Assembly (NCBI GenBank): GCA_965226495.1
Contig: OZ245365.1
Span: forward strand, 1,408,001-1,472,000
DNA from: Candidatus Marinacidobacterales bacterium
Lineage (GTDB): Bacteria; Acidobacteriota; Vicinamibacteria; Marinacidobacterales; DATDRI01
Length of the DNA: 64,000 bases
Direction of reading: 5' to 3'
The notes under the pieces were generated by a model that saw nothing but the letters and a program-made list of their open reading frames with translations, ran no database searches and had not been told where the DNA came from. Numbering within the stretch: position 1 is the first letter of the stretch; each line of letters starts with the position of its first letter. The position numbers were made by a program, and so were the translations under genes. Shown piece after piece: positions 1 to 64,000 of this stretch.

Positions 1-856
1 AACCATCGGCCAGTATTCCTCCCTCCAGCCTTCGAATGAAGACCGGGCCTTGAACCGGCTCACGCGACACGGCCGAGGTGGCGGAAAGATCTCCGATCGA
101 TTCGATGGTAGTCACGAAGTAGCCGATGATCCACGGGAACAAGTAAACGGGATCGAAGGCAAGGCCGAACCGAAAGGGCATCGGCAGCATCGTCCATGGA
201 GCGGTTTCCGCCGCGGAAAGATCCACTCGGCCGAGCGCTAGCGCGAGCAGATATCCCGCCACCAGTCCGAGAGCGATCGAGCTCGTTCGTACGAAACCAC
301 CGCCGAACCGGTGTAACAAAAGTATCGTCGCCGCGACGAAGGCTCCGAGGGCCAAATTTGCACCGCTCCCGAGATCGGGAGCGCCGATGCCGCCGGCGAG
401 ATCGGTGATGCCCACTGCAATCAGGCTCAATCCAATGAGCATCACGACCGACCCGGTGACGACGGGCGGGAAGAGTCGGCGCGCCAAGCCAATGAATCGG
501 CTCAACACCATCTCGACGGGAGCCGCCGCCAGGGTCAGGCCGAGAATCAGCGGAAGCCCTCCTGCTTGTCCGGACTGGATCGCGAGAGGAACGAACGTGA
601 AGCTCGTGCCCTGTACGCTCAACAGTCCGGACCCGAGCGGGCCGAGCCGCTTGACTTGAATGAACGTTGTGACGCCCGAGGTGAAGAGCGCCATGCTAAC
701 AAAAAAGGCAGTCTCTGCTAGGGTGAGCTCGAGCGCACCCGCGATGATCAGGGGTGGTGTGACGATGCCCACGAACATGGCCAGTACGTGCTGGAGTCCG
801 CAGAGGAGCGTCGTGGCGAGATTGGGCTTGGCGTCGAGTGCGTAGAAGGGCGTCAT
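1..856 (-). CDS. Xanthine/uracil permease (NCS2 family), 3' end beyond window
   Basis: Manual translation of the minus strand from ATG at 856: MTPFYALDAKPNLATTLLCGLQHVLAMFVGIVTPPLII...FPPVVTGSVVMLIGLSL...ESIGD; QH motif and hydrophobic helices typical of NCS2. Confidence 0.88.
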   Translation of the reverse strand, partial: MTPFYALDAKPNLATTLLCGLQHVLAMFVGIVTPPLIIAGALELTLAETAFFVSMALFTSGVTTFIQVKRLGPLGSGLLSVQGTSFTFVPLAIQSGQAGGLPLILGLTLAAAPVEMVLSRFIGLARRLFPPVVTGSVVMLIGLSLIAVGITDLAGGIGAPDLGSGANLALGAFVAATILLLHRFGGGFVRTSSIALGLVAGYLLALALGRVDLSAAETAPWTMLPMPFRFGLAFDPVYLFPWIIGYFVTTIESIGDLSATSAVSREPVQGPVFIRRLEGGILADG

Positions 857-869
857 CGACGAACTGGAG

Positions 870-968
870 CCCTCACCCTACCCTCACCCAGAGGGAGAGG
901 GAATAACGGAAAAAGGCACGGTAGCGCCCTCACCCCGGCCCTCTCCCAAAGGGAGAGGGAGTAAAGGA
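870..968. repeat. Two tandem REP-like palindromic elements (CCCTCACCC..CCCTCTCCC-N3-GGGAGAGGG)
   Basis: Copies at about 870-910 and 927-968; related copies at 48062-48161, 62186-62270 and 62480-62523. Confidence 0.8.
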
Positions 969-980
969 GGAAAGGCACGA

Positions 981-2687
981 TCAATAGCCGGCGGCGTGGC
1001 CGTCCTTCCGTGACTCCGAAGCTCCATAGTAGACCTTGTTCTCGGGATCGAACCGAATGCCCTGGTAACCTCCGAACCCGCCGGGTCTTTCTTCGATTCG
1101 ATGGCCCATCTGCACGAGGTCCCTAAGCACCTCGGCTTCGACGCCGCTTTCCAACGAAAGCGCGCCGCCATCTCTCATTCTTTCTCCTGTGGGTTGAGAC
1201 GAGCCGTAGTGGCGGATTCTGGGGGCGTCGCCGGCCTCTTGCAGGTTCATGCCGAAGTCCACAATATTAATGACGATCTGCGCATGGCCTTGCGGTTGAA
1301 CGTCTCCTCCCATGACGCCGAAGCTCATGAAGGGCTGTCCATCTTTTGTGATGAAGGCTGGGATGATGGTGTGAAATGGGCGTTTGCGCGGCGCGTACGA
1401 GTTGAAGTGTCCCTCTTCTAAGTTGAAGAGCTCCCCGCGGTCCTGAAAGATGAATCCCAGTCCATCAGGAGAGAGGCCGGAGCCCAGTCCGCGATAGTTG
1501 CTCTGGATCAGTGAGACCATGTTGCCTTCGTCATCGGCAACGCTCAGATAGATGGTGTCTCCCGCATCCAAAGCCGGATTCCCCGGCGGGTAGCTTCTTC
1601 CGGCGCGGTTCGGGTCGAGGAGCTTGCGCCTTTCCGCGGCGTATTCTTTCGAGATCAACTGCTCGACGGGAATCTCGTTGAAGTCCGGGTCGGCATAGAA
1701 GCGGGCGCGGTCCTCGAAGGCGAGCTTCTTGGCTTCCGTGAAATGATGGATGTACTCCTTGCTTCCGAAGCCCATGCCCCGGATGTCATAGGCTTCCAAG
1801 ATATTGAGAATCTGAAGCGCGGCAATGCCTTGACCGTTGGGCGGGAGCTCCCAGACGTCGTAGCCCCGATAGTTCGTCGAGACGGGCTCGACCCAATCTG
1901 ATGTGTGACTTGCCATGTCTTCGTAGGAAAGGAAGCCCTCGTTTCTCTTCATGAAGGCGTCGATGGTCTTAGCGATCTCTCCCTTATAAAACACGTCCCG
2001 CCCGCCGTTCGCGATCTTTTCTAGTGTGTTCGCGAGGTACCGGTTCTGGAAGACCTCACCTTTGTTGGGAGCGCGGCCATTCGGCATGAACGTCTCTTTG
2101 AACCCCGGCCACTCTTGGAGAACGGGAACACTCGCTTGCCAGGCATTGGCAATGACCTCCGAAACCGGGAAGCCTTCTCGCGCGTATTGAATGGTCGGGG
2201 CGAGTATGGCCTTCATGGGAAGTTTTCCGAACTTCCCGTGTAGCTCGAACCAACCGTCCACCGCGCCGGGTACCGAGACCGGGAGCGGTCCGTAGGGAGG
2301 AACGTGAGTCAAACCGAGTTTCTTGAAATGCTCGAGCGTGAGCGAAGCGGGGGAACGACCGCTGGCGTTGAGCCCGTAGAGTTGTTTGGTTTTCGCATCC
2401 CAGACGATGGCGAACAGGTCCCCACCGATGCCGTTTCCGGTCGGCTCGACGAGGCCGAGCATCGCGTTGGCAGCAATCGCGGCATCGATCGCATTGCCTC
2501 CCAGCTTCAAGATGTCGATCGCAACTTGCGTTGCCAACGGTTGGCTCGTTGCCGCCATCCCGTGCCTGGCGATCACTTCCGATCGCGTGGCGAACGGCTT
2601 TCCGATTACGCGGTCACCTCCGAACATGAGCATGGGGGTCATGGGGATGGCAACCAATATGAGCGCCACGAACACAGCCGTTTTCAT
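981..2687 (-). CDS. ggt: Gamma-glutamyltransferase
   Basis: GGNAIDAAIA, GIGGDLF, autocleavage Thr in GDTIYLSV, GVMGGDVQPQGH, SESRKDG; N-terminal signal peptide. Confidence 0.93.
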   Translation of the reverse strand: MKTAVFVALILVAIPMTPMLMFGGDRVIGKPFATRSEVIARHGMAATSQPLATQVAIDILKLGGNAIDAAIAANAMLGLVEPTGNGIGGDLFAIVWDAKTKQLYGLNASGRSPASLTLEHFKKLGLTHVPPYGPLPVSVPGAVDGWFELHGKFGKLPMKAILAPTIQYAREGFPVSEVIANAWQASVPVLQEWPGFKETFMPNGRAPNKGEVFQNRYLANTLEKIANGGRDVFYKGEIAKTIDAFMKRNEGFLSYEDMASHTSDWVEPVSTNYRGYDVWELPPNGQGIAALQILNILEAYDIRGMGFGSKEYIHHFTEAKKLAFEDRARFYADPDFNEIPVEQLISKEYAAERRKLLDPNRAGRSYPPGNPALDAGDTIYLSVADDEGNMVSLIQSNYRGLGSGLSPDGLGFIFQDRGELFNLEEGHFNSYAPRKRPFHTIIPAFITKDGQPFMSFGVMGGDVQPQGHAQIVINIVDFGMNLQEAGDAPRIRHYGSSQPTGERMRDGGALSLESGVEAEVLRDLVQMGHRIEERPGGFGGYQGIRFDPENKVYYGASESRKDGHAAGY

Positions 2688-2795
2688 TCCGGGACTCCTT
2701 TCGATGTGAAGCCTGCCTGGTTAACACGCCTTGGCTCGCGATTGTAGGGGAGGGGAAGAGGCAGTTCAAGCCGGGGAAGTGGCTGTGGGCAACTG

Positions 2796-4145
2796 TTATT
2801 CCTCTCGTTTCGACTTCCACCAATCCCTTTCGCGCATAAGCAAAGCGCGAGCATATTCGGCGTGGGACCACATGAGCGGTAAGGCGAACTGAATGTAACC
2901 GCCCTCCGGATGCTTTCGGTCGGGGATCATGCATTTGGAGCCCGTCTCTTTGTAGGAGCGAGCCATGTTGTTCGCCTCTTCCAGGATGCAGTCGAAGTTG
3001 ACGTCCTTTCTGAGGATGGGTTTATGGAATTCTTTTGCGAAATCCTCACCCGGATCCCACTCTTTTTCCATGAACCACTCGAATCGTTTGCAGGTGGACA
3101 GATGCTCTGGGATCTCTCCTTTATCGTTCCTGTAGCGATCGATCGCGCTTAGGAGCTCGTCTCCCCGTTTCTTGTTGCCGCTCCAAAAATGGTACTGCGC
3201 CAGCACCGCGGTGTACTGGAGCCAGGGCCCGTTTCCTGCATGCACGTGGACCGCGAAATCATCGTAGAAAGGAAGATACCGCATGATCATCCCGAACTCG
3301 GGATCGGTCAATTGTTTCTCCATGTAGCTCACGCTCGTCTTCATCTGTTCCTTGTAGTGCAAGAACCCGAAATAAAAGGGGCTGAGGAGAGTGAAATCGG
3401 GACGTAGATCCATCGTTCCCTCTGGATTGATGCGACGGATGTAGCGGTCGCCGGTCATGAAGAGCTCACTAACGGAATGGAGGAACTGCTTGCGGAAATT
3501 CAGGTAGGCGGGTGATATTGCCTTCTGCTCGTCGTACAGAGTGGCGAGCTCATGGGCGAGCGAAAAGGCATAAAGAAACGCGAAATTGACCCAACACGTG
3601 TAGCCACTTTCCAGTGCGGACTCATGAATCGAGGTCGTCGAGTGAAATAGGTTGAGCTCCTTGTGATAAAGCTTCTCGATGCTATAAGTCAAGGCGTGGC
3701 GGATACTCTCGAGGAATTCATCGAGCTCCGGGACGTTCTTCTCCAGTCGGTTCGCGGCCAAGAGATAGTTCCCGATAATAGATACCCCGTGAGCGATGTT
3801 GTCTTCCTGCGCGTAAATGTGACGGCTTTCCCCGTCCGTGTGGTAACGCTGGCCCCAGCTCCCGTCTTCTTCTTGGACGTCCTTCATGAAATGTGCCATG
3901 GACTTCATGAGCTCGAAGGCATCGTCGGCGGCATCGTAACCGGCCGGTGAGCCTACGAGTCGGCGGAAGAGTTGCACAGCACAACTCGTGTCCCGTGGGT
4001 AGACGTACGGGTAGCGGGTCTCTGGAGGGGATGCCAATAACAGTCGGCCATATTTCTCGGAGGGCGCTGTACTCTTCAAGATGATTTTCATGTGCGCTGA
4101 CAGTTTGTCATTCAGTTCTTGGGTTTCTTTTTCTCGCCTGGACAT
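2796..4145 (-). CDS. Glycoside hydrolase family 15-like (glucoamylase-like) protein
   Basis: YPYVYPRD, GNGPW, GEIPEH and PLMWSHAEY motifs; start reassigned to ATG at 4145, which follows a GGAGG RBS. Confidence 0.75.
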   Translation of the reverse strand: MSRREKETQELNDKLSAHMKIILKSTAPSEKYGRLLLASPPETRYPYVYPRDTSCAVQLFRRLVGSPAGYDAADDAFELMKSMAHFMKDVQEEDGSWGQRYHTDGESRHIYAQEDNIAHGVSIIGNYLLAANRLEKNVPELDEFLESIRHALTYSIEKLYHKELNLFHSTTSIHESALESGYTCWVNFAFLYAFSLAHELATLYDEQKAISPAYLNFRKQFLHSVSELFMTGDRYIRRINPEGTMDLRPDFTLLSPFYFGFLHYKEQMKTSVSYMEKQLTDPEFGMIMRYLPFYDDFAVHVHAGNGPWLQYTAVLAQYHFWSGNKKRGDELLSAIDRYRNDKGEIPEHLSTCKRFEWFMEKEWDPGEDFAKEFHKPILRKDVNFDCILEEANNMARSYKETGSKCMIPDRKHPEGGYIQFALPLMWSHAEYARALLMRERDWWKSKREE

Positions 4146-4290
4146 GGTCTTCCTCCGCCTCCGGCCGGAGTATAGACCCAAACGCGCATAGGGGAGAATC
4201 GAGTGTCCGCTTTCGAAGGATAGAGTTCCCAGGGGCGGACAGCGCTTTGCGGCAGAAGGGCTGTTTTGCTGCGAATAGGCGGAGTTTGCG

Positions 4291-4306
4291 TGGCACATAG
4301 TTTGCT
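4291..4306 (+). promoter_or_regulatory. Sigma-54 (-24/-12) promoter
   Basis: TGGCACATAGTTTGCT matches TGGCAC-N5-TTGCW with the exact GG-N10-GC spacing, 40 bp upstream of the ATG at 4346. Confidence 0.7.
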
Positions 4307-4345
4307 CTTCTGCGAACGGTAGCAGTAGGTGACGAGGAGGTTCCC

Positions 4346-4819
4346 ATGGGCAAACCGGAGCGTGTGCGGGATGTGGTCGCGGGACTTCCAAGCCCGGAGT
4401 ACGTGACCGAAAAAGCAGAGGAAGGTTGGAGGCTTGTAGGGGTCGAGTGGGAACGCGAGGCTCTAGAAAGCGAGCAAGAGACCGGCGGCGTCAATCGCGT
4501 CAGGCACGTCAGGGAAGAGATACCCTTCGGTCTCAAAGTTTCCAAAGATTGTCTCCATCTGGAGGAAGATCCGACTGAAACGGAGACCCTCCTGCTCGTC
4601 CTGGAGATGATCGTCGAGGACAAAACAATGTCGGAAGTCGCGGATGAGTTGAATCGACGGAGTCTCAAGACCCGCCGCGGTTCTGAATGGACCCAGCCGT
4701 CGGTTTTTGCTCTCTTGCCGCGCGTCATCGAGGTGGCCCCGCGCATCTTCTCGAGCGAGGAATGGGTTACGAGGAAGGTAGCGTCTTACCCGCTTCATAA
4801 CGGCAACTCTGCCGATTGA
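4346..4819 (+). CDS. Stand-alone recombinase-type DNA-binding domain protein (no catalytic resolvase domain)
   Basis: Strong RBS GAGGAGG; IPFGL...EVADELNRRSLKTRRGSEWTQPSV resembles the recombinase domain of large serine recombinases. Confidence 0.65.
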   Translation: MGKPERVRDVVAGLPSPEYVTEKAEEGWRLVGVEWEREALESEQETGGVNRVRHVREEIPFGLKVSKDCLHLEEDPTETETLLLVLEMIVEDKTMSEVADELNRRSLKTRRGSEWTQPSVFALLPRVIEVAPRIFSSEEWVTRKVASYPLHNGNSAD

Positions 4820-4873
4820 CGCCCAAAACTCCAGATTTGCGTTCGTCATTCCTTAGGCCTACCATCATGGTCC

Positions 4874-5752
4874 ATGTCTCCAGCGGTCCTTTCGAAGGAA
4901 AACGGCCCACCGTCGTCCCGTCCAGCGCTGAGTGTCGTTCTCATCACCCACAATGCAGCGGCGCTTCTCGAACGAACCGTCGCGGCGGTGTCCTGGGCCG
5001 ATGAGATTCTGGTTGTAGATTCAGGCTCGACGGATCACACCCGCGAGCTCGCGACGCGGTTGGGTGTCACTGTCCTTCTACAGCCCGAGTGGAAGGGCTT
5101 CGGTTACCAAAAGAACTTCGCGCTTGCTCACGCCAACGGGGTCTGGATCCTTCTCCTCGATGCCGATGAGGTGGTGGATCCGACGCTGGCGGGAGAGATC
5201 CAGCGGGTAACGAGGACTCTTGGAGAAACGACCGGATACACCATGGAACGCGTTAACTATTTTTGCGGAGTCCGACTCAGATTCGGTGGATCACGGCCTG
5301 TTCACATCCCGCGACTGTTTCAGAACGGGCGCGGTGTAGTCTCGGAAGACGTCGTCCACGAGCACGTCATCATCGATGGACCGGTGGGACGTCTAAAAGG
5401 GGCCCTGCATCACTACACTACCGACTCCGTGACCGCCCGCGTTCGAAAGGACGACGAGTACTCGAACATCATCTCGCGCGTGCGTTTCCAGGCCGGTCGC
5501 CGGGTGAGTTTCTGGCAGCTCTTGTTCATCATGCCCGCGGTGGTGTTTCGAGACCTCTTCCTCCGGTTGGGAATACTCGATGGCAAGACAGGAATCATCG
5601 TGACTGCGATCGCCGCCTTCTACGCCTTCAGCAAGTACGCGAAGCTCTGGGAGCTTCAGCAACGAGAGGCGAAGGGGAAGACCATGGTCATGAGTGAGTC
5701 GACGACCCCGCCGGCCGAGAGACGGGCACATGTTTCCGAAAGTGCTCCATAA
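4874..5752 (+). CDS. Glycosyltransferase family 2 (LPS beta-1,4-glucosyltransferase-like)
   Basis: VVDSGSTD, QKNFAL, LLDADE, VHE, LDG and KYAKL motifs. Confidence 0.88.
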   Translation: MSPAVLSKENGPPSSRPALSVVLITHNAAALLERTVAAVSWADEILVVDSGSTDHTRELATRLGVTVLLQPEWKGFGYQKNFALAHANGVWILLLDADEVVDPTLAGEIQRVTRTLGETTGYTMERVNYFCGVRLRFGGSRPVHIPRLFQNGRGVVSEDVVHEHVIIDGPVGRLKGALHHYTTDSVTARVRKDDEYSNIISRVRFQAGRRVSFWQLLFIMPAVVFRDLFLRLGILDGKTGIIVTAIAAFYAFSKYAKLWELQQREAKGKTMVMSESTTPPAERRAHVSESAP

Positions 5753-5754
5753 AT

Positions 5755-6570
5755 CTAGACCATCCCGCCGTTCGGCGAAAGACACTGCCCGGTGATGTAG
5801 GCGGCGTCGTCCGACGCCAGAAAAAGCGCGCTGGCGGCGATGTCCTCTGCGGTCGCCCAGCGTCCCATCGGTATGCGTCTGAGGGAGCTTGCTTTGACCG
5901 GAGCCGAGATGTGGGCGGTCATGGGGGTCTCCACGAAACCGGGAGCGATGGCGTTCACTCGAATGTTCCAAGCGCCGACTTCCCGAGCCACGGAGCGCGT
6001 CAAGCCCAAGACCCCGGCTTTAGCGGCCGAGTAGTGAGGTGCATCGGGGAGCCCCACGATTGCCGCGGTGCTGGACATGTTGATGATCGCTCCTCCGTTT
6101 TGGCGTTTCATCGGCTCTAGTGTTGCGCGCGTGCAGAAGAAGGCCCCATCGAGGTGCACCTGCATCATCCGTCGCCAGGTGTTGTCACTCATCTCTGCGG
6201 TGACGTTCCAGTGAGTCTCGATCTCTTTGCCAGCGGCGAGCTCTGCGAGACGAGACTCGGCAATGCGATTGAGCTCGGGCCATCTCTCGGGCGGTTCGGC
6301 GATTCCAGCGTTGTTGACCAGGATGTCCAGTCTACCCAAGCGTCTCGCCACTTCCTCGAACATGCGCGCAACCTCGTCACTGTTCGATACGTCGGCGGCT
6401 AGAGCGTGTCCTCGAGATTGCTCGATCTCATCGAGAGTCCGTTCCGCGTCAGCCAAACGCAAATCGTTCACGACGACGATGGCTCCTTCTCGAGCGAATG
6501 CTATCGAGATGGCTCGGCCGATACCCGAACCGCCCCCAGTAACCAGCGCTACGCGATTCTCTAGTTTCAT
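5755..6570 (-). CDS. SDR family oxidoreductase (FabG-like)
   Basis: TGGGSGIG, NNAG, YSAAK and VNAIAPG motifs. Confidence 0.9.
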   Translation of the reverse strand: MKLENRVALVTGGGSGIGRAISIAFAREGAIVVVNDLRLADAERTLDEIEQSRGHALAADVSNSDEVARMFEEVARRLGRLDILVNNAGIAEPPERWPELNRIAESRLAELAAGKEIETHWNVTAEMSDNTWRRMMQVHLDGAFFCTRATLEPMKRQNGGAIINMSSTAAIVGLPDAPHYSAAKAGVLGLTRSVAREVGAWNIRVNAIAPGFVETPMTAHISAPVKASSLRRIPMGRWATAEDIAASALFLASDDAAYITGQCLSPNGGMV

Positions 6571-6586
6571 GCTGCCACCCCCCCCC

Positions 6587-6632
6587 AAAAAAAAAGAGCC
6601 CCGACCGGCTCCTTCCAGAGCGGGTCGGGGCT
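6587..6632 (-). terminator. Rho-independent terminator of the groE operon
   Basis: AGCCCCGACC/GGTCGGGGCT stem followed by T9 on the minus strand, just after groEL. Confidence 0.85.
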
Positions 6633-6658
6633 AAGGGTGATACGTCGAGACTGGACCT

Positions 6659-8326
<1,668 letters not shown>

Positions 8327-8388
8327 CTACCTCCTGATATATGTGATGGTGGGTTGGCGCGCCCGAAGGGTGCGCGAGGACCCGCCGG

Positions 8389-8679
8389 TTACTCGAGAAT
8401 TCCGAGTACCTCGTCTTCTCTGACGATAAGATACTCGACATCTTCCAGTTTAATTTCAGAGCCGGAATACTTTCCGACTAGAACTTTGTCGCCAACTTTG
8501 ACTTCCAGCGGAACCTTTTGTCCGTCTTTCAGCACCCGGCCTGAGCCCACCGCGATAACTTCCGCAGTCAAGGGCTTTTCCTTGGCGCTGTCGGGGATGA
8601 TGATGGATCCCACTTTTTTCTCTTCCTTATCCTCGAGACGCTTAACAACGATGTTTTCTTTGATGGGTGTGATCTTCAT
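8389..8679 (-). CDS. groS: Co-chaperonin GroES
   Basis: IIIPDSAKEKP, VKVGDKV; directly upstream of groEL. Confidence 0.98.
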   Translation of the reverse strand: MKITPIKENIVVKRLEDKEEKKVGSIIIPDSAKEKPLTAEVIAVGSGRVLKDGQKVPLEVKVGDKVLVGKYSGSEIKLEDVEYLIVREDEVLGILE

Positions 8680-8740
8680 TGTCTAGTTCTTCCTCCTTTT
8701 GCAGTGAAATGCGAACGGCCCTGCAGGGTTTTCTTGCGGC

Positions 8741-9187
8741 TCAGCCGCCGATGGGAATGTGCTTGCTGTTTTTGTCGACCTGCTTGGGCATGATGACCAT
8801 CAGGATGCCGTCCTTGAACTCGGCCTTGACCTTCTCGGAGTCAATTGTTGTGGGTAGCGTAAAGGTCCGGTTGAACGGGCCGAAGGCTCGTTCCATTCGA
8901 TGGAACTGTTCCTGATGGATCGCCTCTTTCATGCGCCGCTCGCCCTTGAGCGAGATCCGGTTGCTGTCGATACGAAGCTCGATGTCACTTTGATCGACAT
9001 CTGGCAGCTCGGCCTTCAACACCAGGCTCTCCTGGGACTCGTAAAGATCGACCGGGGGAGACCAGGTACCAACTCCGGACACTTCCGTTTGGGAGCGAGT
9101 GCGAGAGAAGGTCTGATCGAACAACCGGTTCATACGCTCTTGGAGCGCAACTAGCTCACGAAACGGATCCCAGTGGGCGACGGGCAT
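8741..9187 (-). CDS. Hsp20/alpha-crystallin small heat shock protein
   Basis: WDPFREL, WSPPVD, ERAFGPFNRTFTLP, AEFKDGIL. Confidence 0.95.
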   Translation of the reverse strand: MPVAHWDPFRELVALQERMNRLFDQTFSRTRSQTEVSGVGTWSPPVDLYESQESLVLKAELPDVDQSDIELRIDSNRISLKGERRMKEAIHQEQFHRMERAFGPFNRTFTLPTTIDSEKVKAEFKDGILMVIMPKQVDKNSKHIPIGG

Positions 9188-9218
9188 AATTATCGCGTTG
9201 CTTATTTTGGTTATTGGG

Positions 9219-9245
9219 TTAGCACTCGCGGTGTGCGAGTGCTAA
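9219..9245. promoter_or_regulatory. CIRCE element (HrcA operator)
   Basis: Perfect TTAGCACTC-N9-GAGTGCTAA upstream of hsp20-groES-groEL. Confidence 0.97.
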
Positions 9246-9253
9246 CAGGCCGT

Positions 9254-9282
9254 ATCGTAGCGACTGCCTTAGCCGTTGTCAA
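9254..9282 (-). promoter_or_regulatory. Sigma-70 promoter of the hsp20-groE operon
   Basis: TTGACA-N17-TACGAT on the minus strand, immediately upstream of CIRCE. Confidence 0.85.
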
Positions 9283-9404
9283 GCAAAAAGCTTAGTGGCT
9301 TTGATTTAGATCAGGAGCGCCCCTTTTCGAGCTATTCTACTGATAGTAAAGGACATAATTGGCGTGGCAACAGGTCGGTTTTCTGGCTGGGGAACCGAGC
9401 CTCA

Positions 9405-9433
9405 TTGACAGCTAGCTTCACCTAGCCCATAGT
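9405..9433 (+). promoter_or_regulatory. Sigma-70 promoter of archease-rtcB (probably leaderless mRNA)
   Basis: TTGACA-N17-CATAGT ending 8 nt before the GTG start at 9442; no Shine-Dalgarno in between. Confidence 0.65.
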
Positions 9434-9441
9434 CTGTTTCG

Positions 9442-9855
9442 GTGCCCTACCGAGTGCTGGACCACACGGCCGACTATATGGTCGAGGTCGCGGCGGAAGG
9501 AAAGCCGGAGCTCTTCTCCGAGGCCGCGAGAGCCCTTTTCGACATCATCACCGATTTGGAAACGGTAGAACCGCGGGAATCGGTCTCGCTCAGCGTCGAA
9601 GCCGAAAGCAGCGAAGAGCTCCTAGTGTCATGGCTCACCGAGCTTCTCTTTCTGTATGAGGACCAAGGATGGTTGTTTTCTCGATTCGATCCAAGGCTAG
9701 TGGGAGATCATCGGTTCGAAGCCGAGGCGTGGGGTGAGAAGCTCGATCCCGAGCGCCATCCCATTGATCGAGAGGTGAAGGGGGTGACGTACCATCGTAT
9801 GGCATTGGTGAGGCAGGGAAAACTCCTCAAGACGACGATCGTTTTCGATCTCTGA
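9442..9855 (+). CDS. Archease (RtcB activator)
   Basis: DHTAD at the N-terminus, EVKGVTYH, and C-terminal FDL; adjacent to rtcB. Confidence 0.95.
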
Positions 9856-9875
9856 AGCGTTCGAAAGGATACGCG

Positions 9876-11327
9876 ATGACAAGCAAAGTCAAGATTCAGA
9901 AAATCGACGACAACCGTTGGCGTATCCCGAGGGAAGGGAAGATGCGCGTCGAGGGTTTGGTCTTCGCGAGCGAGGCTTTCGTCTCCACCCTTCGCGGAGA
10001 TCCCGCCCTCGAGCAAGTCGCCAACGTCGCCGAGCTCCCCGGTATCGTTGGCCGGTCCATCGCGATGCCGGATATTCACTGGGGCTACGGTTTCGCTATC
10101 GGGGGCGTCGCCGCTTTCTCGCCGGAAGACGACGGCGTGGTTTCGCCAGGGGGGGTGGGTTTCGACATCAACTGAGGCGTCCGGCTGCTGCGCTCAGGTC
10201 TGAGTCGCAAGGACGTGGAAGGAAAACTACCGGAGTTGGTCGACACTCTCTTTGCCAATATCCCAACCGGCGTCGGGGCGCACCGTCGCGACCTAAAGCT
10301 CCCTCAGTCTGAGTTGCGACGAGTTCTCACGCGAGGTGCGGGTTGGGCAGTAGCCAACGGCTACGGTACCGACACCGACCTCGAGTACATCGAAGAAGGA
10401 GGCTGCCTCGAAGGTGCGGATCCAGACGAAGTCAGTCCCCGCGCCATCGAACGCGGGCGTCCGCAATTGGGGACCCTCGGTTCGGGGAATCACTTTGGCG
10501 AGGTCCAGTACGTCGCGGAAATCTACGACCAAAAGCTTGCCGATGCGCTGGGTTTATTCCCCGGACAGGTGACGGTCTCGATCCACACCGGTTCCCGCGG
10601 GCTCGGCTATCAGGTGTGTGACGACTTCTTGAAGATCATGCTGCGCGCTTCCGCCAAGTACGGCATCGAGCTTCCCGATCGCCAGCTTTGCGCTGCACCT
10701 CTGACCTCTCCAGAAGCGAAGCGTTATCTTGGTGCCATGTCGGCGGCGGCCAACTACGCTTTCGCTAACCGGCAAATGATCACGCACTTGGTGCGCGAGA
10801 GTTTCGAGAGTGTGCTGGGGATTGGCCGCGGGAAACTTGACCTCGGTTTGGTTTACGACGTTTGCCACAATATCGCCAAGTTCGAGGAGCACCAGGTCGG
10901 AGGCAGAAAGAAAAAACTATGCGTCCACCGTAAGGGAGCGACGCGAGCCTTTCCGCCTGGCCATCCCGAGATTCCCTCCGCCTACCGCGCCGTCGGTCAA
11001 CCGGTCCTCATCCCTGGGGACATGGGACGCTACTCCTATGTGTTGGTAGGCACGGAGCGCGCCTATCAGGAGACATTTGGAAGTACGTGCCACGGTGCCG
11101 GACGGCGCATGAGCCGTCGCCAGGCGCGGAAGACCGCCGGCAAACGCGCCATCGTTCGCGAGATGGCAGAGCAAGGGATTATCGTCCGAGCCTCCGGGAG
11201 AGCCACGTTGGTGGAGGAGATTCCGGAGGCTTATAAAGATGTTGCAGAAGTCGTGGATGTGGTCGAGGGAGCAGGCATCAGTCGGAAGGTTGCGCAACTC
11301 CGGCCGATGGGAGTCATTAAGGGCTAG
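9876..11327 (+). CDS. rtcB: RNA-splicing ligase RtcB, 483 aa, with an in-frame TGA (10173-10175) at the catalytic Cys; probable selenoprotein
   Basis: ORFs 9876..10175 and 10215..11327 share one frame. Motifs [20 protein letters not shown] (normally DINCGVR), GSGNHF, HTGSRG, CHN, CHGAGR and terminal IKG are all intact. Confidence 0.93.
10176..10215 (+). promoter_or_regulatory. Candidate bacterial SECIS element
   Basis: Hairpin directly after the TGA: CGTCC/GGACG lower stem, TGCG/CGCA plus CTCA/TGAG upper stem with a bulged T, GGTC apical loop 21 nt from the TGA. Confidence 0.78.
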
Positions 11328-11524
11328 CCAGGTGCGCTGGACGATTCAGGGCACGCTGTGCGCAATCACGCACTAATTTCTCAGCGTCATCACCGGATCG
11401 ACCCTCGTTGCCCGACGTGTCATTAAGGGCTAGCCAGGTGCGCTGGACGATTCAGGGCACGCTGTGCGCAATCACGCACTAATTTCTCAGCGTCATCACC
11501 GGATCGACCCTCGTTGCCCGACGT
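11313..11524. repeat. Exact 106-bp tandem duplication
   Basis: 11313-11418 is repeated at 11419-11524, covering the rtcB 3' end, the intergenic gap and the permease 3' end. Confidence 0.9.
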
Positions 11525-12486
11525 GCCGGCAAATAGGAAGCTAAGCCGGCGACCAGCAGCAACGCAAGCGGCGTCACCGCAAACGCCATGGGGTCGATGG
11601 GTTGGACTCCGTAGAGTAGGGTTGCCAAGACTCGCGCCAAGATGAAAGTCATTGGCGCTCCGAGGGCCAAACCGGCGACGGTCAGAGCCAATTCTCTGCG
11701 CATGACTCCAGAAAGCAGGGAGGAACGCGGCGCGCCAAGGGCCATTCGGATCCCGAGCTCATGTGTTCTCTGTTTCACTACGTAAGAGAGAACTCCGTAG
11801 AGACCGAGGCCGGCCAGGAGAAGACCGAAAAACGCGAAGCACGCGAGCACCGAAGCGTAGAGCCGAGGGCGTGCGACGATGGTCGAGAATGCGGTGTCCA
11901 ACGAGGCGACCTCGTGAACCACGCGGGACTCCAATTCTCTCGAGGCCTTGCCAACTTGAACGGTGAGGGTTTCCGGCTCGACGGAGCCCCTAACTACCAA
12001 GCCCATCGAGCTCCAAGGAAATTGCGCGTGAGGTACGTAGACCTGAGGCTCAACGATCGCGGCTGGTCCGAAGTGGCTGATATCATCGACCACACCGACG
12101 ATCTCGCGGGCAAGTAGCTCGTCTCCGGTGAACGTGATGTCGAAGACGATGCGGCGTCCGATCGGATCCCGGTCGGCGCAGTGCCGGCGCGCGAGCTCAC
12201 GGCTGACGATCACCGCCGGTGTCGAATCGGCCGAGTCACGATTGTCGAACCATCGTCCTTCGATGAGCCGCGCCCCCAGCGTTTCGAAGAACCCCGGGCT
12301 AATGACGTGCGTTAACGCTCTTGGGGTTTCCGACGCCGGTGGTGTCGGATCTCCCTCCACCGCATAGTCTGCTCGGTCGGCTTGTTTGGCTACGCGAATT
12401 CATAAAGTAAGTGCAACACAGCTCCCGGATGAGGTGACCTGGAATGTGCCACGATTCCTCAAACAACCAAGAATGGGGACTCGCTA

Positions 12487-13506
12487 ATGACTTATTACCA
12501 GATCACCTCGGAAGAACGCTACACCATCGCGGCGCTGCGACGGGAGGGATTTTGCTCGGCCGAGATCGCGCGGCGCCTGGGGCGCCACCGGAGCACCATC
12601 TCGAGAGAGGTCAGGAGGAACAGCTCACCTAGTGATGGATGCTACCGGCCGAGCAAGGCCATCGAGAGAACGAACGGACGACGCTCGCGGTCTCGCCGGA
12701 ACCAGTACTTCACAAAGGCCGACTTTGCCCTGGTGGAGAAGAAGCTTAAGGCCGACTGGAGCCCAGAGCAGATCTCCGGCCACCTGCGCCTTCACGGCGA
12801 GCTCTCGATCAGCCACGAGACGATCTACACCCACGTTTGGCGGGACAAGGAGGCCGGAGGACATCTATACCGCCACCTTCGATGCTCGCCCAAACTTAGA
12901 CGCAAGCGCCACAACAGCTACGACAGCCGAGGCCGCCTGGCCGGGAAGCGTCACATCTCCGAGCGGCCGTCTTGTATCGACAAGCGCCGTGCCGTTGGCC
13001 ACTGGGAGATTGACACCGTGGTAGGAAAAGACGCGCCGGACTGCGTCACCACGCTCGTGGAACGAAAGACGGGCTATGCGCTGATCGGCAAACTGTCCGA
13101 CCGCAGCATGTTCGGCACTAGCCAGCGAACGAAGATGTTGCTCCGGCGGGTGCCGGATCAGGTCAAGACCATCACCGCGGACAATGGCACGGAGTTCCAC
13201 GACTACGAATCCGTCGAGGAAGCGACCGGCGTCAAGTTCTACTTTGCAACTCCCTATCACTCATGGGAGAGAGGCAGCAACGAGAACTTCAATGGATTGC
13301 TACGACAATACCTGCCGAAGCGCACCAGCCAAGCAGCGCTCACGCAACGCCACTGCGATGGTATCGCAAAGAAGCTCAACACACGGCCCCGCAAGAGGCT
13401 CGGTTACCGCACACCGGAGGAACGTTTCCATGGGCAAGAGGCTCGGTTACCGCACACCGGAGGAACGTTTCCATGGGAACTAACGAATGGTGCGCTTCAA
13501 ACTTGA
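12487..13506 (+). CDS. IS30 family transposase (C-terminus altered by a 43-bp duplication)
   Basis: HTH RHRSTISREVRRN, WSPEQI, GHWEIDTV, TADNGTEF, WERGSNEN, RPRKRLGYRTP. Confidence 0.95.
   Translation: MTYYQITSEERYTIAALRREGFCSAEIARRLGRHRSTISREVRRNSSPSDGCYRPSKAIERTNGRRSRSRRNQYFTKADFALVEKKLKADWSPEQISGHLRLHGELSISHETIYTHVWRDKEAGGHLYRHLRCSPKLRRKRHNSYDSRGRLAGKRHISERPSCIDKRRAVGHWEIDTVVGKDAPDCVTTLVERKTGYALIGKLSDRSMFGTSQRTKMLLRRVPDQVKTITADNGTEFHDYESVEEATGVKFYFATPYHSWERGSNENFNGLLRQYLPKRTSQAALTQRHCDGIAKKLNTRPRKRLGYRTPEERFHGQEARLPHTGGTFPWELTNGALQT
13391..13477. repeat. 43-bp tandem duplication inside the IS30 transposase 3' end
   Basis: GCAAGAGGCTCGGTTACCGCACACCGGAGGAACGTTTCCATGG occurs twice in tandem. 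Confidence 0.9.
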
Positions 13507-15235
13507 AGTCACACTACGTAAGGCACCTGCAGGGTCGCGCCAACGGAGCTCACTCCCGGGAGCCGTCTCACATCTCGTAAGAGATTCTCGAAGAACGCGG
13601 CCCTCCGCGCCGGTTCGGGGTACTGGCGGAAGGGCAACGAGACGCGCAGAGAAACGACTTCCTCGGGCTCGAAGCCGGGATCTTTCTGCTGGAGGAAAAT
13701 GAAGCTGTGGATCAACAGGCCGGCGCCGATCAGTAGCGGTAGTGCGATGGTGACTTGACCCACGACGAATAGATCCTTGAATCGACTACCCGCCGAGCTG
13801 GTGTTTTTTCCCGCCTCTCTGAGGAAGCCGGCGGCAATATCTCCCCTCAACATCAGGAAGCTTGGTAAGAGGCCAAAGACGACGGTCGACCCGAGGGCCA
13901 GCACCATAGTGAAGCTCAGAACCGCATGGTCCACGCCGAGCCCCTCCGCGCGCGGGAGACCTGGCGGTAGCAAGGTGGATAGCGCCGGAAGTACCCAGAG
14001 CACGATGGTCAGGGCCAGCGCGGCTCCGGCGAGAGCGAGCAACAGGCTCTCTGCCAACACTTGGCGCACCAGATCACCCCGGCCGCCTCCCAGCGCCAAC
14101 CGAATCGCGATCTCCCGCCGATCGCTCATGATGCGAGAGAGCATGAGGTTGGCGATGTTGGCGCAGGCGATGAGGAGGACGAACCCCACCGCGGCCTGGA
14201 GCAGGTAGAGTCCCGGCCTCGTTTGGCCGACGAAAGAATCGAGTACCGGTTCTACCGACACTTTCCACCCGGCGTAGGTCTCAGGGAAGTCTTGCGCCAG
14301 CCGATGGCTTACCACTTGAAGGTGGGTCGTTGCTGCCCCAATGGATACACCGGGCTCGAGTCGGCCGAAAGCGGTGTAGATCCGAAAGTGGGGATTGCTG
14401 GGATTTTCTCCCGCTCGCAAGGCGACCCATAGCTCGGGACTCGCCTCGCTTCCCAGATCGTGGCCGTAGATCTCCGGAGGAGCAACCCCGATCATGGTGT
14501 GATCGATTCCACCGAGGTTGAGCACTTGACCCAGCGCGCCGGCATCGCCGCCCAGTCGCTCGAGCCAGAACCGGTGGCTCACCACGGTGAGCGGCAGACT
14601 ATCCGCGGCCTCGTCTTCCTTGCCAAAGAATCTCCCGGCGGCCGGTCGAACGCCGAACACGTCGAAGTAGTTGGCGGATACGACTCCGTGGTTGACTTGC
14701 TCGTTCCACTGGCTGGTGCGCCACATGACACCGAAATAGGTCGAGAACGCGAGATCGGAGAAGCCTTCGCCCTCCCGCCGCCACGCGCGGGCCTCCGAGA
14801 CGGATGTCCAATCGAGATGGCCTTCGGCCTCGTTGAGGGAGAGGATGCGCACCAGCCGATCCGGATCTATGTAGGGGAGTGGGCGCAGCAAGATGGAGTA
14901 GACGATGCTTGAAGACCAAGGTGGTGGCGGAGATACCGAGGGTCAGGACCGAGACCACTCCTAGAGCGAAGCCGGGTGCCCTGCGGAGCCTTCGCCAAGC
15001 GTAGCGAATGTCGTTCGAGAGGAATCTCACCATGTCACTGTCGATTTGCAATAACTATACCGCGCGGAACCCTCGTGAACCGCCGAGAATCGCGGTCGAC
15101 CCGTCACCAACTCTGGTCGATGCCCGCCATCGGGACGACCGGCTCCCGAAAACGGACAGCTTTGTTCGCCGGCGGTTTTGACAACAACTTCCGCACCGGG
15201 GTATAGGGAAGCTTCACTGCTTGAGCGGAAACACG

Positions 15236-16453
15236 ATGTCCCGGACTGTCACGTTCGATTTGAAACAGCTGGATCGGCTCGCCGATCCTCATCCCTTGTA
15301 TCAGAGGATGCGCGAGGAGGATCCCGTTCACTGGTCGGAGGAGTTTCAAGCATGGTTCGCCACCGGCTACCCAGAAGTGTCGGCGGCGCTGCTCAATCCT
15401 CACCTGAGCAACGCCCGGACCTCCCGCGTTCCCGACCGTCTCAAGGCGATTGACCCCGACCTTTTCAAAGACTATCGACGTGTGTTGAGCAAGGCCTTGT
15501 TCATGACCGATCCGCCCGAGCACACGCGCTTGCGTCGGCAGTCTTGGGAAGCTTTCACTCCCGCTGCCGTCGAGCGGTGGCGCCCCGCGATCCAGAGGGT
15601 AGTCGATGAGTGTTTGGATCGAGCGGAAGCTTTGGGACGCGTCGACCTTGTCAAGGATTTCGCGGAGGTGATTCCGGCAACTGTCTTGGGAGAGATGTTC
15701 GACGTGCCCACGTCGGATCAGCAACTCTTCTGCGAGAGTGGAGTCGCGGTGGCAACCCTTTTTAGGTCCCCGACTCAAGACATCGAAGCCAAGGCAAAGG
15801 CGGCCAATGATGGGACGCTTGCACTGGAGCGCTATTTTCTCGAGCTGATACCGAAACGGCGCCGGCAACGCGGCAGAGATCTCGTTTCGTTCTTGATCGG
15901 AAGGGTAGAGGCCGGTGAGATGAGTGAGGAGGAGTTGTCGGCCCAGTGCGTCTCTTTCCTGGCCGCCGGTATCGTTACCACCGCGGAGCAGCTCGGCAAC
16001 GGTGCATACTGCTTCCTGAGCCATCCGTCGGAAATACATGCGATGCAGCTCGACGACTCACTCATTAAAGGCGCAGCAAAAGAGGTCCTCCGTTACGCAG
16101 CCGGCGGGTTCATTTTCAAGGTTGCGACCGAGCGGACGGTGATCGCCGGAAGGACGGTCGAGCCCGAACAGATCGTCTACATTGGTTTGGCCTCCGCGAA
16201 TCGCGATGCTCGCGTGTTCGAGGATCCGCACCGCTTCGATATCCAACGCGAGAACTTGCAACGGCACCTCGCTTTTGGTTTGGGGCGTCATGCGTGTACC
16301 GGCTCGGCGCTTGCGAGCGCGGAGCTCGAAATCGCCTTCCAGACCCTTTTTCACAGGTTCCCGAAACTGCGCCTCGACACGAGCAGCGAGCTTCCCATGA
16401 AGTGGGATACTTTCTCTCCGAGGATCTACACGTCGCTGCCCGCCCTAGTGTGA
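15236..16453 (+). CDS. Cytochrome P450
   Basis: DPPEHTRLR, ExxR (EVLR), heme motif FGLGRHACTG; start may instead be the TTG at 15221. Confidence 0.93.
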   Translation: MSRTVTFDLKQLDRLADPHPLYQRMREEDPVHWSEEFQAWFATGYPEVSAALLNPHLSNARTSRVPDRLKAIDPDLFKDYRRVLSKALFMTDPPEHTRLRRQSWEAFTPAAVERWRPAIQRVVDECLDRAEALGRVDLVKDFAEVIPATVLGEMFDVPTSDQQLFCESGVAVATLFRSPTQDIEAKAKAANDGTLALERYFLELIPKRRRQRGRDLVSFLIGRVEAGEMSEEELSAQCVSFLAAGIVTTAEQLGNGAYCFLSHPSEIHAMQLDDSLIKGAAKEVLRYAAGGFIFKVATERTVIAGRTVEPEQIVYIGLASANRDARVFEDPHRFDIQRENLQRHLAFGLGRHACTGSALASAELEIAFQTLFHRFPKLRLDTSSELPMKWDTFSPRIYTSLPALV

Positions 16454-16472
16454 CGCGGGTGGAGGGAGGAAG

Positions 16473-17270
16473 ATGGCGAGAACGGTAACGCCCGACGGAG
16501 CCGAGCTCTATTACGTGACGCGCGGTGCAGGACCGCCCATCCTTTTCGTGCACGGCTGGATGAGTAATCATCGGACCTGGGATCGCCAGATCTACGCGCT
16601 TCAGGAGCGTTATCAGTGTGTGGCGCTCGATCTTCGTGGGATGGGGCAGTCCGAGAAAGGCGACTGGGCGTACAGTTTCGAAGAGTTCGGCTCCGACGTC
16701 CGCCACGTCATAAAGAGTCTTGGCTTGAAGGACGTAACGCTGGTGGGTCGTTCGATGGGCGTCAGTGTTTCGCTTAGCTACCTCGAGCAGTTCCAAGACG
16801 ACAGTGACGTGTCGAGAGTCGTCCTGATCACTGGTCCCATCAAGTTAACGAACTCGTCGGATTGGGACCTCGGCATAGAAGAAGAGGAATGCATGAACTA
16901 CATCGACGGCGTTGCCAATGACCCTCTCAACGGGCGTTGGCGGTTTGCCGAGGCTTGTCTCCTCAATCCGAGCGAAGCCGAGGTTCAAAGCGTCTATCAG
17001 ATCTCACTTCAGACCCCCCTCGACGTTGCGATGAAAGCAGTGCGCAATCAGCTGAAGCTCGACCATCGAAGCGTGTTGAAGACCCTGCAGATTCCATGTC
17101 TTGCCGTCTATACCGGCCACGATTTCTATCCACCCGCGCTCGGCGAGTATATTGCGAACACCGCACCCAAGGGTCGTGTCGTCACGTTCGAGGATGAGGG
17201 CCACTCCATGCCGGTGCAGAACGCCGAAAAGTTCAATGAGCTCCTCATCGACTTCATGGAGTCGTCCTGA
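16473..17270 (+). CDS. Alpha/beta hydrolase (non-heme haloperoxidase-like)
   Basis: FVHGW, DLRGMGQS, nucleophile GRSMG, C-terminal GH. Confidence 0.88.
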   Translation: MARTVTPDGAELYYVTRGAGPPILFVHGWMSNHRTWDRQIYALQERYQCVALDLRGMGQSEKGDWAYSFEEFGSDVRHVIKSLGLKDVTLVGRSMGVSVSLSYLEQFQDDSDVSRVVLITGPIKLTNSSDWDLGIEEEECMNYIDGVANDPLNGRWRFAEACLLNPSEAEVQSVYQISLQTPLDVAMKAVRNQLKLDHRSVLKTLQIPCLAVYTGHDFYPPALGEYIANTAPKGRVVTFEDEGHSMPVQNAEKFNELLIDFMESS

Positions 17271-18510
17271 GGCTGCGCGGCCGCCAACCCATGCCGACGA
17301 CGTACACCAAACCGGTAACAACGATCGACGTCAGCGGTTGGATCGTTTCCGGCGGTGCCAGCCGCCCGGCGACGAGTCCAGTGGCGAGTGCCACAATGGC
17401 CACCCAGTTCACGACCGACTCGCCCGTTCCCTCTAGCCTTCGTCGTCGAAGCACAAAGTAGTCCGCGATCAGAAGGCCGACCAAGGGTGCGAAGATCGCC
17501 CCCAGGAGGCTCAACCACTGCGTGAAGTACTGGGTCAATCGAAAACAGGCGAGGCCGGTTCCGACCGAACCGAGCACCAACGTATTCAGCCAGCGAGGCC
17601 ACCTCGGGAATATGTTGGTCAAGGCCAGCCCGCCGGAATAAAGGACCTTGTCACTCGTGGTCCAAGTCGCGAGCGCGATGACGACGAGCGCCCCGACGCC
17701 CAAGCCGAGTGATTGGACGCCCAAGACCGGGTTCGGCTCCCCGGTTGCGAGCGCCGAGATCGCGCCGAGCGCCATCATGAACGCTGCGACCGGGGCAACT
17801 CCGAGCGAGCCTATCCAGACTGCGCGGTGGTCTCGGGAGTAGCGTGCAAAGTCCGCCGCGGTGAACGCGCTTCCCATTTGGGCGGACACCACGAGATTGA
17901 CCGCACCCAGAAACGATAGCGGTCCGAGTCCCGGTCTAGACAGGAGGTCGGGCAACGAATGATCGGCTGCGATCTTGTAGAGCAGCAAGGTCGACAGCGC
18001 GAGTAGAAGGGGAACCGCCACAGCGGCCAGCTTTCGGATCCAGTTGAAGCCGATGATGGCGACGAAAGCGTTTGCTGCTCCCATGAGCACGATGGGAACG
18101 ATGATGGATGGCCCCGACCGGCCGGTTAGAGTGCGGAGCCCGCCGTCTAGGGCCATCGCGGCCAACTCGGTGTGAACCGCAAACCAGCCGGTCGACGAAA
18201 CCAGGATCGCGAGCGAGGGGAGCCAGGTTCCCCACGGATACCCCAGGGAAGCTCTCGTCAGGACCGGTGTGGGGAGGCCATGGTCGGTCCCCGGGTACGC
18301 GGCGGTGGCGGAAATCCCGAAGGCGATGACGTTGCCCAGGAGTCCGGCGAGAACGGCCTGGGTGAGCGACAAGCCAGGAACGAACGCACCACCTACCAGC
18401 ATCATCGGCAGGCAAATATTAACCCCGGAATAAAGCGCGAAGAACGCGAACCAACCCTGCCGGCGAGATTCTCGAGGAACGGGATCGTTTCCGTGAGTTT
18501 CGACCTCCAT
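17254..18510 (-). CDS. NCS1 family (cytosine/purine) permease
   Basis: About 12 hydrophobic segments, ADFARY, WTT..LYS, IADYF; start reassigned to ATG at 18510. Confidence 0.82.
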   Translation of the reverse strand: MEVETHGNDPVPRESRRQGWFAFFALYSGVNICLPMMLVGGAFVPGLSLTQAVLAGLLGNVIAFGISATAAYPGTDHGLPTPVLTRASLGYPWGTWLPSLAILVSSTGWFAVHTELAAMALDGGLRTLTGRSGPSIIVPIVLMGAANAFVAIIGFNWIRKLAAVAVPLLLALSTLLLYKIAADHSLPDLLSRPGLGPLSFLGAVNLVVSAQMGSAFTAADFARYSRDHRAVWIGSLGVAPVAAFMMALGAISALATGEPNPVLGVQSLGLGVGALVVIALATWTTSDKVLYSGGLALTNIFPRWPRWLNTLVLGSVGTGLACFRLTQYFTQWLSLLGAIFAPLVGLLIADYFVLRRRRLEGTGESVVNWVAIVALATGLVAGRLAPPETIQPLTSIVVTGLVYVVGMGWRPRSLRTTP

Positions 18511-18521
18511 CGAGGAGGAGT

Positions 18522-19229
18522 CTACTCGTAGGACAGCTTGGGATACCAGTCGGTGCCGCGACCCTCCGGCGTCAGATCGAAGAGGTTCCAGAGCGGCCAA
18601 AGGGCATCGACGTGGCGCGTTTCGCCTCCGGTCGGACCATAAAGGAGCTCGGAGCCCCAGAAATGATAGATGTCGTCGTCTTTTTTCACGAAGACATTGA
18701 GCATGGGCATCTGGTTTCCCTCGGCGTCCTCGGCCCAGTAGTCGGCGTTATAGCTATTCTTGTTGGACGAGAGGAGCGGAATCCTATTCCAGTGCCGGCC
18801 TTGCGCAAAGTCCATGATCCTCTCGATAGGGGACTTGGCCACGACGACCATGTTGATTCGATCGCGGACGTGAGGCGCCTCCGCGTCGAAGCCGTCGATG
18901 ATCGATGTGCACATCGGGCACGGCGCTTCCATCGTAGGGCCGTACATGTAGCTGTAGACGGCGAGCGTGTTCTTACCTGGCGAGAAAAGGTCGGATAGTC
19001 TGACGGATCCTGTGGAGCCGGTCTTTCCGACTCTCTCGAAGACGTAGTCCTCCTTGACCTTGCCGCTTAAGGGCAGCTTGCGCCTTTGCTCCGCGACCTT
19101 CTCAATATGGGTACGAAGGTCAGCCTCGGCCTTTAAAAGTTCATCGCGCGCGCCACGGTAATCGTCGGACTCGTTGGGAAACCGCCTGTCGTTCTTGTCA
19201 GGCTTGTCAGGCTTGTCAGGCAGGCTCAT
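18522..19229 (-). CDS. DUF899 family thioredoxin-like protein
   Basis: RRKLP, CPMC, DLTPEGR motifs; N-terminal PDK x3 repeat. Confidence 0.85.
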   Translation of the reverse strand: MSLPDKPDKPDKNDRRFPNESDDYRGARDELLKAEADLRTHIEKVAEQRRKLPLSGKVKEDYVFERVGKTGSTGSVRLSDLFSPGKNTLAVYSYMYGPTMEAPCPMCTSIIDGFDAEAPHVRDRINMVVVAKSPIERIMDFAQGRHWNRIPLLSSNKNSYNADYWAEDAEGNQMPMLNVFVKKDDDIYHFWGSELLYGPTGGETRHVDALWPLWNLFDLTPEGRGTDWYPKLSYE

Positions 19230-19275
19230 GTCTTCCTCCGTCTCGATGAGAGGGTACCTACTTCAGCCTCGGTTC

Positions 19276-20484
19276 TCAAAAATGCCATGACCAATTGAGC
19301 TGTATGTAACTGTCCTTTCGAATTCCGTGGAGAAAGATGTCCTCGCGCGGGACGCCGACGAACGTCCTCGCTTCGACGTCCAGCGTCCAGCTGTTTCCAA
19401 AGCGCCGGCTCGCCTCGACGTTGATGAAGCTGGCACCGGTGTCTCGGTCGACGGTCGCTCCGGCGAGAATCTGAGTGCTCTGCACGTCGTTGAAGGCGAG
19501 GCGCGCTCCGAAAAAGATGTCATCGTCGAATGGTGTGAGCGCCAACTTACCTCGCTCGTCGAAGGAGTATTCAGCCAAAACACCGATGTCGAGCCCGGTG
19601 GTCTTGACGTTGACGAAGGTGTACTCGAAGCCTCCGGCGAATGCGTAGAACCGATCGCCCTGTCCGTATCGGTTGATGGCTTCGACCTTCCACAGCCAAC
19701 CGCCTTGGGTCATTTGCAGATCCAATCCGGTTTGATCGATGAGGTCGTAGACCGGGACGAGAACGGTCTCGTTGTCTCGGTCTTCTGGCAGGAAGCGGGG
19801 ATCGCGGCTAGTACCATGAAAGTGGGAAACGCCTACGTCCCACGGTCCCAGCGCGTGGGACCAGCGGACCGCCGCGTCGATATGGCGCTGGCCGGCACCT
19901 GATTGGTAGACGGATCTCTCTGAATCGACGGGAAACGCTAGGCCGGGCCGACTATCGCTTCCGAAGAATCTCCGTTCGCGAAAGCCGAGTAGGGTGAAAA
20001 AGTCGATGGTCCCCCAGGAGCGAATCAGGGCGAAATTTACCATTGGTTGGCCGAGCTTGGCCTCACCGTCGATGTTCTCGGTCAAGTCGGTTTGGTTGAT
20101 GATGTCGACGAGATGATTCGACTCCGACACTCCCCAAAACACTCGACGAATACCGGTCCGGAGCTCCCAATCGCGGGCGTTCAATTGCCAGGTGAGCTCT
20201 CGAATGTCCCAATGCGTGCGTTGTGGATCGTTCTGATCCAGGCGGACGAAGGGCACGAAGAGGAAGAGCTGGCGTCCGTCCTGCCATTCCTGGTACCACT
20301 CCGGCTCGAAGGCAAGAGACAGGTTGCTTCCTGACAAGTCTGTGCTGAGCGCGCTCTGTGGAAAGAGCCGGCCTTCCAAAGACACCTTGCCGTTCCACTC
20401 GCCGGCCCTGGCCGGGATGCCGGCCAGGGTGAGCATCAGAAGCGCCATCCCGAGGATGACGCTGCTCGTCGGAAAGCGTTTCAT
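19276..20484 (-). CDS. Probable outer-membrane beta-barrel protein
   Basis: Signal peptide, aromatic amphipathic strands, C-terminal WHF; operonic with LolA-like and MMPL genes. Confidence 0.7.
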   Translation of the reverse strand: MKRFPTSSVILGMALLMLTLAGIPARAGEWNGKVSLEGRLFPQSALSTDLSGSNLSLAFEPEWYQEWQDGRQLFLFVPFVRLDQNDPQRTHWDIRELTWQLNARDWELRTGIRRVFWGVSESNHLVDIINQTDLTENIDGEAKLGQPMVNFALIRSWGTIDFFTLLGFRERRFFGSDSRPGLAFPVDSERSVYQSGAGQRHIDAAVRWSHALGPWDVGVSHFHGTSRDPRFLPEDRDNETVLVPVYDLIDQTGLDLQMTQGGWLWKVEAINRYGQGDRFYAFAGGFEYTFVNVKTTGLDIGVLAEYSFDERGKLALTPFDDDIFFGARLAFNDVQSTQILAGATVDRDTGASFINVEASRRFGNSWTLDVEARTFVGVPREDIFLHGIRKDSYIQLNWSWHF

Positions 20485-20489
20485 GGCTC

Positions 20490-21365
20490 TTACCTCGCTC
20501 GCTTGAGACTGTTGCGGTCGAAGTCACGTTCGGAAAGACCGGTACGAAACTCGTACCCGCTCCACGACAGCAATGTGCTCTTTCCGGTCTGATGATTTTC
20601 CATGAAGAGATCGTCGGCCCGCCAGTACTGGTCGAGGTAGTGCACGTACTTGGAGTAGGTCAGCGTCTTGAGGAGCTCGTCCTTCCGGTCATAGAACTCG
20701 ACCTTCTCCGGCCGGTACTCGTCTTTGTCGTACCAAACGACGTGGCGCGTGTAGCCCGAATTTTGGTCGAGGGGAATGCGCTCGACTACGAAACAGTCGC
20801 GCTCATTCGCAGTGTCCTCTCGCAGGTAGCGATAGCTGTACTTATCCACCTCTTGCGAGGCGAGGTCTTCGTAGGCGAACTCGCTCCCCATGAAAGGACC
20901 CGACTTGTTATTGGACGAGATGCGCTTCACGCGCTTCAGTGCGGGAAGATAGAGCCATTGGTCGTCGGCGCCGGTGCGATGCGTGTAGGTGAGGAAAGCA
21001 GTTCCCTTGACGTCCCGGGGCTGGTCGAAGATCACCAGCAGCTTGTCGCCGTCGCCATCGACCTCGAGGAGTCGACTACGAAGCTCCCGGGTGCTCTCCT
21101 CGCCGTGTCGGTTCCGGAGAACCATCCGGAGCCCGTTTCGCTGGTCGCTCCAACCGGAGTCGCGCTGGTCCCACTCGAGCGCTATTTCGCGGCCGCGCTC
21201 TTCGTCCGCACTGGGCGCACTGGGGGGGGCGCTCGTGGCTGAAAGACCGGTTGCGAAGGCGGCGATGAGGAATGCCAACGCGACGAGATAGAAGAGGGGC
21301 TTCCAGTCATGTCTTGTGAGGGCTGCGGCACGGGTTTGGGTCTTAGCTGGCTGCTTGGTATTCAT
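20490..21365 (-). CDS. Outer-membrane lipoprotein-sorting (LolA-like) protein
   Basis: PRDVKGTAFL, DDQWLYLPALKRVKRI, FMGSEFAYED. Confidence 0.88.
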   Translation of the reverse strand: MNTKQPAKTQTRAAALTRHDWKPLFYLVALAFLIAAFATGLSATSAPPSAPSADEERGREIALEWDQRDSGWSDQRNGLRMVLRNRHGEESTRELRSRLLEVDGDGDKLLVIFDQPRDVKGTAFLTYTHRTGADDQWLYLPALKRVKRISSNNKSGPFMGSEFAYEDLASQEVDKYSYRYLREDTANERDCFVVERIPLDQNSGYTRHVVWYDKDEYRPEKVEFYDRKDELLKTLTYSKYVHYLDQYWRADDLFMENHQTGKSTLLSWSGYEFRTGLSERDFDRNSLKRAR

Positions 21366-23712
21366 CTTTTAGTTCCTCCATTTTGGAAGCTCGTGTGTCT
21401 CTACGACCATCGATTTCCATGAGAATTGGGGGTAGGAGAAGTAGGTCGGTGGCGAGTGCGATGGCGATGATGAGCGCCGACATTCTTCCCATGTCTCCGT
21501 TGAAGCTGAAAGTGGACTGGGCCAGGATCGAGAATCCGGCCGCCAAGATGATCGAGGTCACGACGAGGGCGGCGCCGACAGTCGAGAAGGCGTAGCGAAC
21601 GGCTTCTTCGGAACTGAGCTTTTTTTCGCGTCGCGCTCGAAGATATTTGCTAAGGAAGTGGACGGTGTCGTCTACGACGATGCCGAGACACATGCCGCTG
21701 ACGATCGAGAGCCCGAGATTAATTTGCCCCACGAACAGCCCCCAAAGGCCGAACGCCATCGCTGCCGGAAGTAGGTTGGGGAGGAAGCTGATGAGGCCGT
21801 ACTTCAAACTCCTCAGGGCGAGCACGAGGGTTAAACCGATGAGGCCGATCGCCAAGAGGGTGCCGATGAGCATGCTCCTTACGTTTCGGCTAGAGATGTA
21901 GGAGAACATCACACCCGGGCCAACGCCGCGCGCGAACATGTGCTCCGGAGCGTTGGCGCGCAGCCATTCTTCTCCTTCTTCCACAAGACCGATGAGCTCC
22001 TTGGATGTGATGTTCTGGACGGTGACCGACAGCTTGGCGGCCGACTTATCGACGTTGATTTGGTTGTTGAGGTCGAGCCCGTAGGGAAGCGACATCTCGT
22101 AAAGGAGTAGGTATTGCGCTGCGAGCTCGCGGTTGTCCGGCAGGCGGTAGTAGCTAGGATCGTCGGCGTTCAGGTTTTTGTTGAGCTTCTTGAAGACGTC
22201 ACTGAGGGAGGCGACATGCACGACGCCTGGCTGGCTGCGGTACCAATTGGCGAACTCCTCGAGCTTCTCCAAGTAGGCAGGCTCGCTGATCCCGCCGCTC
22301 GAATCCGCGCCCAGTGAAAAATCGATTTGGTAAATCCCGCTCAAGTGCTCCATCGCGAAGTCGGAATCCTGGCGGAAAGCCATGGACTCGTCGAAGTAAT
22401 TGACGAACTGGTCGTTCAGCGAGTTGAGAGGGAGCAGAGCCGCCATCAGGAACGCGGCGAGCCCGCCGCCCCAGAGCAGGGGCCGCCGGCGCGAGACAAC
22501 GAATCCCGCCACCTTGTCCATCGGAGACTCGGAGCGCTCGGCGCGAAGTTTCACTCTCACCGGAAGAATTGCCATCAAGGCAGGGAGGAAGGTTATCGAT
22601 AACACCCACGCCGCCGCGACTCCCGTCGCGCTGATGTTACCGAGGTCGTGGAAAGGCGGCACTTCGCTGAAGTTCATGCTGAGAAATCCGATCGCCGTCG
22701 TCAGGCTGGTAAGAAACACCGGCTGCATGTTGACCCGAAGACTTTCCACGATGGCTTGGTGCTTGGTTGCTCCGTGGCGCATTTCTTTGAGCATCGTCAC
22801 CAAGATGTGAATGGCATCCGCCACCGCGAGAGTCATGATGATCGTCAACGCCGCCGTCGACGGAGGCGTCAACGAGAGGCCGGCCCAGCCGGCGAGTCCG
22901 AGCGCGCTGGTCACCGAAAGTGCTATGACGCCCAGAGTCGCGATGGTCGCTGAGACCGAACGGAGAAGAAGCACGATCGTGAGAGTGATCACGAGGTACA
23001 TCGCCGGCACGAGTGTGGCCATGTCCTTCATCGCCGATTCCTGGAAGGCGTTATTGAGCATCGCCATCCCAGTGATGTGCGTCTTGAAACCGGGGTTTTC
23101 CTCCTCGACCCGTGCCGCGAGCTCGCGAGCGAAGGCGACCGACCTTGCGGTCTCGTCGGTTTCCTTTCTGGGAAGCTGAAGGGTGATGTTGAGTCCGACG
23201 ACGTGAGTGCGGCTGGGAACGATGCGATTCAATAGCATCGGCTCGCTCAGTGCGATCTCCCGTTTCGCCGATAGTTCCTCCGGTGTGAGAGCCTCGGCAT
23301 CTCGAACGAGATCCTCTACGATCAGATTGTCGCCCTCGGCCCAGGAGTGCTGGAAGTTCGAGAGGGAGTCCACGCGGATGGCGAAGGGGATCTTCCAGGC
23401 TTCCGAGGTCATCTCTTCGACGATTGCCAAGGTTTGGTTGGTGAAGGTTTCGCCGTTGGGCGGCTCCAGGATCATGAGGATGTTGTCGTTCTTGGTGTAG
23501 ATAGCCTCGACGGCGTCGAAGGCGATTAACTGTGGGTTATCCGGACCGAAGAACACGCGGTACTCGTCGATGAACCCCAACCGACTGGCACCGCCGATAG
23601 CCAGAAATGAGAGCACTAGCACCGCAAACAGGACTGGCCAACGCCGCTTCACCACCCAGCGGGCGTAGCGTTCAGCTGACACCAAGTGGGTGGCACTTGT
23701 ATCCGTCTTCAT
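21343..23712 (-). CDS. MMPL/RND family transporter
   Basis: Two repeats of a TM bundle with LAVADAIH and GIVVDDTVHF, plus TSLTTAIGF; ATG at 23712 follows GGAGG. Confidence 0.9.
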   Translation of the reverse strand: MKTDTSATHLVSAERYARWVVKRRWPVLFAVLVLSFLAIGGASRLGFIDEYRVFFGPDNPQLIAFDAVEAIYTKNDNILMILEPPNGETFTNQTLAIVEEMTSEAWKIPFAIRVDSLSNFQHSWAEGDNLIVEDLVRDAEALTPEELSAKREIALSEPMLLNRIVPSRTHVVGLNITLQLPRKETDETARSVAFARELAARVEEENPGFKTHITGMAMLNNAFQESAMKDMATLVPAMYLVITLTIVLLLRSVSATIATLGVIALSVTSALGLAGWAGLSLTPPSTAALTIIMTLAVADAIHILVTMLKEMRHGATKHQAIVESLRVNMQPVFLTSLTTAIGFLSMNFSEVPPFHDLGNISATGVAAAWVLSITFLPALMAILPVRVKLRAERSESPMDKVAGFVVSRRRPLLWGGGLAAFLMAALLPLNSLNDQFVNYFDESMAFRQDSDFAMEHLSGIYQIDFSLGADSSGGISEPAYLEKLEEFANWYRSQPGVVHVASLSDVFKKLNKNLNADDPSYYRLPDNRELAAQYLLLYEMSLPYGLDLNNQINVDKSAAKLSVTVQNITSKELIGLVEEGEEWLRANAPEHMFARGVGPGVMFSYISSRNVRSMLIGTLLAIGLIGLTLVLALRSLKYGLISFLPNLLPAAMAFGLWGLFVGQINLGLSIVSGMCLGIVVDDTVHFLSKYLRARREKKLSSEEAVRYAFSTVGAALVVTSIILAAGFSILAQSTFSFNGDMGRMSALIIAIALATDLLLLPPILMEIDGRRDTRASKMEELKDEYQAAS

Positions 23713-23740
23713 ATTTATCCTCCGATGGATCAGTAACATT

Positions 23741-23756
23741 CATACCGGTCGGTATG
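23741..23756. promoter_or_regulatory. Putative TetR operator upstream of the MMPL operon
   Basis: Palindrome CATACC-GGTC-GGTATG; a second copy lies at 24417-24432. Confidence 0.75.
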
Positions 23757-23798
23757 TTAAGTGAGTTAGCAGCGTGAAAAGAGGTCATTGCGGTGTGA

Positions 23799-24419
23799 TT
23801 AGGCGGCGGCTACTGGGGCGAGGACCCGTAGCGTTTCGAGATAGAGGACGAGGCCCTCGATGCAGGCTTCCACCATCGACGGATCCCGGGAATTCTTGGC
23901 CATGCCAGCCATCCCTTCGATGGAGGCCACGATAAAGGCGGCCGACTTGTGACTGTCGATGTCGGTACGAACCTGATTCGCGCCCTGTCCTCGGAGGAGC
24001 GCGTCGGTGATCCCGTCGCGCCAGGAGTCGAGGGCCGCTTCGATGCGGACTCGGAAACCCTCATCGATAGGGGACATTTCCTGGGCGAGATTGGCCAGCG
24101 GGCAGCCGCAGGTGCAAGCCATCTCGATGTGCTCTGGTTGCAACCCTTGGAGCATTCCAATGAGGCCATCGATGGGGTCGGTTGCGCTCTCGATGGGCCG
24201 AAGCCACATCTCCGCGATCATCCCTGGGATGATTTCCTCGACAATCGCGTATCCGAGCGCATTTTTGTTCGGAAAATGATGATAGAGAGCACCCTTTGTA
24301 AGTCCTGTGTCAGAGAGTATCTGCTCCAGGCTCGCTGCGCGGAAACCCTTTGCGTAGACCTCCCGGTATGCGGCGTCGAGGATCTTCTGGCGGGTTCCGT
24401 CCGGGTTCCTCTTGTTCAT
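23799..24419 (-). CDS. TetR/AcrR family transcriptional regulator
   Basis: HTH GLTKGALYHHFPNK, GCPLANLAQEMS; real start MNKRNPDG at 24419. Confidence 0.92.
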   Translation of the reverse strand: MNKRNPDGTRQKILDAAYREVYAKGFRAASLEQILSDTGLTKGALYHHFPNKNALGYAIVEEIIPGMIAEMWLRPIESATDPIDGLIGMLQGLQPEHIEMACTCGCPLANLAQEMSPIDEGFRVRIEAALDSWRDGITDALLRGQGANQVRTDIDSHKSAAFIVASIEGMAGMAKNSRDPSMVEACIEGLVLYLETLRVLAPVAAA

Positions 24420-24455
24420 ACCAACCAGTATGTATCTTGAAAAGGGCCGTGTCAA
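24417..24455 (-). promoter_or_regulatory. tetR promoter (leaderless) with overlapping operator
   Basis: TTGACA-N17-CATACT-N7-ATG on the minus strand; operator CATACC-AACC-AGTATG overlaps the -10 box and the start codon. Confidence 0.72.
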
Positions 24456-24543
24456 GCAAATAATTCGAGCGACCAGGTGCCCTACTCCGAGATAAGATAG
24501 CCCGCGAAAACGCCCGTCTGGTGGCAACAATGAAGGAGTCGAC

Positions 24544-26294
24544 ATGAACTTCAGCCGGAAGCCTTTGTTCGCTCTTCTCGCGACTCTGGCGCTATCTCCA
24601 TCATGTCAGCGCGAAGCCCCGCCCGACCTCATCGTCGTCGGGGCGGGTATCTCCGGGCTTTCGGCCGCTCTCGAAGCGGCGGCGGGTGGTGCCAGGGTCG
24701 AAGTCATCGACATGAGCTCCGTCTTCGGCGGCCATGCTGTTGTGGCTCATGGCGGCCTCGCCATCGTCGGCAGCCCGATTCAGCAGGCGGGATCGAAGAC
24801 AGCATCGAGCTCGCCTACAGCGACTTCATGAACTGGGGTGAGGATGCGGATCCACTGGGTGCGTTACTACGTCGAGCACTCGCGGGAGGAGATTTTCGAC
24901 TGGCTCACCGAGTTGGGCGTGGAGTTCCAAGGCCTGATGTTCCATCCCGGCAATAGCGTGTTGCGGTTTCACAATGAAGTAGGCCGCGGGCTCGGGCTGG
25001 TAACGCCGATTTATCTCTTGAAGAGCGGGAACGTGAGCTTCCGATGGAATACCCGCGTCGACGATTTGATCGTGGAAGATGGCAGCGTAGCGGGAGTTCG
25101 GGGGGTTCGCGGTGAAACGATCGAGCGCCGCGCGGACGGGGTCGTGATCGCCACCGGAGGTTTTCAAAGCAACTCTGGAAAAGGTCAGAGAGTTTTGGAA
25201 CAAAGACATGCCTTTTCCGGAGCGGATTCTCGTGGCTCGGGATGGAAGAGGGATACGGTTTGGATCTTGCCGAGAAAGTAGGCGCCCAATTCCATTGGAA
25301 CTATGTGACAGGGCTCCCGGATCCTCGCTACGAGGAGGGAATTCGGGGTGTCAATGCAATCGCCTACGATTCCATCTACGTCAACATGGAAGGGGAGCGT
25401 TTCGTTAACGAGTGCCTCTCCGCCAAGTACACGCTTCCTGCTCTCTTGAAGCAGCCCACGGGCAGTTATTGGGCGGTCTTCGATTCGGAAGGCAAGAATG
25501 ACTACATGGTGACCGGCTCCGGCTGGAGCGATGAGAAGGTGGAGCATCTCGTTTTCCAAAACGAAGAGCTCACCAAGAGTTCGGATAGCCTCGAAGGTCT
25601 CGCGGCTGCCACCGACCTTCCAGAAGGCGTTTTGAAACGAACCGTGACACGGTTCAACCAGATGGTGAAGCAGCAAGACGACACCGATTTCGATCGCATC
25701 GCTCAAGGTAACGATCCACGCTGCCGCGACGTCAAAGCGTTAGAGGTTCCGCCCTTCTACGCCATCCGGATGTACCCGCTCGCGCGCAAGAGCATGGGAG
25801 GGATCGCCGTCGACAACGCCTCCCGCGTCGTGGACAAGAAGGGCGAGGTAATTCCCGGCCTCTATGCCGCGGGGGAAGCCTCGGGACTCGCCGGCATCAA
25901 CGGCAAGGCCGGCTTGGAAGGAACTTTTCTTGGCCCATCCATCGTGACTGGGCGCATGGCGGGCCGAACGGCTTTGGCGCAGCTTGAAGCGAAGGCACTT
26001 GGACGAACGGAGCCCGCCCCACCGCTGCCTGCAACCCCTGCAACCGACGCCATGCCAGAGGTCGGGGTTTATGCGGTGGACAGCGCTCAGTGTACGAAGT
26101 GCCATGACCTCGCGACACTCGTTGGGTCGAAACGGCCGGGCTATCTTCACTTCGAGCTGGCTCATGGCGTGGTCTTGGAACGTAAGGCGGAGTGTGTCCA
26201 GTGTCACGGGGAGCTCTTTCCCTACGAAGAAGACCGCCATCGGACCGCTCCCCTTAAGCAGGCCACCGTTTGCGGGAACTGTCACGGGCTTTAG
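24544..26294 (+). pseudogene. FAD-dependent oxidoreductase (flavocytochrome c-like) with C-terminal triheme domain; multiple frameshifts (pseudogene or consensus errors)
   Basis: Lipoprotein-like signal, VVGAGISG, VIATGGFQSN, MGGI, IPGLYAAGE, then CTKCH, CVQCH and CGNCH; homology is spread over several frames between 24790 and 25260. Confidence 0.8.
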
Positions 26295-26680
26295 AGCTTA
26301 CGTTCCGTCGACCCCGACATCCCGTGGTGGCGAAGATGACCGCGGAGCGAATCGTCGACGAGTTTGGCTTCGAAGATCCACCCACCCCAACTACCCCATT
26401 GCATGCTGAGGCGTGATGCTTTGAAGGTGGGCTCGTGCATTTGGTGGTCGCGGTCGCCGACTCGGCTTCCCAAGTAGGTCACACCGATCCCGCTAGGGTC
26501 CTTCTCAATTTCGAAGGGCCCGAACAGGTCCCACTGGTCGTTGCGGCCGTCAAGCTTTGTACCTTCCCAGACACCGACCACGGCATCTGCGGAGTCGTTT
26601 TGGGCTAGAAGATGACTAGGGAGTCCGGCGATTAGGGAAAAAGCCAGTGCGGACCATGCAAGCGAGCGCAGAAGGTTCAT
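26291..26680 (-). CDS. Hypothetical secreted protein
   Basis: AGGAG RBS, signal peptide, VVGVWEG; the C-terminus may be frameshifted. Confidence 0.55.
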   Translation of the reverse strand: MNLLRSLAWSALAFSLIAGLPSHLLAQNDSADAVVGVWEGTKLDGRNDQWDLFGPFEIEKDPSGIGVTYLGSRVGDRDHQMHEPTFKASRLSMQWGSWGGWIFEAKLVDDSLRGHLRHHGMSGSTERKL

Positions 26681-26743
26681 ACCTGCTCCTATGACTCATG
26701 GCGCTCCCTCACCGATCGTCCCAGCAGCATAGCACCCGAGGGC

Positions 26744-27217
26744 TCACCCCTCGCCCTGTTGTTTCATCATTTCGGAGAGCCTCTTGTCCATCTCCTCCGG
26801 GGGTACGTCTTCCACGTGCGTCGCGATGGACCACTTGTGCCCAAAGGGGTCTTTCACGATCCCTGACCGATCCCCGTAGAACTGGTCCGCAACCGGCCTG
26901 ACCTCGGTGGCTCCGGCGGCGATGGCCTGTTTGAACATGGCGTCCACGTCCTCCACGTAAAGGAGCATGGAGATGGGGGAGCCACCGAGTGACTCCGGGC
27001 TGAGGGCCATTATCTCCGGATCCTCGTCCGCCATCATGATGGGTGAGTCACCGATCTTGATTTCGGCGTGTCCGATCTTTCCTTCCGGAGCGGCCAGCCG
27101 GAAAAGCTCGGTGGCACCGAAGGCCTTCTTGTAGAACTCGATGGCTTTGGCCGCGCCCTTGATGATCAAGTACGGGGTGGCAGTGTGGTAACCCTCAGGA
27201 ACTGGCTTGACTGGCAT
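26744..27217 (-). CDS. VOC/glyoxalase (PhnB-like) protein
   Basis: PEGYHTATPYL, HAEIKIGDS, DQFYGDR, DPFGHKW. Confidence 0.92.
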   Translation of the reverse strand: MPVKPVPEGYHTATPYLIIKGAAKAIEFYKKAFGATELFRLAAPEGKIGHAEIKIGDSPIMMADEDPEIMALSPESLGGSPISMLLYVEDVDAMFKQAIAAGATEVRPVADQFYGDRSGIVKDPFGHKWSIATHVEDVPPEEMDKRLSEMMKQQGEG

Positions 27218-27248
27218 TTTCTTGCCTCCTTAATTTAGTCACGGCTGG

Positions 27249-27816
27249 TCATTCAGTCCTTATCACGACCAGATAAATGGAATCGTCTTGGGCCATTTCT
27301 TCGTAGCGCTTCATATCCAGGACTTCGTAGCCCTCTGCTGCGAGCTCACCGAGTGCCTGCTCAGTGTAATGAACGAACCGGAGACCCTCATGCTCCTCCT
27401 CCTTCGTTCCGTACCAGAAAGAATGCATTAACAGACCATCGGTGTTCAACACCTCTCTCTGCTTCTGAAGGGATGTGGTCAACTCGTCCTTTGTAAGGTG
27501 GTGCAGCACCTTATTGGAGTATATGCAGTCGAACCTTCGGTCGGTCTCCATGGCCCTGGCGTCGAGAAGGAGCAGGTCCGCCTTGCGATTCTTCTTTCGA
27601 TAAGAATCGAGAAAAGCCGCGGAGTTATCCGAGCCCGTGACTTGGTATGTCCGGCCGAGGAGTTCCAAATCCTTTCCGGGCCCCAATCCCCAGCTCGAGA
27701 ACGGTAGAACCTTGGGGTAGATGCTTGTTCAGGACTTCGACGAGCTCGGCTCCGTCATAGCCCTCGGCCGCCTCGACATATTCTTGGACGCCGTCTTCGG
27801 TGTCGTAAAAGCCCAT
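27249..27816 (-). pseudogene. Class I SAM-dependent methyltransferase, frameshift near 27685
   Basis: ORF 27625..27816 ends VLELGIG and ORF 27249..27686 continues GPGKD...FDCIYSNKVLHH. Confidence 0.75.
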
Positions 27817-27841
27817 GACAGATTACCCTGAGCCCGCTCCC

Positions 27842-29908
27842 TTATTTCGACGCGGTCGGGGTTGCCGTCGATGTGTGCGAAGGGAAGTGCTTCGCATACC
27901 AATCCATGCTGCGATCGATGAGATCGACCTGGTGTCCGATTTCTCGAACTCCGTGGCCTTCCCGCGGATATCGCACCATGATGGTCTCGACACCGACATC
28001 TTTTAGGGCGATGTAATACTGTTCCGCTTCCGCGATCGGAACGTCGTTATCGTTTTCTCCGTGGACCAACATCGTCGGGGTCTTGACCTTGCCGACATGC
28101 TTCAGCGCCGAGCGTTCCCACAATACATCCATCAAATTATCTTGATGGGGTAGCGCGCCGAACTCGACCGCCAAATAGTCATGGTAATAGGCCATGTAGT
28201 TGAAGCTGATCAGGTTCGAGATGCTGGCGATGGGGATGGCGGCTTTGAACATAGATGTCTGGGTAATGATCCAGTTGCTGAGCTGTCCCCCGTAGCTTCC
28301 ACCCTCGATGCCGAGCCGGTCCGAGTCGACCCAGTCGTAGCGGCGGGCGGCCGCCTGCACACCGTAAATCACGTCCTTCGCTTCGCCCCCGTTTTGGTCA
28401 CCGAATATGGCATCGGCGAAGGCTTGCCCGTAGCCCGAGGAGCCGCGATAGTTCACCATGATCACGCCCCATCCGTGGCTAGCGTAAGTCTGTGCTTTGA
28501 AATGGAAGCGCGGTCCGCTCTGGCTGTGAGGCCCGCCTTTGATCATGGCGATGAGCGGGTGCTTCGAACCTGTGGTTCGACCGAACGGATGGACGACATA
28601 GGCCTCGACCTCTACGCCATCGAAGCTCAAGAACTGCATGGCCTCGACCTCGGCGACTTGGCGCCCGGCCAAGATCTCGCGGTTGAGGTCGGTCAGTTTT
28701 TCCATCGTGTTGTTCTTCTTGAGATAAAGCTGGCGCATGTCGCCCGGTGAGTCCAGGCCATATGTGACCGCACCATCCGTCGCCAAGGACCACGAGCGAA
28801 CCGTTCCGGGTTCGCCAACGACGACCTCCGGCGCGCCTCCCGAAACGGGGAGCCGGTAGAGTCGAATGTTGCCCCGTTCCTGCACGGTCGTGTAAACGGA
28901 TCTCCCATCCGATGACCAGCCCGGGGCACCCTGACGGTTGTCGATGCCGGCTCCGAGATCCTTACGATTCCCGCCATCGGCGTCCATGAGCCAGATGTGG
29001 GTATCCTCCATCGTTGTCTCGGAAGAGGTCAGCCCTCGTCGCGTACCTTGATAAGCGATGGACTGGCCGCCAGGAGACCATCGTGGCCGATACTCGGCGC
29101 TCTCGGTTCGGGTGAGCCTTCGAATCGACCCCTGGTCGACGTTTACAGCGAAGATGTCGTAGTTGAAAAACTGATCCGGGTTGGGCTCCCGATTGGAAAC
29201 GAACAGTATCTCGTCACCGGCGGGTGACCAATCGATGGAGTGTTCGTAGTAGTCACCGTGCGTCAATTGGCGCACTTTTTTCGATTCGACCCCCACGACA
29301 AAAATGTGCACCCGGCGGTTGTCGTTGAACCTCGTCAATCCTTCCGACGCCGTCGGTTTGTAAAGGTAGCGTGTGATCACCACCGGATCTGCGCTGGCGT
29401 CGTCCGTTTCCGGGCCCGGGGTTGCGGAAACGAACGCGATCGACTTGCCGCCGGGGGACCACGTCAATCTTTCTCCCGATGAGGGTAGCGGATGGTTGGT
29501 CCATTGGACCGGAGCGAGGAAGTTGGCCTGGCTGCCATCTGAACGAGCGACCATGAGTCCGCGCTGGTCGTCTTGACTACCGATGTAGGCGATCCACTCT
29601 CCATCGGGTGACCATCGGGGGTGAGAGGCACGGCCGTCGCCTAGTTTGGCGGGTTCGTCGGCAGCGAGATCCCGGATCCAGGCAAGAGAGTAAGCACGGC
29701 CCGGACGGTCGCGATACTGGACGGTGTAAACGACGCGACTCCCGTCGGGAGAGCATTGGACTTCGCCGACCGAGCGCATCTGGTAAAGGTCTTGGCTCTG
29801 AAAACCACGACTTTGGGCCAACGATGGTGATGCGAGCGCCGTCGCAGTCAACAATGAAAGAGGCGCAGCCAACAGGGAAAGGGTCGCGGCCCATCTGAGT
29901 TGTGTCAT
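27842..29908 (-). CDS. S9 family (acylaminoacyl/prolyl oligo) peptidase with beta-propeller
   Basis: Repeated WSPxG (PD40-like), NYRGSSGYG, catalytic GGSYGG, D, and EGH; signal peptide. Confidence 0.92.
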   Translation of the reverse strand: MTQLRWAATLSLLAAPLSLLTATALASPSLAQSRGFQSQDLYQMRSVGEVQCSPDGSRVVYTVQYRDRPGRAYSLAWIRDLAADEPAKLGDGRASHPRWSPDGEWIAYIGSQDDQRGLMVARSDGSQANFLAPVQWTNHPLPSSGERLTWSPGGKSIAFVSATPGPETDDASADPVVITRYLYKPTASEGLTRFNDNRRVHIFVVGVESKKVRQLTHGDYYEHSIDWSPAGDEILFVSNREPNPDQFFNYDIFAVNVDQGSIRRLTRTESAEYRPRWSPGGQSIAYQGTRRGLTSSETTMEDTHIWLMDADGGNRKDLGAGIDNRQGAPGWSSDGRSVYTTVQERGNIRLYRLPVSGGAPEVVVGEPGTVRSWSLATDGAVTYGLDSPGDMRQLYLKKNNTMEKLTDLNREILAGRQVAEVEAMQFLSFDGVEVEAYVVHPFGRTTGSKHPLIAMIKGGPHSQSGPRFHFKAQTYASHGWGVIMVNYRGSSGYGQAFADAIFGDQNGGEAKDVIYGVQAAARRYDWVDSDRLGIEGGSYGGQLSNWIITQTSMFKAAIPIASISNLISFNYMAYYHDYLAVEFGALPHQDNLMDVLWERSALKHVGKVKTPTMLVHGENDNDVPIAEAEQYYIALKDVGVETIMVRYPREGHGVREIGHQVDLIDRSMDWYAKHFPSHTSTATPTASK

Positions 29909-30019
29909 GAAGTTCCTCCCAGAAAAATCTGCCTCAATGTAGCCGAGGGCGGGCTTGCGGTACAACTCGGAGCTGCTAGTGGACTGTGCGGGCGAACTCG
30001 GGGACGCGCTTGCGAGCCG

Positions 30020-31279
30020 CTATGGAGTTCGAGGCAGCGGTGACCTGGGCTCCGGCACTTCCCGACGTCCCCGCCTTTCATCGATCTTCCGCCTCTTATC
30101 GATCTTCTGTTGGATGAATTCCGCCCCGTAGACATGTTCGGCCGCCAAGCGATTATGGGGAGGGCACAAAAGACGAAGGAACCGCTCATCGTGGCTGCGA
30201 AAGATGGCAAACGGCCGCTCGTGTTCCACCTGAAGACCGGTCCGCGACCGACATCGCCTCCCATCAGCGCTTTTGTATTCGCATTGGTGGTTCCCACGGG
30301 CATGGACCCGCTCGATCGCCTCGGAAGGAATGTGTCGCGACCTGGCCGGCTCGTCTTCCACGTCCGGCACGTCCGGCACGCCCGGCCCGACATCATCCGA
30401 CATCTCCTCCGGACGAGGTGTGGTTTTGGTGGCCTTTTGCCTCACCTTCCGCCGCTCGAGCTTCCTTTTTGGGTCTTTCTTATCGAGGGCAACGTCCAGA
30501 GCCTGCTCCAAGATCTCCGCCATATGTTTCTGAGCATTCTCGACGCCCATGACCTCGGCCAGTCGCTCGAACTTCTCTTTGAAGCTCCGGTTGGCCGAGA
30601 ACCTGAAATTGAACACGGCGGGTCGGGCTGGCTGGAGGATGTTGGGCGAGCTGACCGCTGGCGCTCGCTCATCGTCAACTCGCGCGGAGAGGTCGTTGGT
30701 CTTTCCGCTGGAACTGCCTCCACGGGCAGCGGCCGGGCGGGGCTTTTTCGAATCGAAGGCTCGAACACCGGTTTGGGCTCGATGCGAACGAGATACTCTA
30801 GTACCGCTTTCTGGGTCATCCCGGCGCAATCCGCAAGGAGCTTATCGACATTGCTCTCTGTCAGGACGGGCGCGAGGAGCCCTCAGCCCGAGCGTAGGGC
30901 GAGGCCATTGCCGAGTCCCGAAGCGAGAAGCCGTGGGGGTGGGGCCCCGCGGCACTTATGGAAGTCCCGCAACCGTGAGACTGATACGGTTCTCGGCCAG
31001 CGCGACGAGGAGCTGAGGGAAGCGAATCGAAACATTGGCGACGTGTATTCGCGATGCGACCGAGCCTTCGCTCAGACGAAGCCTCTCGACGCAATAGTGA
31101 AACGTGCTCTTGTAACCGAGCTCGAGCGCGACCTTCCTCCTCGACATCTCGGCGATATGGGCGATGAGCTTGGCAACGTTTTGTTTCTCGGCGCAGACCA
31201 ATTTCTCCGCCGACCGATCCAGCTCGCCGTCAGACAGGCGTTCGAGCTTTCCGAAGTAGTTCTTGAATCTTTCGAGCAT
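30020..31279 (-). pseudogene. HNH endonuclease (DUF222-like N-terminus), disrupted by an ~85-bp insertion and a frameshift
   Basis: N-terminal IAHIAEM..LGYKSTFHYC..LSEG; middle LLAPVLTESN..MTQKAV; C-terminal CEY..GRRC..HERP..LC..HN. Confidence 0.78.
30877..30964. repeat. Structured short repeat (GGGGGTGGGGCCCC family), copy 1, inserted in the HNH gene
   Basis: Aligns with 52385-52462; its removal restores ...VAGL-LAPVLTES... Confidence 0.78.
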
Positions 31280-31494
31280 CGTCTTCCCCCAAAGAGTTAG
31301 TAACCAAATTATACTCCGGCGTTTTAGAACGCCCGCAGTCGGTGACAGGAAGGCGACAACCGATCGACGTGAAACAAAAATCCAAAAGGCGCGGTGAATA
31401 CAGCAGGACGCTACGTAGCAAACGTGAGCGATGTTTTTGAAGGCGTCGTCGTCACGATGCAATTTGTCGCACGAAAGCTGTCAAGCTTTTTTTG

Positions 31495-32508
31495 TGTAGT
31501 GTCCTGAGTCTTTGGTTACACACTGAGTCCTGTTTTCTGTCTAAGGCGTTCATACGGGGTCTGGCCGTCTAAGCCTCCATGAGGTCGATGGTAGTTATAG
31601 TACTTCTCCCACTCGCTCAGTTTTGCATTGAATAGGTGAATGTCGTCGCTGACCCCGTCCTTGTCTAGAAGCTGGTAAAACTCTTGGTCGTCGGTGCGAT
31701 GAGAGCGTTCGACCTTGCCGTTCAATCGAGGGGTCCGGGGCGTGATGTATACGTGGGATATGTCTTTGTCCTGAAGGTGCCAGTGAAACCTCGACTGGAA
31801 TTCAGCACCGTTGTCGGTTTGTATGACGTGAATTCTGAAGGGTAATCGGTGGATGACTTCATCGATGAACTGAATGGCCGTCTTGTGACTGCAGGCATCG
31901 AATATCTTCAAGACCCGTATCCTTGTACAGTCGTCTACGGCCGTGAACTGATAGAACCTTCTCCGGGTGCCTGGTATTCTCTCCAGGAACTTTACATCTA
32001 CCTGCAGCCTATGACCAGGCTGGCGTCTCTCGTACCGCTTCCAGCGCTTCTTGTGGGCTCGATGTTTTTGACTTGCGGGCAATCGACTCAGGCCATTGCG
32101 CTCCAGGACTCGGTGAACCGTGGAAGCGGCGATTTTTATCTGATGATATCGATGCAGGTAGGAAGCGATTCTCGCCGGACCAAAGTGGTAGTTTTGCCGC
32201 AAGTAGAGAATCTTGCTGACCGTCTGTTTGGGAGTCTCACGGGGGCAATTCTTGGGCCTCCTTGGTCTATCACAGAGGCTGGCCTCGCCATGGGCCTCGT
32301 ACCGAGCCAGCCACTTGTAGAAAGTCTTCCGCGAGATCCCGAAATATCTACAAGTTCTTGAGACATTATGAGTTGTTTCGGCTGCGTGACGAATGATCTT
32401 CATTCGCCAATTCACTAGCCGCTGTCGTTCCGTCTTCTTCATGTTGCACTACCTCCCTGCAGCACTTAAAAGAAGACTAGTGTGTCACCTCTGTCCTGGG
32501 GTTTTACA
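31495..32508 (-). mobile_element. IS481 family insertion sequence
   Basis: TGT...ACA ends; imperfect 26-bp inverted repeats TGTAGTGTCCTGAGTCTTTGGTTACA / TGTAAAACCCCAGGACAGAGGTGACA. Confidence 0.88.
31516..32442 (-). CDS. IS481 family transposase
   Basis: HTH SRKTFYKW, QVDVK, QTDNGAEF, NGKVERSH, YNYHRPH. Confidence 0.95.
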   Translation of the reverse strand: MKKTERQRLVNWRMKIIRHAAETTHNVSRTCRYFGISRKTFYKWLARYEAHGEASLCDRPRRPKNCPRETPKQTVSKILYLRQNYHFGPARIASYLHRYHQIKIAASTVHRVLERNGLSRLPASQKHRAHKKRWKRYERRQPGHRLQVDVKFLERIPGTRRRFYQFTAVDDCTRIRVLKIFDACSHKTAIQFIDEVIHRLPFRIHVIQTDNGAEFQSRFHWHLQDKDISHVYITPRTPRLNGKVERSHRTDDQEFYQLLDKDGVSDDIHLFNAKLSEWEKYYNYHRPHGGLDGQTPYERLRQKTGLSV

Positions 32509-32780
32509 TGAACATTTTTTTCGAGTCTTGACGAACAGGTAGTTCCCCGCCTGATGGGATCGGCCACAGCCGGCGACTTCGCTTGTCTGGACGATTTTTT
32601 GTCCCTGTGAGCTTCGCCGCTCCGTTACTGCACAGTTGCCCCTAGCAGCACGAAACCTCGCGGGGTAGTTGAATCCAGGTTGTCGCTCTGCTAGATCCCA
32701 TAGTGTTGGGAGCCTGGCCAGCACGATGTGTAAGTGTCCTGTGCCCTCCCCGTAACGTTTCGGAAATCCGGAGACACAAA

Positions 32781-34526
32781 TTGAAACCCAATCACGAACT
32801 CGTCGCGTACCTATTCGTTATCACTTCGATAATGACACTGACCTCGGCCTGTACTTCGCAGTTGCCGAGCGAGGTCGCCGACACCGTCTACACCAACGGC
32901 AAGATCTACACCGTCAATGAGGCCCAGCCCTGGGCCGAGGCGGTGGCGATCAAAGACGGCAAGTTCCTCGTCGTAGGGTCGAACGCTGACGTGGAGACCG
33001 TGACCGGTGACGGAACCGAGGTCGTCGATCTGACAGGTCAGTTCGTCATGCCTGGAATCGTCGATATGCACGCCCACCCGTTCACTGGTGTGGACATGGG
33101 CATCGGCGGCATCAATCTCAGTTCGCCGGGCGATTTGGAAGCGGTTCTGGCTGACATTAAGCAGTTTGTCGCCGAACACCCCGACAGAGACGTTTTTCTC
33201 GGCGGCAACTGGAGCATCGGCGGCGCGTTGTTCGAAAACGACAGCGCGGACAAGAAGGTGCTGGACGAGATCGTGCCCGATGTTCCGGTCTTCCTTCTTA
33301 GCCAGAGCGGTCACTCGGCCTGGGTAAATTCGAAGGCACTTGAGATGGCAGGCATCGACGAGTCCGTTGACAACGAAGGTTCCTATATTTTCGATCGCTA
33401 CGAAGGCACGAACGAGCCCTCTGGCACCGCCCGCGATAACGGAATGGTCCTGATCATGAACGCACTGCACTACCTCGCCCCTGAGGATTTTGCACCTTTC
33501 TTTGAGAAGGAAATTCAGCGGTACAGCAGGTATGGCGTCACCGCGATCCAGCCAGCCGAGGGAAGCATTACCTGGCTGCAGGGAGCCGCTCTGCTGGAGA
33601 AGGAAGACCGGTTGGACGTTCGGCTTTTTCCGGCGCTCGATTGGCTGACATCTCAGCTTAGGGCACTCGACGACGACGAATCGGTGGCGTTTATCGAGGA
33701 CTGGGAGAGCTACCAGACCGAACTGATCAGGCCCCACTACGTCAAGATTTTCGGAGATGGCGGCGCCGATTCCCACACCGTTCTAATGAAGGAGCCCTTC
33801 GCCGATTCCCCTGAAAACCTCGGATCGATGTTTCTCCCTTTCGACGAGTACAGGGCAGCCATACTCGACTTTTACGCAAAGGGAATCACGGTGCACGTGC
33901 ACGTTCTTGGGGACGCCACAGCAGCCCGAATCATCGACATCTTCGAGGAAGCAGAAGCAACGTACCCCGATTCCGACGCTGTCCTCCATCTCTCCCACAA
34001 CCAGTCGACCGATTACGAAGATCTGGACCGGCTCGCAGCCTTGAAGAAGGTGACCGCGTCCTTCTCGCCCATGCTGGCGGTGGGACATCCGCAGATGGAT
34101 CTGTTCCTCAAGACACCTCTGGGCGAAGAGCGCCATCAGCAGGTCTTTCCCGTCAGAGCCGCGATCGAGAAGGGCATCACGGTCGGCTTCGGCAGCGATT
34201 TCCCATCGAGCCTGGTTCCCGAACCGGATTCGTTCTTCTACATGGAGGGCTGGGTAACCCGGCAGATGCCCGGGACCGACGAGTATGGAACCGTCAACGC
34301 GGATCAGGCGATCAGCGTGGAACAGGCCATTCGAGGCTTCACGCTGGGTGGTGCTGAAGCGCTGGGCGCCGACTACTCCGAGCAGTTCGGGTCGATCGAG
34401 GCTGGCAAGTCCGCCGACATGATCGTCCTGGATCGAGACCTGCTGGAGATCCCGGAGACCGAGATCCACAACACAGAGGTCCAGAAGACGATCTTCAAGG
34501 GCGAGGTCGTGTACGAACCTCGCTAG
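32781..34526 (+). CDS. Amidohydrolase family 3 (YtcJ-like) lipoprotein
   Basis: Lipobox TSAC, PGIVDMHAH, HVLGD, GSDF, GKSADMIVLD; TTG start after GGAG. Confidence 0.88.
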   Translation: MKPNHELVAYLFVITSIMTLTSACTSQLPSEVADTVYTNGKIYTVNEAQPWAEAVAIKDGKFLVVGSNADVETVTGDGTEVVDLTGQFVMPGIVDMHAHPFTGVDMGIGGINLSSPGDLEAVLADIKQFVAEHPDRDVFLGGNWSIGGALFENDSADKKVLDEIVPDVPVFLLSQSGHSAWVNSKALEMAGIDESVDNEGSYIFDRYEGTNEPSGTARDNGMVLIMNALHYLAPEDFAPFFEKEIQRYSRYGVTAIQPAEGSITWLQGAALLEKEDRLDVRLFPALDWLTSQLRALDDDESVAFIEDWESYQTELIRPHYVKIFGDGGADSHTVLMKEPFADSPENLGSMFLPFDEYRAAILDFYAKGITVHVHVLGDATAARIIDIFEEAEATYPDSDAVLHLSHNQSTDYEDLDRLAALKKVTASFSPMLAVGHPQMDLFLKTPLGEERHQQVFPVRAAIEKGITVGFGSDFPSSLVPEPDSFFYMEGWVTRQMPGTDEYGTVNADQAISVEQAIRGFTLGGAEALGADYSEQFGSIEAGKSADMIVLDRDLLEIPETEIHNTEVQKTIFKGEVVYEPR

Positions 34527-34811
34527 ACTCCGCTCGCGCCCTGTCTAAGGGAAATTACAAAGTAACGGTGGAACCGAAAAGACTCGAACTGTTCAATTCT
34601 CGCGCCCTCGTTCAAGCTTCCCCGTGAACCTGGAACGTTGGCCTAACGCACCAAAGCGACATTGCTAACTTGTTCCGTGGCGGAAGATTCGTGGGACTGG
34701 TGCATCTTATGTGCGATCGCCGGCCCCCCCGAAGGGCTGCTCACGGCAAAACTCGCGGCCTCCGGTGTTACAGTCCACTAGAGTCTCGAGGGAAGCGAAG
34801 GAGGAACGTTC

Positions 34812-35492
34812 GTGCCCGGACCCTATGAAATCATCACTTTCGATTGCTATGGAACGTTGGTCGACTGGGAGGGTGGGATCAGCGGAGCCTTCCTGGAGGC
34901 CGCCGCCCAGGATGGTTTGAAGCTCGAGAGGCAGGCCGTGCTCCAGGCCTACGGAGAGATCGAGCCCATCGTCGAGGCGGAGACGTACCGAAGCTACCGC
35001 GAGGTACTCGGAGAGACGGCTCGCCGGATCGCGGAAAGATTCGGTTGGCCCATCACTAAGAACCGAGCGAGCTTTCTCGCCGAGAGTCTCTCCGGCTGGC
35101 GCCCTTTTCCCGACACCAACGCCGCGCTCGAGCGCCTTGCCGCTTCCGGCTTGAAGTTCGGTATCTTGTCGAATGTCGACGATGATCTGCTGGCAGGTAC
35201 GTTGAAACGCTTCACCGTCGACTTCGAACTTGTTGTTACTGCCCAACAAGTGAGGTCCTACAAACCCGCCTTCGAGCATTTTCAAGAAGCCCGAAAGCGT
35301 CTCGACGCGGCCGGTATGACCGGCTGGCTTCACGCGGCACAGAGCTATTTCCACGACGTCGTGCCAGCTGCGGCGCTCGGTATTCCAGTGGCTTGGATCA
35401 ATCGCAAGGGAGAGGCTCCGTCTGGTGAGGCCCGCCCCGACAAAGAGTTTTCAACACTGGCCGACTTGGCGGAGTGGTCAGGCGGGCGCTAG
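34812..35492 (+). CDS. HAD family hydrolase (haloacid dehalogenase type II-like)
   Basis: FDCYGTLVDW, LSNVD, SYKP, HAAQSYFHD. Confidence 0.9.
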   Translation: MPGPYEIITFDCYGTLVDWEGGISGAFLEAAAQDGLKLERQAVLQAYGEIEPIVEAETYRSYREVLGETARRIAERFGWPITKNRASFLAESLSGWRPFPDTNAALERLAASGLKFGILSNVDDDLLAGTLKRFTVDFELVVTAQQVRSYKPAFEHFQEARKRLDAAGMTGWLHAAQSYFHDVVPAAALGIPVAWINRKGEAPSGEARPDKEFSTLADLAEWSGGR

Positions 35493-37355
35493 CCAGAGGT
35501 TCTGGTAGGGCTCCAACGTGATTTGCACGACGCCCGAAGAGCAATTCTCTCGGCGTCCGGTCAGAATGTCTCTCCAAACCTCGCTCAGTACTCCAACCTC
35601 CGCCTCGGAGAAGGAGACCTCTTGAGCGTCGGCGCTGACGTTGGTCAAGGCTAACACGCGCTGCTTACCATCCGTTGAAACGCGGACGACGGAAAAGACG
35701 GAAGGATTCCTCATCAAGATCCGCTGAGCACCATTCGGATGAAACGCCGTCGTCTCGGTGCGTTTTTCGATGAGCTTCCGGAAACCGCTGGCGACTTTGT
35801 AGGTGGAGGATGTCCGATCGCCCAGCTTTTCGATGAGAGCTTCTTCATCGATACTCTTCCGGTTGATGCTTCGCGGTTCACCGCTTTCCAGCACCGATTC
35901 CAGATCGTTTTGGGCACCGAGCAGACTGGGGAGGTACGTGCCCGGCACGCCCCGGAGAACTAGGGCGATAGCCCTCGAAGCGAGGAAACGGTCGACCTGT
36001 AGATCCACGTCTTCGTCCCCTGTCCCGTTGAGCGCGCTATACCAGGTGGTGTTGATCTCGTACGGACTCATCTTCCCGTCGGCATCTTCGCGATAGGAAA
36101 TGATTCCCCCGCGGGAAAGCGCCTTCCTCACCATGCCATCGAGTCTTTCGGTGCTAACGATGTTCCTTACCGGTAGGAGTCCGATGCCGTCATGGGAGTC
36201 GAGAAAGTTGAAGTAGGTCGCGCTATCGGAGGGGTTATCCAACGTCTCGGCCCATTGCGAGAGCAGCTCGCAGTTGGCCTCCTGAAACGAAAGAAGGACC
36301 AACGGCGGCAGGGCAAAGTTGTAAACCATCTGTGCTTCGTCAGTTCCTTTGCCGAAGTAGGTGATGAGCTCCTCATGGGGCACATTCGTTTCGGTGACCA
36401 GACCGACATGGGGGGCAACCACGTCGAGGATACAGCGGAAGAGCTGTACGACCGAGTGTGTTTGTTGAAGATGGGCACAGCTGGTTCCGAGCTCTGACCA
36501 AAGGTAGGTGATCGCATCCAGCCGGATGATGTCGGCACCCCGCCGCACGTAGTAGAGGAGTATTTCTACGATGCGGGCCAATACCTTCTCGTTCTTGAAA
36601 TTCAGATCGATCTGATCGGGACCGAACGTCGTCCAGACGTATTGCCTCCCGGCGATCGTGTTGAAACCCGTCAAGAGATCGGTCACCCGTGGCCGTACGA
36701 TCAAGCGCAGGTGGTCTCCACTGATCTCCTCGCGCGTCGAGAACCGAATGAAGAAGTCCTGAAAATTGGAGTTGCCGTTCAGGAATTCCTGAAACCAGCG
36801 GCTCGAAGCCGAAACATGATTGAAGACCCCGTCGAACATGAGGCGAAAACGCAGGCTGAGCTCCTCGATGTCGTCCCAACTACCTAAACGTGGGTCGACC
36901 TCTTCATAGGCTATGATCGAAAAGCCTCGATCGGACGACGATGGGAAAAACGGCAGGATATGAACGGTATTAATGACCGAGCCCATGAAGACGGTGAGGA
37001 AATCGGATAGGGCGCGAAGAGGTTTTTTCTGCGGACTCGTGATCAGATCTCCGTAGGTGATCAAGATCATGTCTTTTTCCGTGAAACGCTCGGCGGGATC
37101 GAGGTTTTTTTCCGCCTCCAGCGTCTCAGGCGTCTTGTGCGCGTAGTAGACCCTCATGATCCGTTCGAGGTCCTCGAAGCAGGCCTCGGCGCGCTCCTTC
37201 CCGTAAAGGAAGACGAGCTTGCGCGTGATGTCCTGGCGTTGCCTGGGGCTCAGTTCGAGCAAAGGGCGTGTGTAATCGGGTTCCGCGAGATGAAGTCGAC
37301 CAGCGAAGAGCCGGGGATCCGGCAACCCTGATTCGGGATCGGCGAGGGCACTCAT
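35478..37355 (-). CDS. Sugar phosphorylase (GH13_18; sucrose/glucosylglycerate phosphorylase-like)
   Basis: LITYGD, HILPFFPSSSDRGF, WTTFGPDQIDLN, IRLDA, TETNVP, SHDGIG, YEIN. Confidence 0.9.
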   Translation of the reverse strand: MSALADPESGLPDPRLFAGRLHLAEPDYTRPLLELSPRQRQDITRKLVFLYGKERAEACFEDLERIMRVYYAHKTPETLEAEKNLDPAERFTEKDMILITYGDLITSPQKKPLRALSDFLTVFMGSVINTVHILPFFPSSSDRGFSIIAYEEVDPRLGSWDDIEELSLRFRLMFDGVFNHVSASSRWFQEFLNGNSNFQDFFIRFSTREEISGDHLRLIVRPRVTDLLTGFNTIAGRQYVWTTFGPDQIDLNFKNEKVLARIVEILLYYVRRGADIIRLDAITYLWSELGTSCAHLQQTHSVVQLFRCILDVVAPHVGLVTETNVPHEELITYFGKGTDEAQMVYNFALPPLVLLSFQEANCELLSQWAETLDNPSDSATYFNFLDSHDGIGLLPVRNIVSTERLDGMVRKALSRGGIISYREDADGKMSPYEINTTWYSALNGTGDEDVDLQVDRFLASRAIALVLRGVPGTYLPSLLGAQNDLESVLESGEPRSINRKSIDEEALIEKLGDRTSSTYKVASGFRKLIEKRTETTAFHPNGAQRILMRNPSVFSVVRVSTDGKQRVLALTNVSADAQEVSFSEAEVGVLSEVWRDILTGRRENCSSGVVQITLEPYQNLWLAPA

Positions 37356-37466
37356 TGCATTTATTGTGACACGGAATTTTGCGGAGGGAAATACGTGGGG
37401 AGCCTGAAAGCCTGCAAGCCTGCAAGCTTGAAAGGCTCCTGTTTTTCCGCCAAGATAGCCGCCGAA

Positions 37467-38663
37467 GTGAGTCCTTCTCCGCCCAAACCGCCGATCGAGA
37501 CTCCTCCCGTCACGACGGGCTTGGAGCGGTTGTTCGAAGATCGAACCGACGCTATTCGAGGAAAGCGTTTAGGCCTCATCGCGAACCCCGCCACCATCGA
37601 CTCCGCAATGCGCCACGCCGCCGATCGACTGCGGGAGACGGGACAGCTGAAAGCGCTCTTCGGCCCCGAGCACGGGATCGCCGGCCACGCGCAAGATCAC
37701 ATCGAGGTCGATGACGGAAGCGACGTGGGGATCCCGGTTCATAGCCTGTACGGCGCGACCCGCATTCCCACACCCGAGATGCTGGAAGGTCTAGACGCGC
37801 TCGTCTTCGATGTCCAAGACATCGGTTCCCGCTACTACACGTTCATTTGGACCCTGGCTCACGCGATGCAGGCGTCGGCGCGGGATGGGAGAGAGGTGAT
37901 CGTGTTGGATCGCCCGAATCCCATCGGGGGCGTGCACCTGGAGGGAAATCTCATCGAGGAGAGTCACGTTTCTTTCGTAGGCCTCTATCCGATCGCCAAT
38001 CGACATGGAATGACGGTGGGGGAGCTCGCTGAGCTGTTCAACCAAGAGTTCGGGATCGGCTGTGAGTTGACGGTCGTTCCCATGAAGGGTTGGGTTCGCT
38101 CGAGCTGGTTTGATGAGACGGGACTTCCGTGGGTGATGCCCTCACCGAACATGCCGACCTTGGATACCGCGACGGTTTATCCGGGAGGTTGTCTCTTCGA
38201 AGGTACCAACCTATCGGAGGGGCGAGGGACAACGCGGCCCTTCGAGCTGGTTGGGGCCCCGTGGGTCGATGCTAATCGGTTTGCGACGGAACTGGAAAAG
38301 GAAGATCTACCGGGGGTTTTCATGAGGCCCACCTCCTTCGAACCCGCGTTCCACAAATTTGCGGGCGAGCTCTGCGGCGGCGTTCAACAACATGTCATCG
38401 ATCGAGAGACGTATCGCCCGTTGAGAACCGGATTGGCGATCATCAAGGTCTCGCGGAGGCTCTGGCCGGATGAGTTCGCCTGGCGGGATGAGACTTACGA
38501 GTACGAAACAGAAAAACCGGCCATCGATATCCTGGCGGGGAATAGCCGCATCCGAAAACAAATCGACGCCGATGTACCTCTGGCCGATATCGAAGAGGGA
38601 TGGCAGGCCGATCTCGCTCGTTTCGAAAAGCTCCGCGCCCGCTACCTCCTCTACCCAGACTAG
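37467..38663 (+). CDS. namZ: Exo-beta-N-acetylmuramidase NamZ (DUF1343)
   Basis: LFGPEHG, DVQDIGSRYYT, LDRPNP, HGMTVGE, PSPNMP, SEGRGTTRPFE; start uncertain (37395 or 37467). Confidence 0.88.
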   Translation: MSPSPPKPPIETPPVTTGLERLFEDRTDAIRGKRLGLIANPATIDSAMRHAADRLRETGQLKALFGPEHGIAGHAQDHIEVDDGSDVGIPVHSLYGATRIPTPEMLEGLDALVFDVQDIGSRYYTFIWTLAHAMQASARDGREVIVLDRPNPIGGVHLEGNLIEESHVSFVGLYPIANRHGMTVGELAELFNQEFGIGCELTVVPMKGWVRSSWFDETGLPWVMPSPNMPTLDTATVYPGGCLFEGTNLSEGRGTTRPFELVGAPWVDANRFATELEKEDLPGVFMRPTSFEPAFHKFAGELCGGVQQHVIDRETYRPLRTGLAIIKVSRRLWPDEFAWRDETYEYETEKPAIDILAGNSRIRKQIDADVPLADIEEGWQADLARFEKLRARYLLYPD

Positions 38664-38691
38664 TAAGCCCATTCGAGAATAGGAGTCGCTC

Positions 38692-40440
38692 ATGCCAAGG
38701 CTTCCAATGTACTGGCTGTTCGCGATCGGTTGGTTTCTGTGCGTGCCGCTCTCGGCGCAGGAACCGCCAGCCGATCTCGTTCTTCTGAACGGAACCGTTT
38801 ATACCGTGGATCCGGATCGTCCCCGAGCCGGGGCGGTGGCCATCTTTCGCGATCGGATTGTGGCGGTGGGCACCAACTCCGAGGTCCGTTCGCGCATCGG
38901 CCGGTCGACGCGCATCGTCGACCTCGAAGGTCGTTTCGTGGTTCCCGGCTTCGTCGACGATCATACGCATTTCGCCCAGGCGGGAGCTTTGTTGCTCGGC
39001 GCGAACTTGCTTCGTGTTCACGACGAGCAAGAACTCAGGGCGCAGATCGCGTTGGTGGCGGAGCGACTCCCCGGCGATAGTTGGATCGTCGGAGGAGACT
39101 GGGGTGCGTACGAGGCGTGGGAGGAAGGGTCCTCCGGCGAGGCGAGTGAGTCGAAGCCCGCGGAACCATTCGTCCCCACACGCAAGATGGTCGACGACGT
39201 CAGCGGCTCACATCCTCTATTGATTCGGCGCTTCGACCGAAGCATCTATTTGGCCAACGGTCTTGCTCTTCAGAAGGCTGGGATCGACGCCGAGACGCCC
39301 AACCCTGTCGACGGAGTCATCGCGCGGGACGCTAACGGAAGTCCGACCGGGATCCTCACCGGCACCGCAGTCGAATTGGTGGAGGCGGTCATTGGAGAGA
39401 AACCCTGGGAGCAACGGCTTGCCGAAAGTCGCAGGGCGCTCGCGGAGTTACGTCGCTACGGCGTGACCAGCATCCACGACATCACGCGGCGGGATCAAAT
39501 GCGGGTCTACCAGGAGCTCTTGCGCAACGGCGAGTTGTCGGTTCGGGTGTGGGCTCGCCCGACACTCGATATGGTGGAGCATCTCGCCGCGGTCGGAATC
39601 GAGACCGGTTTCGGCAACGACCTGTTGAAAATCGGGGGCCTGAAGGGGTTTGTTGACGGCACCATGGGGAATAGTTCCGCGCTCTTCTATGAACCGTACG
39701 ACCACGATCCCGAGAACTCCGGCAAGCTTCGCGACATGATGTACCCGGAAGGGAACATGTTGCGCTTGATCCGGGAAGCGGATCGAGCGCATCTCGTGCC
39801 CAACGTTCACGCCATCGGCGACAAGGCGATAGCCATGCTCCTCGAAATGTACGAGACGGTCATCGAAGAGAACCCTAGGTGGGACCGACGTTTTAGGATT
39901 ATTCACTCCCAAGTGGTGGGGCCGGACGATTTCTCGAGCTACGGAAAGTTGGGGATCGTTGCAGAGGTGCAGCCCTATCACGCCATCGATGATATGCGTT
40001 GGATGGAGGAGCGCATTGGTAAGGAAAGATCCAAGGGAGCGTATGCCTTCAAGTCGCTCCAGATGGGCGGGGCACGGCTTTGTTTCGGGACCGACTGGCC
40101 GGGAACCAATGCCGCCTACTATCCCGCGAATCCGCTCCTCGGAATCTACGCAGCGGTGACTCGCAAGACTCTTACCGGAGAGCCTTCCGGAGGTTGGTTT
40201 CCCGATCAGATTCTAACCGTGCCGGAGGCGATCGAGGCCTACACGATGGGCTCGGCCTGGGCGGCCTATGAAGAAGAAGACAAGGGCAGTATCACGCCCG
40301 GAAAGCTCGCCGACTTCGCCGTGCTGTCGAAGGACATCACTTCCATCCCGTCCATGGAGATCAAGGACGTGGATGTGGTGATGACGATCCTCGGTGGGAA
40401 GATCATCTTTGATCAAGAGGAAGAAAACGCTGACCGCTGA
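38692..40440 (+). CDS. Amidohydrolase family 3, secreted
   Basis: Signal peptide, PGFVDDHTH, HAIGD, FGTDWP, GKLADFAVL. Confidence 0.9.
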   Translation: MPRLPMYWLFAIGWFLCVPLSAQEPPADLVLLNGTVYTVDPDRPRAGAVAIFRDRIVAVGTNSEVRSRIGRSTRIVDLEGRFVVPGFVDDHTHFAQAGALLLGANLLRVHDEQELRAQIALVAERLPGDSWIVGGDWGAYEAWEEGSSGEASESKPAEPFVPTRKMVDDVSGSHPLLIRRFDRSIYLANGLALQKAGIDAETPNPVDGVIARDANGSPTGILTGTAVELVEAVIGEKPWEQRLAESRRALAELRRYGVTSIHDITRRDQMRVYQELLRNGELSVRVWARPTLDMVEHLAAVGIETGFGNDLLKIGGLKGFVDGTMGNSSALFYEPYDHDPENSGKLRDMMYPEGNMLRLIREADRAHLVPNVHAIGDKAIAMLLEMYETVIEENPRWDRRFRIIHSQVVGPDDFSSYGKLGIVAEVQPYHAIDDMRWMEERIGKERSKGAYAFKSLQMGGARLCFGTDWPGTNAAYYPANPLLGIYAAVTRKTLTGEPSGGWFPDQILTVPEAIEAYTMGSAWAAYEEEDKGSITPGKLADFAVLSKDITSIPSMEIKDVDVVMTILGGKIIFDQEEENADR

Positions 40441-40535
40441 TTAGTGTTCACTAATTTGAAATCGGTAGCTCTCGTGACGGCGGCGTTACGTTTATTTCAA
40501 GACAGTAGTTCGGCGATGCCGTCGGTCTCGCGCGG

Positions 40536-40985
40536 CTACTCGCGAGCTCGCCCTCGAGGTTTCTCTGCGCGCAGCTCGCTCAAGCGCGCCCGTTGTTCCG
40601 CGTTGAGCTCGTTTTTGATCCGTATCATCAGGGTCAGCTGCATGCGTTTGACTTCCCGTTCGGCATCGAGGACCTCGTCCAGGTGCTCCATAACGGCGGC
40701 TTCGTCGGTCGGCTCCTGGTCCAGCAATGAGGCGAGGATTTCCATCGCGTCATGGAGCCGCCACTGGACTTCGCTGAAGCGCGTTTGTGCGCGCTGCACT
40801 TCCGCGCGGATCGCTTTTTTTTGCTTGTCGTCGAGCCCAATCGCGTTCTGGTTCGACATGATGAGCTCGGGAGGAAACAGGTGCTCCGCGATCGCATCTC
40901 TTTTTGGTTTCTGCGCGGAAGCGACGGGCGACAGCATGAGGAGGCCGATACCCAACGCGGTGCTAACTGTCATCGTTTTCTTCAT
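40536..40985 (-). CDS. Periplasmic Spy/CpxP/ZraP-like protein
   Basis: Signal peptide, LDDKQ and LNAEQ (LTxxQ-like) motifs, helical. Confidence 0.7.
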   Translation of the reverse strand: MKKTMTVSTALGIGLLMLSPVASAQKPKRDAIAEHLFPPELIMSNQNAIGLDDKQKKAIRAEVQRAQTRFSEVQWRLHDAMEILASLLDQEPTDEAAVMEHLDEVLDAEREVKRMQLTLMIRIKNELNAEQRARLSELRAEKPRGRARE

Positions 40986-41469
40986 CGTTGTTCTCCTCGT
41001 ATAAAGTTTCGGGTAAATCAAATTGGAAGCCACCCAGACGCGGGACCTGCTGGAGTTGTTTGTAGGAGGCGGAGTAGAGAAGCTCCGCGGTGGGCGAACG
41101 CCAGTTGGCAAGATCCGGATCGGGCTTGAGTTCTGTTTCCGGGATCGGTGTCATTGTGACGACGATAACGATGATGACAGCGATCCCAACCAACGCCGCC
41201 GACGCAGCTCCGAGCCAAGGCCAGCGTCCCAGGGGTCTGGCGGGCGCATTGGGAACTTCGGCCAGGACCTGAGCCCGGAACGACGGTGAGGGTTTTGCGT
41301 TCGAGAGCACACCGACCGCCTCGTCGAGAGCGGAAGCGTCGGCACGCAGGCTCGAGAGCGCCGCCGCACAGTTGGCGCAATCACCGACGTGCCGTTCGAC
41401 CTCGGGGCTTTTCACGCCAAGCGCGACATCCATCAACGCATCACTCCACTTGTCGTCGCACGTTCTCAT
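40963..41469 (-). CDS. Anti-sigma factor (zinc-finger HxxxCxxC, single TM)
   Basis: HVGDCANC plus a TM helix; overlaps the sigma factor stop codon. Confidence 0.82.
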   Translation of the reverse strand: MRTCDDKWSDALMDVALGVKSPEVERHVGDCANCAAALSSLRADASALDEAVGVLSNAKPSPSFRAQVLAEVPNAPARPLGRWPWLGAASAALVGIAVIIVIVVTMTPIPETELKPDPDLANWRSPTAELLYSASYKQLQQVPRLGGFQFDLPETLYEENNDEENDDS

Positions 41470-42008
41470 CGTGAGATCCTCGAAAGAAGTTGCTTACGCG
41501 CAGAGTGAAGGCGCGAGCGCACCGTACCCGTTGGGATCCGAAGAACCGCAGCCACTTCGGAGGCCTCCATGTCCTCAATCGCACAGAGCACGAGAACGAT
41601 GCGAAGTTTATCGGGCAGCGAATCGATTTGAGCACGGACATCACTTAGAAAAATTTTATCGACCGCCGCCCGGCCTTGCTGCTGTGGCATATCCCCGAGA
41701 CTGTGGTGCCACGCGGTATCGCGGTCGAGCCGTCTTCGCGCGGCGCGCTTTCGATTGAGTGCGAGCGTAAACACGATTCGATTGACCCACGCCCGAAACT
41801 TGTCCGCCTCGCGCAAACTCCCGAAGAACCGGTAGGCGCGGATGAAGGCATCTTGTGCAATCTCTTCGGCATCCTGCGGGTTTCTTAGCACGCCGCGTGC
41901 GATGGCGACGACTCGGTGTTGGTTCTCGGCCAGCAGACGCACGAAGTCCCTTTCACGGTCGAGGGCGGCGCTCGGCTCTGGGGCGCTGCGTTCCACAAAG
42001 CTACTCAT
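41466..42008 (-). CDS. ECF RNA polymerase sigma factor
   Basis: DAEEIAQDAF, FRAWVNRI, IPTGTVRSRLHSAR. Confidence 0.92.
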   Translation of the reverse strand: MSSFVERSAPEPSAALDRERDFVRLLAENQHRVVAIARGVLRNPQDAEEIAQDAFIRAYRFFGSLREADKFRAWVNRIVFTLALNRKRAARRRLDRDTAWHHSLGDMPQQQGRAAVDKIFLSDVRAQIDSLPDKLRIVLVLCAIEDMEASEVAAVLRIPTGTVRSRLHSARKQLLSRISR

Positions 42009-42047
42009 CTCGGATGCGTGAATCCTGGGCTTGCCGCTCACTTTAAA

Positions 42048-42243
42048 GACACCGCCGAAACAGGAGACGTTCAATTCATTATCTGCGAATCGCTGGCCGC
42101 GAAGAGTCGCCTGGACGGGTCAAGCTGTAAACAACAGTGTTTATAAAGGTTCTATCTTTCCGTTTCGGTCGGCCGACATAGATCCCGACTTTTCTTCGCT
42201 AGCCTGGCACCTTCCCCTGAACAACAGCCCTTCTCGCGATGTC
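42048..42243. promoter_or_regulatory. Pair of divergent ECF-type promoters TGAAC-N16-RTGTC
   Basis: Minus strand 42073-42048 (TGAAC..GTGTC) and plus strand 42218-42243 (TGAAC..ATGTC), identical spacing. Confidence 0.65.
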
Positions 42244-42292
42244 ATGAACAGTGAAACCACAAATGCCCTGAAAGGGCAGAAAGAGAGAGTTC

Positions 42293-42745
42293 ATGATGAG
42301 ATATCACAAACCCTACTCCATTTATGCAGCGGCCGTCCTCCTACTCCTGACCGGATCCGCGGCGAGCTACGCCCACGGCGGCAGCATCGAATCGAACGTC
42401 GAGGCCGTGACACGTTTTCTTCACTTGAGTCCGGGGCAGGTCGGAGTGTTCCAAAACCTGCTCCAGGAGCGGCAGATGGCCACGACACCGATACGTGAGG
42501 AAGTCGCCGTTCTCGAGAAACAGCTCGAGGGGCTCATCGCAACGGGCGAAAACCCGGCGGCCATTGGCTTGACTGTGCTCAATATTCACGAGCGCCGTCA
42601 GGTCATCGAAATGATACAAGCAGAGTTTCTGGTTAACTTCCAGGGGCACTTGACTGATACGCAGCGACACCGTCTCGCGAGGCTACGGCAGGCGGCTCGG
42701 CTTCAGCCCGTGTTGCCCGCCTTCGTCCATCTCGGCTTGCTTTGA
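42293..42745 (+). CDS. Periplasmic Spy/CpxP-like protein
   Basis: Signal peptide, LSPGQ and LTDTQ motifs. Confidence 0.68.
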   Translation: MMRYHKPYSIYAAAVLLLLTGSAASYAHGGSIESNVEAVTRFLHLSPGQVGVFQNLLQERQMATTPIREEVAVLEKQLEGLIATGENPAAIGLTVLNIHERRQVIEMIQAEFLVNFQGHLTDTQRHRLARLRQAARLQPVLPAFVHLGLL

Positions 42746-42751
42746 TCAAAT

Positions 42752-42780
42752 CGGGGCCGGGTCCCCGAGACTCGGCCCCG
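42752..42780. terminator. GC-rich hairpin between convergent genes
   Basis: CGGGGCCG...CGGCCCCG stem. Confidence 0.55.
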
Positions 42781-42795
42781 TTCAAGGATCGCTGG

Positions 42796-44313
42796 TCACT
42801 GCTCGAACAACTGCTCCACCGGGACAACGTCGACGGCTTTGACAGGTAGCTGGAAACGCTCGATCTTTTTGTCCTCCTCGAGCACCTCCGGGGACGTTCC
42901 CTCTGTTTGGTAGGTGATAGGGCTCACTCGATTCTCCTGGAGGGCAGCGGCGAGCTCATGGGCGTCTGAGCTCACGATGGCCACACGGATATCCCAGCGG
43001 TCGAGATGTTTCTTCACCGCCCGGTTCACATCCTCGACGGTCATGGACTTCAAGCGCGTCGCGATCTCGTCCATGTAGTACTCGGTTCCGTAGAACCGTG
43101 AATCGAGGTGGTATCCGAGCCGGCGATCCAGGCTTTGCACCCACAGTTTGGAGTAGTTGAGCAGATAGTTCCGGGTCGCCAGAAAATCTTCTTCGCTCAT
43201 TCCGTTCTCGACGAACTTCCGGAGCTCCCAGATCGCCGCGCGCAGCGCAAAGTGCGCGTTGGTCGGAACAACCGGACGGAGCCAGATACTGAAAGACTGC
43301 TGATGCCGAACGATGTTTGGTAGCGGGAAGGTGCTCGAGCCGTCCTGAATGAATTTTTCGATGTAGGAATAGTCCCCGTAGTTCAGGCCCCGTTCGGCGC
43401 GGAGTTTGTTCATGAGCACACCGTGGAAAGAGCGATGGTCACCGAGGTACGTGTTCGCGACTAGTAGGGCATAGAAATCAGCGTCGGAGCGCGTGACGCC
43501 ATACGCGAAGCCCAGGCTGATCGCGGTAGAGTCGGCTGCTTTTTTTGCGATCCGAATTTCGAGGCCTTCCCCGCGTGACGGTTGAGAGATCTCGGTCCCC
43601 GCAACCGATCCCGTTGAAAGGCCTTTTCGGAAATCTTCGCGGACTCGTTCCTCGAATCCAGTGGGGAGATCTCCGGCAAGTCCGATACGCAATGCCGAAA
43701 AGTTATAGTGCGTGCGGTAAAACGCCTTCACGTCCTCGAGTGTGATGCTCCGAAGGCCGGCGGCCGTCCCCTGCGTCGGGTGACCAAACGGATGTTCCGC
43801 ATAAATCATGTCCTCGAGCATGGTCTTACCCAGTTGCTCGTCGTCGCTTCCGCGTAGGGTCTTGGTCACGTACGACAACAGTTGGTCGCGGTTTCTTTCG
43901 AAATCCGCGGGCTCGAATCGGGGGTGGAGCAACAGATCGCGATAGACGGTGTAGAAATCTTCCATGAAATCGCGGTGCACTCTACCCACCAGGGTGGTGA
44001 CCTCTTTGTCCGCTTCCGCCGAGACGAGCCCCGCCATCGGGTAGAGCTTCTGATTCACCTCGAAGAGCGAGAGCGTTTCGGTTCCGCCGCTAGAGAGCAT
44101 CATCGCGGTGAGAGTGTTGAGCCCTTCCTTCCCGGCAGGATCGTTGGACGAACCGGTGTGGAACATGAGTCGAAAGCTGACGAGTGGATTCCCCGGGCTT
44201 GAGACGATAACCGACGGGTGTTCGGCTGGTAGAAACGCAGAAGCAAGGGAAGAACCCGCTACGAGTAGGAGTAGGGCACATCCAATCGTCGATTGCAGGG
44301 CTGGTGCGGACAT
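42796..44313 (-). CDS. M16 family peptidase, non-catalytic partner subunit
   Basis: GSSNDPAGKEGL, LRAERGLNYG; lacks HxxEH. Confidence 0.85.
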   Translation of the reverse strand: MSAPALQSTIGCALLLLVAGSSLASAFLPAEHPSVIVSSPGNPLVSFRLMFHTGSSNDPAGKEGLNTLTAMMLSSGGTETLSLFEVNQKLYPMAGLVSAEADKEVTTLVGRVHRDFMEDFYTVYRDLLLHPRFEPADFERNRDQLLSYVTKTLRGSDDEQLGKTMLEDMIYAEHPFGHPTQGTAAGLRSITLEDVKAFYRTHYNFSALRIGLAGDLPTGFEERVREDFRKGLSTGSVAGTEISQPSRGEGLEIRIAKKAADSTAISLGFAYGVTRSDADFYALLVANTYLGDHRSFHGVLMNKLRAERGLNYGDYSYIEKFIQDGSSTFPLPNIVRHQQSFSIWLRPVVPTNAHFALRAAIWELRKFVENGMSEEDFLATRNYLLNYSKLWVQSLDRRLGYHLDSRFYGTEYYMDEIATRLKSMTVEDVNRAVKKHLDRWDIRVAIVSSDAHELAAALQENRVSPITYQTEGTSPEVLEEDKKIERFQLPVKAVDVVPVEQLFEQ

Positions 44314-44318
44314 CGCTT

Positions 44319-45674
44319 CTACTCCTCTCCTTTGACGTCCGCCGACTGAGTGAGCGTCACAATCGTTCGCGTTTCGGGCCTAAAGTACTTACGCGCAACT
44401 TCGATCATGGCGTCGGGTGTGACTGCCTCGTAGAGCTCATAGACGCGGTTCACAGTCTGCGGATTACTGGTAAGCGCAATGTAGTGCGACAAGGTACTCC
44501 CCACCGCGTTGGCGGTGTTCATGTTCATCAAGAATTGGTACTTCATGTGGCTCTTCGTTGACAAGAGACTCTCGGCGTCGAAACGCTCGGTGCTAAGGCG
44601 CGCGACCTGATCCAAAATGGCGGTGCGAACCTCGGGCAGCTTGTCGGGGCGGCGCACGCGGGTCAGGATTGTGTAAAGAGTCGGATCCGCCTGGTCGAAC
44701 GCTCCGGCACCGATGAAATCGACCCACTGCTCTTCGAGTACAAGCTTCCTATAAAGTGGAGACGTGCTACCGAAAGCGAGCTGAGACAACACGTCCAGTG
44801 TTGGGATCTCGGCGTTGTCGGTATTGAAGGCGGGCGCCTGGTAGCTAATCATGAGCCAGGGGAGGGTCGGTGCCGGCCACTCCACTTTCGATTCTTGCGA
44901 TTCCGCTTGAGGGGGCTCGGCCGGTATCTTCGCGTTGTAGGTGCCACGCTTCCAGTTGCCATAGTGCTTCTCGACCAGGTTGCTAAGTTCTTCCCAGTTG
45001 AAGTCACCGACGACGAGAATCGTCGTGTACTCGGGCCGGTAGAAACGGTCGAAGAACTCTAGGCTGTATTCGTACATCGTAGGCATGGCCTTGATGTCTT
45101 CCACGAACCCGATGACCAAATGACGGTAAGGGTGGACCTGAAACGCCTTCTGGTAGAGCTCGACCTGCAGACCTTGGACGGGGCTCGCGGCATTCTTGTT
45201 GTACTCGCCGAGTACGGCACCCGCTTCTTTCTTGAACTGCTCTTCACTGTAGCGGAGGTTTTGAAAGCGGTCGGCCTCGAGTTCGACGATCTTCGGTAGA
45301 GAATCCGAGCTCGCCAGGATGTGATAGCGCGTGTAATCGAAGCTGGTGTTGGCGTTGTGGTCGGCGCCCACCGCGGTGAGTGCCGCATTGTATTCGTCCT
45401 CGCTGTAGGTATCTGTTCCTCGGAACATCATGTGTTCGAAGAAGTGAGCGAAGCCGCTCCTGCCGGGTTCCACTTCGTGTCTCGAGCCCACGCGCACAAT
45501 GGAGTAGTAGGAGACTAGCCCCGGGCTATCGAAGTGCACGCCGACCAGTCGGAGGCCGTTTGGGAACTCCTTCTGATCGATTGCGTATGGGAACACTGCT
45601 GGATTTTTCTGAGGTGGGGTTGCCCCGGCTCCGAGGCCAGCCAGACTCATTGCTAACAAAAACTTCCTCCACAT
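44319..45674 (-). CDS. M16 family zinc peptidase, catalytic subunit
   Basis: GFAHFFEHMMFRGT, NANTS, HPY. Confidence 0.92.
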   Translation of the reverse strand: MWRKFLLAMSLAGLGAGATPPQKNPAVFPYAIDQKEFPNGLRLVGVHFDSPGLVSYYSIVRVGSRHEVEPGRSGFAHFFEHMMFRGTDTYSEDEYNAALTAVGADHNANTSFDYTRYHILASSDSLPKIVELEADRFQNLRYSEEQFKKEAGAVLGEYNKNAASPVQGLQVELYQKAFQVHPYRHLVIGFVEDIKAMPTMYEYSLEFFDRFYRPEYTTILVVGDFNWEELSNLVEKHYGNWKRGTYNAKIPAEPPQAESQESKVEWPAPTLPWLMISYQAPAFNTDNAEIPTLDVLSQLAFGSTSPLYRKLVLEEQWVDFIGAGAFDQADPTLYTILTRVRRPDKLPEVRTAILDQVARLSTERFDAESLLSTKSHMKYQFLMNMNTANAVGSTLSHYIALTSNPQTVNRVYELYEAVTPDAMIEVARKYFRPETRTIVTLTQSADVKGEE

Positions 45675-45802
45675 GGTTTACCTCTCAATGTTTCATAGTG
45701 GATTTGCTCCCATTTTACCGCTTTCGCTGGGGTTATCGTACCGCTAAGGAGCCGCATCATCTGTTATGATGCCAGGTTCAGAAGCCAGCGTGAGGTGAAA
45801 AA

Positions 45803-48049
45803 GTGATTGGAAAGCAAGAGGCCCTCGATTATCACTCCGGCGGGCGCAAGGGTAAGATCGAGGTCAGTCCTACCAAGCCGTGCCGGACGCAGAGAGATCT
45901 GTCCTTGGCATACACACCGGGCGTCGCAGAGCCTTGTCTCGAGATCAAGGCGAACCCGGAAGACGTCTTCAAATACACCGCCCGAGGCAACTTGGTGGCG
46001 GTCATCACCAACGGTACGGCGGTCCTGGGACTCGGAAACATCGGTCCCATGGCGGCCAAACCGGTGATGGAAGGTAAAGGCGTTCTATTCAAGCGCTTCG
46101 CGGACATCGACGTGTTCGACATCGAGTTAGCAACGGAGGATCCCGACGAAATCGTCAAGGTCGTCAAGCTACTCGAGCCGACCTTCGGAGGCATCAACCT
46201 CGAGGACATCAAGGCACCCGATTGTTTCTATGTCGAAGAAGAGCTCAAGAAGACGATGAACATACCGGTCTTTCACGATGACCAACACGGCACCGCTATC
46301 ATTTCTGGTGCCGCTCTCCTCAACGCCTTGGAGCTAACCGGTAAGCGCATCTCGGAGTTGAAGGCGGTCTTCAACGGTGCCGGCGCGGCGGGGATCGCCT
46401 GCGCTCAACTGATGATGGGATTGGGAGTCAAGGCAGAGAACACGATCATGTGCGACTCCAAAGGCGTCATCTACAAAGGGCGGACGGAGGGAATGAATCC
46501 CTACAAGGCGCGCTTTGCGTTGGACACAAAGAAGCGGACGTTGGCGGAGGCGATGGACGGTGCGGATCTATTCGTGGGCGTGTCGGTCAAGGATGCGGTC
46601 ACCAAGGAGATGGTCGCATCGATGAATGACAAGCCCATCATCATGGCGATGGCAAACCCTGATCCCGAGATTACATACGAGGACGCAACCTCGGTTCGCA
46701 CCGACCTGATCATGGCCACCGGCCGCACCGACTATCCCAACCAAGTGAACAACGTTCTGGGCTTTCCGTTTATCTTCCGAGGGGCGCTCGATGTAAGGGC
46801 GAAGGCAGTCAACGAGGAAATGAAGGCGGCTGCGGTGCGCGCACTGGCGGATCTGGCAAAGGAGGACGTGCCGGACTCCGTCATGCGAGCGTACGGCGTC
46901 GACAAGATGCGTTTCGGCCCCGACTACATTATTCCCAAGCCGTTCGATCCCCGCGTTCTCACCTGGGTAGCACCGGCGGTGGCTCGAGCCGCGATGGAGA
47001 CCGGGGTGGCTCGAGTTCAGATCGACATCGATGAGTACCGCGACCGACTGGAGGCCAAGCTCGGGCGGGGCCGGGAAGTGATGCGAACCATCATCTCGCG
47101 GGCGAAGAAAGAGGCGAAGCGCATCGTTTTTCCCGAAGGTGAAGAGGACAAGATTCTGCGCGCCGCTCATGTTCTCATCGACGAGCACGTCGCGCAGCCG
47201 ATCCTATTGGGGCGCCCGGATGTCGTACGAGGGAAAATGAAAGAGCTGGGTCTCGAGTTCCACGGTGCCTCGGTCATTCTGCCCCGGAGCTCGCCCGAGT
47301 TCGATCGTTATGTGGAAGAGCTCTACAAGCTACGCAACCGCCGAGGCGTCACGCGCAGCGAGGCTCAGGAGCTCATGAACAATCACAACGTTTTCGGGTC
47401 GATGATGGTGAACGTCGGCGACGCCGACGCGATGGTCGCCGGCCTCACCCAACACTATCCGGATACGATTCGACCGGCGCTTCAAGTCATTCGCATCAAG
47501 AGCGGTGTCAAGAAAGTGGCTGGCGTTTACATGATGATTTTCAAAGACGACGTCAAGTTTTTCGCAGACACCACGGTCAACATCGAGCCCACCGCCGAAG
47601 ACCTAGCGGAGATCGCGATCGGCACCGCAGAAGTTGCTCGGCGCTTCGGCATCGATCCCCGTGTCGCGATGTTGTCATTCTCGAACTTCGGAAGTACCCG
47701 CCATCCGTTGTCCGACAAGGTTCGCCTTGCCACCGAGCTCGTGCGCCAGCGAGCCCCGGAGCTCGAGGTCGACGGTGAGATGCAGGCCGACACCGCCGTG
47801 GTGCCTGAGATTTTGACCGAGACCTACCCTTTCAGCACTCTAAGCTCGGAAGCGAACGTCCTCATTTTTCCCAGCCTGGAGGCGGGCAATGCCGCCTACA
47901 AGCTCATGCAGCGGTTGGGTGAGGCGGAAGCGATCGGGCCTATCCTCATGGGCTTGCGCAAGCCGGTGCATGTGTTGCAGCGGGGGGCGGAAGTGGATGA
48001 GATAGTGAATATGGCGGCGATCGCCGTGGTAGAGGCTCAGGAAGTCTAA
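45803..48049 (+). CDS. maeB: NADP-dependent malic enzyme with PTA domain
   Basis: [28 protein letters not shown]; C-terminal VFPEGE, DGEMQAD. Confidence 0.96.
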
Positions 48050-48061
48050 TACGGGCTCTTG

Positions 48062-48161
48062 TTCCTTTATTCCTCTCCCCCTTTTGGGGGAGAGGGCGGC
48101 GTCAAGGGATGTCGTGTCGTTATCCATCGTTATCCATGAAATCGGACGCCGGGTGAGGGGG
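48062..48161. repeat. REP-like element with internal GGCGTC...GACGCC insert
   Basis: TTCCTTTATTCCTCTCCCC-..-GGGGAGAGG-GGCGTCAAG...GACGCC-GGGTGAGGG; homologous to 62186-62270. Confidence 0.75.
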
Positions 48162-48217
48162 AGTATGCTAGCGAAGCTGACGCCGGTCGGCGAAACACCC
48201 CGTGCTGTGAAACGGCT

Positions 48218-48721
48218 CTAGCTGGCGGATGGAACGCGAAAGGTTACGCGGAAGACGAGTTGATGGGTTCCAAGGCGGAACTCGGAATTGTCTTCTAGTT
48301 GTGCTTCCTTGACGCGCGCCCCTTGGACGTATGTCCCGTTAGTGCTTCCCATGTCCCTGAGCGTCGCGCTATCTCCGTGAACCTCGATGCTCACGTGCTG
48401 GCGTGAGATTTCTGGATCGTCCAGGTTTAAATCACATCCGCGACGCCCGATGATGATCTCTGATTTTTCGATCGGGAAGATCTGACCCGGCTCGTTGCCA
48501 TCCAAGACCTCGAGCGAGTACGTCTTGTCATCTGAGAGGGAGATGGCAGAAGGGCTACTACTCACGTCGTGGGCCGCCGCTTTTTCATCCGCGTCTGACA
48601 TTGCCATGAATGCTACGTCGAGGGACCCTTGGCAGTGAGGACAAAGTGCCCGTGCTGCTGCAAGCTGCCGGACGATGTCCTCGTGGAGCTCGGTTTCGCA
48701 GTGGGGACACGGCACGCCCAT
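48218..48721 (-). CDS. FHA domain protein with N-terminal zinc ribbon
   Basis: CPHC..CPHC; FHA motifs IGR, SRQH, DMGSTNGT. Confidence 0.88.
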   Translation of the reverse strand: MGVPCPHCETELHEDIVRQLAAARALCPHCQGSLDVAFMAMSDADEKAAAHDVSSSPSAISLSDDKTYSLEVLDGNEPGQIFPIEKSEIIIGRRGCDLNLDDPEISRQHVSIEVHGDSATLRDMGSTNGTYVQGARVKEAQLEDNSEFRLGTHQLVFRVTFRVPSAS

Positions 48722-48823
48722 TGCGACTTTACCTCCTGCTAAAGACCCGGGATACTAAAAATGGTGACAGTTTCGCGAGGCGCTGTCAAGGCTCCGGTGA
48801 CCTCACCGCGGTGCGCCCCGCAC

Positions 48824-49549
48824 TTACTCGTTCGACGCCGCCAGGGGTTCTCCGGACGGAGGGTTGGACGGTTGGCTTCCCCTCAGCCGGTGATACACGG
48901 GAGCTAGGCGGTGGGGCGAAACACCCAAAAAGAATGCGGTCACCGCGACCCAGTTCGCGAGCGTGGTGGCGAGCGGTCCCAACCTCTCCCAGTGGCGGGG
49001 GGTGGTCGTCACTGGGACCTTGAGTGTGACCATCCGGCCCCTCGCCCGAAGCCGCTTCGCGAGGTCGACGTCCTCCATAATGGGGATATCACGATAGCCC
49101 CCGATTCGTTCGAACTCTGAGCGACGGACGAAGAGGGCCTGGTCTCCGTACGGGAAACCCAGGAAGCGAGCTCGAAGATTCGAGCCCAGCGACACCAGAC
49201 CCAACCCTGGGCTCGTCGGCTCGACCCGGAGAGTAAACGAGCCTCCCACAATATCCTTGTCGTCGAGAGCTTCCCGGATGGCCTCGTTCGCGCCCGGGCC
49301 AAGCTCGCAGTCCGCATGGAGAAACAGGAGTGTGTCGCCGCCGGCCGTCTTGGCGCCAAGATTCATCTGGGCTCCTCGCCCGATCGCGCCTTCGACCACA
49401 CGGGCACCCCGCTGTGCGGCGATCTCCCGCGTGCGATCCTCGCTTTGACCATCCGCGACGACGATCTCCGCTCCTGGGGGAATCGACGCGAGCGCGCGCG
49501 CAAGACAGCGCTCCTCGTTCAAGGTTGGAACAACCACTGAGAGCTTCAT
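48824..49549 (-). CDS. Glycosyltransferase family 2 (TIGR04283-like)
   Basis: VPTLNE, DGQSED, RGAQMNLGA, FLHAD, YGDQALF, MED. Confidence 0.88.
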   Translation of the reverse strand: MKLSVVVPTLNEERCLARALASIPPGAEIVVADGQSEDRTREIAAQRGARVVEGAIGRGAQMNLGAKTAGGDTLLFLHADCELGPGANEAIREALDDKDIVGGSFTLRVEPTSPGLGLVSLGSNLRARFLGFPYGDQALFVRRSEFERIGGYRDIPIMEDVDLAKRLRARGRMVTLKVPVTTTPRHWERLGPLATTLANWVAVTAFFLGVSPHRLAPVYHRLRGSQPSNPPSGEPLAASNE

Positions 49550-49618
49550 GGGGCTCCCGCCATCTTAGCATCAGGATGAGGCTTATCCATGTTAAGATCT
49601 TCATTCCGGACCTCAAAA

Positions 49619-50618
49619 ATGGCGCATACCATTACACTCATTCCCGGTGACGGGATCGGCCCCGAGATCATGGATGCGACGGTGCGCGTGCTCGATGCCA
49701 CCGGCGTGCGGTTCGAGTGGGAAAGGCACGAGGCAGGTATTCGATCTTTCGAAAAAACTGGAAACCCCCTATCTGAAGAGCTCTTGGAATCGATTCGGCG
49801 CAACGGGTTGGCCCTGAAGGGCCCACTCACCACGCTAGTCGGGGAAGGTTACCCAAGCGCCAACGTGGCTCTCAGAAAACAACTCGATCTCTACGCGAAC
49901 CTGCGGCCCGTTAAGAGCGTGCCAGGAGTGAAAAGCCGCTACGAGAATGTAAACCTGGTCATCGTCAGGGAGAACACCGAAGACCTCTACTCCGGCATCG
50001 AGCACATGATCATGCCCGGTGTGACCCAGGGGTTGAAGGTGATCACATCTTTCGCATCCACGCGCATTGCGCAATTCGCCTTCGAGTACGCGCCGCCGAC
50101 AACGACATTTGGTCACCGCCGTCCACAAAGCCAACATCATGAAGCTCACCGACGGGCTCTTCTTGGAAAGCGCGCGGGGAGTAGCCAAGGGGTTTGCGGA
50201 AGTCGACTTCGACGACAAGATCGTCGACAACCTTTGCATGCAGTTGGTGTTGGATCCCGATCAATTCGATATCCTCCTGCTGTCCAACCTCTATGGGGAC
50301 ATCGTTTCGGATTTGGCCGCCGGCCTAGTGGGTGGGCTGGGCCTGGTCCCCGCTGCCAATATCGGGGAGACTCACGCGGTCTTCGAGGCGGTCCATGGCA
50401 GCGCGCCGGACATTGCCGGGAAGGGAGTTGCCAACCCGACAGCTCTGATCTTTTCCGGAGTGCTGATGCTGAGGCACCTCGGCGAGAACGACGCCGCAGA
50501 TCGAGTCCTGGCCGCTTGTTTTCGTGTACTCGAGAAAGGGGACGTGCGGACGCCCGATCTGGGGGGGAGCTCGTCGACGAGCGAGTACGCCGATGCGGTG
50601 TCGGGGGAACTGAGCTAG
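49619..50618 (+). CDS. icd: Isocitrate/isopropylmalate dehydrogenase family (NAD-IDH-like), frameshift near 50090 (likely consensus error)
   Basis: IPGDGIGPE, ALKGP, RENTEDLY in one frame; VHKANIMK, NLYGDIVSD, EAVHGSAPDIAG in another. Confidence 0.85.
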
Positions 50619-50847
50619 GCGGCCTATATATAGAGGATAGTGGGAGGTGGTTGGGGAATTTCCCCCACTTTTTGTTGTTGCCCGCCCCGAAGCCTCTGAA
50701 TATAATAGCCGCGCCTGTGCGGTCGGCGAGGTCGGCCGCAAGTTTTTTATATCGTGGTCCTTGTGCCCCTTGAGTCGCATGCTTGAGTTGCGGCTTCAAG
50801 AAACGATTGAAATAATGGTTGTTTGAAGACTTTTGTGAGGTAAACCG

Positions 50848-51270
50848 ATGGTGATGGTCGACTTCCTCGCCGTACTGTTTTTCTTGGTGGCCGCCATACT
50901 CTTCGTCGGTGTGACCCTCACTGTTGCGTCTCTGGTCCGGCCGAGCAAGTTCACGGCTGAGAAATACATCCCCTATGAATGTGGTGAGAATCCGGTGGGC
51001 TCACCTTGGGTCCAGTTCAACATCCGGTTCTACGTCTTCGCCTTGGTTTTCATCATTTTCGATGTAGAAGCGGTGTTCTTGTTCCCTTGGGCAGTCGTCT
51101 ACCAAGATTTGGGCCTCTTCGCTTTCGTCGAGGGCGTCATCTTTATTGGGATTCTCGCCCTAGGCCTCGCCTACCTTTGGGTCAAGGGAGACCTGGAGTG
51201 GGTTCGTACCGAGGACCGCGCTCCCCATCACCAAACGACGAGCATTTCCGAGGCCGATAAAGCGGCGTAG
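50848..51270 (+). CDS. nuoA: Complex I subunit A
   Basis: YECGENP, FIIFDVEAVFLFPW. Confidence 0.95.
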   Translation: MVMVDFLAVLFFLVAAILFVGVTLTVASLVRPSKFTAEKYIPYECGENPVGSPWVQFNIRFYVFALVFIIFDVEAVFLFPWAVVYQDLGLFAFVEGVIFIGILALGLAYLWVKGDLEWVRTEDRAPHHQTTSISEADKAA

Positions 51271-51282
51271 AGAGAACCCATC

Positions 51283-51822
51283 ATGGACCTTATCAAGACC
51301 ATAGGTGCGAGTCGCATCGCCCTGACAACGGTGGATCAAGTGGTCAACTGGGCTCGGCTCTCCGCCCTATGGCCGATGACTTTCGGTCTCGCGTGCTGCG
51401 CCATCGAGATGATGGCTGCCGGTGCCAGTCGTTTCGATTGGGACCGATTGGGCATGATTCCCCGGGCAACACCGCGTCAATCCGATTTGATGATTGTGGC
51501 CGGGACCGTCACCCATAAGATGGCGATCCGAATCAAGAGACTCTACGAGCAAATGGCCGAGCCGAAGTACGTGATCTCCATGGGGAGCTGCTCCAACAAC
51601 GGGGGACCGTACTGGCAGTACGGATATCACGTGGTCAAGGGTGTTGACCTCGTCATCCCGGTCGATATCTACGTCCCCGGTTGCCCGCCACGGCCCGAAG
51701 CGCTCTTGTACGGTGTGATGAAGCTTCAAGATGTCATTCGAGAGCGTTCGCTCATGGACGATCCCCGCGAAGGAAGACAAGGAACGCATGACGAGCCGGT
51801 CGAGGCGGCGACAAAAGCATGA
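51283..51822 (+). CDS. nuoB: Complex I subunit B
   Basis: [26 protein letters not shown]. Confidence 0.97.
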
Positions 51823-52358
51823 CGGCTTCCGACATCCAGCAAAGACTCGAGCAGAAGTTTCCCGGAAAGATCAAACGATCCGAGCTCGAGGTCGTCGATC
51901 CCTTCATTGTCGTGGAGGGCACCGCCATCGCCGAAATTTGTGGGTGGCTTCGCCACGATCCGGGGATGGCCTTCGATACGCTTCACTGCCTTTCGGGCGC
52001 CGACTACCCCAAGGAAGAGAAGATGGAGGTGGTCTATCACCTCTTCTCCCTGAAGCATCGACACTGGATCGTTCTCAAGATAGAGGTTCCTCGCGAAGGA
52101 GCCAAGGTGCCGACGGTCGAGAACGTGTGGAAGACGGCCAACTGGCACGAGCGTGAGGCATACGACCTCTACGGTGTCTGGTTCGACGGCCACAGCGACC
52201 CTCGCCGCATTTTGCTGCCCGATGACTGGGAAGGACACCCCCTCAAGAAGGATTGGGAGTGGCCGGAAGAGTGGCACGGCATTCCCGTCAAACCCGGGAA
52301 GCAAATGGTCCAAAGAGTTAAGGAGGGCGAGAAACTCGGAGTGGGTCCCTTTGATTAA
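51819..52358 (+). CDS. nuoC: Complex I subunit C
   Basis: [26 protein letters not shown]. Confidence 0.95.
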
Positions 52359-52384
52359 GCCGAGTCACGGCCCGACCGGCCGGA

Positions 52385-52462
52385 GAGCCTTAAGCCCGCG
52401 CGAAGTCGCTTGCCGACGAAGCGCGACGGCTTGGGGGTGGGGCCCCAGGCCACTGAACAAAG
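52385..52462. repeat. Structured short repeat (GGGGGTGGGGCCCC family), copy 2, in the nuoC-nuoD spacer
   Basis: Aligns with 30877-30964, with compensatory stem changes. Confidence 0.75.
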
Positions 52463-52478
52463 AGATGGACTAGCAATC

Positions 52479-53648
52479 GTGACAGTAGAAAAGCAGATCC
52501 CCTGGTCAGAGGAGACGCCGACCTTCAGCATCGAGGCGTACCAGGGGGACGACATGATCCTCAACATGGGTCCGCAGCATCCGTCTACCCATGGTGTGCT
52601 TCGGTTAGAGCTTCTCACGGATGGCGAGGTGGTCAAGGAGGCTCGCCCGCACATTGGCTACCTACATCGTAATTTCGAGAAGCACGCCGAGAATATCGAT
52701 TACCCCGGTATCATTCCTTTCACCGATCGGATGGATTACGTCGCCTCGATGGCCAATAGCCTTACTTTTGCTCTGACCATCGAAAAGTTGATGGGCATCC
52801 AAGTCAATGACCGCGTCAACACCATCAGGGTGTTAATGGCGGAGCTCCAGAGGATCGCGAGTCATCTGCTCTCGGTGGGGACATACGGAATCGATATCGG
52901 TGCCTTTACACCCTTTCTTCACTGTTTTCGGGATCGAGAGATGGTACTCGATCTCTTCGAATGGCTTTGTGGCGCACGGCTCCTTTACAACTACAACTGG
53001 GTAGGTGGTGTTTCTCACGACCTACCCGATGGCTGGGTAGCAAAATGCCGACACTTCGTCGATCAGTTCGGACACACGATTGACGAAGTAGATCAGCTGT
53101 TGAGTTTCAACAAGATTTTCACCAAACGCACCGCAACCGTCGGCATTCTCCCTCCCGACCTGGCCGTGAACTATGCGATTAGCGGCCCCAATCTTCGCGG
53201 CTCGGGCATAAAATGGGATATCCGCAAGGAAGAGCCCTACTGCGGGTACGAGAACTACGATTTCGAGGTCCCGATCGGCACCGCAGAGCATGGGCCCATC
53301 GGCTCGTGCTGGGACCGGTACTACGTCCGCGTTCTCGAAATGCGCGAGAGCTGCAAGATCATTCTGCAGGCGCTGGATCGGCTGCCGGAAGGCGATGTGC
53401 ACGAGCACGTTCCGAAGCGGGTCAAGCCCGCGAAGGGTGAGGCCTATTTCCGAACCGAGACGCCCCGCGGGGAGCTCGCCTACTACGTGGTGAGTGAAGG
53501 TGGCCTCATTCCGTCTCGCGTCAAGGGGCGCTCGCCCTGTTTCGTGGCGATGAGTGTTTTCGAGGAGATCGCCCGTGGCGAGATGATCGCGGACATGGTG
53601 GCCATTATCGGGAGTTTGGATATCGTCCTCGGGGAGATCGATCGCTAA
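52479..53648 (+). CDS. nuoD: Complex I subunit D
   Basis: NMGPQHPSTHGVLR, GYLHR, DRMDY, IVLGEIDR; no NiFe CxxC motifs; start probably GTG at 52479. Confidence 0.96.
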   Translation: MTVEKQIPWSEETPTFSIEAYQGDDMILNMGPQHPSTHGVLRLELLTDGEVVKEARPHIGYLHRNFEKHAENIDYPGIIPFTDRMDYVASMANSLTFALTIEKLMGIQVNDRVNTIRVLMAELQRIASHLLSVGTYGIDIGAFTPFLHCFRDREMVLDLFEWLCGARLLYNYNWVGGVSHDLPDGWVAKCRHFVDQFGHTIDEVDQLLSFNKIFTKRTATVGILPPDLAVNYAISGPNLRGSGIKWDIRKEEPYCGYENYDFEVPIGTAEHGPIGSCWDRYYVRVLEMRESCKIILQALDRLPEGDVHEHVPKRVKPAKGEAYFRTETPRGELAYYVVSEGGLIPSRVKGRSPCFVAMSVFEEIARGEMIADMVAIIGSLDIVLGEIDR

Positions 53649-54793
53649 TGATTACGCGCCAGCGGCAGATCGAGATGAAGATTCTGCCGGTGGTCTCGGC
53701 CGTCGTCGTCATTGGCGCTGCGGGGCTTGTCATCGCCATCGGGGCGCTCCCGGCCATCGCAGGTTTGGTAGCCGGTGTGATCGAGTCCTACGTACCAGAG
53801 GAGTTGCGCCCGGCCGTAGGGAGGGGGCTTGGCGTCGCCGCGATCGTGGGATTCCTGTCGCAGTTTCCCATCTTTGCCATCTGGTTCGAACGAAAGGTGG
53901 CCGCCCACACTCAAGATCGACTCGGGCCGATGCGGGTCGGTTGGCACGGCGTGCTGCAGAGCTTTGCCGACGGCATCAAGCTACTCTTCAAGGAAGACAT
54001 CATCCCTGCAGAAGGTGACAAACCGCTCTTCCGTTTGGCGCCCTACCTGGTGGTGGCCGGCACTTTCGCCGCCTTTGCAGTGATTCCCTGGGCAGACGGT
54101 CTGGTGGTCTCGGACCTCAACATCGGTCTTCTGTATATCGTAGCCATCGGCTCGTTCAATACGATCGGCATCTTGATGGCGGGTTGGGCATCCAACAACA
54201 AGTACTCGCTCTTTGGTGGCATGCGTTCGGCGGCGCAACTCATCAGTTACGAAATCCCGACGGTGCTCACGCTTCTCGTCGTGATCGTGCAAGTGGGGAG
54301 CCTGAGCCTCCAAGATGTGGTGGTCGCCCAACAGGGAGGCGTTTTCAACTGGTTTCTGTTCCGAATGTTTCCGGTCAACCTCATCGCCTTCGTCGTGTTC
54401 TTTATTTGCGGGCTAGCAGAGGCGAACCGCACTCCGTTCGACCTGCCGGAAGCAGAATCGGAGTTGGTGGCCGGTTTCCATACGGAATACAGCGGAATGC
54501 GATTCGCGTTTTTCTTTCTTGCCGAGTACGGCGCGATGTTCTTGGTCAGCGCGCTGACCGCGGTGCTCTTTCTCGGCGGATGGCAAGGGTTTCTCGCCGA
54601 GCCGCTGATACCCGGCTCGCTGCTGTTCGTGACGAAAACGATGTTCTTGGTATTCGTTCAGATGTGGGTTCGTTGGACGCTGCCGCGCCTGCGAGTCGAC
54701 CAGCTGATGGCCATGTGCTGGAAGTATTTGATCCCGATCGGATTCGTGCTCCTGATCGTGGCGGCTTTCTTTTCTCTAGAGTTCGAGGCCTAG
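53648..54793 (+). CDS. nuoH: Complex I subunit H
   Basis: ERKVAA..QDRLGP, NRTPFDLPEAESELV, PRLRVDQLM. Confidence 0.96.
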   Translation: MITRQRQIEMKILPVVSAVVVIGAAGLVIAIGALPAIAGLVAGVIESYVPEELRPAVGRGLGVAAIVGFLSQFPIFAIWFERKVAAHTQDRLGPMRVGWHGVLQSFADGIKLLFKEDIIPAEGDKPLFRLAPYLVVAGTFAAFAVIPWADGLVVSDLNIGLLYIVAIGSFNTIGILMAGWASNNKYSLFGGMRSAAQLISYEIPTVLTLLVVIVQVGSLSLQDVVVAQQGGVFNWFLFRMFPVNLIAFVVFFICGLAEANRTPFDLPEAESELVAGFHTEYSGMRFAFFFLAEYGAMFLVSALTAVLFLGGWQGFLAEPLIPGSLLFVTKTMFLVFVQMWVRWTLPRLRVDQLMAMCWKYLIPIGFVLLIVAAFFSLEFEA

Positions 54794-54800
54794 GAGACCG

Positions 54801-55337
54801 ATGAAAACGTATTTCACCGACATGTACGAGGCCGTCGTTTCGGTGGCCAAGGGCATGGCAGTAACTCTGAAACATCTCTTCAAGCCTTCTGTAACGCAGC
54901 AGTACGCGGCCGACGAAAAACCGGAGGAGCGCTGGAAGTCTCTCTTGGTACCCGAGGGACTGCTCAATGAGCGCTCCCGGATGAGACTCCACGTCAAGAT
55001 CGAGGATTGCATCGGCTGCAAGCAGTGCGAGAGAGCTTGTCCGGTCGATTGTATCTACATTACCGCCGAAAAGCGGGAAAAGGACGCGGCGCCGATCTTT
55101 GCTACCGACGGAACGGCCATTAAGCTCAACGTGCCGCAATTCGACATCGATATGTCGCTCTGCTGCTACTGTGCGCTCTGTGTCTACCCTTGCCCCACGG
55201 ATTGCATCGTGATGACACCGGAGTATGAGTTTGCCGAGAGCGTAAAGGGGAATCTGCTCTATCGGTACGCCAAAGATGAACCTAACCCGCCCGCGCCCGA
55301 GAAGGGGCCGGTGCCCGCGGCGGCGGGAGGAGAGTAG
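54801..55337 (+). CDS. nuoI: Complex I subunit I
   Basis: CIGCKQCERACP and CCYCALCVYPCP. Confidence 0.93.
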   Translation: MKTYFTDMYEAVVSVAKGMAVTLKHLFKPSVTQQYAADEKPEERWKSLLVPEGLLNERSRMRLHVKIEDCIGCKQCERACPVDCIYITAEKREKDAAPIFATDGTAIKLNVPQFDIDMSLCCYCALCVYPCPTDCIVMTPEYEFAESVKGNLLYRYAKDEPNPPAPEKGPVPAAAGGE

Positions 55338-55346
55338 TAGCTGGCC

Positions 55347-55856
55347 ATGGGAGAGCTCGCGACCCAAATCGTTTTTTACACGTTCGCGACCCTTGTCGTG
55401 GGCTCGGCGGCGCTCGTCGTCCTGGGTCGAAACCTGGTTCATTCCGCCTTCGCTCTGCTGGCTACGTTTTTCGGCGTTGCGGTCTTCTACGTTTTGCTGG
55501 GCGCCGATCTTCTTGCCGGCGCACAAGTACTTATATACGTCGGCGGAATCCTCATCTTGTTGCTCTTCGGTGTCATGCTGACCCACCGGGTCTACGGGAT
55601 GAGTCTTCAGGCGGCGACCATCCAGTTTTGGCCGGGGTTGGGCGTTGCTACCGCGGTATTCTTGACGATCGCTTACCTCATCTACCGGACGCCTTGGAGA
55701 CAGTTGGGATTCGGGGCCTTCGAGGGACCCACGACGGCGAGTATCGGCGAACTGTTCATGACCAAGTACATCCTGCCTTTCGAAGCGGCATCGGTGTTGC
55801 TGTTGATAGCCCTGATAGGCGCCGCGATGATGGTTCGGCGGAGGTCCGACCTGTGA
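55347..55856 (+). CDS. nuoJ: Complex I subunit J
   Basis: QVLIYVGGI, PFEAASVLLL. Confidence 0.93.
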   Translation: MGELATQIVFYTFATLVVGSAALVVLGRNLVHSAFALLATFFGVAVFYVLLGADLLAGAQVLIYVGGILILLLFGVMLTHRVYGMSLQAATIQFWPGLGVATAVFLTIAYLIYRTPWRQLGFGAFEGPTTASIGELFMTKYILPFEAASVLLLIALIGAAMMVRRRSDL

Positions 55857-56158
55857 TCCCTCTCGAACACTACTTGATGGTCTCGGCGGCCCTCTTCTCA
55901 CTTGGTTTGCTAGGCGTGCTGACGCGGAAAAATGCGGTCCACGTCTTGATGTCCATCGAGTTGATTTTCAACTCCGCCAACATCAATTTGGTCGCTTTTT
56001 CACGCTTTTCATCTTCCGATCTCTCCGGTCAGGTATTTGCGGTGTTCGTCATGGTCATTGCAGCCGCCGAGGCGGCGGTGGCATTGGCTATCGTTCTCTC
56101 TCTCTACCGGATCATGAAGAGCGTGAACCTGGATGAGGCCACGGCCCTCAGAGGATAG
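55853..56158 (+). CDS. nuoK: Complex I subunit K
   Basis: MSIELIFN, AAAEAAVALA; GTG start overlaps the nuoJ stop. Confidence 0.93.
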   Translation: MIPLEHYLMVSAALFSLGLLGVLTRKNAVHVLMSIELIFNSANINLVAFSRFSSSDLSGQVFAVFVMVIAAAEAAVALAIVLSLYRIMKSVNLDEATALRG

Positions 56159-56163
56159 GCACG

Positions 56164-57672
56164 ATGGCGCTCGGAACGATTGACAGTCTCAAATACTTTC
56201 TGCCGGAGCTGATCTTGGTGTGGGCTCTTGCCGTCGTAATCGTAGTCGATCTCGCCCTTAAGGGGCGACAGGATCGGCGGTGGGGTACGGCGCTGATCGC
56301 CCTAGCAGGTTTGGTTCTAGCGGGGTTCTATACGATCACATTGGGTGATGCGCCCCAAGGCACGCTCTTCACTAGGATGGTCGTCCTCGACCACTTTGGC
56401 GTGCTGCTCCGCGCTTTGTTCATCCTGACCGCCATCCTAGTCCTGCTACTGTCCCTTCCGTCGCGCGAGCTGTCGAAGTTGAACCAAGGAGAATTCTTCG
56501 CGCTGCTTCTGGCGGTGACCGTATCCATGATGTGGATGGCAAACTCCATCAATCTCCTCATGATTTACCTGTCGCTGGAGATGGTATCCGTTTGCTCATA
56601 CATCATGGTCGGTTACTTGAAGGGGGAACGACTCTCGAACGAGGCGTCGCTCAAGTACATCTTGTTCGGCGCGATCGCGACCGGAACTATGCTCTACGGT
56701 CTGTCGCTACTCTACGGACTCACTGGAACGCTTGATCTTTATGAGATCCGTGCCGCCCTTGTGGGCCAAGGGACGGCAAGCGAGGCAGGACCGGCGCTGC
56801 TGTTCATCGTGATTCTGGTGCTCGCCGGGATCGGTTTCAAGACCGCCGTAGTGCCGTTTCATTTTTGGTGTCCGGATGTTTATACGGGCGCTCCGACGGC
56901 GGTGACGGCGTTCCTGTCGGTCGGGCCCAAGGTGGCTGGGTTCGCGGTGCTCATTCGGTTCTTCTTCGGTGGCTTCGCGCAGCCTGTAGAGGGCACTGCC
57001 GAGATGGTCCAGATGGTTGGTCCGGTCAATTGGCAGGTGATTCTAATCGGCATGTCGGTCATCACCATGACGCTGGGGAATGTGGCAGCGCTTCTCCAAT
57101 CGAACATCAAACGACTGCTGGCGTACTCGAGCATTGCTCACGCGGGGTACATTTTGATGGGGGCGGTGGTTCTTTCCGAGGACGGCATCCAGGCCATGCT
57201 GGCCTACATGGTCATCTACTTGTTCATGAACCTGGGAGCTTTTCTAGTCGTGATCGTCGTCCACGAAAACGTGGGGAGCTTCGACATCAAGGACTACGCG
57301 GGCATTTGGAAACGCTCGCCGATGTTGACCATTGCGATGGCTATCTTCCTCTTGTCGTTGATGGGAATCCCGCCGTTTGCCGGCTTTCTGGCGAAGTTCT
57401 ACATATTCGCGGCGGTAATCCGGGCCGGACTCGGTTGGTTCGCGGTGGTCGGCGTCTTGAATGCCGCAATCGCTGCCTATTACTACATGAAGATAATCGC
57501 GACCATGGTCATCGAAGTCGACCCGAGCGGCGATTCCCGCCAACTGGAGCTTCATCCGATATATACTGGGTTGCTCTTTGTCTTGCTAGTGCCTAATGTA
57601 TTCGGCCTCATATTATGGGGCTACTTGGATCGAATAACTGAATACTCGACGAAGGTCTTGGAAACCTTCTAA
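56164..57672 (+). CDS. nuoN: Complex I subunit N
   Basis: EASLKY, FKTAVVPFHFWCPDVYTGAPT, KRLLAYSSIAHAGY, GIPPFAGFLAKF. Confidence 0.93.
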   Translation: MALGTIDSLKYFLPELILVWALAVVIVVDLALKGRQDRRWGTALIALAGLVLAGFYTITLGDAPQGTLFTRMVVLDHFGVLLRALFILTAILVLLLSLPSRELSKLNQGEFFALLLAVTVSMMWMANSINLLMIYLSLEMVSVCSYIMVGYLKGERLSNEASLKYILFGAIATGTMLYGLSLLYGLTGTLDLYEIRAALVGQGTASEAGPALLFIVILVLAGIGFKTAVVPFHFWCPDVYTGAPTAVTAFLSVGPKVAGFAVLIRFFFGGFAQPVEGTAEMVQMVGPVNWQVILIGMSVITMTLGNVAALLQSNIKRLLAYSSIAHAGYILMGAVVLSEDGIQAMLAYMVIYLFMNLGAFLVVIVVHENVGSFDIKDYAGIWKRSPMLTIAMAIFLLSLMGIPPFAGFLAKFYIFAAVIRAGLGWFAVVGVLNAAIAAYYYMKIIATMVIEVDPSGDSRQLELHPIYTGLLFVLLVPNVFGLILWGYLDRITEYSTKVLETF

Positions 57673-57693
57673 TCTGTAAGGAGGATAAGGACA

Positions 57694-57954
57694 ATGGCTT
57701 ACATCATCGCTGAGCCTTGCATCGGGACGAAGGACACCGCCTGCGTGGAGGTATGCCCGGTTGATTGCATTCACCCCATGAAGGATGCGGAGGGGTTCGA
57801 GGCCGCAGAACAGCTCTACATCGATAACGAGACCTGCATCGACTGCGGGGCTTGTGAACCGGTCTGCCCGGTGACCGCCATCTTTCCCGAAGAAGAGTTG
57901 CCCGACAAGTGGAAGGATTACGTCGAGAAGAACGCTGCCTACTTCGCTAAGTAG
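57694..57954 (+). CDS. fdxA: Ferredoxin (7Fe FdxA-like)
   Basis: C-x7-CVEVCPVDC and CIDCGACEPVCP; RBS AAGGAGG. Confidence 0.9.
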   Translation: MAYIIAEPCIGTKDTACVEVCPVDCIHPMKDAEGFEAAEQLYIDNETCIDCGACEPVCPVTAIFPEEELPDKWKDYVEKNAAYFAK

Positions 57955-58145
57955 GGTTCTGCAGAACGACTCAACCCAATAAAGCCTCCTCGAATCCTTT
58001 CGTCAGGCCAAGACGTCATTCGTGACCGAGCCGCCCCGCCCGGGGCCGGCTGCGGGCCGTGGTATGATGGGATTCGGTGGAGGCATTTCTTTTCGGAGAG
58101 CTTTCGTTAGTCGGCGGTAACCTTGCTGAAGCAAGAGGTGACGTG

Positions 58146-58469
58146 ATGTCGAACAACAGTGGAGACAATTTTTTGGTTGGCTTTTTTGTCGGCGCCGCCA
58201 TCGGAGTCATGGGAGCACTCCTTTTGGCACCTAAGGCTCGCAAAGAGCTACAGGACACTTTGGCGGAGGAAGGTAAGAAGCTCAGGGACAAGGCGGAGAG
58301 CACATTGTCCGAGCTGCGCGAGCGTGGGGAAGAACTGTACGGTCAAGGTCAGGCGGCCTACGGCGAGGCGGCGGAAGGCGTCGCGAAGGCGTCGCGTACC
58401 GGCGAATCGGCCTATGGTGAGGCGGCGGAAGGCGTGAAGAAGGCGGCCCGCAGCTTCTCCAAAAACTGA
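58146..58469 (+). CDS. YtxH-domain protein
   Basis: FLVGFFVGAAIG..ALLLAPK..RKEL followed by a helical, Ala/Glu-rich tail. Confidence 0.8.
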   Translation: MSNNSGDNFLVGFFVGAAIGVMGALLLAPKARKELQDTLAEEGKKLRDKAESTLSELRERGEELYGQGQAAYGEAAEGVAKASRTGESAYGEAAEGVKKAARSFSKN

Positions 58470-58473
58470 ACTT

Positions 58474-58917
58474 ATGCGGGAACCCGGCCCCACGGTGGCT
58501 GACGTGCCTGACGTGCCTGACGTGCCTGACGTGAATGACGTGCCTGAATTAGAGCAGACGACACCGGAAGCTCAAACCGGGGCACCTCCGAGTCCCCCCG
58601 ATTCCGAAGCCCCGTCCACCTTCGAATTAGCGCGGCGGATTCTCGTCGGTGTGGTGCAAGCGATCGAGGACGGAGCCAATCTGGTCGGTGCTTCCCTCAG
58701 GGAGGAGCTCGGCCGATTCCGGGAAGGCGCGGTTCGCACCCTCATCGCCGTCGCCTTGTTGGCCACCGGCGGTGGGCTTGCCACGGCCGGTGTTGCTTTG
58801 CTGCTACACCGATGGATCGGCTCGTGGTCACCCGTGCTGTTGGTGATGGGTGGCGTCTATTTGGTAGCCGGGTTCTGGCTCTTGCACGTCAGCAGCGCTA
58901 AAGGGGATGACGCGTGA
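58474..58917 (+). CDS. Two-TM membrane protein (holin-like/YqjE-like) with N-terminal PDV repeats
   Basis: EL..R then two TM helices; GACGTGCCT tandem repeats at 58501-58545. Confidence 0.6.
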   Translation: MREPGPTVADVPDVPDVPDVNDVPELEQTTPEAQTGAPPSPPDSEAPSTFELARRILVGVVQAIEDGANLVGASLREELGRFREGAVRTLIAVALLATGGGLATAGVALLLHRWIGSWSPVLLVMGGVYLVAGFWLLHVSSAKGDDA

Positions 58918-59228
58918 GCGGGGAGAACGGGGATAGAAGGACCGCTCGGGAGCTCCGGGAGGCTCTCGCCAACAATCGGGCTCGGATCGAAGCCGATCTT
59001 TCCGCGATGGAAAGTCGCGTCAACGAGAGCTTGAATCCGGTGAACGTCGTGCGTCGCCATCCGGCCCTGATGGCTGGAGCAGGGGCGGTGCTTGGCATCT
59101 TCATCGTAAGGCGCCCTGCCATGTTCGCCCGAGCTCTCGGGCAGATCGCCGGCTGGGGTGCCCCGATGCTCTTCTCGGCGCTCGTAAAAGGAACTGGGTT
59201 GAAGTCGGGACGGGGACCTGCAGACTAG
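58914..59228 (+). CDS. Hypothetical protein (DUF3618/YqjK-like)
   Basis: Coiled N-terminus, RRHP plus a hydrophobic segment; overlaps the upstream stop. Confidence 0.55.
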   Translation: MSGENGDRRTARELREALANNRARIEADLSAMESRVNESLNPVNVVRRHPALMAGAGAVLGIFIVRRPAMFARALGQIAGWGAPMLFSALVKGTGLKSGRGPAD

Positions 59229-59249
59229 ACCGGCTCACGCTGACCAAGA

Positions 59250-60764
59250 ATGTCTAGATCTTGCCGAAAGGCGCACTGCTTAGCCCGAGCTGTCTACCCT
59301 TTCCAGCATAGCTCGTTCCTCAGCCTCATTTTCCTCTCCGCGCTTGCCTGCGCGACGAACCCGGCGACCGGTAAGAAAGACCTCGTCCTGGTCAGTGAAG
59401 CCCAAGAAATCGAGATGGGCGCGTCCGGCGATCGTCAGGTGACCCAGAGCATGGGTCTCTATGACGATGAACACTTGGCTTCCTATGTCTCCGACATCGG
59501 GCTCCGGCTCGCCCGAAACACCGAAAGGCCGGACCTGCCCTGGAAAGTCCAGGTGATCGACTCGCCGGTGGTCAATGCCTTTGCGATTCCGGGCGGGTAC
59601 GTCTACTTGACGCGCGGCATTCTGGCCTACATGAACAGCGAAGCGGCCATGGTGGGGATTCTTGGACACGAGATCGGACACATCACGGCTCGACATAGCG
59701 TGCAGCAGATTTCTCGAGCTCAGTTAGCGGGAATAGGCCTCGGGGTGGGGTCGATCGTGGTACCCGAGGTGCGCCCCTTCGGGGACTTGCTGCAGACTGG
59801 AGTGGGGCTGTTGTTCATGAAGTTCAGCCGAGATGACGAGCGGGAGGCCGACAAGCTCGGAGTACGTTATTCGCTGGCAGCGGGATACGACGCAAGGGAG
59901 ATGGCGGCCTTCTTCCAGGTTCTCGACCGAATGGGTGAGCGGTCGGGCAACGACCTACCGGGCTGGCTCTCCACTCACCCCAATCCCGAGGATCGGGAGG
60001 AACGGATACTCCAGTTGGTGCAGGAGAAGGCGCCGGACCGCTCGCTCGCAGTGAGGGGAGAAGAGTTCAAGCGACAGCTCGAGGGAACGACCTTCGGGGA
60101 GAACCCTCGCGAGGGGTTTATGGACGGAAACCGATTCAAACACCCTGATTTGCGCTTCCAGCTGGATCTCCCGACGGGTTGGAACGTGCAAAACACGCCC
60201 CGGGCCGTTTACGCCGCGCCTCCCGAGCGTGACGCCGCTCTTCAGCTTACCGGGAGCAGCGTAGAGGAAGGAACGCGTCCGGAACAGTACGCCACGCGCT
60301 TTTTCCAGCAGAACAAGATCGAATTCGGAACCGGCGAGCGGATTCGAGTCGGCGGGTTTCCGGCTTACCGGGCTCCTTTTCGTTTTCAGTCGTCGCAAGG
60401 TGTGCTGACCGGGGAGGCTGGCTTCGTCGTGGACGGGGAAACAGCCTACGAAATCTTGGGCTATACCTACGAACAACGCTACCGAAGTTACCGGAAGACC
60501 TTCCATACCGTCATCGAGAGCTTTGCTCGTCTCACCGATGGTCGAGCGCTCGACATCCAGCCCCACCGCATCGCCCTCTACTCCGCCCCGCGCACGACGA
60601 CTGCAAGGAAGGCCTTTCTGGATTCGGGAGCCAAGGACGAATCGATCGACGAGTTAACCTTGCTCAACAACCTTCAGCCGGACTCGCGCGTCGAGGCGGG
60701 AACGCTCCTCAAGATCGTCGACCCACCCCTCAGCCGTAAACCCGGCAGATCGAACCGACCGTGA
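59250..60764 (+). CDS. M48 family metalloprotease, lipoprotein
   Basis: LACATNPATG, NAFAIPGG, HEIGH, FSRDDEREAD, STHP. Confidence 0.92.
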   Translation: MSRSCRKAHCLARAVYPFQHSSFLSLIFLSALACATNPATGKKDLVLVSEAQEIEMGASGDRQVTQSMGLYDDEHLASYVSDIGLRLARNTERPDLPWKVQVIDSPVVNAFAIPGGYVYLTRGILAYMNSEAAMVGILGHEIGHITARHSVQQISRAQLAGIGLGVGSIVVPEVRPFGDLLQTGVGLLFMKFSRDDEREADKLGVRYSLAAGYDAREMAAFFQVLDRMGERSGNDLPGWLSTHPNPEDREERILQLVQEKAPDRSLAVRGEEFKRQLEGTTFGENPREGFMDGNRFKHPDLRFQLDLPTGWNVQNTPRAVYAAPPERDAALQLTGSSVEEGTRPEQYATRFFQQNKIEFGTGERIRVGGFPAYRAPFRFQSSQGVLTGEAGFVVDGETAYEILGYTYEQRYRSYRKTFHTVIESFARLTDGRALDIQPHRIALYSAPRTTTARKAFLDSGAKDESIDELTLLNNLQPDSRVEAGTLLKIVDPPLSRKPGRSNRP

Positions 60765-61882
60765 TCGGGCGTTCCTTCCGGGTCGCGACCATTTTCGGGA
60801 TCCCCATCAAGGTCGACCTTTCCTGGTTGGTGATGGTCGTGCTGCTGACGGCAACGCTGGCCGTCGCGTTTTCGCGTGACCACCAAGCCTTGGGATGGCC
60901 GTCGTGGGTCTTGATGGGCCTCGCTTCTGCGATGCTTCTCTTCGGCTCGGTGCTTGCCCACGAGCTGTCACATGCCTTGGTTGCGCTCCGCGAGGGGATT
61001 GGCATGCGGGGGATTACGCTGTTCATCTTCGGCGGTGCAGCGGAGATGATCGATGAGCCACCGAGCGCGAAGGCGGAGCTCAAGGTCGCCGTTGCGGGTC
61101 CAGCGATGAGTCTTGCGCTGGCTGTTGGTTTCGGCGGCTTGTACTCGGTTGGCCTGGGATGGTTTCACGAGTCGGTGCTAGGGGTTGTTAAACACCTGGC
61201 CCTTATGAATGCGATCCTGGTGGCCTTCAACCTGGTGCCGGGCTTCCCGTTGGACGGCGGAAGAGTCTTGCGGGCCTTGCTATGGGGAATCTGGGGGAAT
61301 CTCCGGGTCGCGACCCGCACCGCCAGCGTCGTGGGTTCCGGGTTTGGTGTTCTCATTATGTTGTTGGGCGTCGTCTACGTCGTACCCTTTGGAAATCTCA
61401 TCGGCGGAATCTGGTATCTCTTCATCGGACTTTTTCTTCGCAACGCGGCGCGCGCGAGTTACCAGCAGATGTTGGTGAGGGACGTCCTAAAGGGTGTCAA
61501 GGCCGCCGACCTCATGAGCCGGGAAGTACTCTCGGTGTCGCCGGATGCGACTCTCGAGGAGATCGTAGAGCGTGTGGTCTTGCCGTCTGGGGTGACGAAT
61601 CTCCCCGTCCTCGAAGACAGCAGGCTGGTGGGGCTACTCGGGCTTCGAGAGATCCAAGCCGTCGAGCGCTCTCGGTGGAGTCAGGTGCGGGCGAGGGAGA
61701 TCATGCGGCGAGATTCTCTTGCGCAGGTCGTGTCGCCAGAGGACGATGCCACTCTGCTGCTTTCCATGGTTGTAAGCGACGATACCTTGATTCCGGTCAT
61801 GGATGGTGAAACGTTGGTTGGGCTGGTGACGCGCCCGGACTTGATGAGACGGCTCAAATTGCGAATGGAGCTGCCGTCCTAG
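60761..61882 (+). CDS. Site-2 protease (M50) with CBS domains
   Basis: HELSH, AGP, FNLVPGFPLDGGR, two C-terminal CBS repeats. Confidence 0.93.
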   Translation: MIGRSFRVATIFGIPIKVDLSWLVMVVLLTATLAVAFSRDHQALGWPSWVLMGLASAMLLFGSVLAHELSHALVALREGIGMRGITLFIFGGAAEMIDEPPSAKAELKVAVAGPAMSLALAVGFGGLYSVGLGWFHESVLGVVKHLALMNAILVAFNLVPGFPLDGGRVLRALLWGIWGNLRVATRTASVVGSGFGVLIMLLGVVYVVPFGNLIGGIWYLFIGLFLRNAARASYQQMLVRDVLKGVKAADLMSREVLSVSPDATLEEIVERVVLPSGVTNLPVLEDSRLVGLLGLREIQAVERSRWSQVRAREIMRRDSLAQVVSPEDDATLLLSMVVSDDTLIPVMDGETLVGLVTRPDLMRRLKLRMELPS

Positions 61883-62172
61883 AGGCACGCGGCAAGCACG
61901 TAGACCGCGGCGCAAATCAAAAGGATCGGTAAGAAAAGAGGCAACACCACGAGGCCGATAGCGAGGCACGTTAGAAGGAAAAGCAGCAACAGCAACTTGA
62001 CCGGAAAAAGCACCAGCTCTGCCAACCCGGAAGCGAGTGCCCCCAGAAGCTTCGCCGGTAACAGAAGCAAGGCGAACAGGAGTTTGAAGCCCACCCAAAG
62101 CAGCCCAGACGCAATCGCGGCTAGGGTGACAACCACCGCGAATGCAACCACGCTCAAGAGTACTAGCTCCAA
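61879..62172 (-). CDS. Small hydrophobic membrane protein
   Basis: 97 aa, almost entirely hydrophobic; GGAG RBS before TTG. Confidence 0.5.
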   Translation of the reverse strand: MELVLLSVVAFAVVVTLAAIASGLLWVGFKLLFALLLLPAKLLGALASGLAELVLFPVKLLLLLFLLTCLAIGLVVLPLFLPILLICAAVYVLAACL

Positions 62173-62185
62173 GTAACGTCTCCTC

Positions 62186-62270
62186 TTCCTTTATCCCTCT
62201 CCCTTTGGGAGAGTTAGGCGTCAAGAAATGGTGTGCCCGTGGTGAACGTGGTCAGACGCCGGGTGAGGGC
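62186..62270. repeat. REP-like element with internal GGCGTC...GACGCC insert
   Basis: Homologous to 48062-48161. Confidence 0.75.
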
Positions 62271-62281
62271 CCACCATCCCC

Positions 62282-62470
62282 TCTCTAGATCTATACGAGC
62301 GGGGAGATACAGGGGTTCCGCCAGAAGTTAGTAAAGCCATTGAGAGTCTTCGAGCCGCCGCCGAGCAGGAAGGGAAGGAACTCCTCAAGAAAGCCTCGGA
62401 GGTCCTCGAGCGATCGTACCGGGTCGAGACTCTCATTACCGAAGGCGCGCCGGCGAGGGTGGTATTGAAA
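62282..62470 (+). pseudogene. Universal stress protein-like fragment without a start codon
   Basis: Frame reads ...AAAEQEGKELLKKASEVLERSYRVETLITEGAPARVVLK; bounded by REP-like elements. Confidence 0.5.
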
Positions 62471-62479
62471 GATGGCTTC

Positions 62480-62523
62480 CTTCAGTTACTCCCTCTCCCT
62501 CAGGGAGAGGGTCGGGGTGAGGG
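62480..62523. repeat. REP-like palindromic element
   Basis: CCCTCTCCC-TCA-GGGAGAGGG-TCGGGGTGAGGG. Confidence 0.78.
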
Positions 62524-62569
62524 TGGTTGTGAATACTCAAGTGCTGATTTCATTGTTGCGTGCCACTAG

Positions 62570-63088
62570 TTAGGAAATCGGCAAATAGCGTTCCTCGAGA
62601 ACCTGCCGGTGGTGGATCTCGTGACCGGCAATGATGTACGGCAGGGCGCGCACGCTGAACTCGAACCCGCTGGCGACGCCCTTTCTCGTCCAACTCGCCT
62701 CGTCGAAGCTCTTGAAGAGCACTACATGAGATTTCCTCACCACGCGCAGCTCATCGGCGAGGTCCGGTAAAGGACGGTCCGCGGCATTTGAGAATTCTGC
62801 GTACTGGTCCTGCTCGAACGAAGGCAGTTGCGCGGGGTCCTTCCTCGCGAAGCAAAGAGCGCGATAGGCGAAGGTTCTTTCGGTGTCGATGACGTGGCCT
62901 ACCACTTCCTTGATGCTCCACTTCTCGGGCGCGTAGCGGTGATCCGCCTGCTCCGGCGGAATTCCCGCCAGCAGGGACAGTGTTTCCTCTACTTGATCGT
63001 CGAGCACGCGAATGATGTCGCCGTCTGGAACCTTCTCGATGTACCTCCCATAGTACTCGTGGTGCTCGGACGCCTGCGGTCGTTTCAT
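62570..63088 (-). CDS. DinB family protein
   Basis: KWSIKEVVGHVIDTER, IAGHEIHH; start MKRP at 63088 after GGAG. Confidence 0.9.
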   Translation of the reverse strand: MKRPQASEHHEYYGRYIEKVPDGDIIRVLDDQVEETLSLLAGIPPEQADHRYAPEKWSIKEVVGHVIDTERTFAYRALCFARKDPAQLPSFEQDQYAEFSNAADRPLPDLADELRVVRKSHVVLFKSFDEASWTRKGVASGFEFSVRALPYIIAGHEIHHRQVLEERYLPIS

Positions 63089-63243
63089 ATAGGATCTCCC
63101 CTTGCCCCTCCAGATGCATGTTCCCAAAATTAGTGCGTTCGCGCTGCCTTTTCCAGATCCACTTACCCAGATCGGTCTAGGGCCACTCCTGGCGCTGGAA
63201 ACTGTAGAATAGCGCCATCCCACTGGCTAAAACGAGGAACGCT

Positions 63244-64000
63244 ATGGAATGGATTGAACGATGGAACCAAATTCTCAACATTCAAGTCGTGCAGGTCGGG
63301 GTCAATACCATTACCGTCCAGCACATCGTGATGTTTGCGATCGCCCTCTTCATGACCCGCTACCTCGCCCGCTCGGTGCGCAGGTTATTGGGCGATCACA
63401 TTCTGGCCAAACTCGACCCGGCGCCGCGATTCGTCATCATCCGAGTCGTTCAGTACGGGGTTTGGGTGGTAGGGCTCTTCATTGCCCTCGAGTTTCTCGG
63501 CATCGACCTGACGGCGCTGACGGTGGTGGCCGGTGCACTAGGCGTCGGCATCGGATTCGGCCTCCAGAGCGTGGTCTCCAATTTCGTCTCCGGCCTGGTG
63601 CTCCTTCTGGAACAGCCGATTCGAATCAACGATCGAGTTACCATCGAGAACGTCGAGGGCAACGTCGTCGATATCCACTTCCGCTCGACGACTATAGTGA
63701 CCAATGACAACATTTCCATCATCGTCCCGAATTCGCAGTTCATCAACCAGTCGGTCATCAACTGGTCCCACGGGGATCCGACGATCAGGATCCACGTTCC
63801 GGTTGGCGTGGCGTATGGCTCTGATGTGGAGCTCGTGGAGCGCACCCTTCAAGAGGTCGCGGCGGCCGACAAGGGTGTGCTCCAGCAGCCACCTCCGGAG
63901 GTGAGATTCACCGAGTTCGGGGACTCCTCACTGAACTTCGATCTCCTGGTCTGGAGCGACAACCCACCCCGTCACCTTCAATTGAGGAGCCGTCTCAACT
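63244..64000 (+). CDS. Small-conductance mechanosensitive channel MscS, 3' end beyond window
   Basis: Manual translation: GALGVGIGFGLQSVVSNFVSG, IIVPNS, VGVAYGSD, FGDSSLNF. Confidence 0.92.
   Translation, partial: MEWIERWNQILNIQVVQVGVNTITVQHIVMFAIALFMTRYLARSVRRLLGDHILAKLDPAPRFVIIRVVQYGVWVVGLFIALEFLGIDLTALTVVAGALGVGIGFGLQSVVSNFVSGLVLLLEQPIRINDRVTIENVEGNVVDIHFRSTTIVTNDNISIIVPNSQFINQSVINWSHGDPTIRIHVPVGVAYGSDVELVERTLQEVAAADKGVLQQPPPEVRFTEFGDSSLNFDLLVWSDNPPRHLQLRSRLN

Follow-up and report, generated by a model that had tools for sequence, protein, structure and literature searches.

The window, by which we mean the whole 64-kb stretch of DNA analyzed here, carries an archease gene followed by rtcB, whose reading frame is interrupted by a single TGA. 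The features of this locus are the following:

9405-9433, + strand: promoter-like site 5' of the archease gene, TTGACA-17-CATAGT, 10 of 12 matches, a match to the consensus alone
9442-9855, + strand: archease gene, whose product is the partner that activates RtcB; full-length match to Pfam Archease with 138.4 bits
9876-11327, + strand: rtcB, 483 codons, a single internal TGA, stop codon TAG
10173-10175, + strand: UGA codon 100, proposed to encode selenocysteine (Sec), in the column of Pyrococcus horikoshii Cys98, the ligand bridging Mn1 and Mn2
10189-10209, + strand: SECIS-type hairpin of 8 bp with a bulged U at 10205 and the loop GGUC at 10197-10200

Viewed with translation table 11, rtcB appears as two open reading frames, 9876-10175 (99 amino acids) and 10215-11327 (370 amino acids, with a GTG start). 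An earlier note on this DNA had proposed that these two fragments are one gene, and we found this to be correct: the 483-codon frame contains no frameshifts and no internal stop besides the TGA at codon 100, which is read in the context GGVGFDIN-[TGA]-GVRLLRSG. The read-through protein matched Pfam family PF01139 with 590.1 bits (cutoff, 27) over the entire profile (1 to 426 of 426), and the remaining catalytic motifs described as intact were all located (MPDIH from residue 64, GSGNHF from 202, HTGSRG from 237, CHN from 330, CHGAGR from 405, and a terminal IKG). Its matches among solved structures include Thermus TTHA1785 (634 bits) and P. horikoshii RtcB (580 bits). In the alignment with chain 7lfq_A, which has 20 extra N-terminal residues, codon 100 pairs with residue 118, which is P. 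horikoshii Cys98; the UGA does lie at the catalytic cysteine. According to the available excerpt of PMC9745838, Cys98 bridges the two manganese ions, with Mn1 also held by His234 and His329 and Mn2 by Asp95 and His203, and replacement of Cys98 by alanine abolishes every ligation step. The same excerpt reports Cys98 as a sulfonic acid in one crystal, in agreement with the earlier description of this residue as an oxidation-sensitive Mn ligand.

The source genome that we searched is one contig of 6.34 Mb with 59% G+C, and rtcB at 9876-11327 is its sole RtcB match; no second copy was found there. The archease gene upstream is intact, as the note had stated, and itself ends in TGA (9853-9855). An archease match adjoins rtcB in 98 of 133 loci. 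Promoter-like sites of the kind found 5' of the archease gene number four in this region, compared to a mean of 1.0 in shuffled sequences, and are not taken here as a sign of function. ARAGORN detected no tRNA genes in the 64-kb window. One metatranscriptome run (X18) yielded a single 202-nt contig at 10598-10799; since libraries of this kind may also contain DNA, we do not treat it as evidence of rtcB transcription.

To describe how the TGA is distributed, we inspected column 100 in 53 RtcB orthologs, made up of the relatives' 18 loci, the 29 best-scoring loci of a phylum sample (own locus excluded), and 6 loci picked because a TGA had been flagged in them. The codon was TGA in 18, TGC in 33, and TGT in 2. 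Because the TGA recurs at one column in 18 of 53 orthologs, its occurrence by chance can be excluded, although the TGA genomes are related to one another and the counts therefore overstate the number of separate events. Among the relatives (61 genomes searched, the source included), 18 loci held a full-length ortholog, 6 with TGA and 12 with TGC. All six TGA forms belong to family f1, where they account for six of the seven orthologs found (G000, the source, and G001, G002, G003, G004, and G005) and span four genera; the five relatives encode proteins 79 to 95% identical to the source RtcB. The seventh f1 ortholog, G006, has TGC at this column.

In the phylum sample, 163 of 401 genomes had a match at E ≤ 1e-60, giving 165 matches. 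Among the 150 of these that were listed, one TGA was flagged in each of 14 genomes other than G000, and it lies at the Cys column in 12 of them. The other two were rejected as TGA forms: G175 has Cys at column 100 and its TGA at a serine column, and the flagged TGA of G274 is a stop preceding its start codon. Two genomes are flagged as unpublished, G209 (the Cys-form row L049) and G007 (in which the RtcB match is weak and partial), and no claim made here rests on either one alone.

An exact scan for the pattern G-[FY]-D-I-N-TGA-G-V-R, with one genome per species, returned at least 119 stretches, where we would roughly estimate (rather than compute) one or two chance matches in the collection. 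The 80 loci listed bear the labels Acidobacteriota, Thermodesulfobacteriota, Nitrospirota, Candidatus Binatia, Candidatus Eisenbacteria, Gemmatimonadales, Polyangiaceae, one Pseudomonadota, and many older "Deltaproteobacteria." A downstream stop is reached within the locus in 61 of the 80, and the other 19 run off its end. In 58 of those 61, the TGA is followed by 378 to 383 codons with an RtcB-like ending; short downstream frames occur in three listed loci (L121, L150, and L148, the last with masked bases). The expectation that relatives would carry either TGA or Cys codons at this same column was thus borne out, whereas the view of the TGA as a matter of a single organism was not: TGA-containing rtcB is widespread and switches frequently with the Cys form.

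The hairpin starts 13 nt past the TGA codon and occupies nt 17 to 37 counted from the U of UGA, with 21 nt between UGA and loop and a local folding energy of -9.5 kcal/mol. An equivalent hairpin of 7 to 10 bp is present in all 18 TGA forms, with a loop that starts 18 to 21 nt past the UGA and contains G-U (GGUC in 12, GGUCU in 3, and GGUU, CGGGUU, and AGUUC in 1 each), and the stem sequences vary by lineage. The same hairpin is kept in just 2 of 35 Cys forms, G006 and G174. Both neighbor TGA forms in the tree, and this position together with the retained hairpin suggests that they are traces of recent Sec-to-Cys changes. Across the six f1 TGA genomes, a single codon is used in 5 of the 7 hairpin codons, compared to 5 of 153 columns elsewhere in which the residue is invariant and at least fourfold degenerate; from this freezing of synonymous sites we infer that the hairpin codons are constrained at the RNA level. 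Twenty loci with Nitrospirota-type labels lack a GGUC-type hairpin and have instead a longer stem-loop at nt 14 to 55, in which 5 of 18 pairs show compensatory changes on both sides.

As an internal control, we scanned the whole source genome for TGAs that lie in frame and precede a hairpin whose loop begins with GGU. Most of the 63 candidates were spurious frames; the scan also recovered three Pfam-confirmed genes, namely, a peroxiredoxin (TPG-U-T; motif T-x-x-U), an FdhA-type molybdopterin enzyme (CNRT-U-HAP; motif U-H-x-P) with the loop GGUCU, and a rhodanese (YCT-U; motif C-x-U). The TGAs of all three correspond to catalogued Sec motifs (PMC13188914, Table 1). Published criteria for a bacterial SECIS call for a loop of 3 to 9 nt whose two initial positions contain G, a stem of at least 4 bp, a spacing of 16 to 37 nt, and a minimum free energy not above -7.5 kcal/mol (PMC13188914, Fig. 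2A legend). The source rtcB hairpin and all 18 TGA forms pass these generic criteria, as do, in our implementation, 67 of 79 pattern-scan loci (12 fail). However, 18 of the 35 Cys forms pass as well, so passing means little in GC-rich DNA. The outcome of folding depended on how much sequence was folded. Taken whole, the 68 nt after the UGA folded no better than shuffled sequences (z = 0.55; 146 of 200 fold at least as well), and a 41-nt window did not separate TGA from Cys forms (-13.6 versus -12.4 kcal/mol). A 28-nt window did separate them (-10.7 versus -6.5 kcal/mol), with a significance that is inflated by kinship. When the 18 TGA forms were aligned without gaps, RNAalifold returned no consensus structure because their hairpins lie in different registers.

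The earlier note had asked whether the genome carries selA, selB, selC, and selD, and we found all four. The tRNA-Sec (selC) scored 70.9 bits (cutoff, 47) and has the anticodon TCA; SelA scored 474 bits and SelD 332 bits; and the SelB-specific wing domain was matched with 58.5 bits within a 660-amino-acid frame. The SelD gene itself has an in-frame TGA (SAG-U-ASK) at the family's known Sec position (motif UxxK; PMC13188914, Table 1). TGA has not been reassigned in this genome, since it closes 890 of the 2,114 open frames of at least 400 codons, being their commonest stop, and also ends the archease gene. SelA was likewise present in all 17 other TGA-rtcB genomes. Since 32 of 35 Cys-form genomes also encode SelA, its presence is necessary for a Sec form but does not tell genomes with Sec and Cys forms of RtcB apart.

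These results bear on how the UGA is read. Read-through might occur without Sec, for instance when near-cognate decoding supplies Cys, Trp, or Arg or when Cys is inserted through the Sec machinery. Sequence data do not fix the identity of the inserted residue, Cys at column 100 gives a working enzyme in most relatives, and the generic SECIS model is, as noted, unspecific in this DNA. Yet simple read-through needs no hairpin, while synonymous sites are frozen across the hairpin codons, the hairpin lies at the same offset in every TGA form of the sample, the same type follows the catalogued selenoprotein TGAs of the source genome, and SelA is encoded in all 18 TGA-rtcB genomes. It would also be odd for many lineages to maintain a leaky stop in place of an essential ligand when TGC is one substitution away. 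We therefore consider insertion of another residue improbable, and decoding as Sec remains the preferred reading.

Were rtcB a pseudogene in which the Cys codon has recently mutated to a stop, a single substitution (TGC to TGA) would suffice, and public gene callers do output the downstream fragment alone: the public protein sets contain downstream-only pieces (P0005, P0007, and P0009) of 363 to 375 amino acids with 93 to 95% identity. Full-length public entries (P0002 to P0004, 80 to 90% identity) print C at column 100, where a printed C may stand for a stored U. However, the same TGA occurs in four genera of one family and in many other lineages, and the gene is the only RtcB of its genome. 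Selection also speaks against decay. A one-codon indel upstream of the TGA across genera makes ungapped dN/dS values meaningless, and a codon alignment was used. Among the seven f1 orthologs, dN/dS was 0.04 to 0.09 upstream of the TGA (95 codons) and 0.04 to 0.12 downstream (383 codons), with synonymous divergence between genera of at least 1.1 and often saturated; the note had named purifying selection flanking the TGA as a mark of a selenoprotein, and such selection is present upstream as well as downstream. In addition, D97, N205, H206, H237, H331, N332, and H406 (Pyrococcus D95, N202, H203, H234, H329, N330, and H404) show no variation across the 34 Cys forms and the 68 TGA forms that are complete. 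The metal ligands and the guanylylated His are all kept in these 102 sequences, and position 100 is either UGA or Cys. Loss of function in a frame free of frameshifts and other stops is thus very improbable, more so than insertion of a residue other than Sec.

No greater weight can be given to the idea that the TGA is a true stop, with two polypeptides (residues 1 to 99 and about 114 to 483) assembling or with a selenium-independent truncated product in some other role. It draws on the open reading frame with a GTG start at 10215. The bridging ligand would then be missing, and in the available part of PMC9745838 the Cys-to-Ala change at that ligand abolishes all ligation steps. Moreover, 13 codons separate the TGA from the GTG, and the first 11 of them encode identical residues in all six f1 TGA genomes, which argues for constraint at the protein level, and the Cys forms are single chains. 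Least likely of all is an error of sequencing or assembly that hides a TGC or TGT, for which we found no support. The TGA is found in many separate assemblies, and positions 10173-10175 are covered by contigs from runs X1, X2, and X5, which come from three studies, with zero differences and no other letter recorded; at most two of these runs are independent because one was possibly the source of the studied DNA.

The relationship between the two forms was examined in trees from which 31 rows with incomplete frames were omitted. A tree of 102 sequences, 50 of them pattern-scan rows chosen for their TGA, required at least 12 changes between Sec and Cys, 8 of which are forced by well-supported branches. 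With the pattern-scan rows left out (52 sequences, 18 Sec and 34 Cys, including 5 rows from loci fetched for a flagged TGA), at least 11 changes were required, 7 of them forced. Sec and Cys forms are mixed inside the single families f1, f47, f66, f67, and f73. Judged by these trees, the Sec and Cys forms of RtcB interchange often.

Collectively, the recurrence of the TGA, the purifying selection on both of its sides, the hairpin, and the Sec machinery support the earlier suggestion of a Sec-containing RtcB (U100), and each sequence-based check that the note had named as able to overturn it turned out favorable. On this sequence evidence, rtcB at 9876-11327 is very probably an intact gene for a selenocysteine 3'-phosphate/5'-OH RNA ligase, the Sec form of which recurs in many lineages. 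During translation, the hairpin at 10189-10209 would be bound by SelB carrying Sec-tRNA(Sec), and the sequence and its comparison suggest that UGA-100 would be decoded as Sec instead of terminating the chain. The selenolate would replace the Cys98 thiolate as the bridge between the two Mn ions at the GTP site, and the Asp, the three His ligands, the two Asn, and the guanylylated His are unchanged in the Sec form. Because these catalytic residues are unchanged and archease is encoded just upstream, homology predicts the usual three-step, GTP- and Mn-dependent, archease-assisted ligation.

Why RtcB should contain Sec is a matter of speculation. The most likely reason, in our view, is that a selenolate would resist irreversible overoxidation; otherwise, Sec might alter the metal affinity or lower the pKa. 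We favor protection from oxidation because the Cys is oxidation sensitive and Sec is regarded as resistant to irreversible oxidation (PMC13188914, sections 7 and 8). The combined proposition, that Sec-RtcB is a genuine, widespread, and uncatalogued family in which selenium is kept in a Mn-bridging site because the selenolate escapes irreversible oxidation, is tentative and, taken with all its parts, rather doubtful.

With regard to novelty, the main texts searched contained no report of a natural Sec-RtcB, and a supplement or database may hold an earlier listing. Within the portions of the literature seen, the only relevant match for RtcB together with selenocysteine was an engineered Sec98 protein (PMC4150793). 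No RtcB entry appears among the 119 selenoprotein families and subfamilies of a 2026 catalogue (PMC13188914, Table 1), which that paper terms the most comprehensive selenoprotein inventory; the main text of the deep-Sep paper mentions neither ligase nor splicing; and no RtcB selenoprotein model was among the NCBIfam matches. The earlier note had left open whether Sec-RtcB was already catalogued, and as far as these sources reach it is not. The excerpt of PMC12263435 that we used even calls the active-site Cys of RtcB invariant. By the sequence comparisons above, the TGA-containing rtcB almost certainly encodes a selenoprotein, a variant of a well-known enzyme that is widespread and apparently unreported, and Sec-RtcB is probably an overlooked selenoprotein family. 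If so, a nucleic acid repair enzyme would join a selenoproteome that is described as consisting mostly of redox proteins. RNA repair capacity is under-called in genomes with TGA-containing rtcB, since the part downstream of the TGA is all that public gene callers report. The natural Sec/Cys pairs offer matched enzymes in which selenium can be tested outside redox catalysis, for oxidation resistance, metal choice, and rate.

Compared to Cys-type RtcB (P. horikoshii; Thermus thermophilus TTHA1785, PDB code 2epg; human RTCB), the protein described here shares full-length homology (580 to 634 bits to the prokaryotic structures; RtcB homologs beside these score 464 bits against the source RtcB), the ligand set, the His nucleophile, and an archease encoded alongside. 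It differs in the Mn1/Mn2 bridge, which is Cys in those enzymes and here a UGA codon followed by a SECIS-type hairpin. The engineered Sec98 P. horikoshii RtcB of 2014, as far as described in the available part of PMC4150793, has Sec at the very same residue. However, it is man-made, with Sec inserted at a UAG codon through a system based on EF-Tu, and it underwent spontaneous self-cleavage, whereas the natural TGA forms have UGA with a hairpin and are under purifying selection. In the engineered protein, Cys98 doubles as an intein splice junction. Its self-cleavage indicates, by analogy, that Sec at position 98 is not automatically tolerated.

Selenium as a direct metal ligand is also found in the alpha subunit of formate dehydrogenase (Mo/W-Se) and in [NiFeSe] hydrogenases. 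Those are redox enzymes, whereas RtcB performs nucleotidyl transfer at a binuclear Mn site with no redox step. In [NiFeSe] hydrogenases, the advantage proposed for Sec is protection against irreversible overoxidation (PMC13188914, section 7). The active-site Cys is the weak point of RtcB, and in animals a flavoprotein is devoted to its protection, as the available excerpts of PMC9745838 and PMC12263435 indicate. Protection of human RTCB by PYROXD1 (PMC12263435, excerpt) likewise addresses oxidative inactivation of this Cys. It differs in that a separate flavoprotein shields the site, whereas here the residue itself is changed. By analogy, Sec in RtcB may serve the same end, and if the oxidation reading is true, Sec-RtcB would correspond, in bacteria and at the level of the residue itself, to the protection that PYROXD1 gives in animals.

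Besides rtcB, in-frame TGA codons were found in the following frames of the genome to which the window belongs (G000):

G000:C1:3213689-3216871 (L208:90-3272), minus strand, large TGA-bearing FG-GAP / ASPIC-UnbV + AhpC/TSA fusion
G000:C1:2541166-2544963 (L207:67-3864), minus strand, large TGA-bearing FG-GAP / ASPIC-UnbV + AhpC/TSA fusion
G000:C1:4670341-4672020, minus strand, large TGA-bearing FG-GAP / ASPIC-UnbV + AhpC/TSA fusion
G000:C1:5009230-5010645 (L206:31-1446), plus strand, 472-aa frame with C-terminal TPR repeats and an in-frame TGA

The FG-GAP / ASPIC-UnbV fusions contain a single in-frame TGA, with the contexts ...GDS-U-STFW... and ...KDL-U-SFFW..., and a GGUC-type hairpin lies 3' of the TGA in these genes. 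A search of 21 genomes for such proteins returned 11 matches in 7 of them, 10 of which carried one TGA, counted irrespective of column; the matches in relatives were 33 to 54% identical. The terms FG-GAP, ASPIC, UnbV, VCBS, and CRTAC are all missing from the text of the 2026 selenoprotein catalogue (PMC13188914). These fusions may represent a further recoded family, in addition to RtcB. In the TPR-repeat frame, the TGA context is ...PTAGT-U-EGG..., and 3' of it lies a hairpin of 7 bp whose loop is GGUC.

The rtcB ortholog L078 (G175:C1:95608-98050) has Cys (TGT) at the ligand column and an in-frame TGA elsewhere, at the column of S188 in G000; apart from this TGA, the reading frame is complete and closes with ...IKG. 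Possible explanations for the TGA are an error, a nonsense mutation, and a separate case of recoding. Two Cys-form genes, L022 (from genome G006) and L052 (from G174), retain the GGUC hairpin of neighboring TGA forms, as would a fossil SECIS that outlasted a recent switch from Sec to Cys.

The surroundings of archease-rtcB in the window contain the following features:

5755-6588, minus strand, short-chain dehydrogenase, past GroEL
6659-8317, minus strand, GroEL
8389-8679, minus strand, GroES
8741-9187, minus strand, HSP20
11313-11524, perfect tandem duplication of 106 nt (copies 11313-11418 and 11419-11524)
11479-12360, minus strand, FtsX/MacB-type permease ORF
12487-13506, plus strand, IS-type transposase (HTH_38 and integrase core domain)
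13509-14891, minus strand, FtsX/MacB-type permease ORF

HSP20, GroES, and GroEL are oriented divergently from archease-rtcB, and the RNA-repair pair therefore adjoins heat-shock genes. The duplication starts 15 nt ahead of the rtcB end, so that the final codons and stop are present twice, and each copy includes a terminator-like stem; it could be genuine or an assembly artifact. Permease ORFs flank the transposase on both sides, and 11479-14891 looks like one permease gene split by an insertion sequence.

When the window's RtcB was searched against NCBIfam, the top match was an intein-containing RtcB model, with the alignment picking up again at residue 99. Because of this, and because PMC4150793 gives Cys98 of Pyrococcus RtcB as the splice junction, the comparison suggests that RtcB-family inteins insert exactly at the residue that is probably Sec in the window's protein.

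Follow-up and report, generated by a model that had tools for sequence, protein, structure and literature searches.

A UGA codon followed by a SECIS-type hairpin is predicted to encode selenocysteine at the metal-bridging position of the RNA ligase RtcB in a Candidatus Marinacidobacterales bacterium

The rtcB gene in the analyzed window (64,000 nt of contig OZ245365.1, positions 1,408,001 to 1,472,000) has an in-frame TGA at codon 100, and the hairpin directly downstream (10189–10209) is very likely a real bacterial selenocysteine insertion sequence (SECIS) lying within the rtcB coding sequence. Comparison with related genes makes it highly probable that this UGA is recoded as selenocysteine (Sec). 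SECIS-driven insertion of Sec100 would likely yield an intact, active RtcB, a reading that also takes in SelB binding, ligase activity, and a benefit to the cell; it is held with less confidence than the recoding because an engineered P. horikoshii RtcB with Sec98 was recovered cleaved. The SECIS itself is of the ordinary bacterial kind. What is new is the gene that it serves, a Sec variant of the known enzyme RtcB. The features, in window coordinates, are as follows.

9442..9855, + strand: archease gene (PF01951, E = 2.5e-40), with its stop 20 bp before the rtcB start
9876..11327, + strand: rtcB, 3'-phosphate/5'-OH RNA ligase (PF01139, homologous to 2epg), 483 aa if the TGA is read through
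10173..10175, + strand: in-frame TGA, codon 100 of rtcB (GFDIN-U-GVR), predicted selenocysteine, aligned to P. horikoshii Cys98
10178..10215, + strand: lower stem CGUCC/GGACG, which can form here and is unconserved
10189..10209, + strand: upper stem-loop of the putative bacterial SECIS
10197..10200, + strand: apical loop GGUC of 4 nt, or 6 nt with A10196-U10201 open, the presumed SelB contact

The TGA at 10173–10175 is the sole in-frame TGA in an otherwise intact 483-codon frame. Scanned with C substituted for U, the translated product matched PF01139 at 590 bits (cut-off 27) over profile positions 1–426 of 426, and it aligned to T. thermophilus 2epg (E = 8.7e-190) and P. horikoshii 7lfq (E = 4e-173). 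Active-site residues D97, N205, H206, E209, H237, H331, N332, H406, and K482 are present, with D97, H206, H237, H331, and H406 corresponding to P. horikoshii Asp95, His203, His234, His329, and the nucleophile His404. The first four of these are invariant in 101/101 aligned TGA proteins, and H406 is found in 100/101. Residue 100 (U100) occupies the alignment column of Cys98, which bridges two Mn ions in P. horikoshii RtcB and whose change to Ala is reported to abolish all reaction steps (PMC9745838). A TGA, predicted to encode Sec, stands in place of this bridging Cys, making the protein a variant rather than a canonical Cys-RtcB. It shares full-length homology with Cys-type RtcB acting with archease (P. 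horikoshii PH1602, structures 1uc2, 4dwq, and 7lfq; T. thermophilus TTHA1785, structure 2epg; human RTCB), and likewise retains all the metal ligands, the guanylylated His, and an upstream archease gene. The difference is the source of the bridging ligand, a UGA plus SECIS here and a Cys codon there. All nine solved relatives found belong to Cys lineages, and both alignments shown have Cys at the residue-100 column. The archease is probably the activation partner of this RtcB and is probably co-transcribed with it. A 208-nt metatranscriptome contig (depth 2.6) matches 9816–10022; it ends short of the TGA and is no proof of transcription.

Several other features flank this gene pair. An exact 106-bp tandem duplication (11313–11525) takes in the stop codon of rtcB together with the end of a convergent permease gene; it is probably an assembly artifact or strain-specific, since contigs of three public runs have a single copy (joint 11312 to 11419). 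A perfect inverted repeat, TTAGCACTC-N9-GAGTGCTAA, lies at 9219–9245, upstream of a minus-strand hsp20-groES-groEL cluster that is divergent from archease-rtcB. It is the only such match in the window, with none in 100 shuffles, and it is presumably CIRCE, the HrcA operator. A transposase-like gene (12487–13506; HTH_38 plus integrase core), presumably IS30-like, sits between permease-like frames at 13509–14891 and 11479–12360 (minus strand) and contains an exact 43-bp tandem duplication at 13391–13477.

Public gene calling splits rtcB into exactly 99-aa and 370-aa products, and 890 of the genome's 2114 long frames end in TGA, more than in any other stop. Both facts would fit a TGA that arose by sequencing error or that truly terminates translation, leaving a pseudogene or a gene split into two parts. 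A gene divided in this way would be missing its essential metal ligand, the residue whose loss by Cys-to-Ala change is described as fatal to all steps (PMC9745838), and the genome has no other full-length rtcB match. A short-read contig from another public run (X7) spans 9924–11036, including the codon, with zero differing letters, and the remaining frame is intact. Runs from eight studies contain this stretch in whole or in part, and any single run could be the source of the window. The same codon also recurs among relatives. Of seven full-length rtcB genes in the 41 genomes searched from the organism's own family, six have TGA, its own included, and one (genome G006) has TGC. A pattern scan of public genome contigs placed TGA at the rtcB site in at least 119 stretches from several phyla, and the 80 matches listed include Acidobacteriota, Nitrospirota, Desulfobacterota, other delta-proteobacteria, Binatia, Polyangiaceae, Eisenbacteria, and Gemmatimonadales; viral contigs gave no match to the pattern. 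Codon-blind sampling found TGA to be a minority within the organism's own phylum (13/137 rtcB matches in 401 genomes) and present in 6/42 matches from 151 genomes of Nitrospirota, the phylum of genome G485. Of the 104 TGA loci that reach a stop, 100 stay open for 370 codons or more past the TGA, enough for a full-length C-terminal part. All 118 public proteins with the motif read C at this site, in a collection that writes U as C. Neither selA nor selB was detected in the genome that contains TGA locus L085, which would suit a true stop, but the frame of this locus is itself broken 133 codons on. On this comparative evidence, the shared TGA (six of seven family genes, at least 119 stretches, and contig X7) appears to exclude a sequencing error or nonsense mutation, and we give the error-or-stop explanation almost no credence.

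The hairpin was initially described in the first-pass annotation as a two-stem element, and its geometry is correct. The lower stem pairs CGTCC (10178–82) with GGACG (10211–15) after the TGA at 10173–10175, the upper stem pairs TGCGCTCA (10189–96) with TGAGTCGCA (10201–09) around a bulged T10205, and the GGTC loop (10197–10200) begins 21 nt past the TGA. Folding with ViennaRNA gave −13.7 kcal/mol for this structure and −14.0 kcal/mol for the minimum, a difference of 0.3 kcal/mol. The conserved core of the upper stem, GCTCA-GGTC-TGAGT, occupies 10192–10205 (+17 to +30 after the TGA) and is extended past the bulged U10205 by pairs G10190-C10208, C10191-G10207, and G10192-C10206. Positions 10176–10215 offer five contiguous pairs, or eight with one bulge, at −14.0 kcal/mol, in agreement with published SECIS stem and loop criteria. 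The bacterial SECIS model summarized in PMC13188914 places the element in the coding region just 3' of an in-frame UGA with 16–37 nt between the UGA and the apical loop, a range that includes the 21 nt found here. Only one of the two stems is conserved. In the ensemble, three core pairs of the upper stem have a probability of 0.81 versus 0.39–0.50 for the lower-stem pairs, and all five lower pairs occur in just 11 of 127 type-A TGA genes (the main hairpin type, defined below) and 6 of 104 Cys genes. The upper stem-loop thus stands as described, and the lower stem CGUCC/GGACG is probably incidental and outside the conserved element.

Taken alone, this single hairpin is weak evidence. Its folding stability is unremarkable (z = −0.55, with 50 of the 200 dinucleotide-shuffled controls folding equally well), 6.5% of 5000 synonymous re-codings of its peptide regenerate the upper hairpin, the octamer at its apex sits 14–24 nt downstream of 13 TGA triplets in the genome, and Rfam has no match at E ≤ 10 across 9300–11600. 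Two possible tests were rejected as undiscriminating. Folding energy hardly separates the groups (mean z of −0.54 for type-A genes and −0.24 for Cys genes), and the generic published rules for loop, stem, and spacing (PMC13188914) are passed by 127/127 type-A genes but also by 71/104 Cys genes. The first-pass annotation had presented the hairpin as an independent signal that made an error or nonsense mutation unlikely; that conclusion stands, carried by the comparison among genomes and not by the single hairpin.

The comparison set was drawn from 267 motif hits, from which eight duplicates and one TGA row with a short flank were removed, leaving 154 TGA genes (127 type A, the main type, and 27 type B) and 104 Cys genes. 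A hairpin was scored as at least four pairs closing a loop within +21 to +26 with G at +22 or +23. By this rule, it is present in 124/127 type-A genes, 0/27 type-B genes (124/154 of all TGA genes), and 5/104 Cys genes, counts that overstate significance because the rule and the A/B split were set after the TGA genes had been seen and related genomes are not independent. Loci chosen from metagenomes by protein similarity alone gave the same pattern, with the hairpin in 22/22 TGA and 2/38 Cys genes, as did loci from the organism's own phylum (13/14 TGA vs 3/66 Cys). The type-A loop has G at +22 in 114/127 genes and at +23 in 115/127. An archease gene lies upstream of 72/79 type-A, 15/18 type-B, and 61/93 Cys rtcB genes with enough flanking sequence.

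Type-A hairpins fall into two registers. The first comprises 97 genes, including the one studied here, and has an invariant C+20-G+27 pair and a nearly unvarying stem. In the second (30 genes), a one-base offset of the 3' strand produces a larger loop without the bulge and leaves the frame unchanged. Compensatory pairs are evident among these 30 shifted-register genes at +19/+29 (A-U in 18, U-A in 11), +18/+30 (G-C in 16, C-G in 11), and +16/+32 (C-G in 12, A-U in 11). Swapping these pairs alters the encoded peptide (RSGLER, KTSLVF, RTGLVL), which argues that the RNA shapes the protein. Codons otherwise rare in the same genes are preferred in the stem-loop, with TCA making up 73/108 Ser codons (13% share in these genes) and GGT 78/103 (17% share). 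S107, G108, and S110, the three residues encoded by the hairpin, are among the positions at which Sec and Cys forms differ most clearly.

These patterns bear on whether the hairpin is simply a by-product of a conserved peptide, R-S-G-L-S, with no role in decoding. Its location in coding sequence, its weak stability (z = −0.55), and its occurrence in five Cys genes would be expected of such a by-product, but synonymous shuffles of the same peptides that keep each gene's codon usage yield only 8.5/127 hairpins against 124 observed. Pairing also survives changes that alter the peptide (RSGLS, RSGLE, KTSLV, RTGLV). Furthermore, all five Cys carriers are placed among TGA genes, and Cys sisters L289 and L293 encode the same peptide and have lost the pairing. 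A by-product is accordingly scarcely credible. Had the hairpin been equally common in Cys-encoding homologs or missing from other TGA homologs, its proposed role as a SECIS would have failed; instead, it tracks the TGA, is rare in Cys genes, and shows compensatory changes. Two TGA rtcB genes have neither hairpin type: L153, which has an S-U-G motif and belongs to another RtcB subgroup, and L283, which groups with a Cys gene. These are possibly separate gains of Sec with SECIS elements of their own.

The apex can be compared with a characterized element. The first-pass annotation noted that the E. coli fdhF SECIS shares its apical octamer, and in E. coli K-12 the fdhF gene indeed has CAGGTCTG at +17 after the TGA, while in rtcB the octamer is at +20. 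Both elements are in-frame and directly 3' of the UGA, with an identical apical octamer (CAGGUCUG) and a short, bulged upper stem. The rtcB element differs in that its apex is one codon farther from the UGA (+20 vs +17), its bulged U is on the 3' strand rather than on the 5' strand as in the fdhF fold, and it has no conserved lower stem and serves an RNA ligase rather than an oxidoreductase.

The genome (6.34 Mb, one contig) encodes selA, selB, and selD, each above curated profile cut-offs, and ARAGORN identified a tRNA-Sec(UCA) at C1:173953–174050, so that selA, selB, selC, and selD occur together in one genome. Its selD has a TGA of its own, and its formate dehydrogenase gene has a TGA in the UHxP motif, which is listed for FdhA in PMC13188914, followed by a similar apex (CCAGTCTG) at +17. 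Of the 169,872 TGA triplets in the genome, 496 are followed by an octamer-like word, for the most part by chance; rtcB and a formate dehydrogenase gene were the only hits that could be recognized, and the scan does not define a selenoproteome. Genome-wide UGA reassignment was rejected, given the use of TGA as the commonest stop. Two tmRNAs were called by ARAGORN (C1:408773–409255 and 5341135–5341482), the first of which overlaps a tRNA-Thr, has an atypical tag, and is probably false. Other genomes with a TGA rtcB mostly encode Sec machinery too. Of 50 tested from the at least 119 stretches, 47 have selA; two of the remaining three have selB, and the third (G478, containing locus L085) has neither. 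Within the organism's own phylum, selA is found in 17/17 TGA genomes and 57/63 hand-picked Cys genomes, and selA co-occurrence was therefore rejected as a test there, being necessary yet undiscriminating.

A UGA and hairpin could also be decoded as cysteine by a mimic of tRNA-Sec, such as the selC* tRNA-Cys with a UCA anticodon. According to PMC5389517, delta-proteobacteria have tRNAs of this sort, Nitrospirae contain selC* genes as well, and in E. coli one of the tRNAs inserted Cys at an opal Sec codon. Both groups hold many of the TGA rtcB genes among the matches listed. The second UCA call in this genome, 2.4 kb from tRNA-Sec (C1:173953–176451), repeats 71 nt of the 3' part of that tRNA at 97% identity. 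It looks like the scar left at an attachment site when a small island inserted into selC, and as a 3' duplicate of selC it was rejected as a special decoder. ARAGORN, which can miss odd tRNAs, thus gives one complete tRNA-Sec, and there is one selB above the cut-off with no second copy, so that ARAGORN and the selB profile reveal neither the extra UCA selC*-type tRNA nor the second selB that mark selC* opal suppression. In PMC5389517, selC* is described beside a complete Sec system rather than replacing it. Cysteine decoding by such a tRNA is thus very unlikely.

The history of the site was reconstructed with a FastTree of 199 near-full-length proteins from which the recoded site and hairpin-coded residues were removed. 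The site changes between Sec and Cys 23 times or more on this tree, a figure that applies to a TGA-enriched sample and this single topology. The nearest named proteins to the RtcB studied here are from Acidobacteriota. Hairpin-bearing Cys genes L021, L221, L228, L290, and L294 all fall among TGA genes. L021, from genome G006, is nested inside the TGA clade of the organism's own family, is 88% identical to the rtcB studied here, and is found in a genome that retains selA and selB. These five and L355, a further Cys-codon gene with a SECIS-like hairpin, are probable recent Sec-to-Cys reversions.

Type-B genes form a single Nitrospirota clade (19/19 on the tree, support 1.0). The 27 genes (L057, L059, L060, L064–L066, L072–L074, and 18 more) are Nitrospirota where named. 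Their hairpin is long, from about +11 to +53 after the TGA, and folds far more stably than its synonymous shuffles do (mean z = −4.2), with a loop of about 9 nt that is mostly A-rich and has no leading G. In the Nitrospirota sample, this hairpin was found in 6/6 TGA genes versus 1/12 of the closest Cys genes. Among the selD genes of type-B rtcB genomes, two of three caught by the motif show an ordinary small GGU loop, which argues that type B is not simply a lineage style. The type-B long hairpin is a candidate non-canonical SECIS class. The family seems to have solved decoding in two ways, mostly with a short fdhF-like hairpin and, in Nitrospirota, with a long hairpin whose purine-rich loop lies outside the current SECIS model.

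From the observed sequence, position, frame, Sec machinery, TGA-linked conservation, and covariation, we infer the following route. SelB-GTP-Sec-tRNA(Sec) would bind the G-rich GGUC apical loop of 10189–10209 and deliver Sec to the UGA 21 nt upstream, giving a full-length 483-aa RtcB with Sec100. The Sec would replace Cys as a selenolate bridging two Mn2+ ions, and Sec-RtcB with archease would follow the usual path, in which GTP yields His406-GMP and then RNA-3'-pp-G before the 3'-5' joining with a 5'-OH end. Oxidation of Cys98 to sulfonate is reported to block metal binding (PMC9745838, PMC8051266), and Sec resists irreversible oxidation (PMC13188914). Together, these properties suggest that the likeliest benefit would be a fully ionized metal ligand resisting the irreversible oxidation that kills Cys-RtcB. 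The benefit would be modest or conditional, and Sec not essential, since many Sec-using relatives keep Cys. As a side effect, ligase synthesis would depend on selenium supply.

Evidence from an engineered protein must be weighed against an intact product. P. horikoshii RtcB C98U is the same enzyme with Sec at the corresponding residue, but it is artificial (UAG and an EF-Tu route, no SECIS), was used only as a reporter, and was recovered cleaved beside residue 98, a region described as the intein junction of this protein (PMC4150793), while the rtcB codon studied here is natural and conserved. Sec at position 98 can therefore destabilize the chain. One alternative is that Sec is inserted but the chain is later broken, after synthesis or on oxidation, at or beside the Asn99-Sec100 bond, the family intein site. 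The product would be an RNA-repair selenoenzyme with a Mn-bridging selenolate, either a two-chain ligase that its fold keeps together or one with an oxidation-triggered self-destruct, a redox or selenium switch, and its ligation would be gated both at the SECIS, through selenium supply, and at the protein, through its redox state. Asn precedes the TGA in all 101 aligned full-length TGA proteins, but Asn99 is also kept in 92/98 Cys forms and is therefore unspecific. Four NCBIfam models match the product, none of them a Sec-RtcB model; the best is an intein-containing RtcB model that resumes at residue 99. The cleavage itself was recorded for one heterologous, lab-purified construct from a Cys lineage, in a section of PMC4150793 that gives no ligase assay, and the cut may reflect oxidative damage during purification. 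Long retention of Sec across phyla also argues for a working product. Cleavage at this site is thus unlikely, and natural Sec-RtcB may be adapted to Sec.

We found no earlier description of this variant in the sources searched. RtcB is absent from the 119 selenoprotein families tabulated in a review of May 2026 (PMC13188914, Table 1; word search of the main text), from the four supplements of deep-Sep (PMC12013277; word search with a working positive control), and, as the word 'RtcB', from the main text of the BSepDB paper (PMC13326102), the part that this word search covered. Searches of open full-text literature likewise showed no natural Sec-RtcB among the matches listed. The variant has parallels among catalogued proteins in which Sec is a metal ligand (FdhA with Mo/W-Sec, [NiFeSe] hydrogenases, HgcA, and SaoL; PMC13188914), where Sec also stands in for a metal-binding Cys and Cys homologs are commoner. 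Those proteins are redox or organometallic, whereas RtcB catalyzes a non-redox nucleotidyl transfer at a two-Mn center in which the residue bridges both metals.

Almost every bacterial selenoprotein catalogued so far works in redox or organometallic chemistry, and a widespread Sec-RtcB would put selenium into a non-redox, two-metal RNA ligase. The Sec would sit at the very residue whose oxidation inactivates RtcB (PMC8051266; human RTCB, PMC12263435). Many genomes have probably been mis-scored as having a broken rtcB because standard gene calling splits the TGA gene in two. Hairpin types A and B together offer naturally occurring material with which bacterial SECIS models could be refined. Close sister pairs (L021, 88% identity) make the gain of Sec over Cys testable in an enzyme that is cleanly assayed and has many solved structures, and since the engineered C98U protein fell apart, natural Sec-RtcB would directly test the site's tolerance of Sec.
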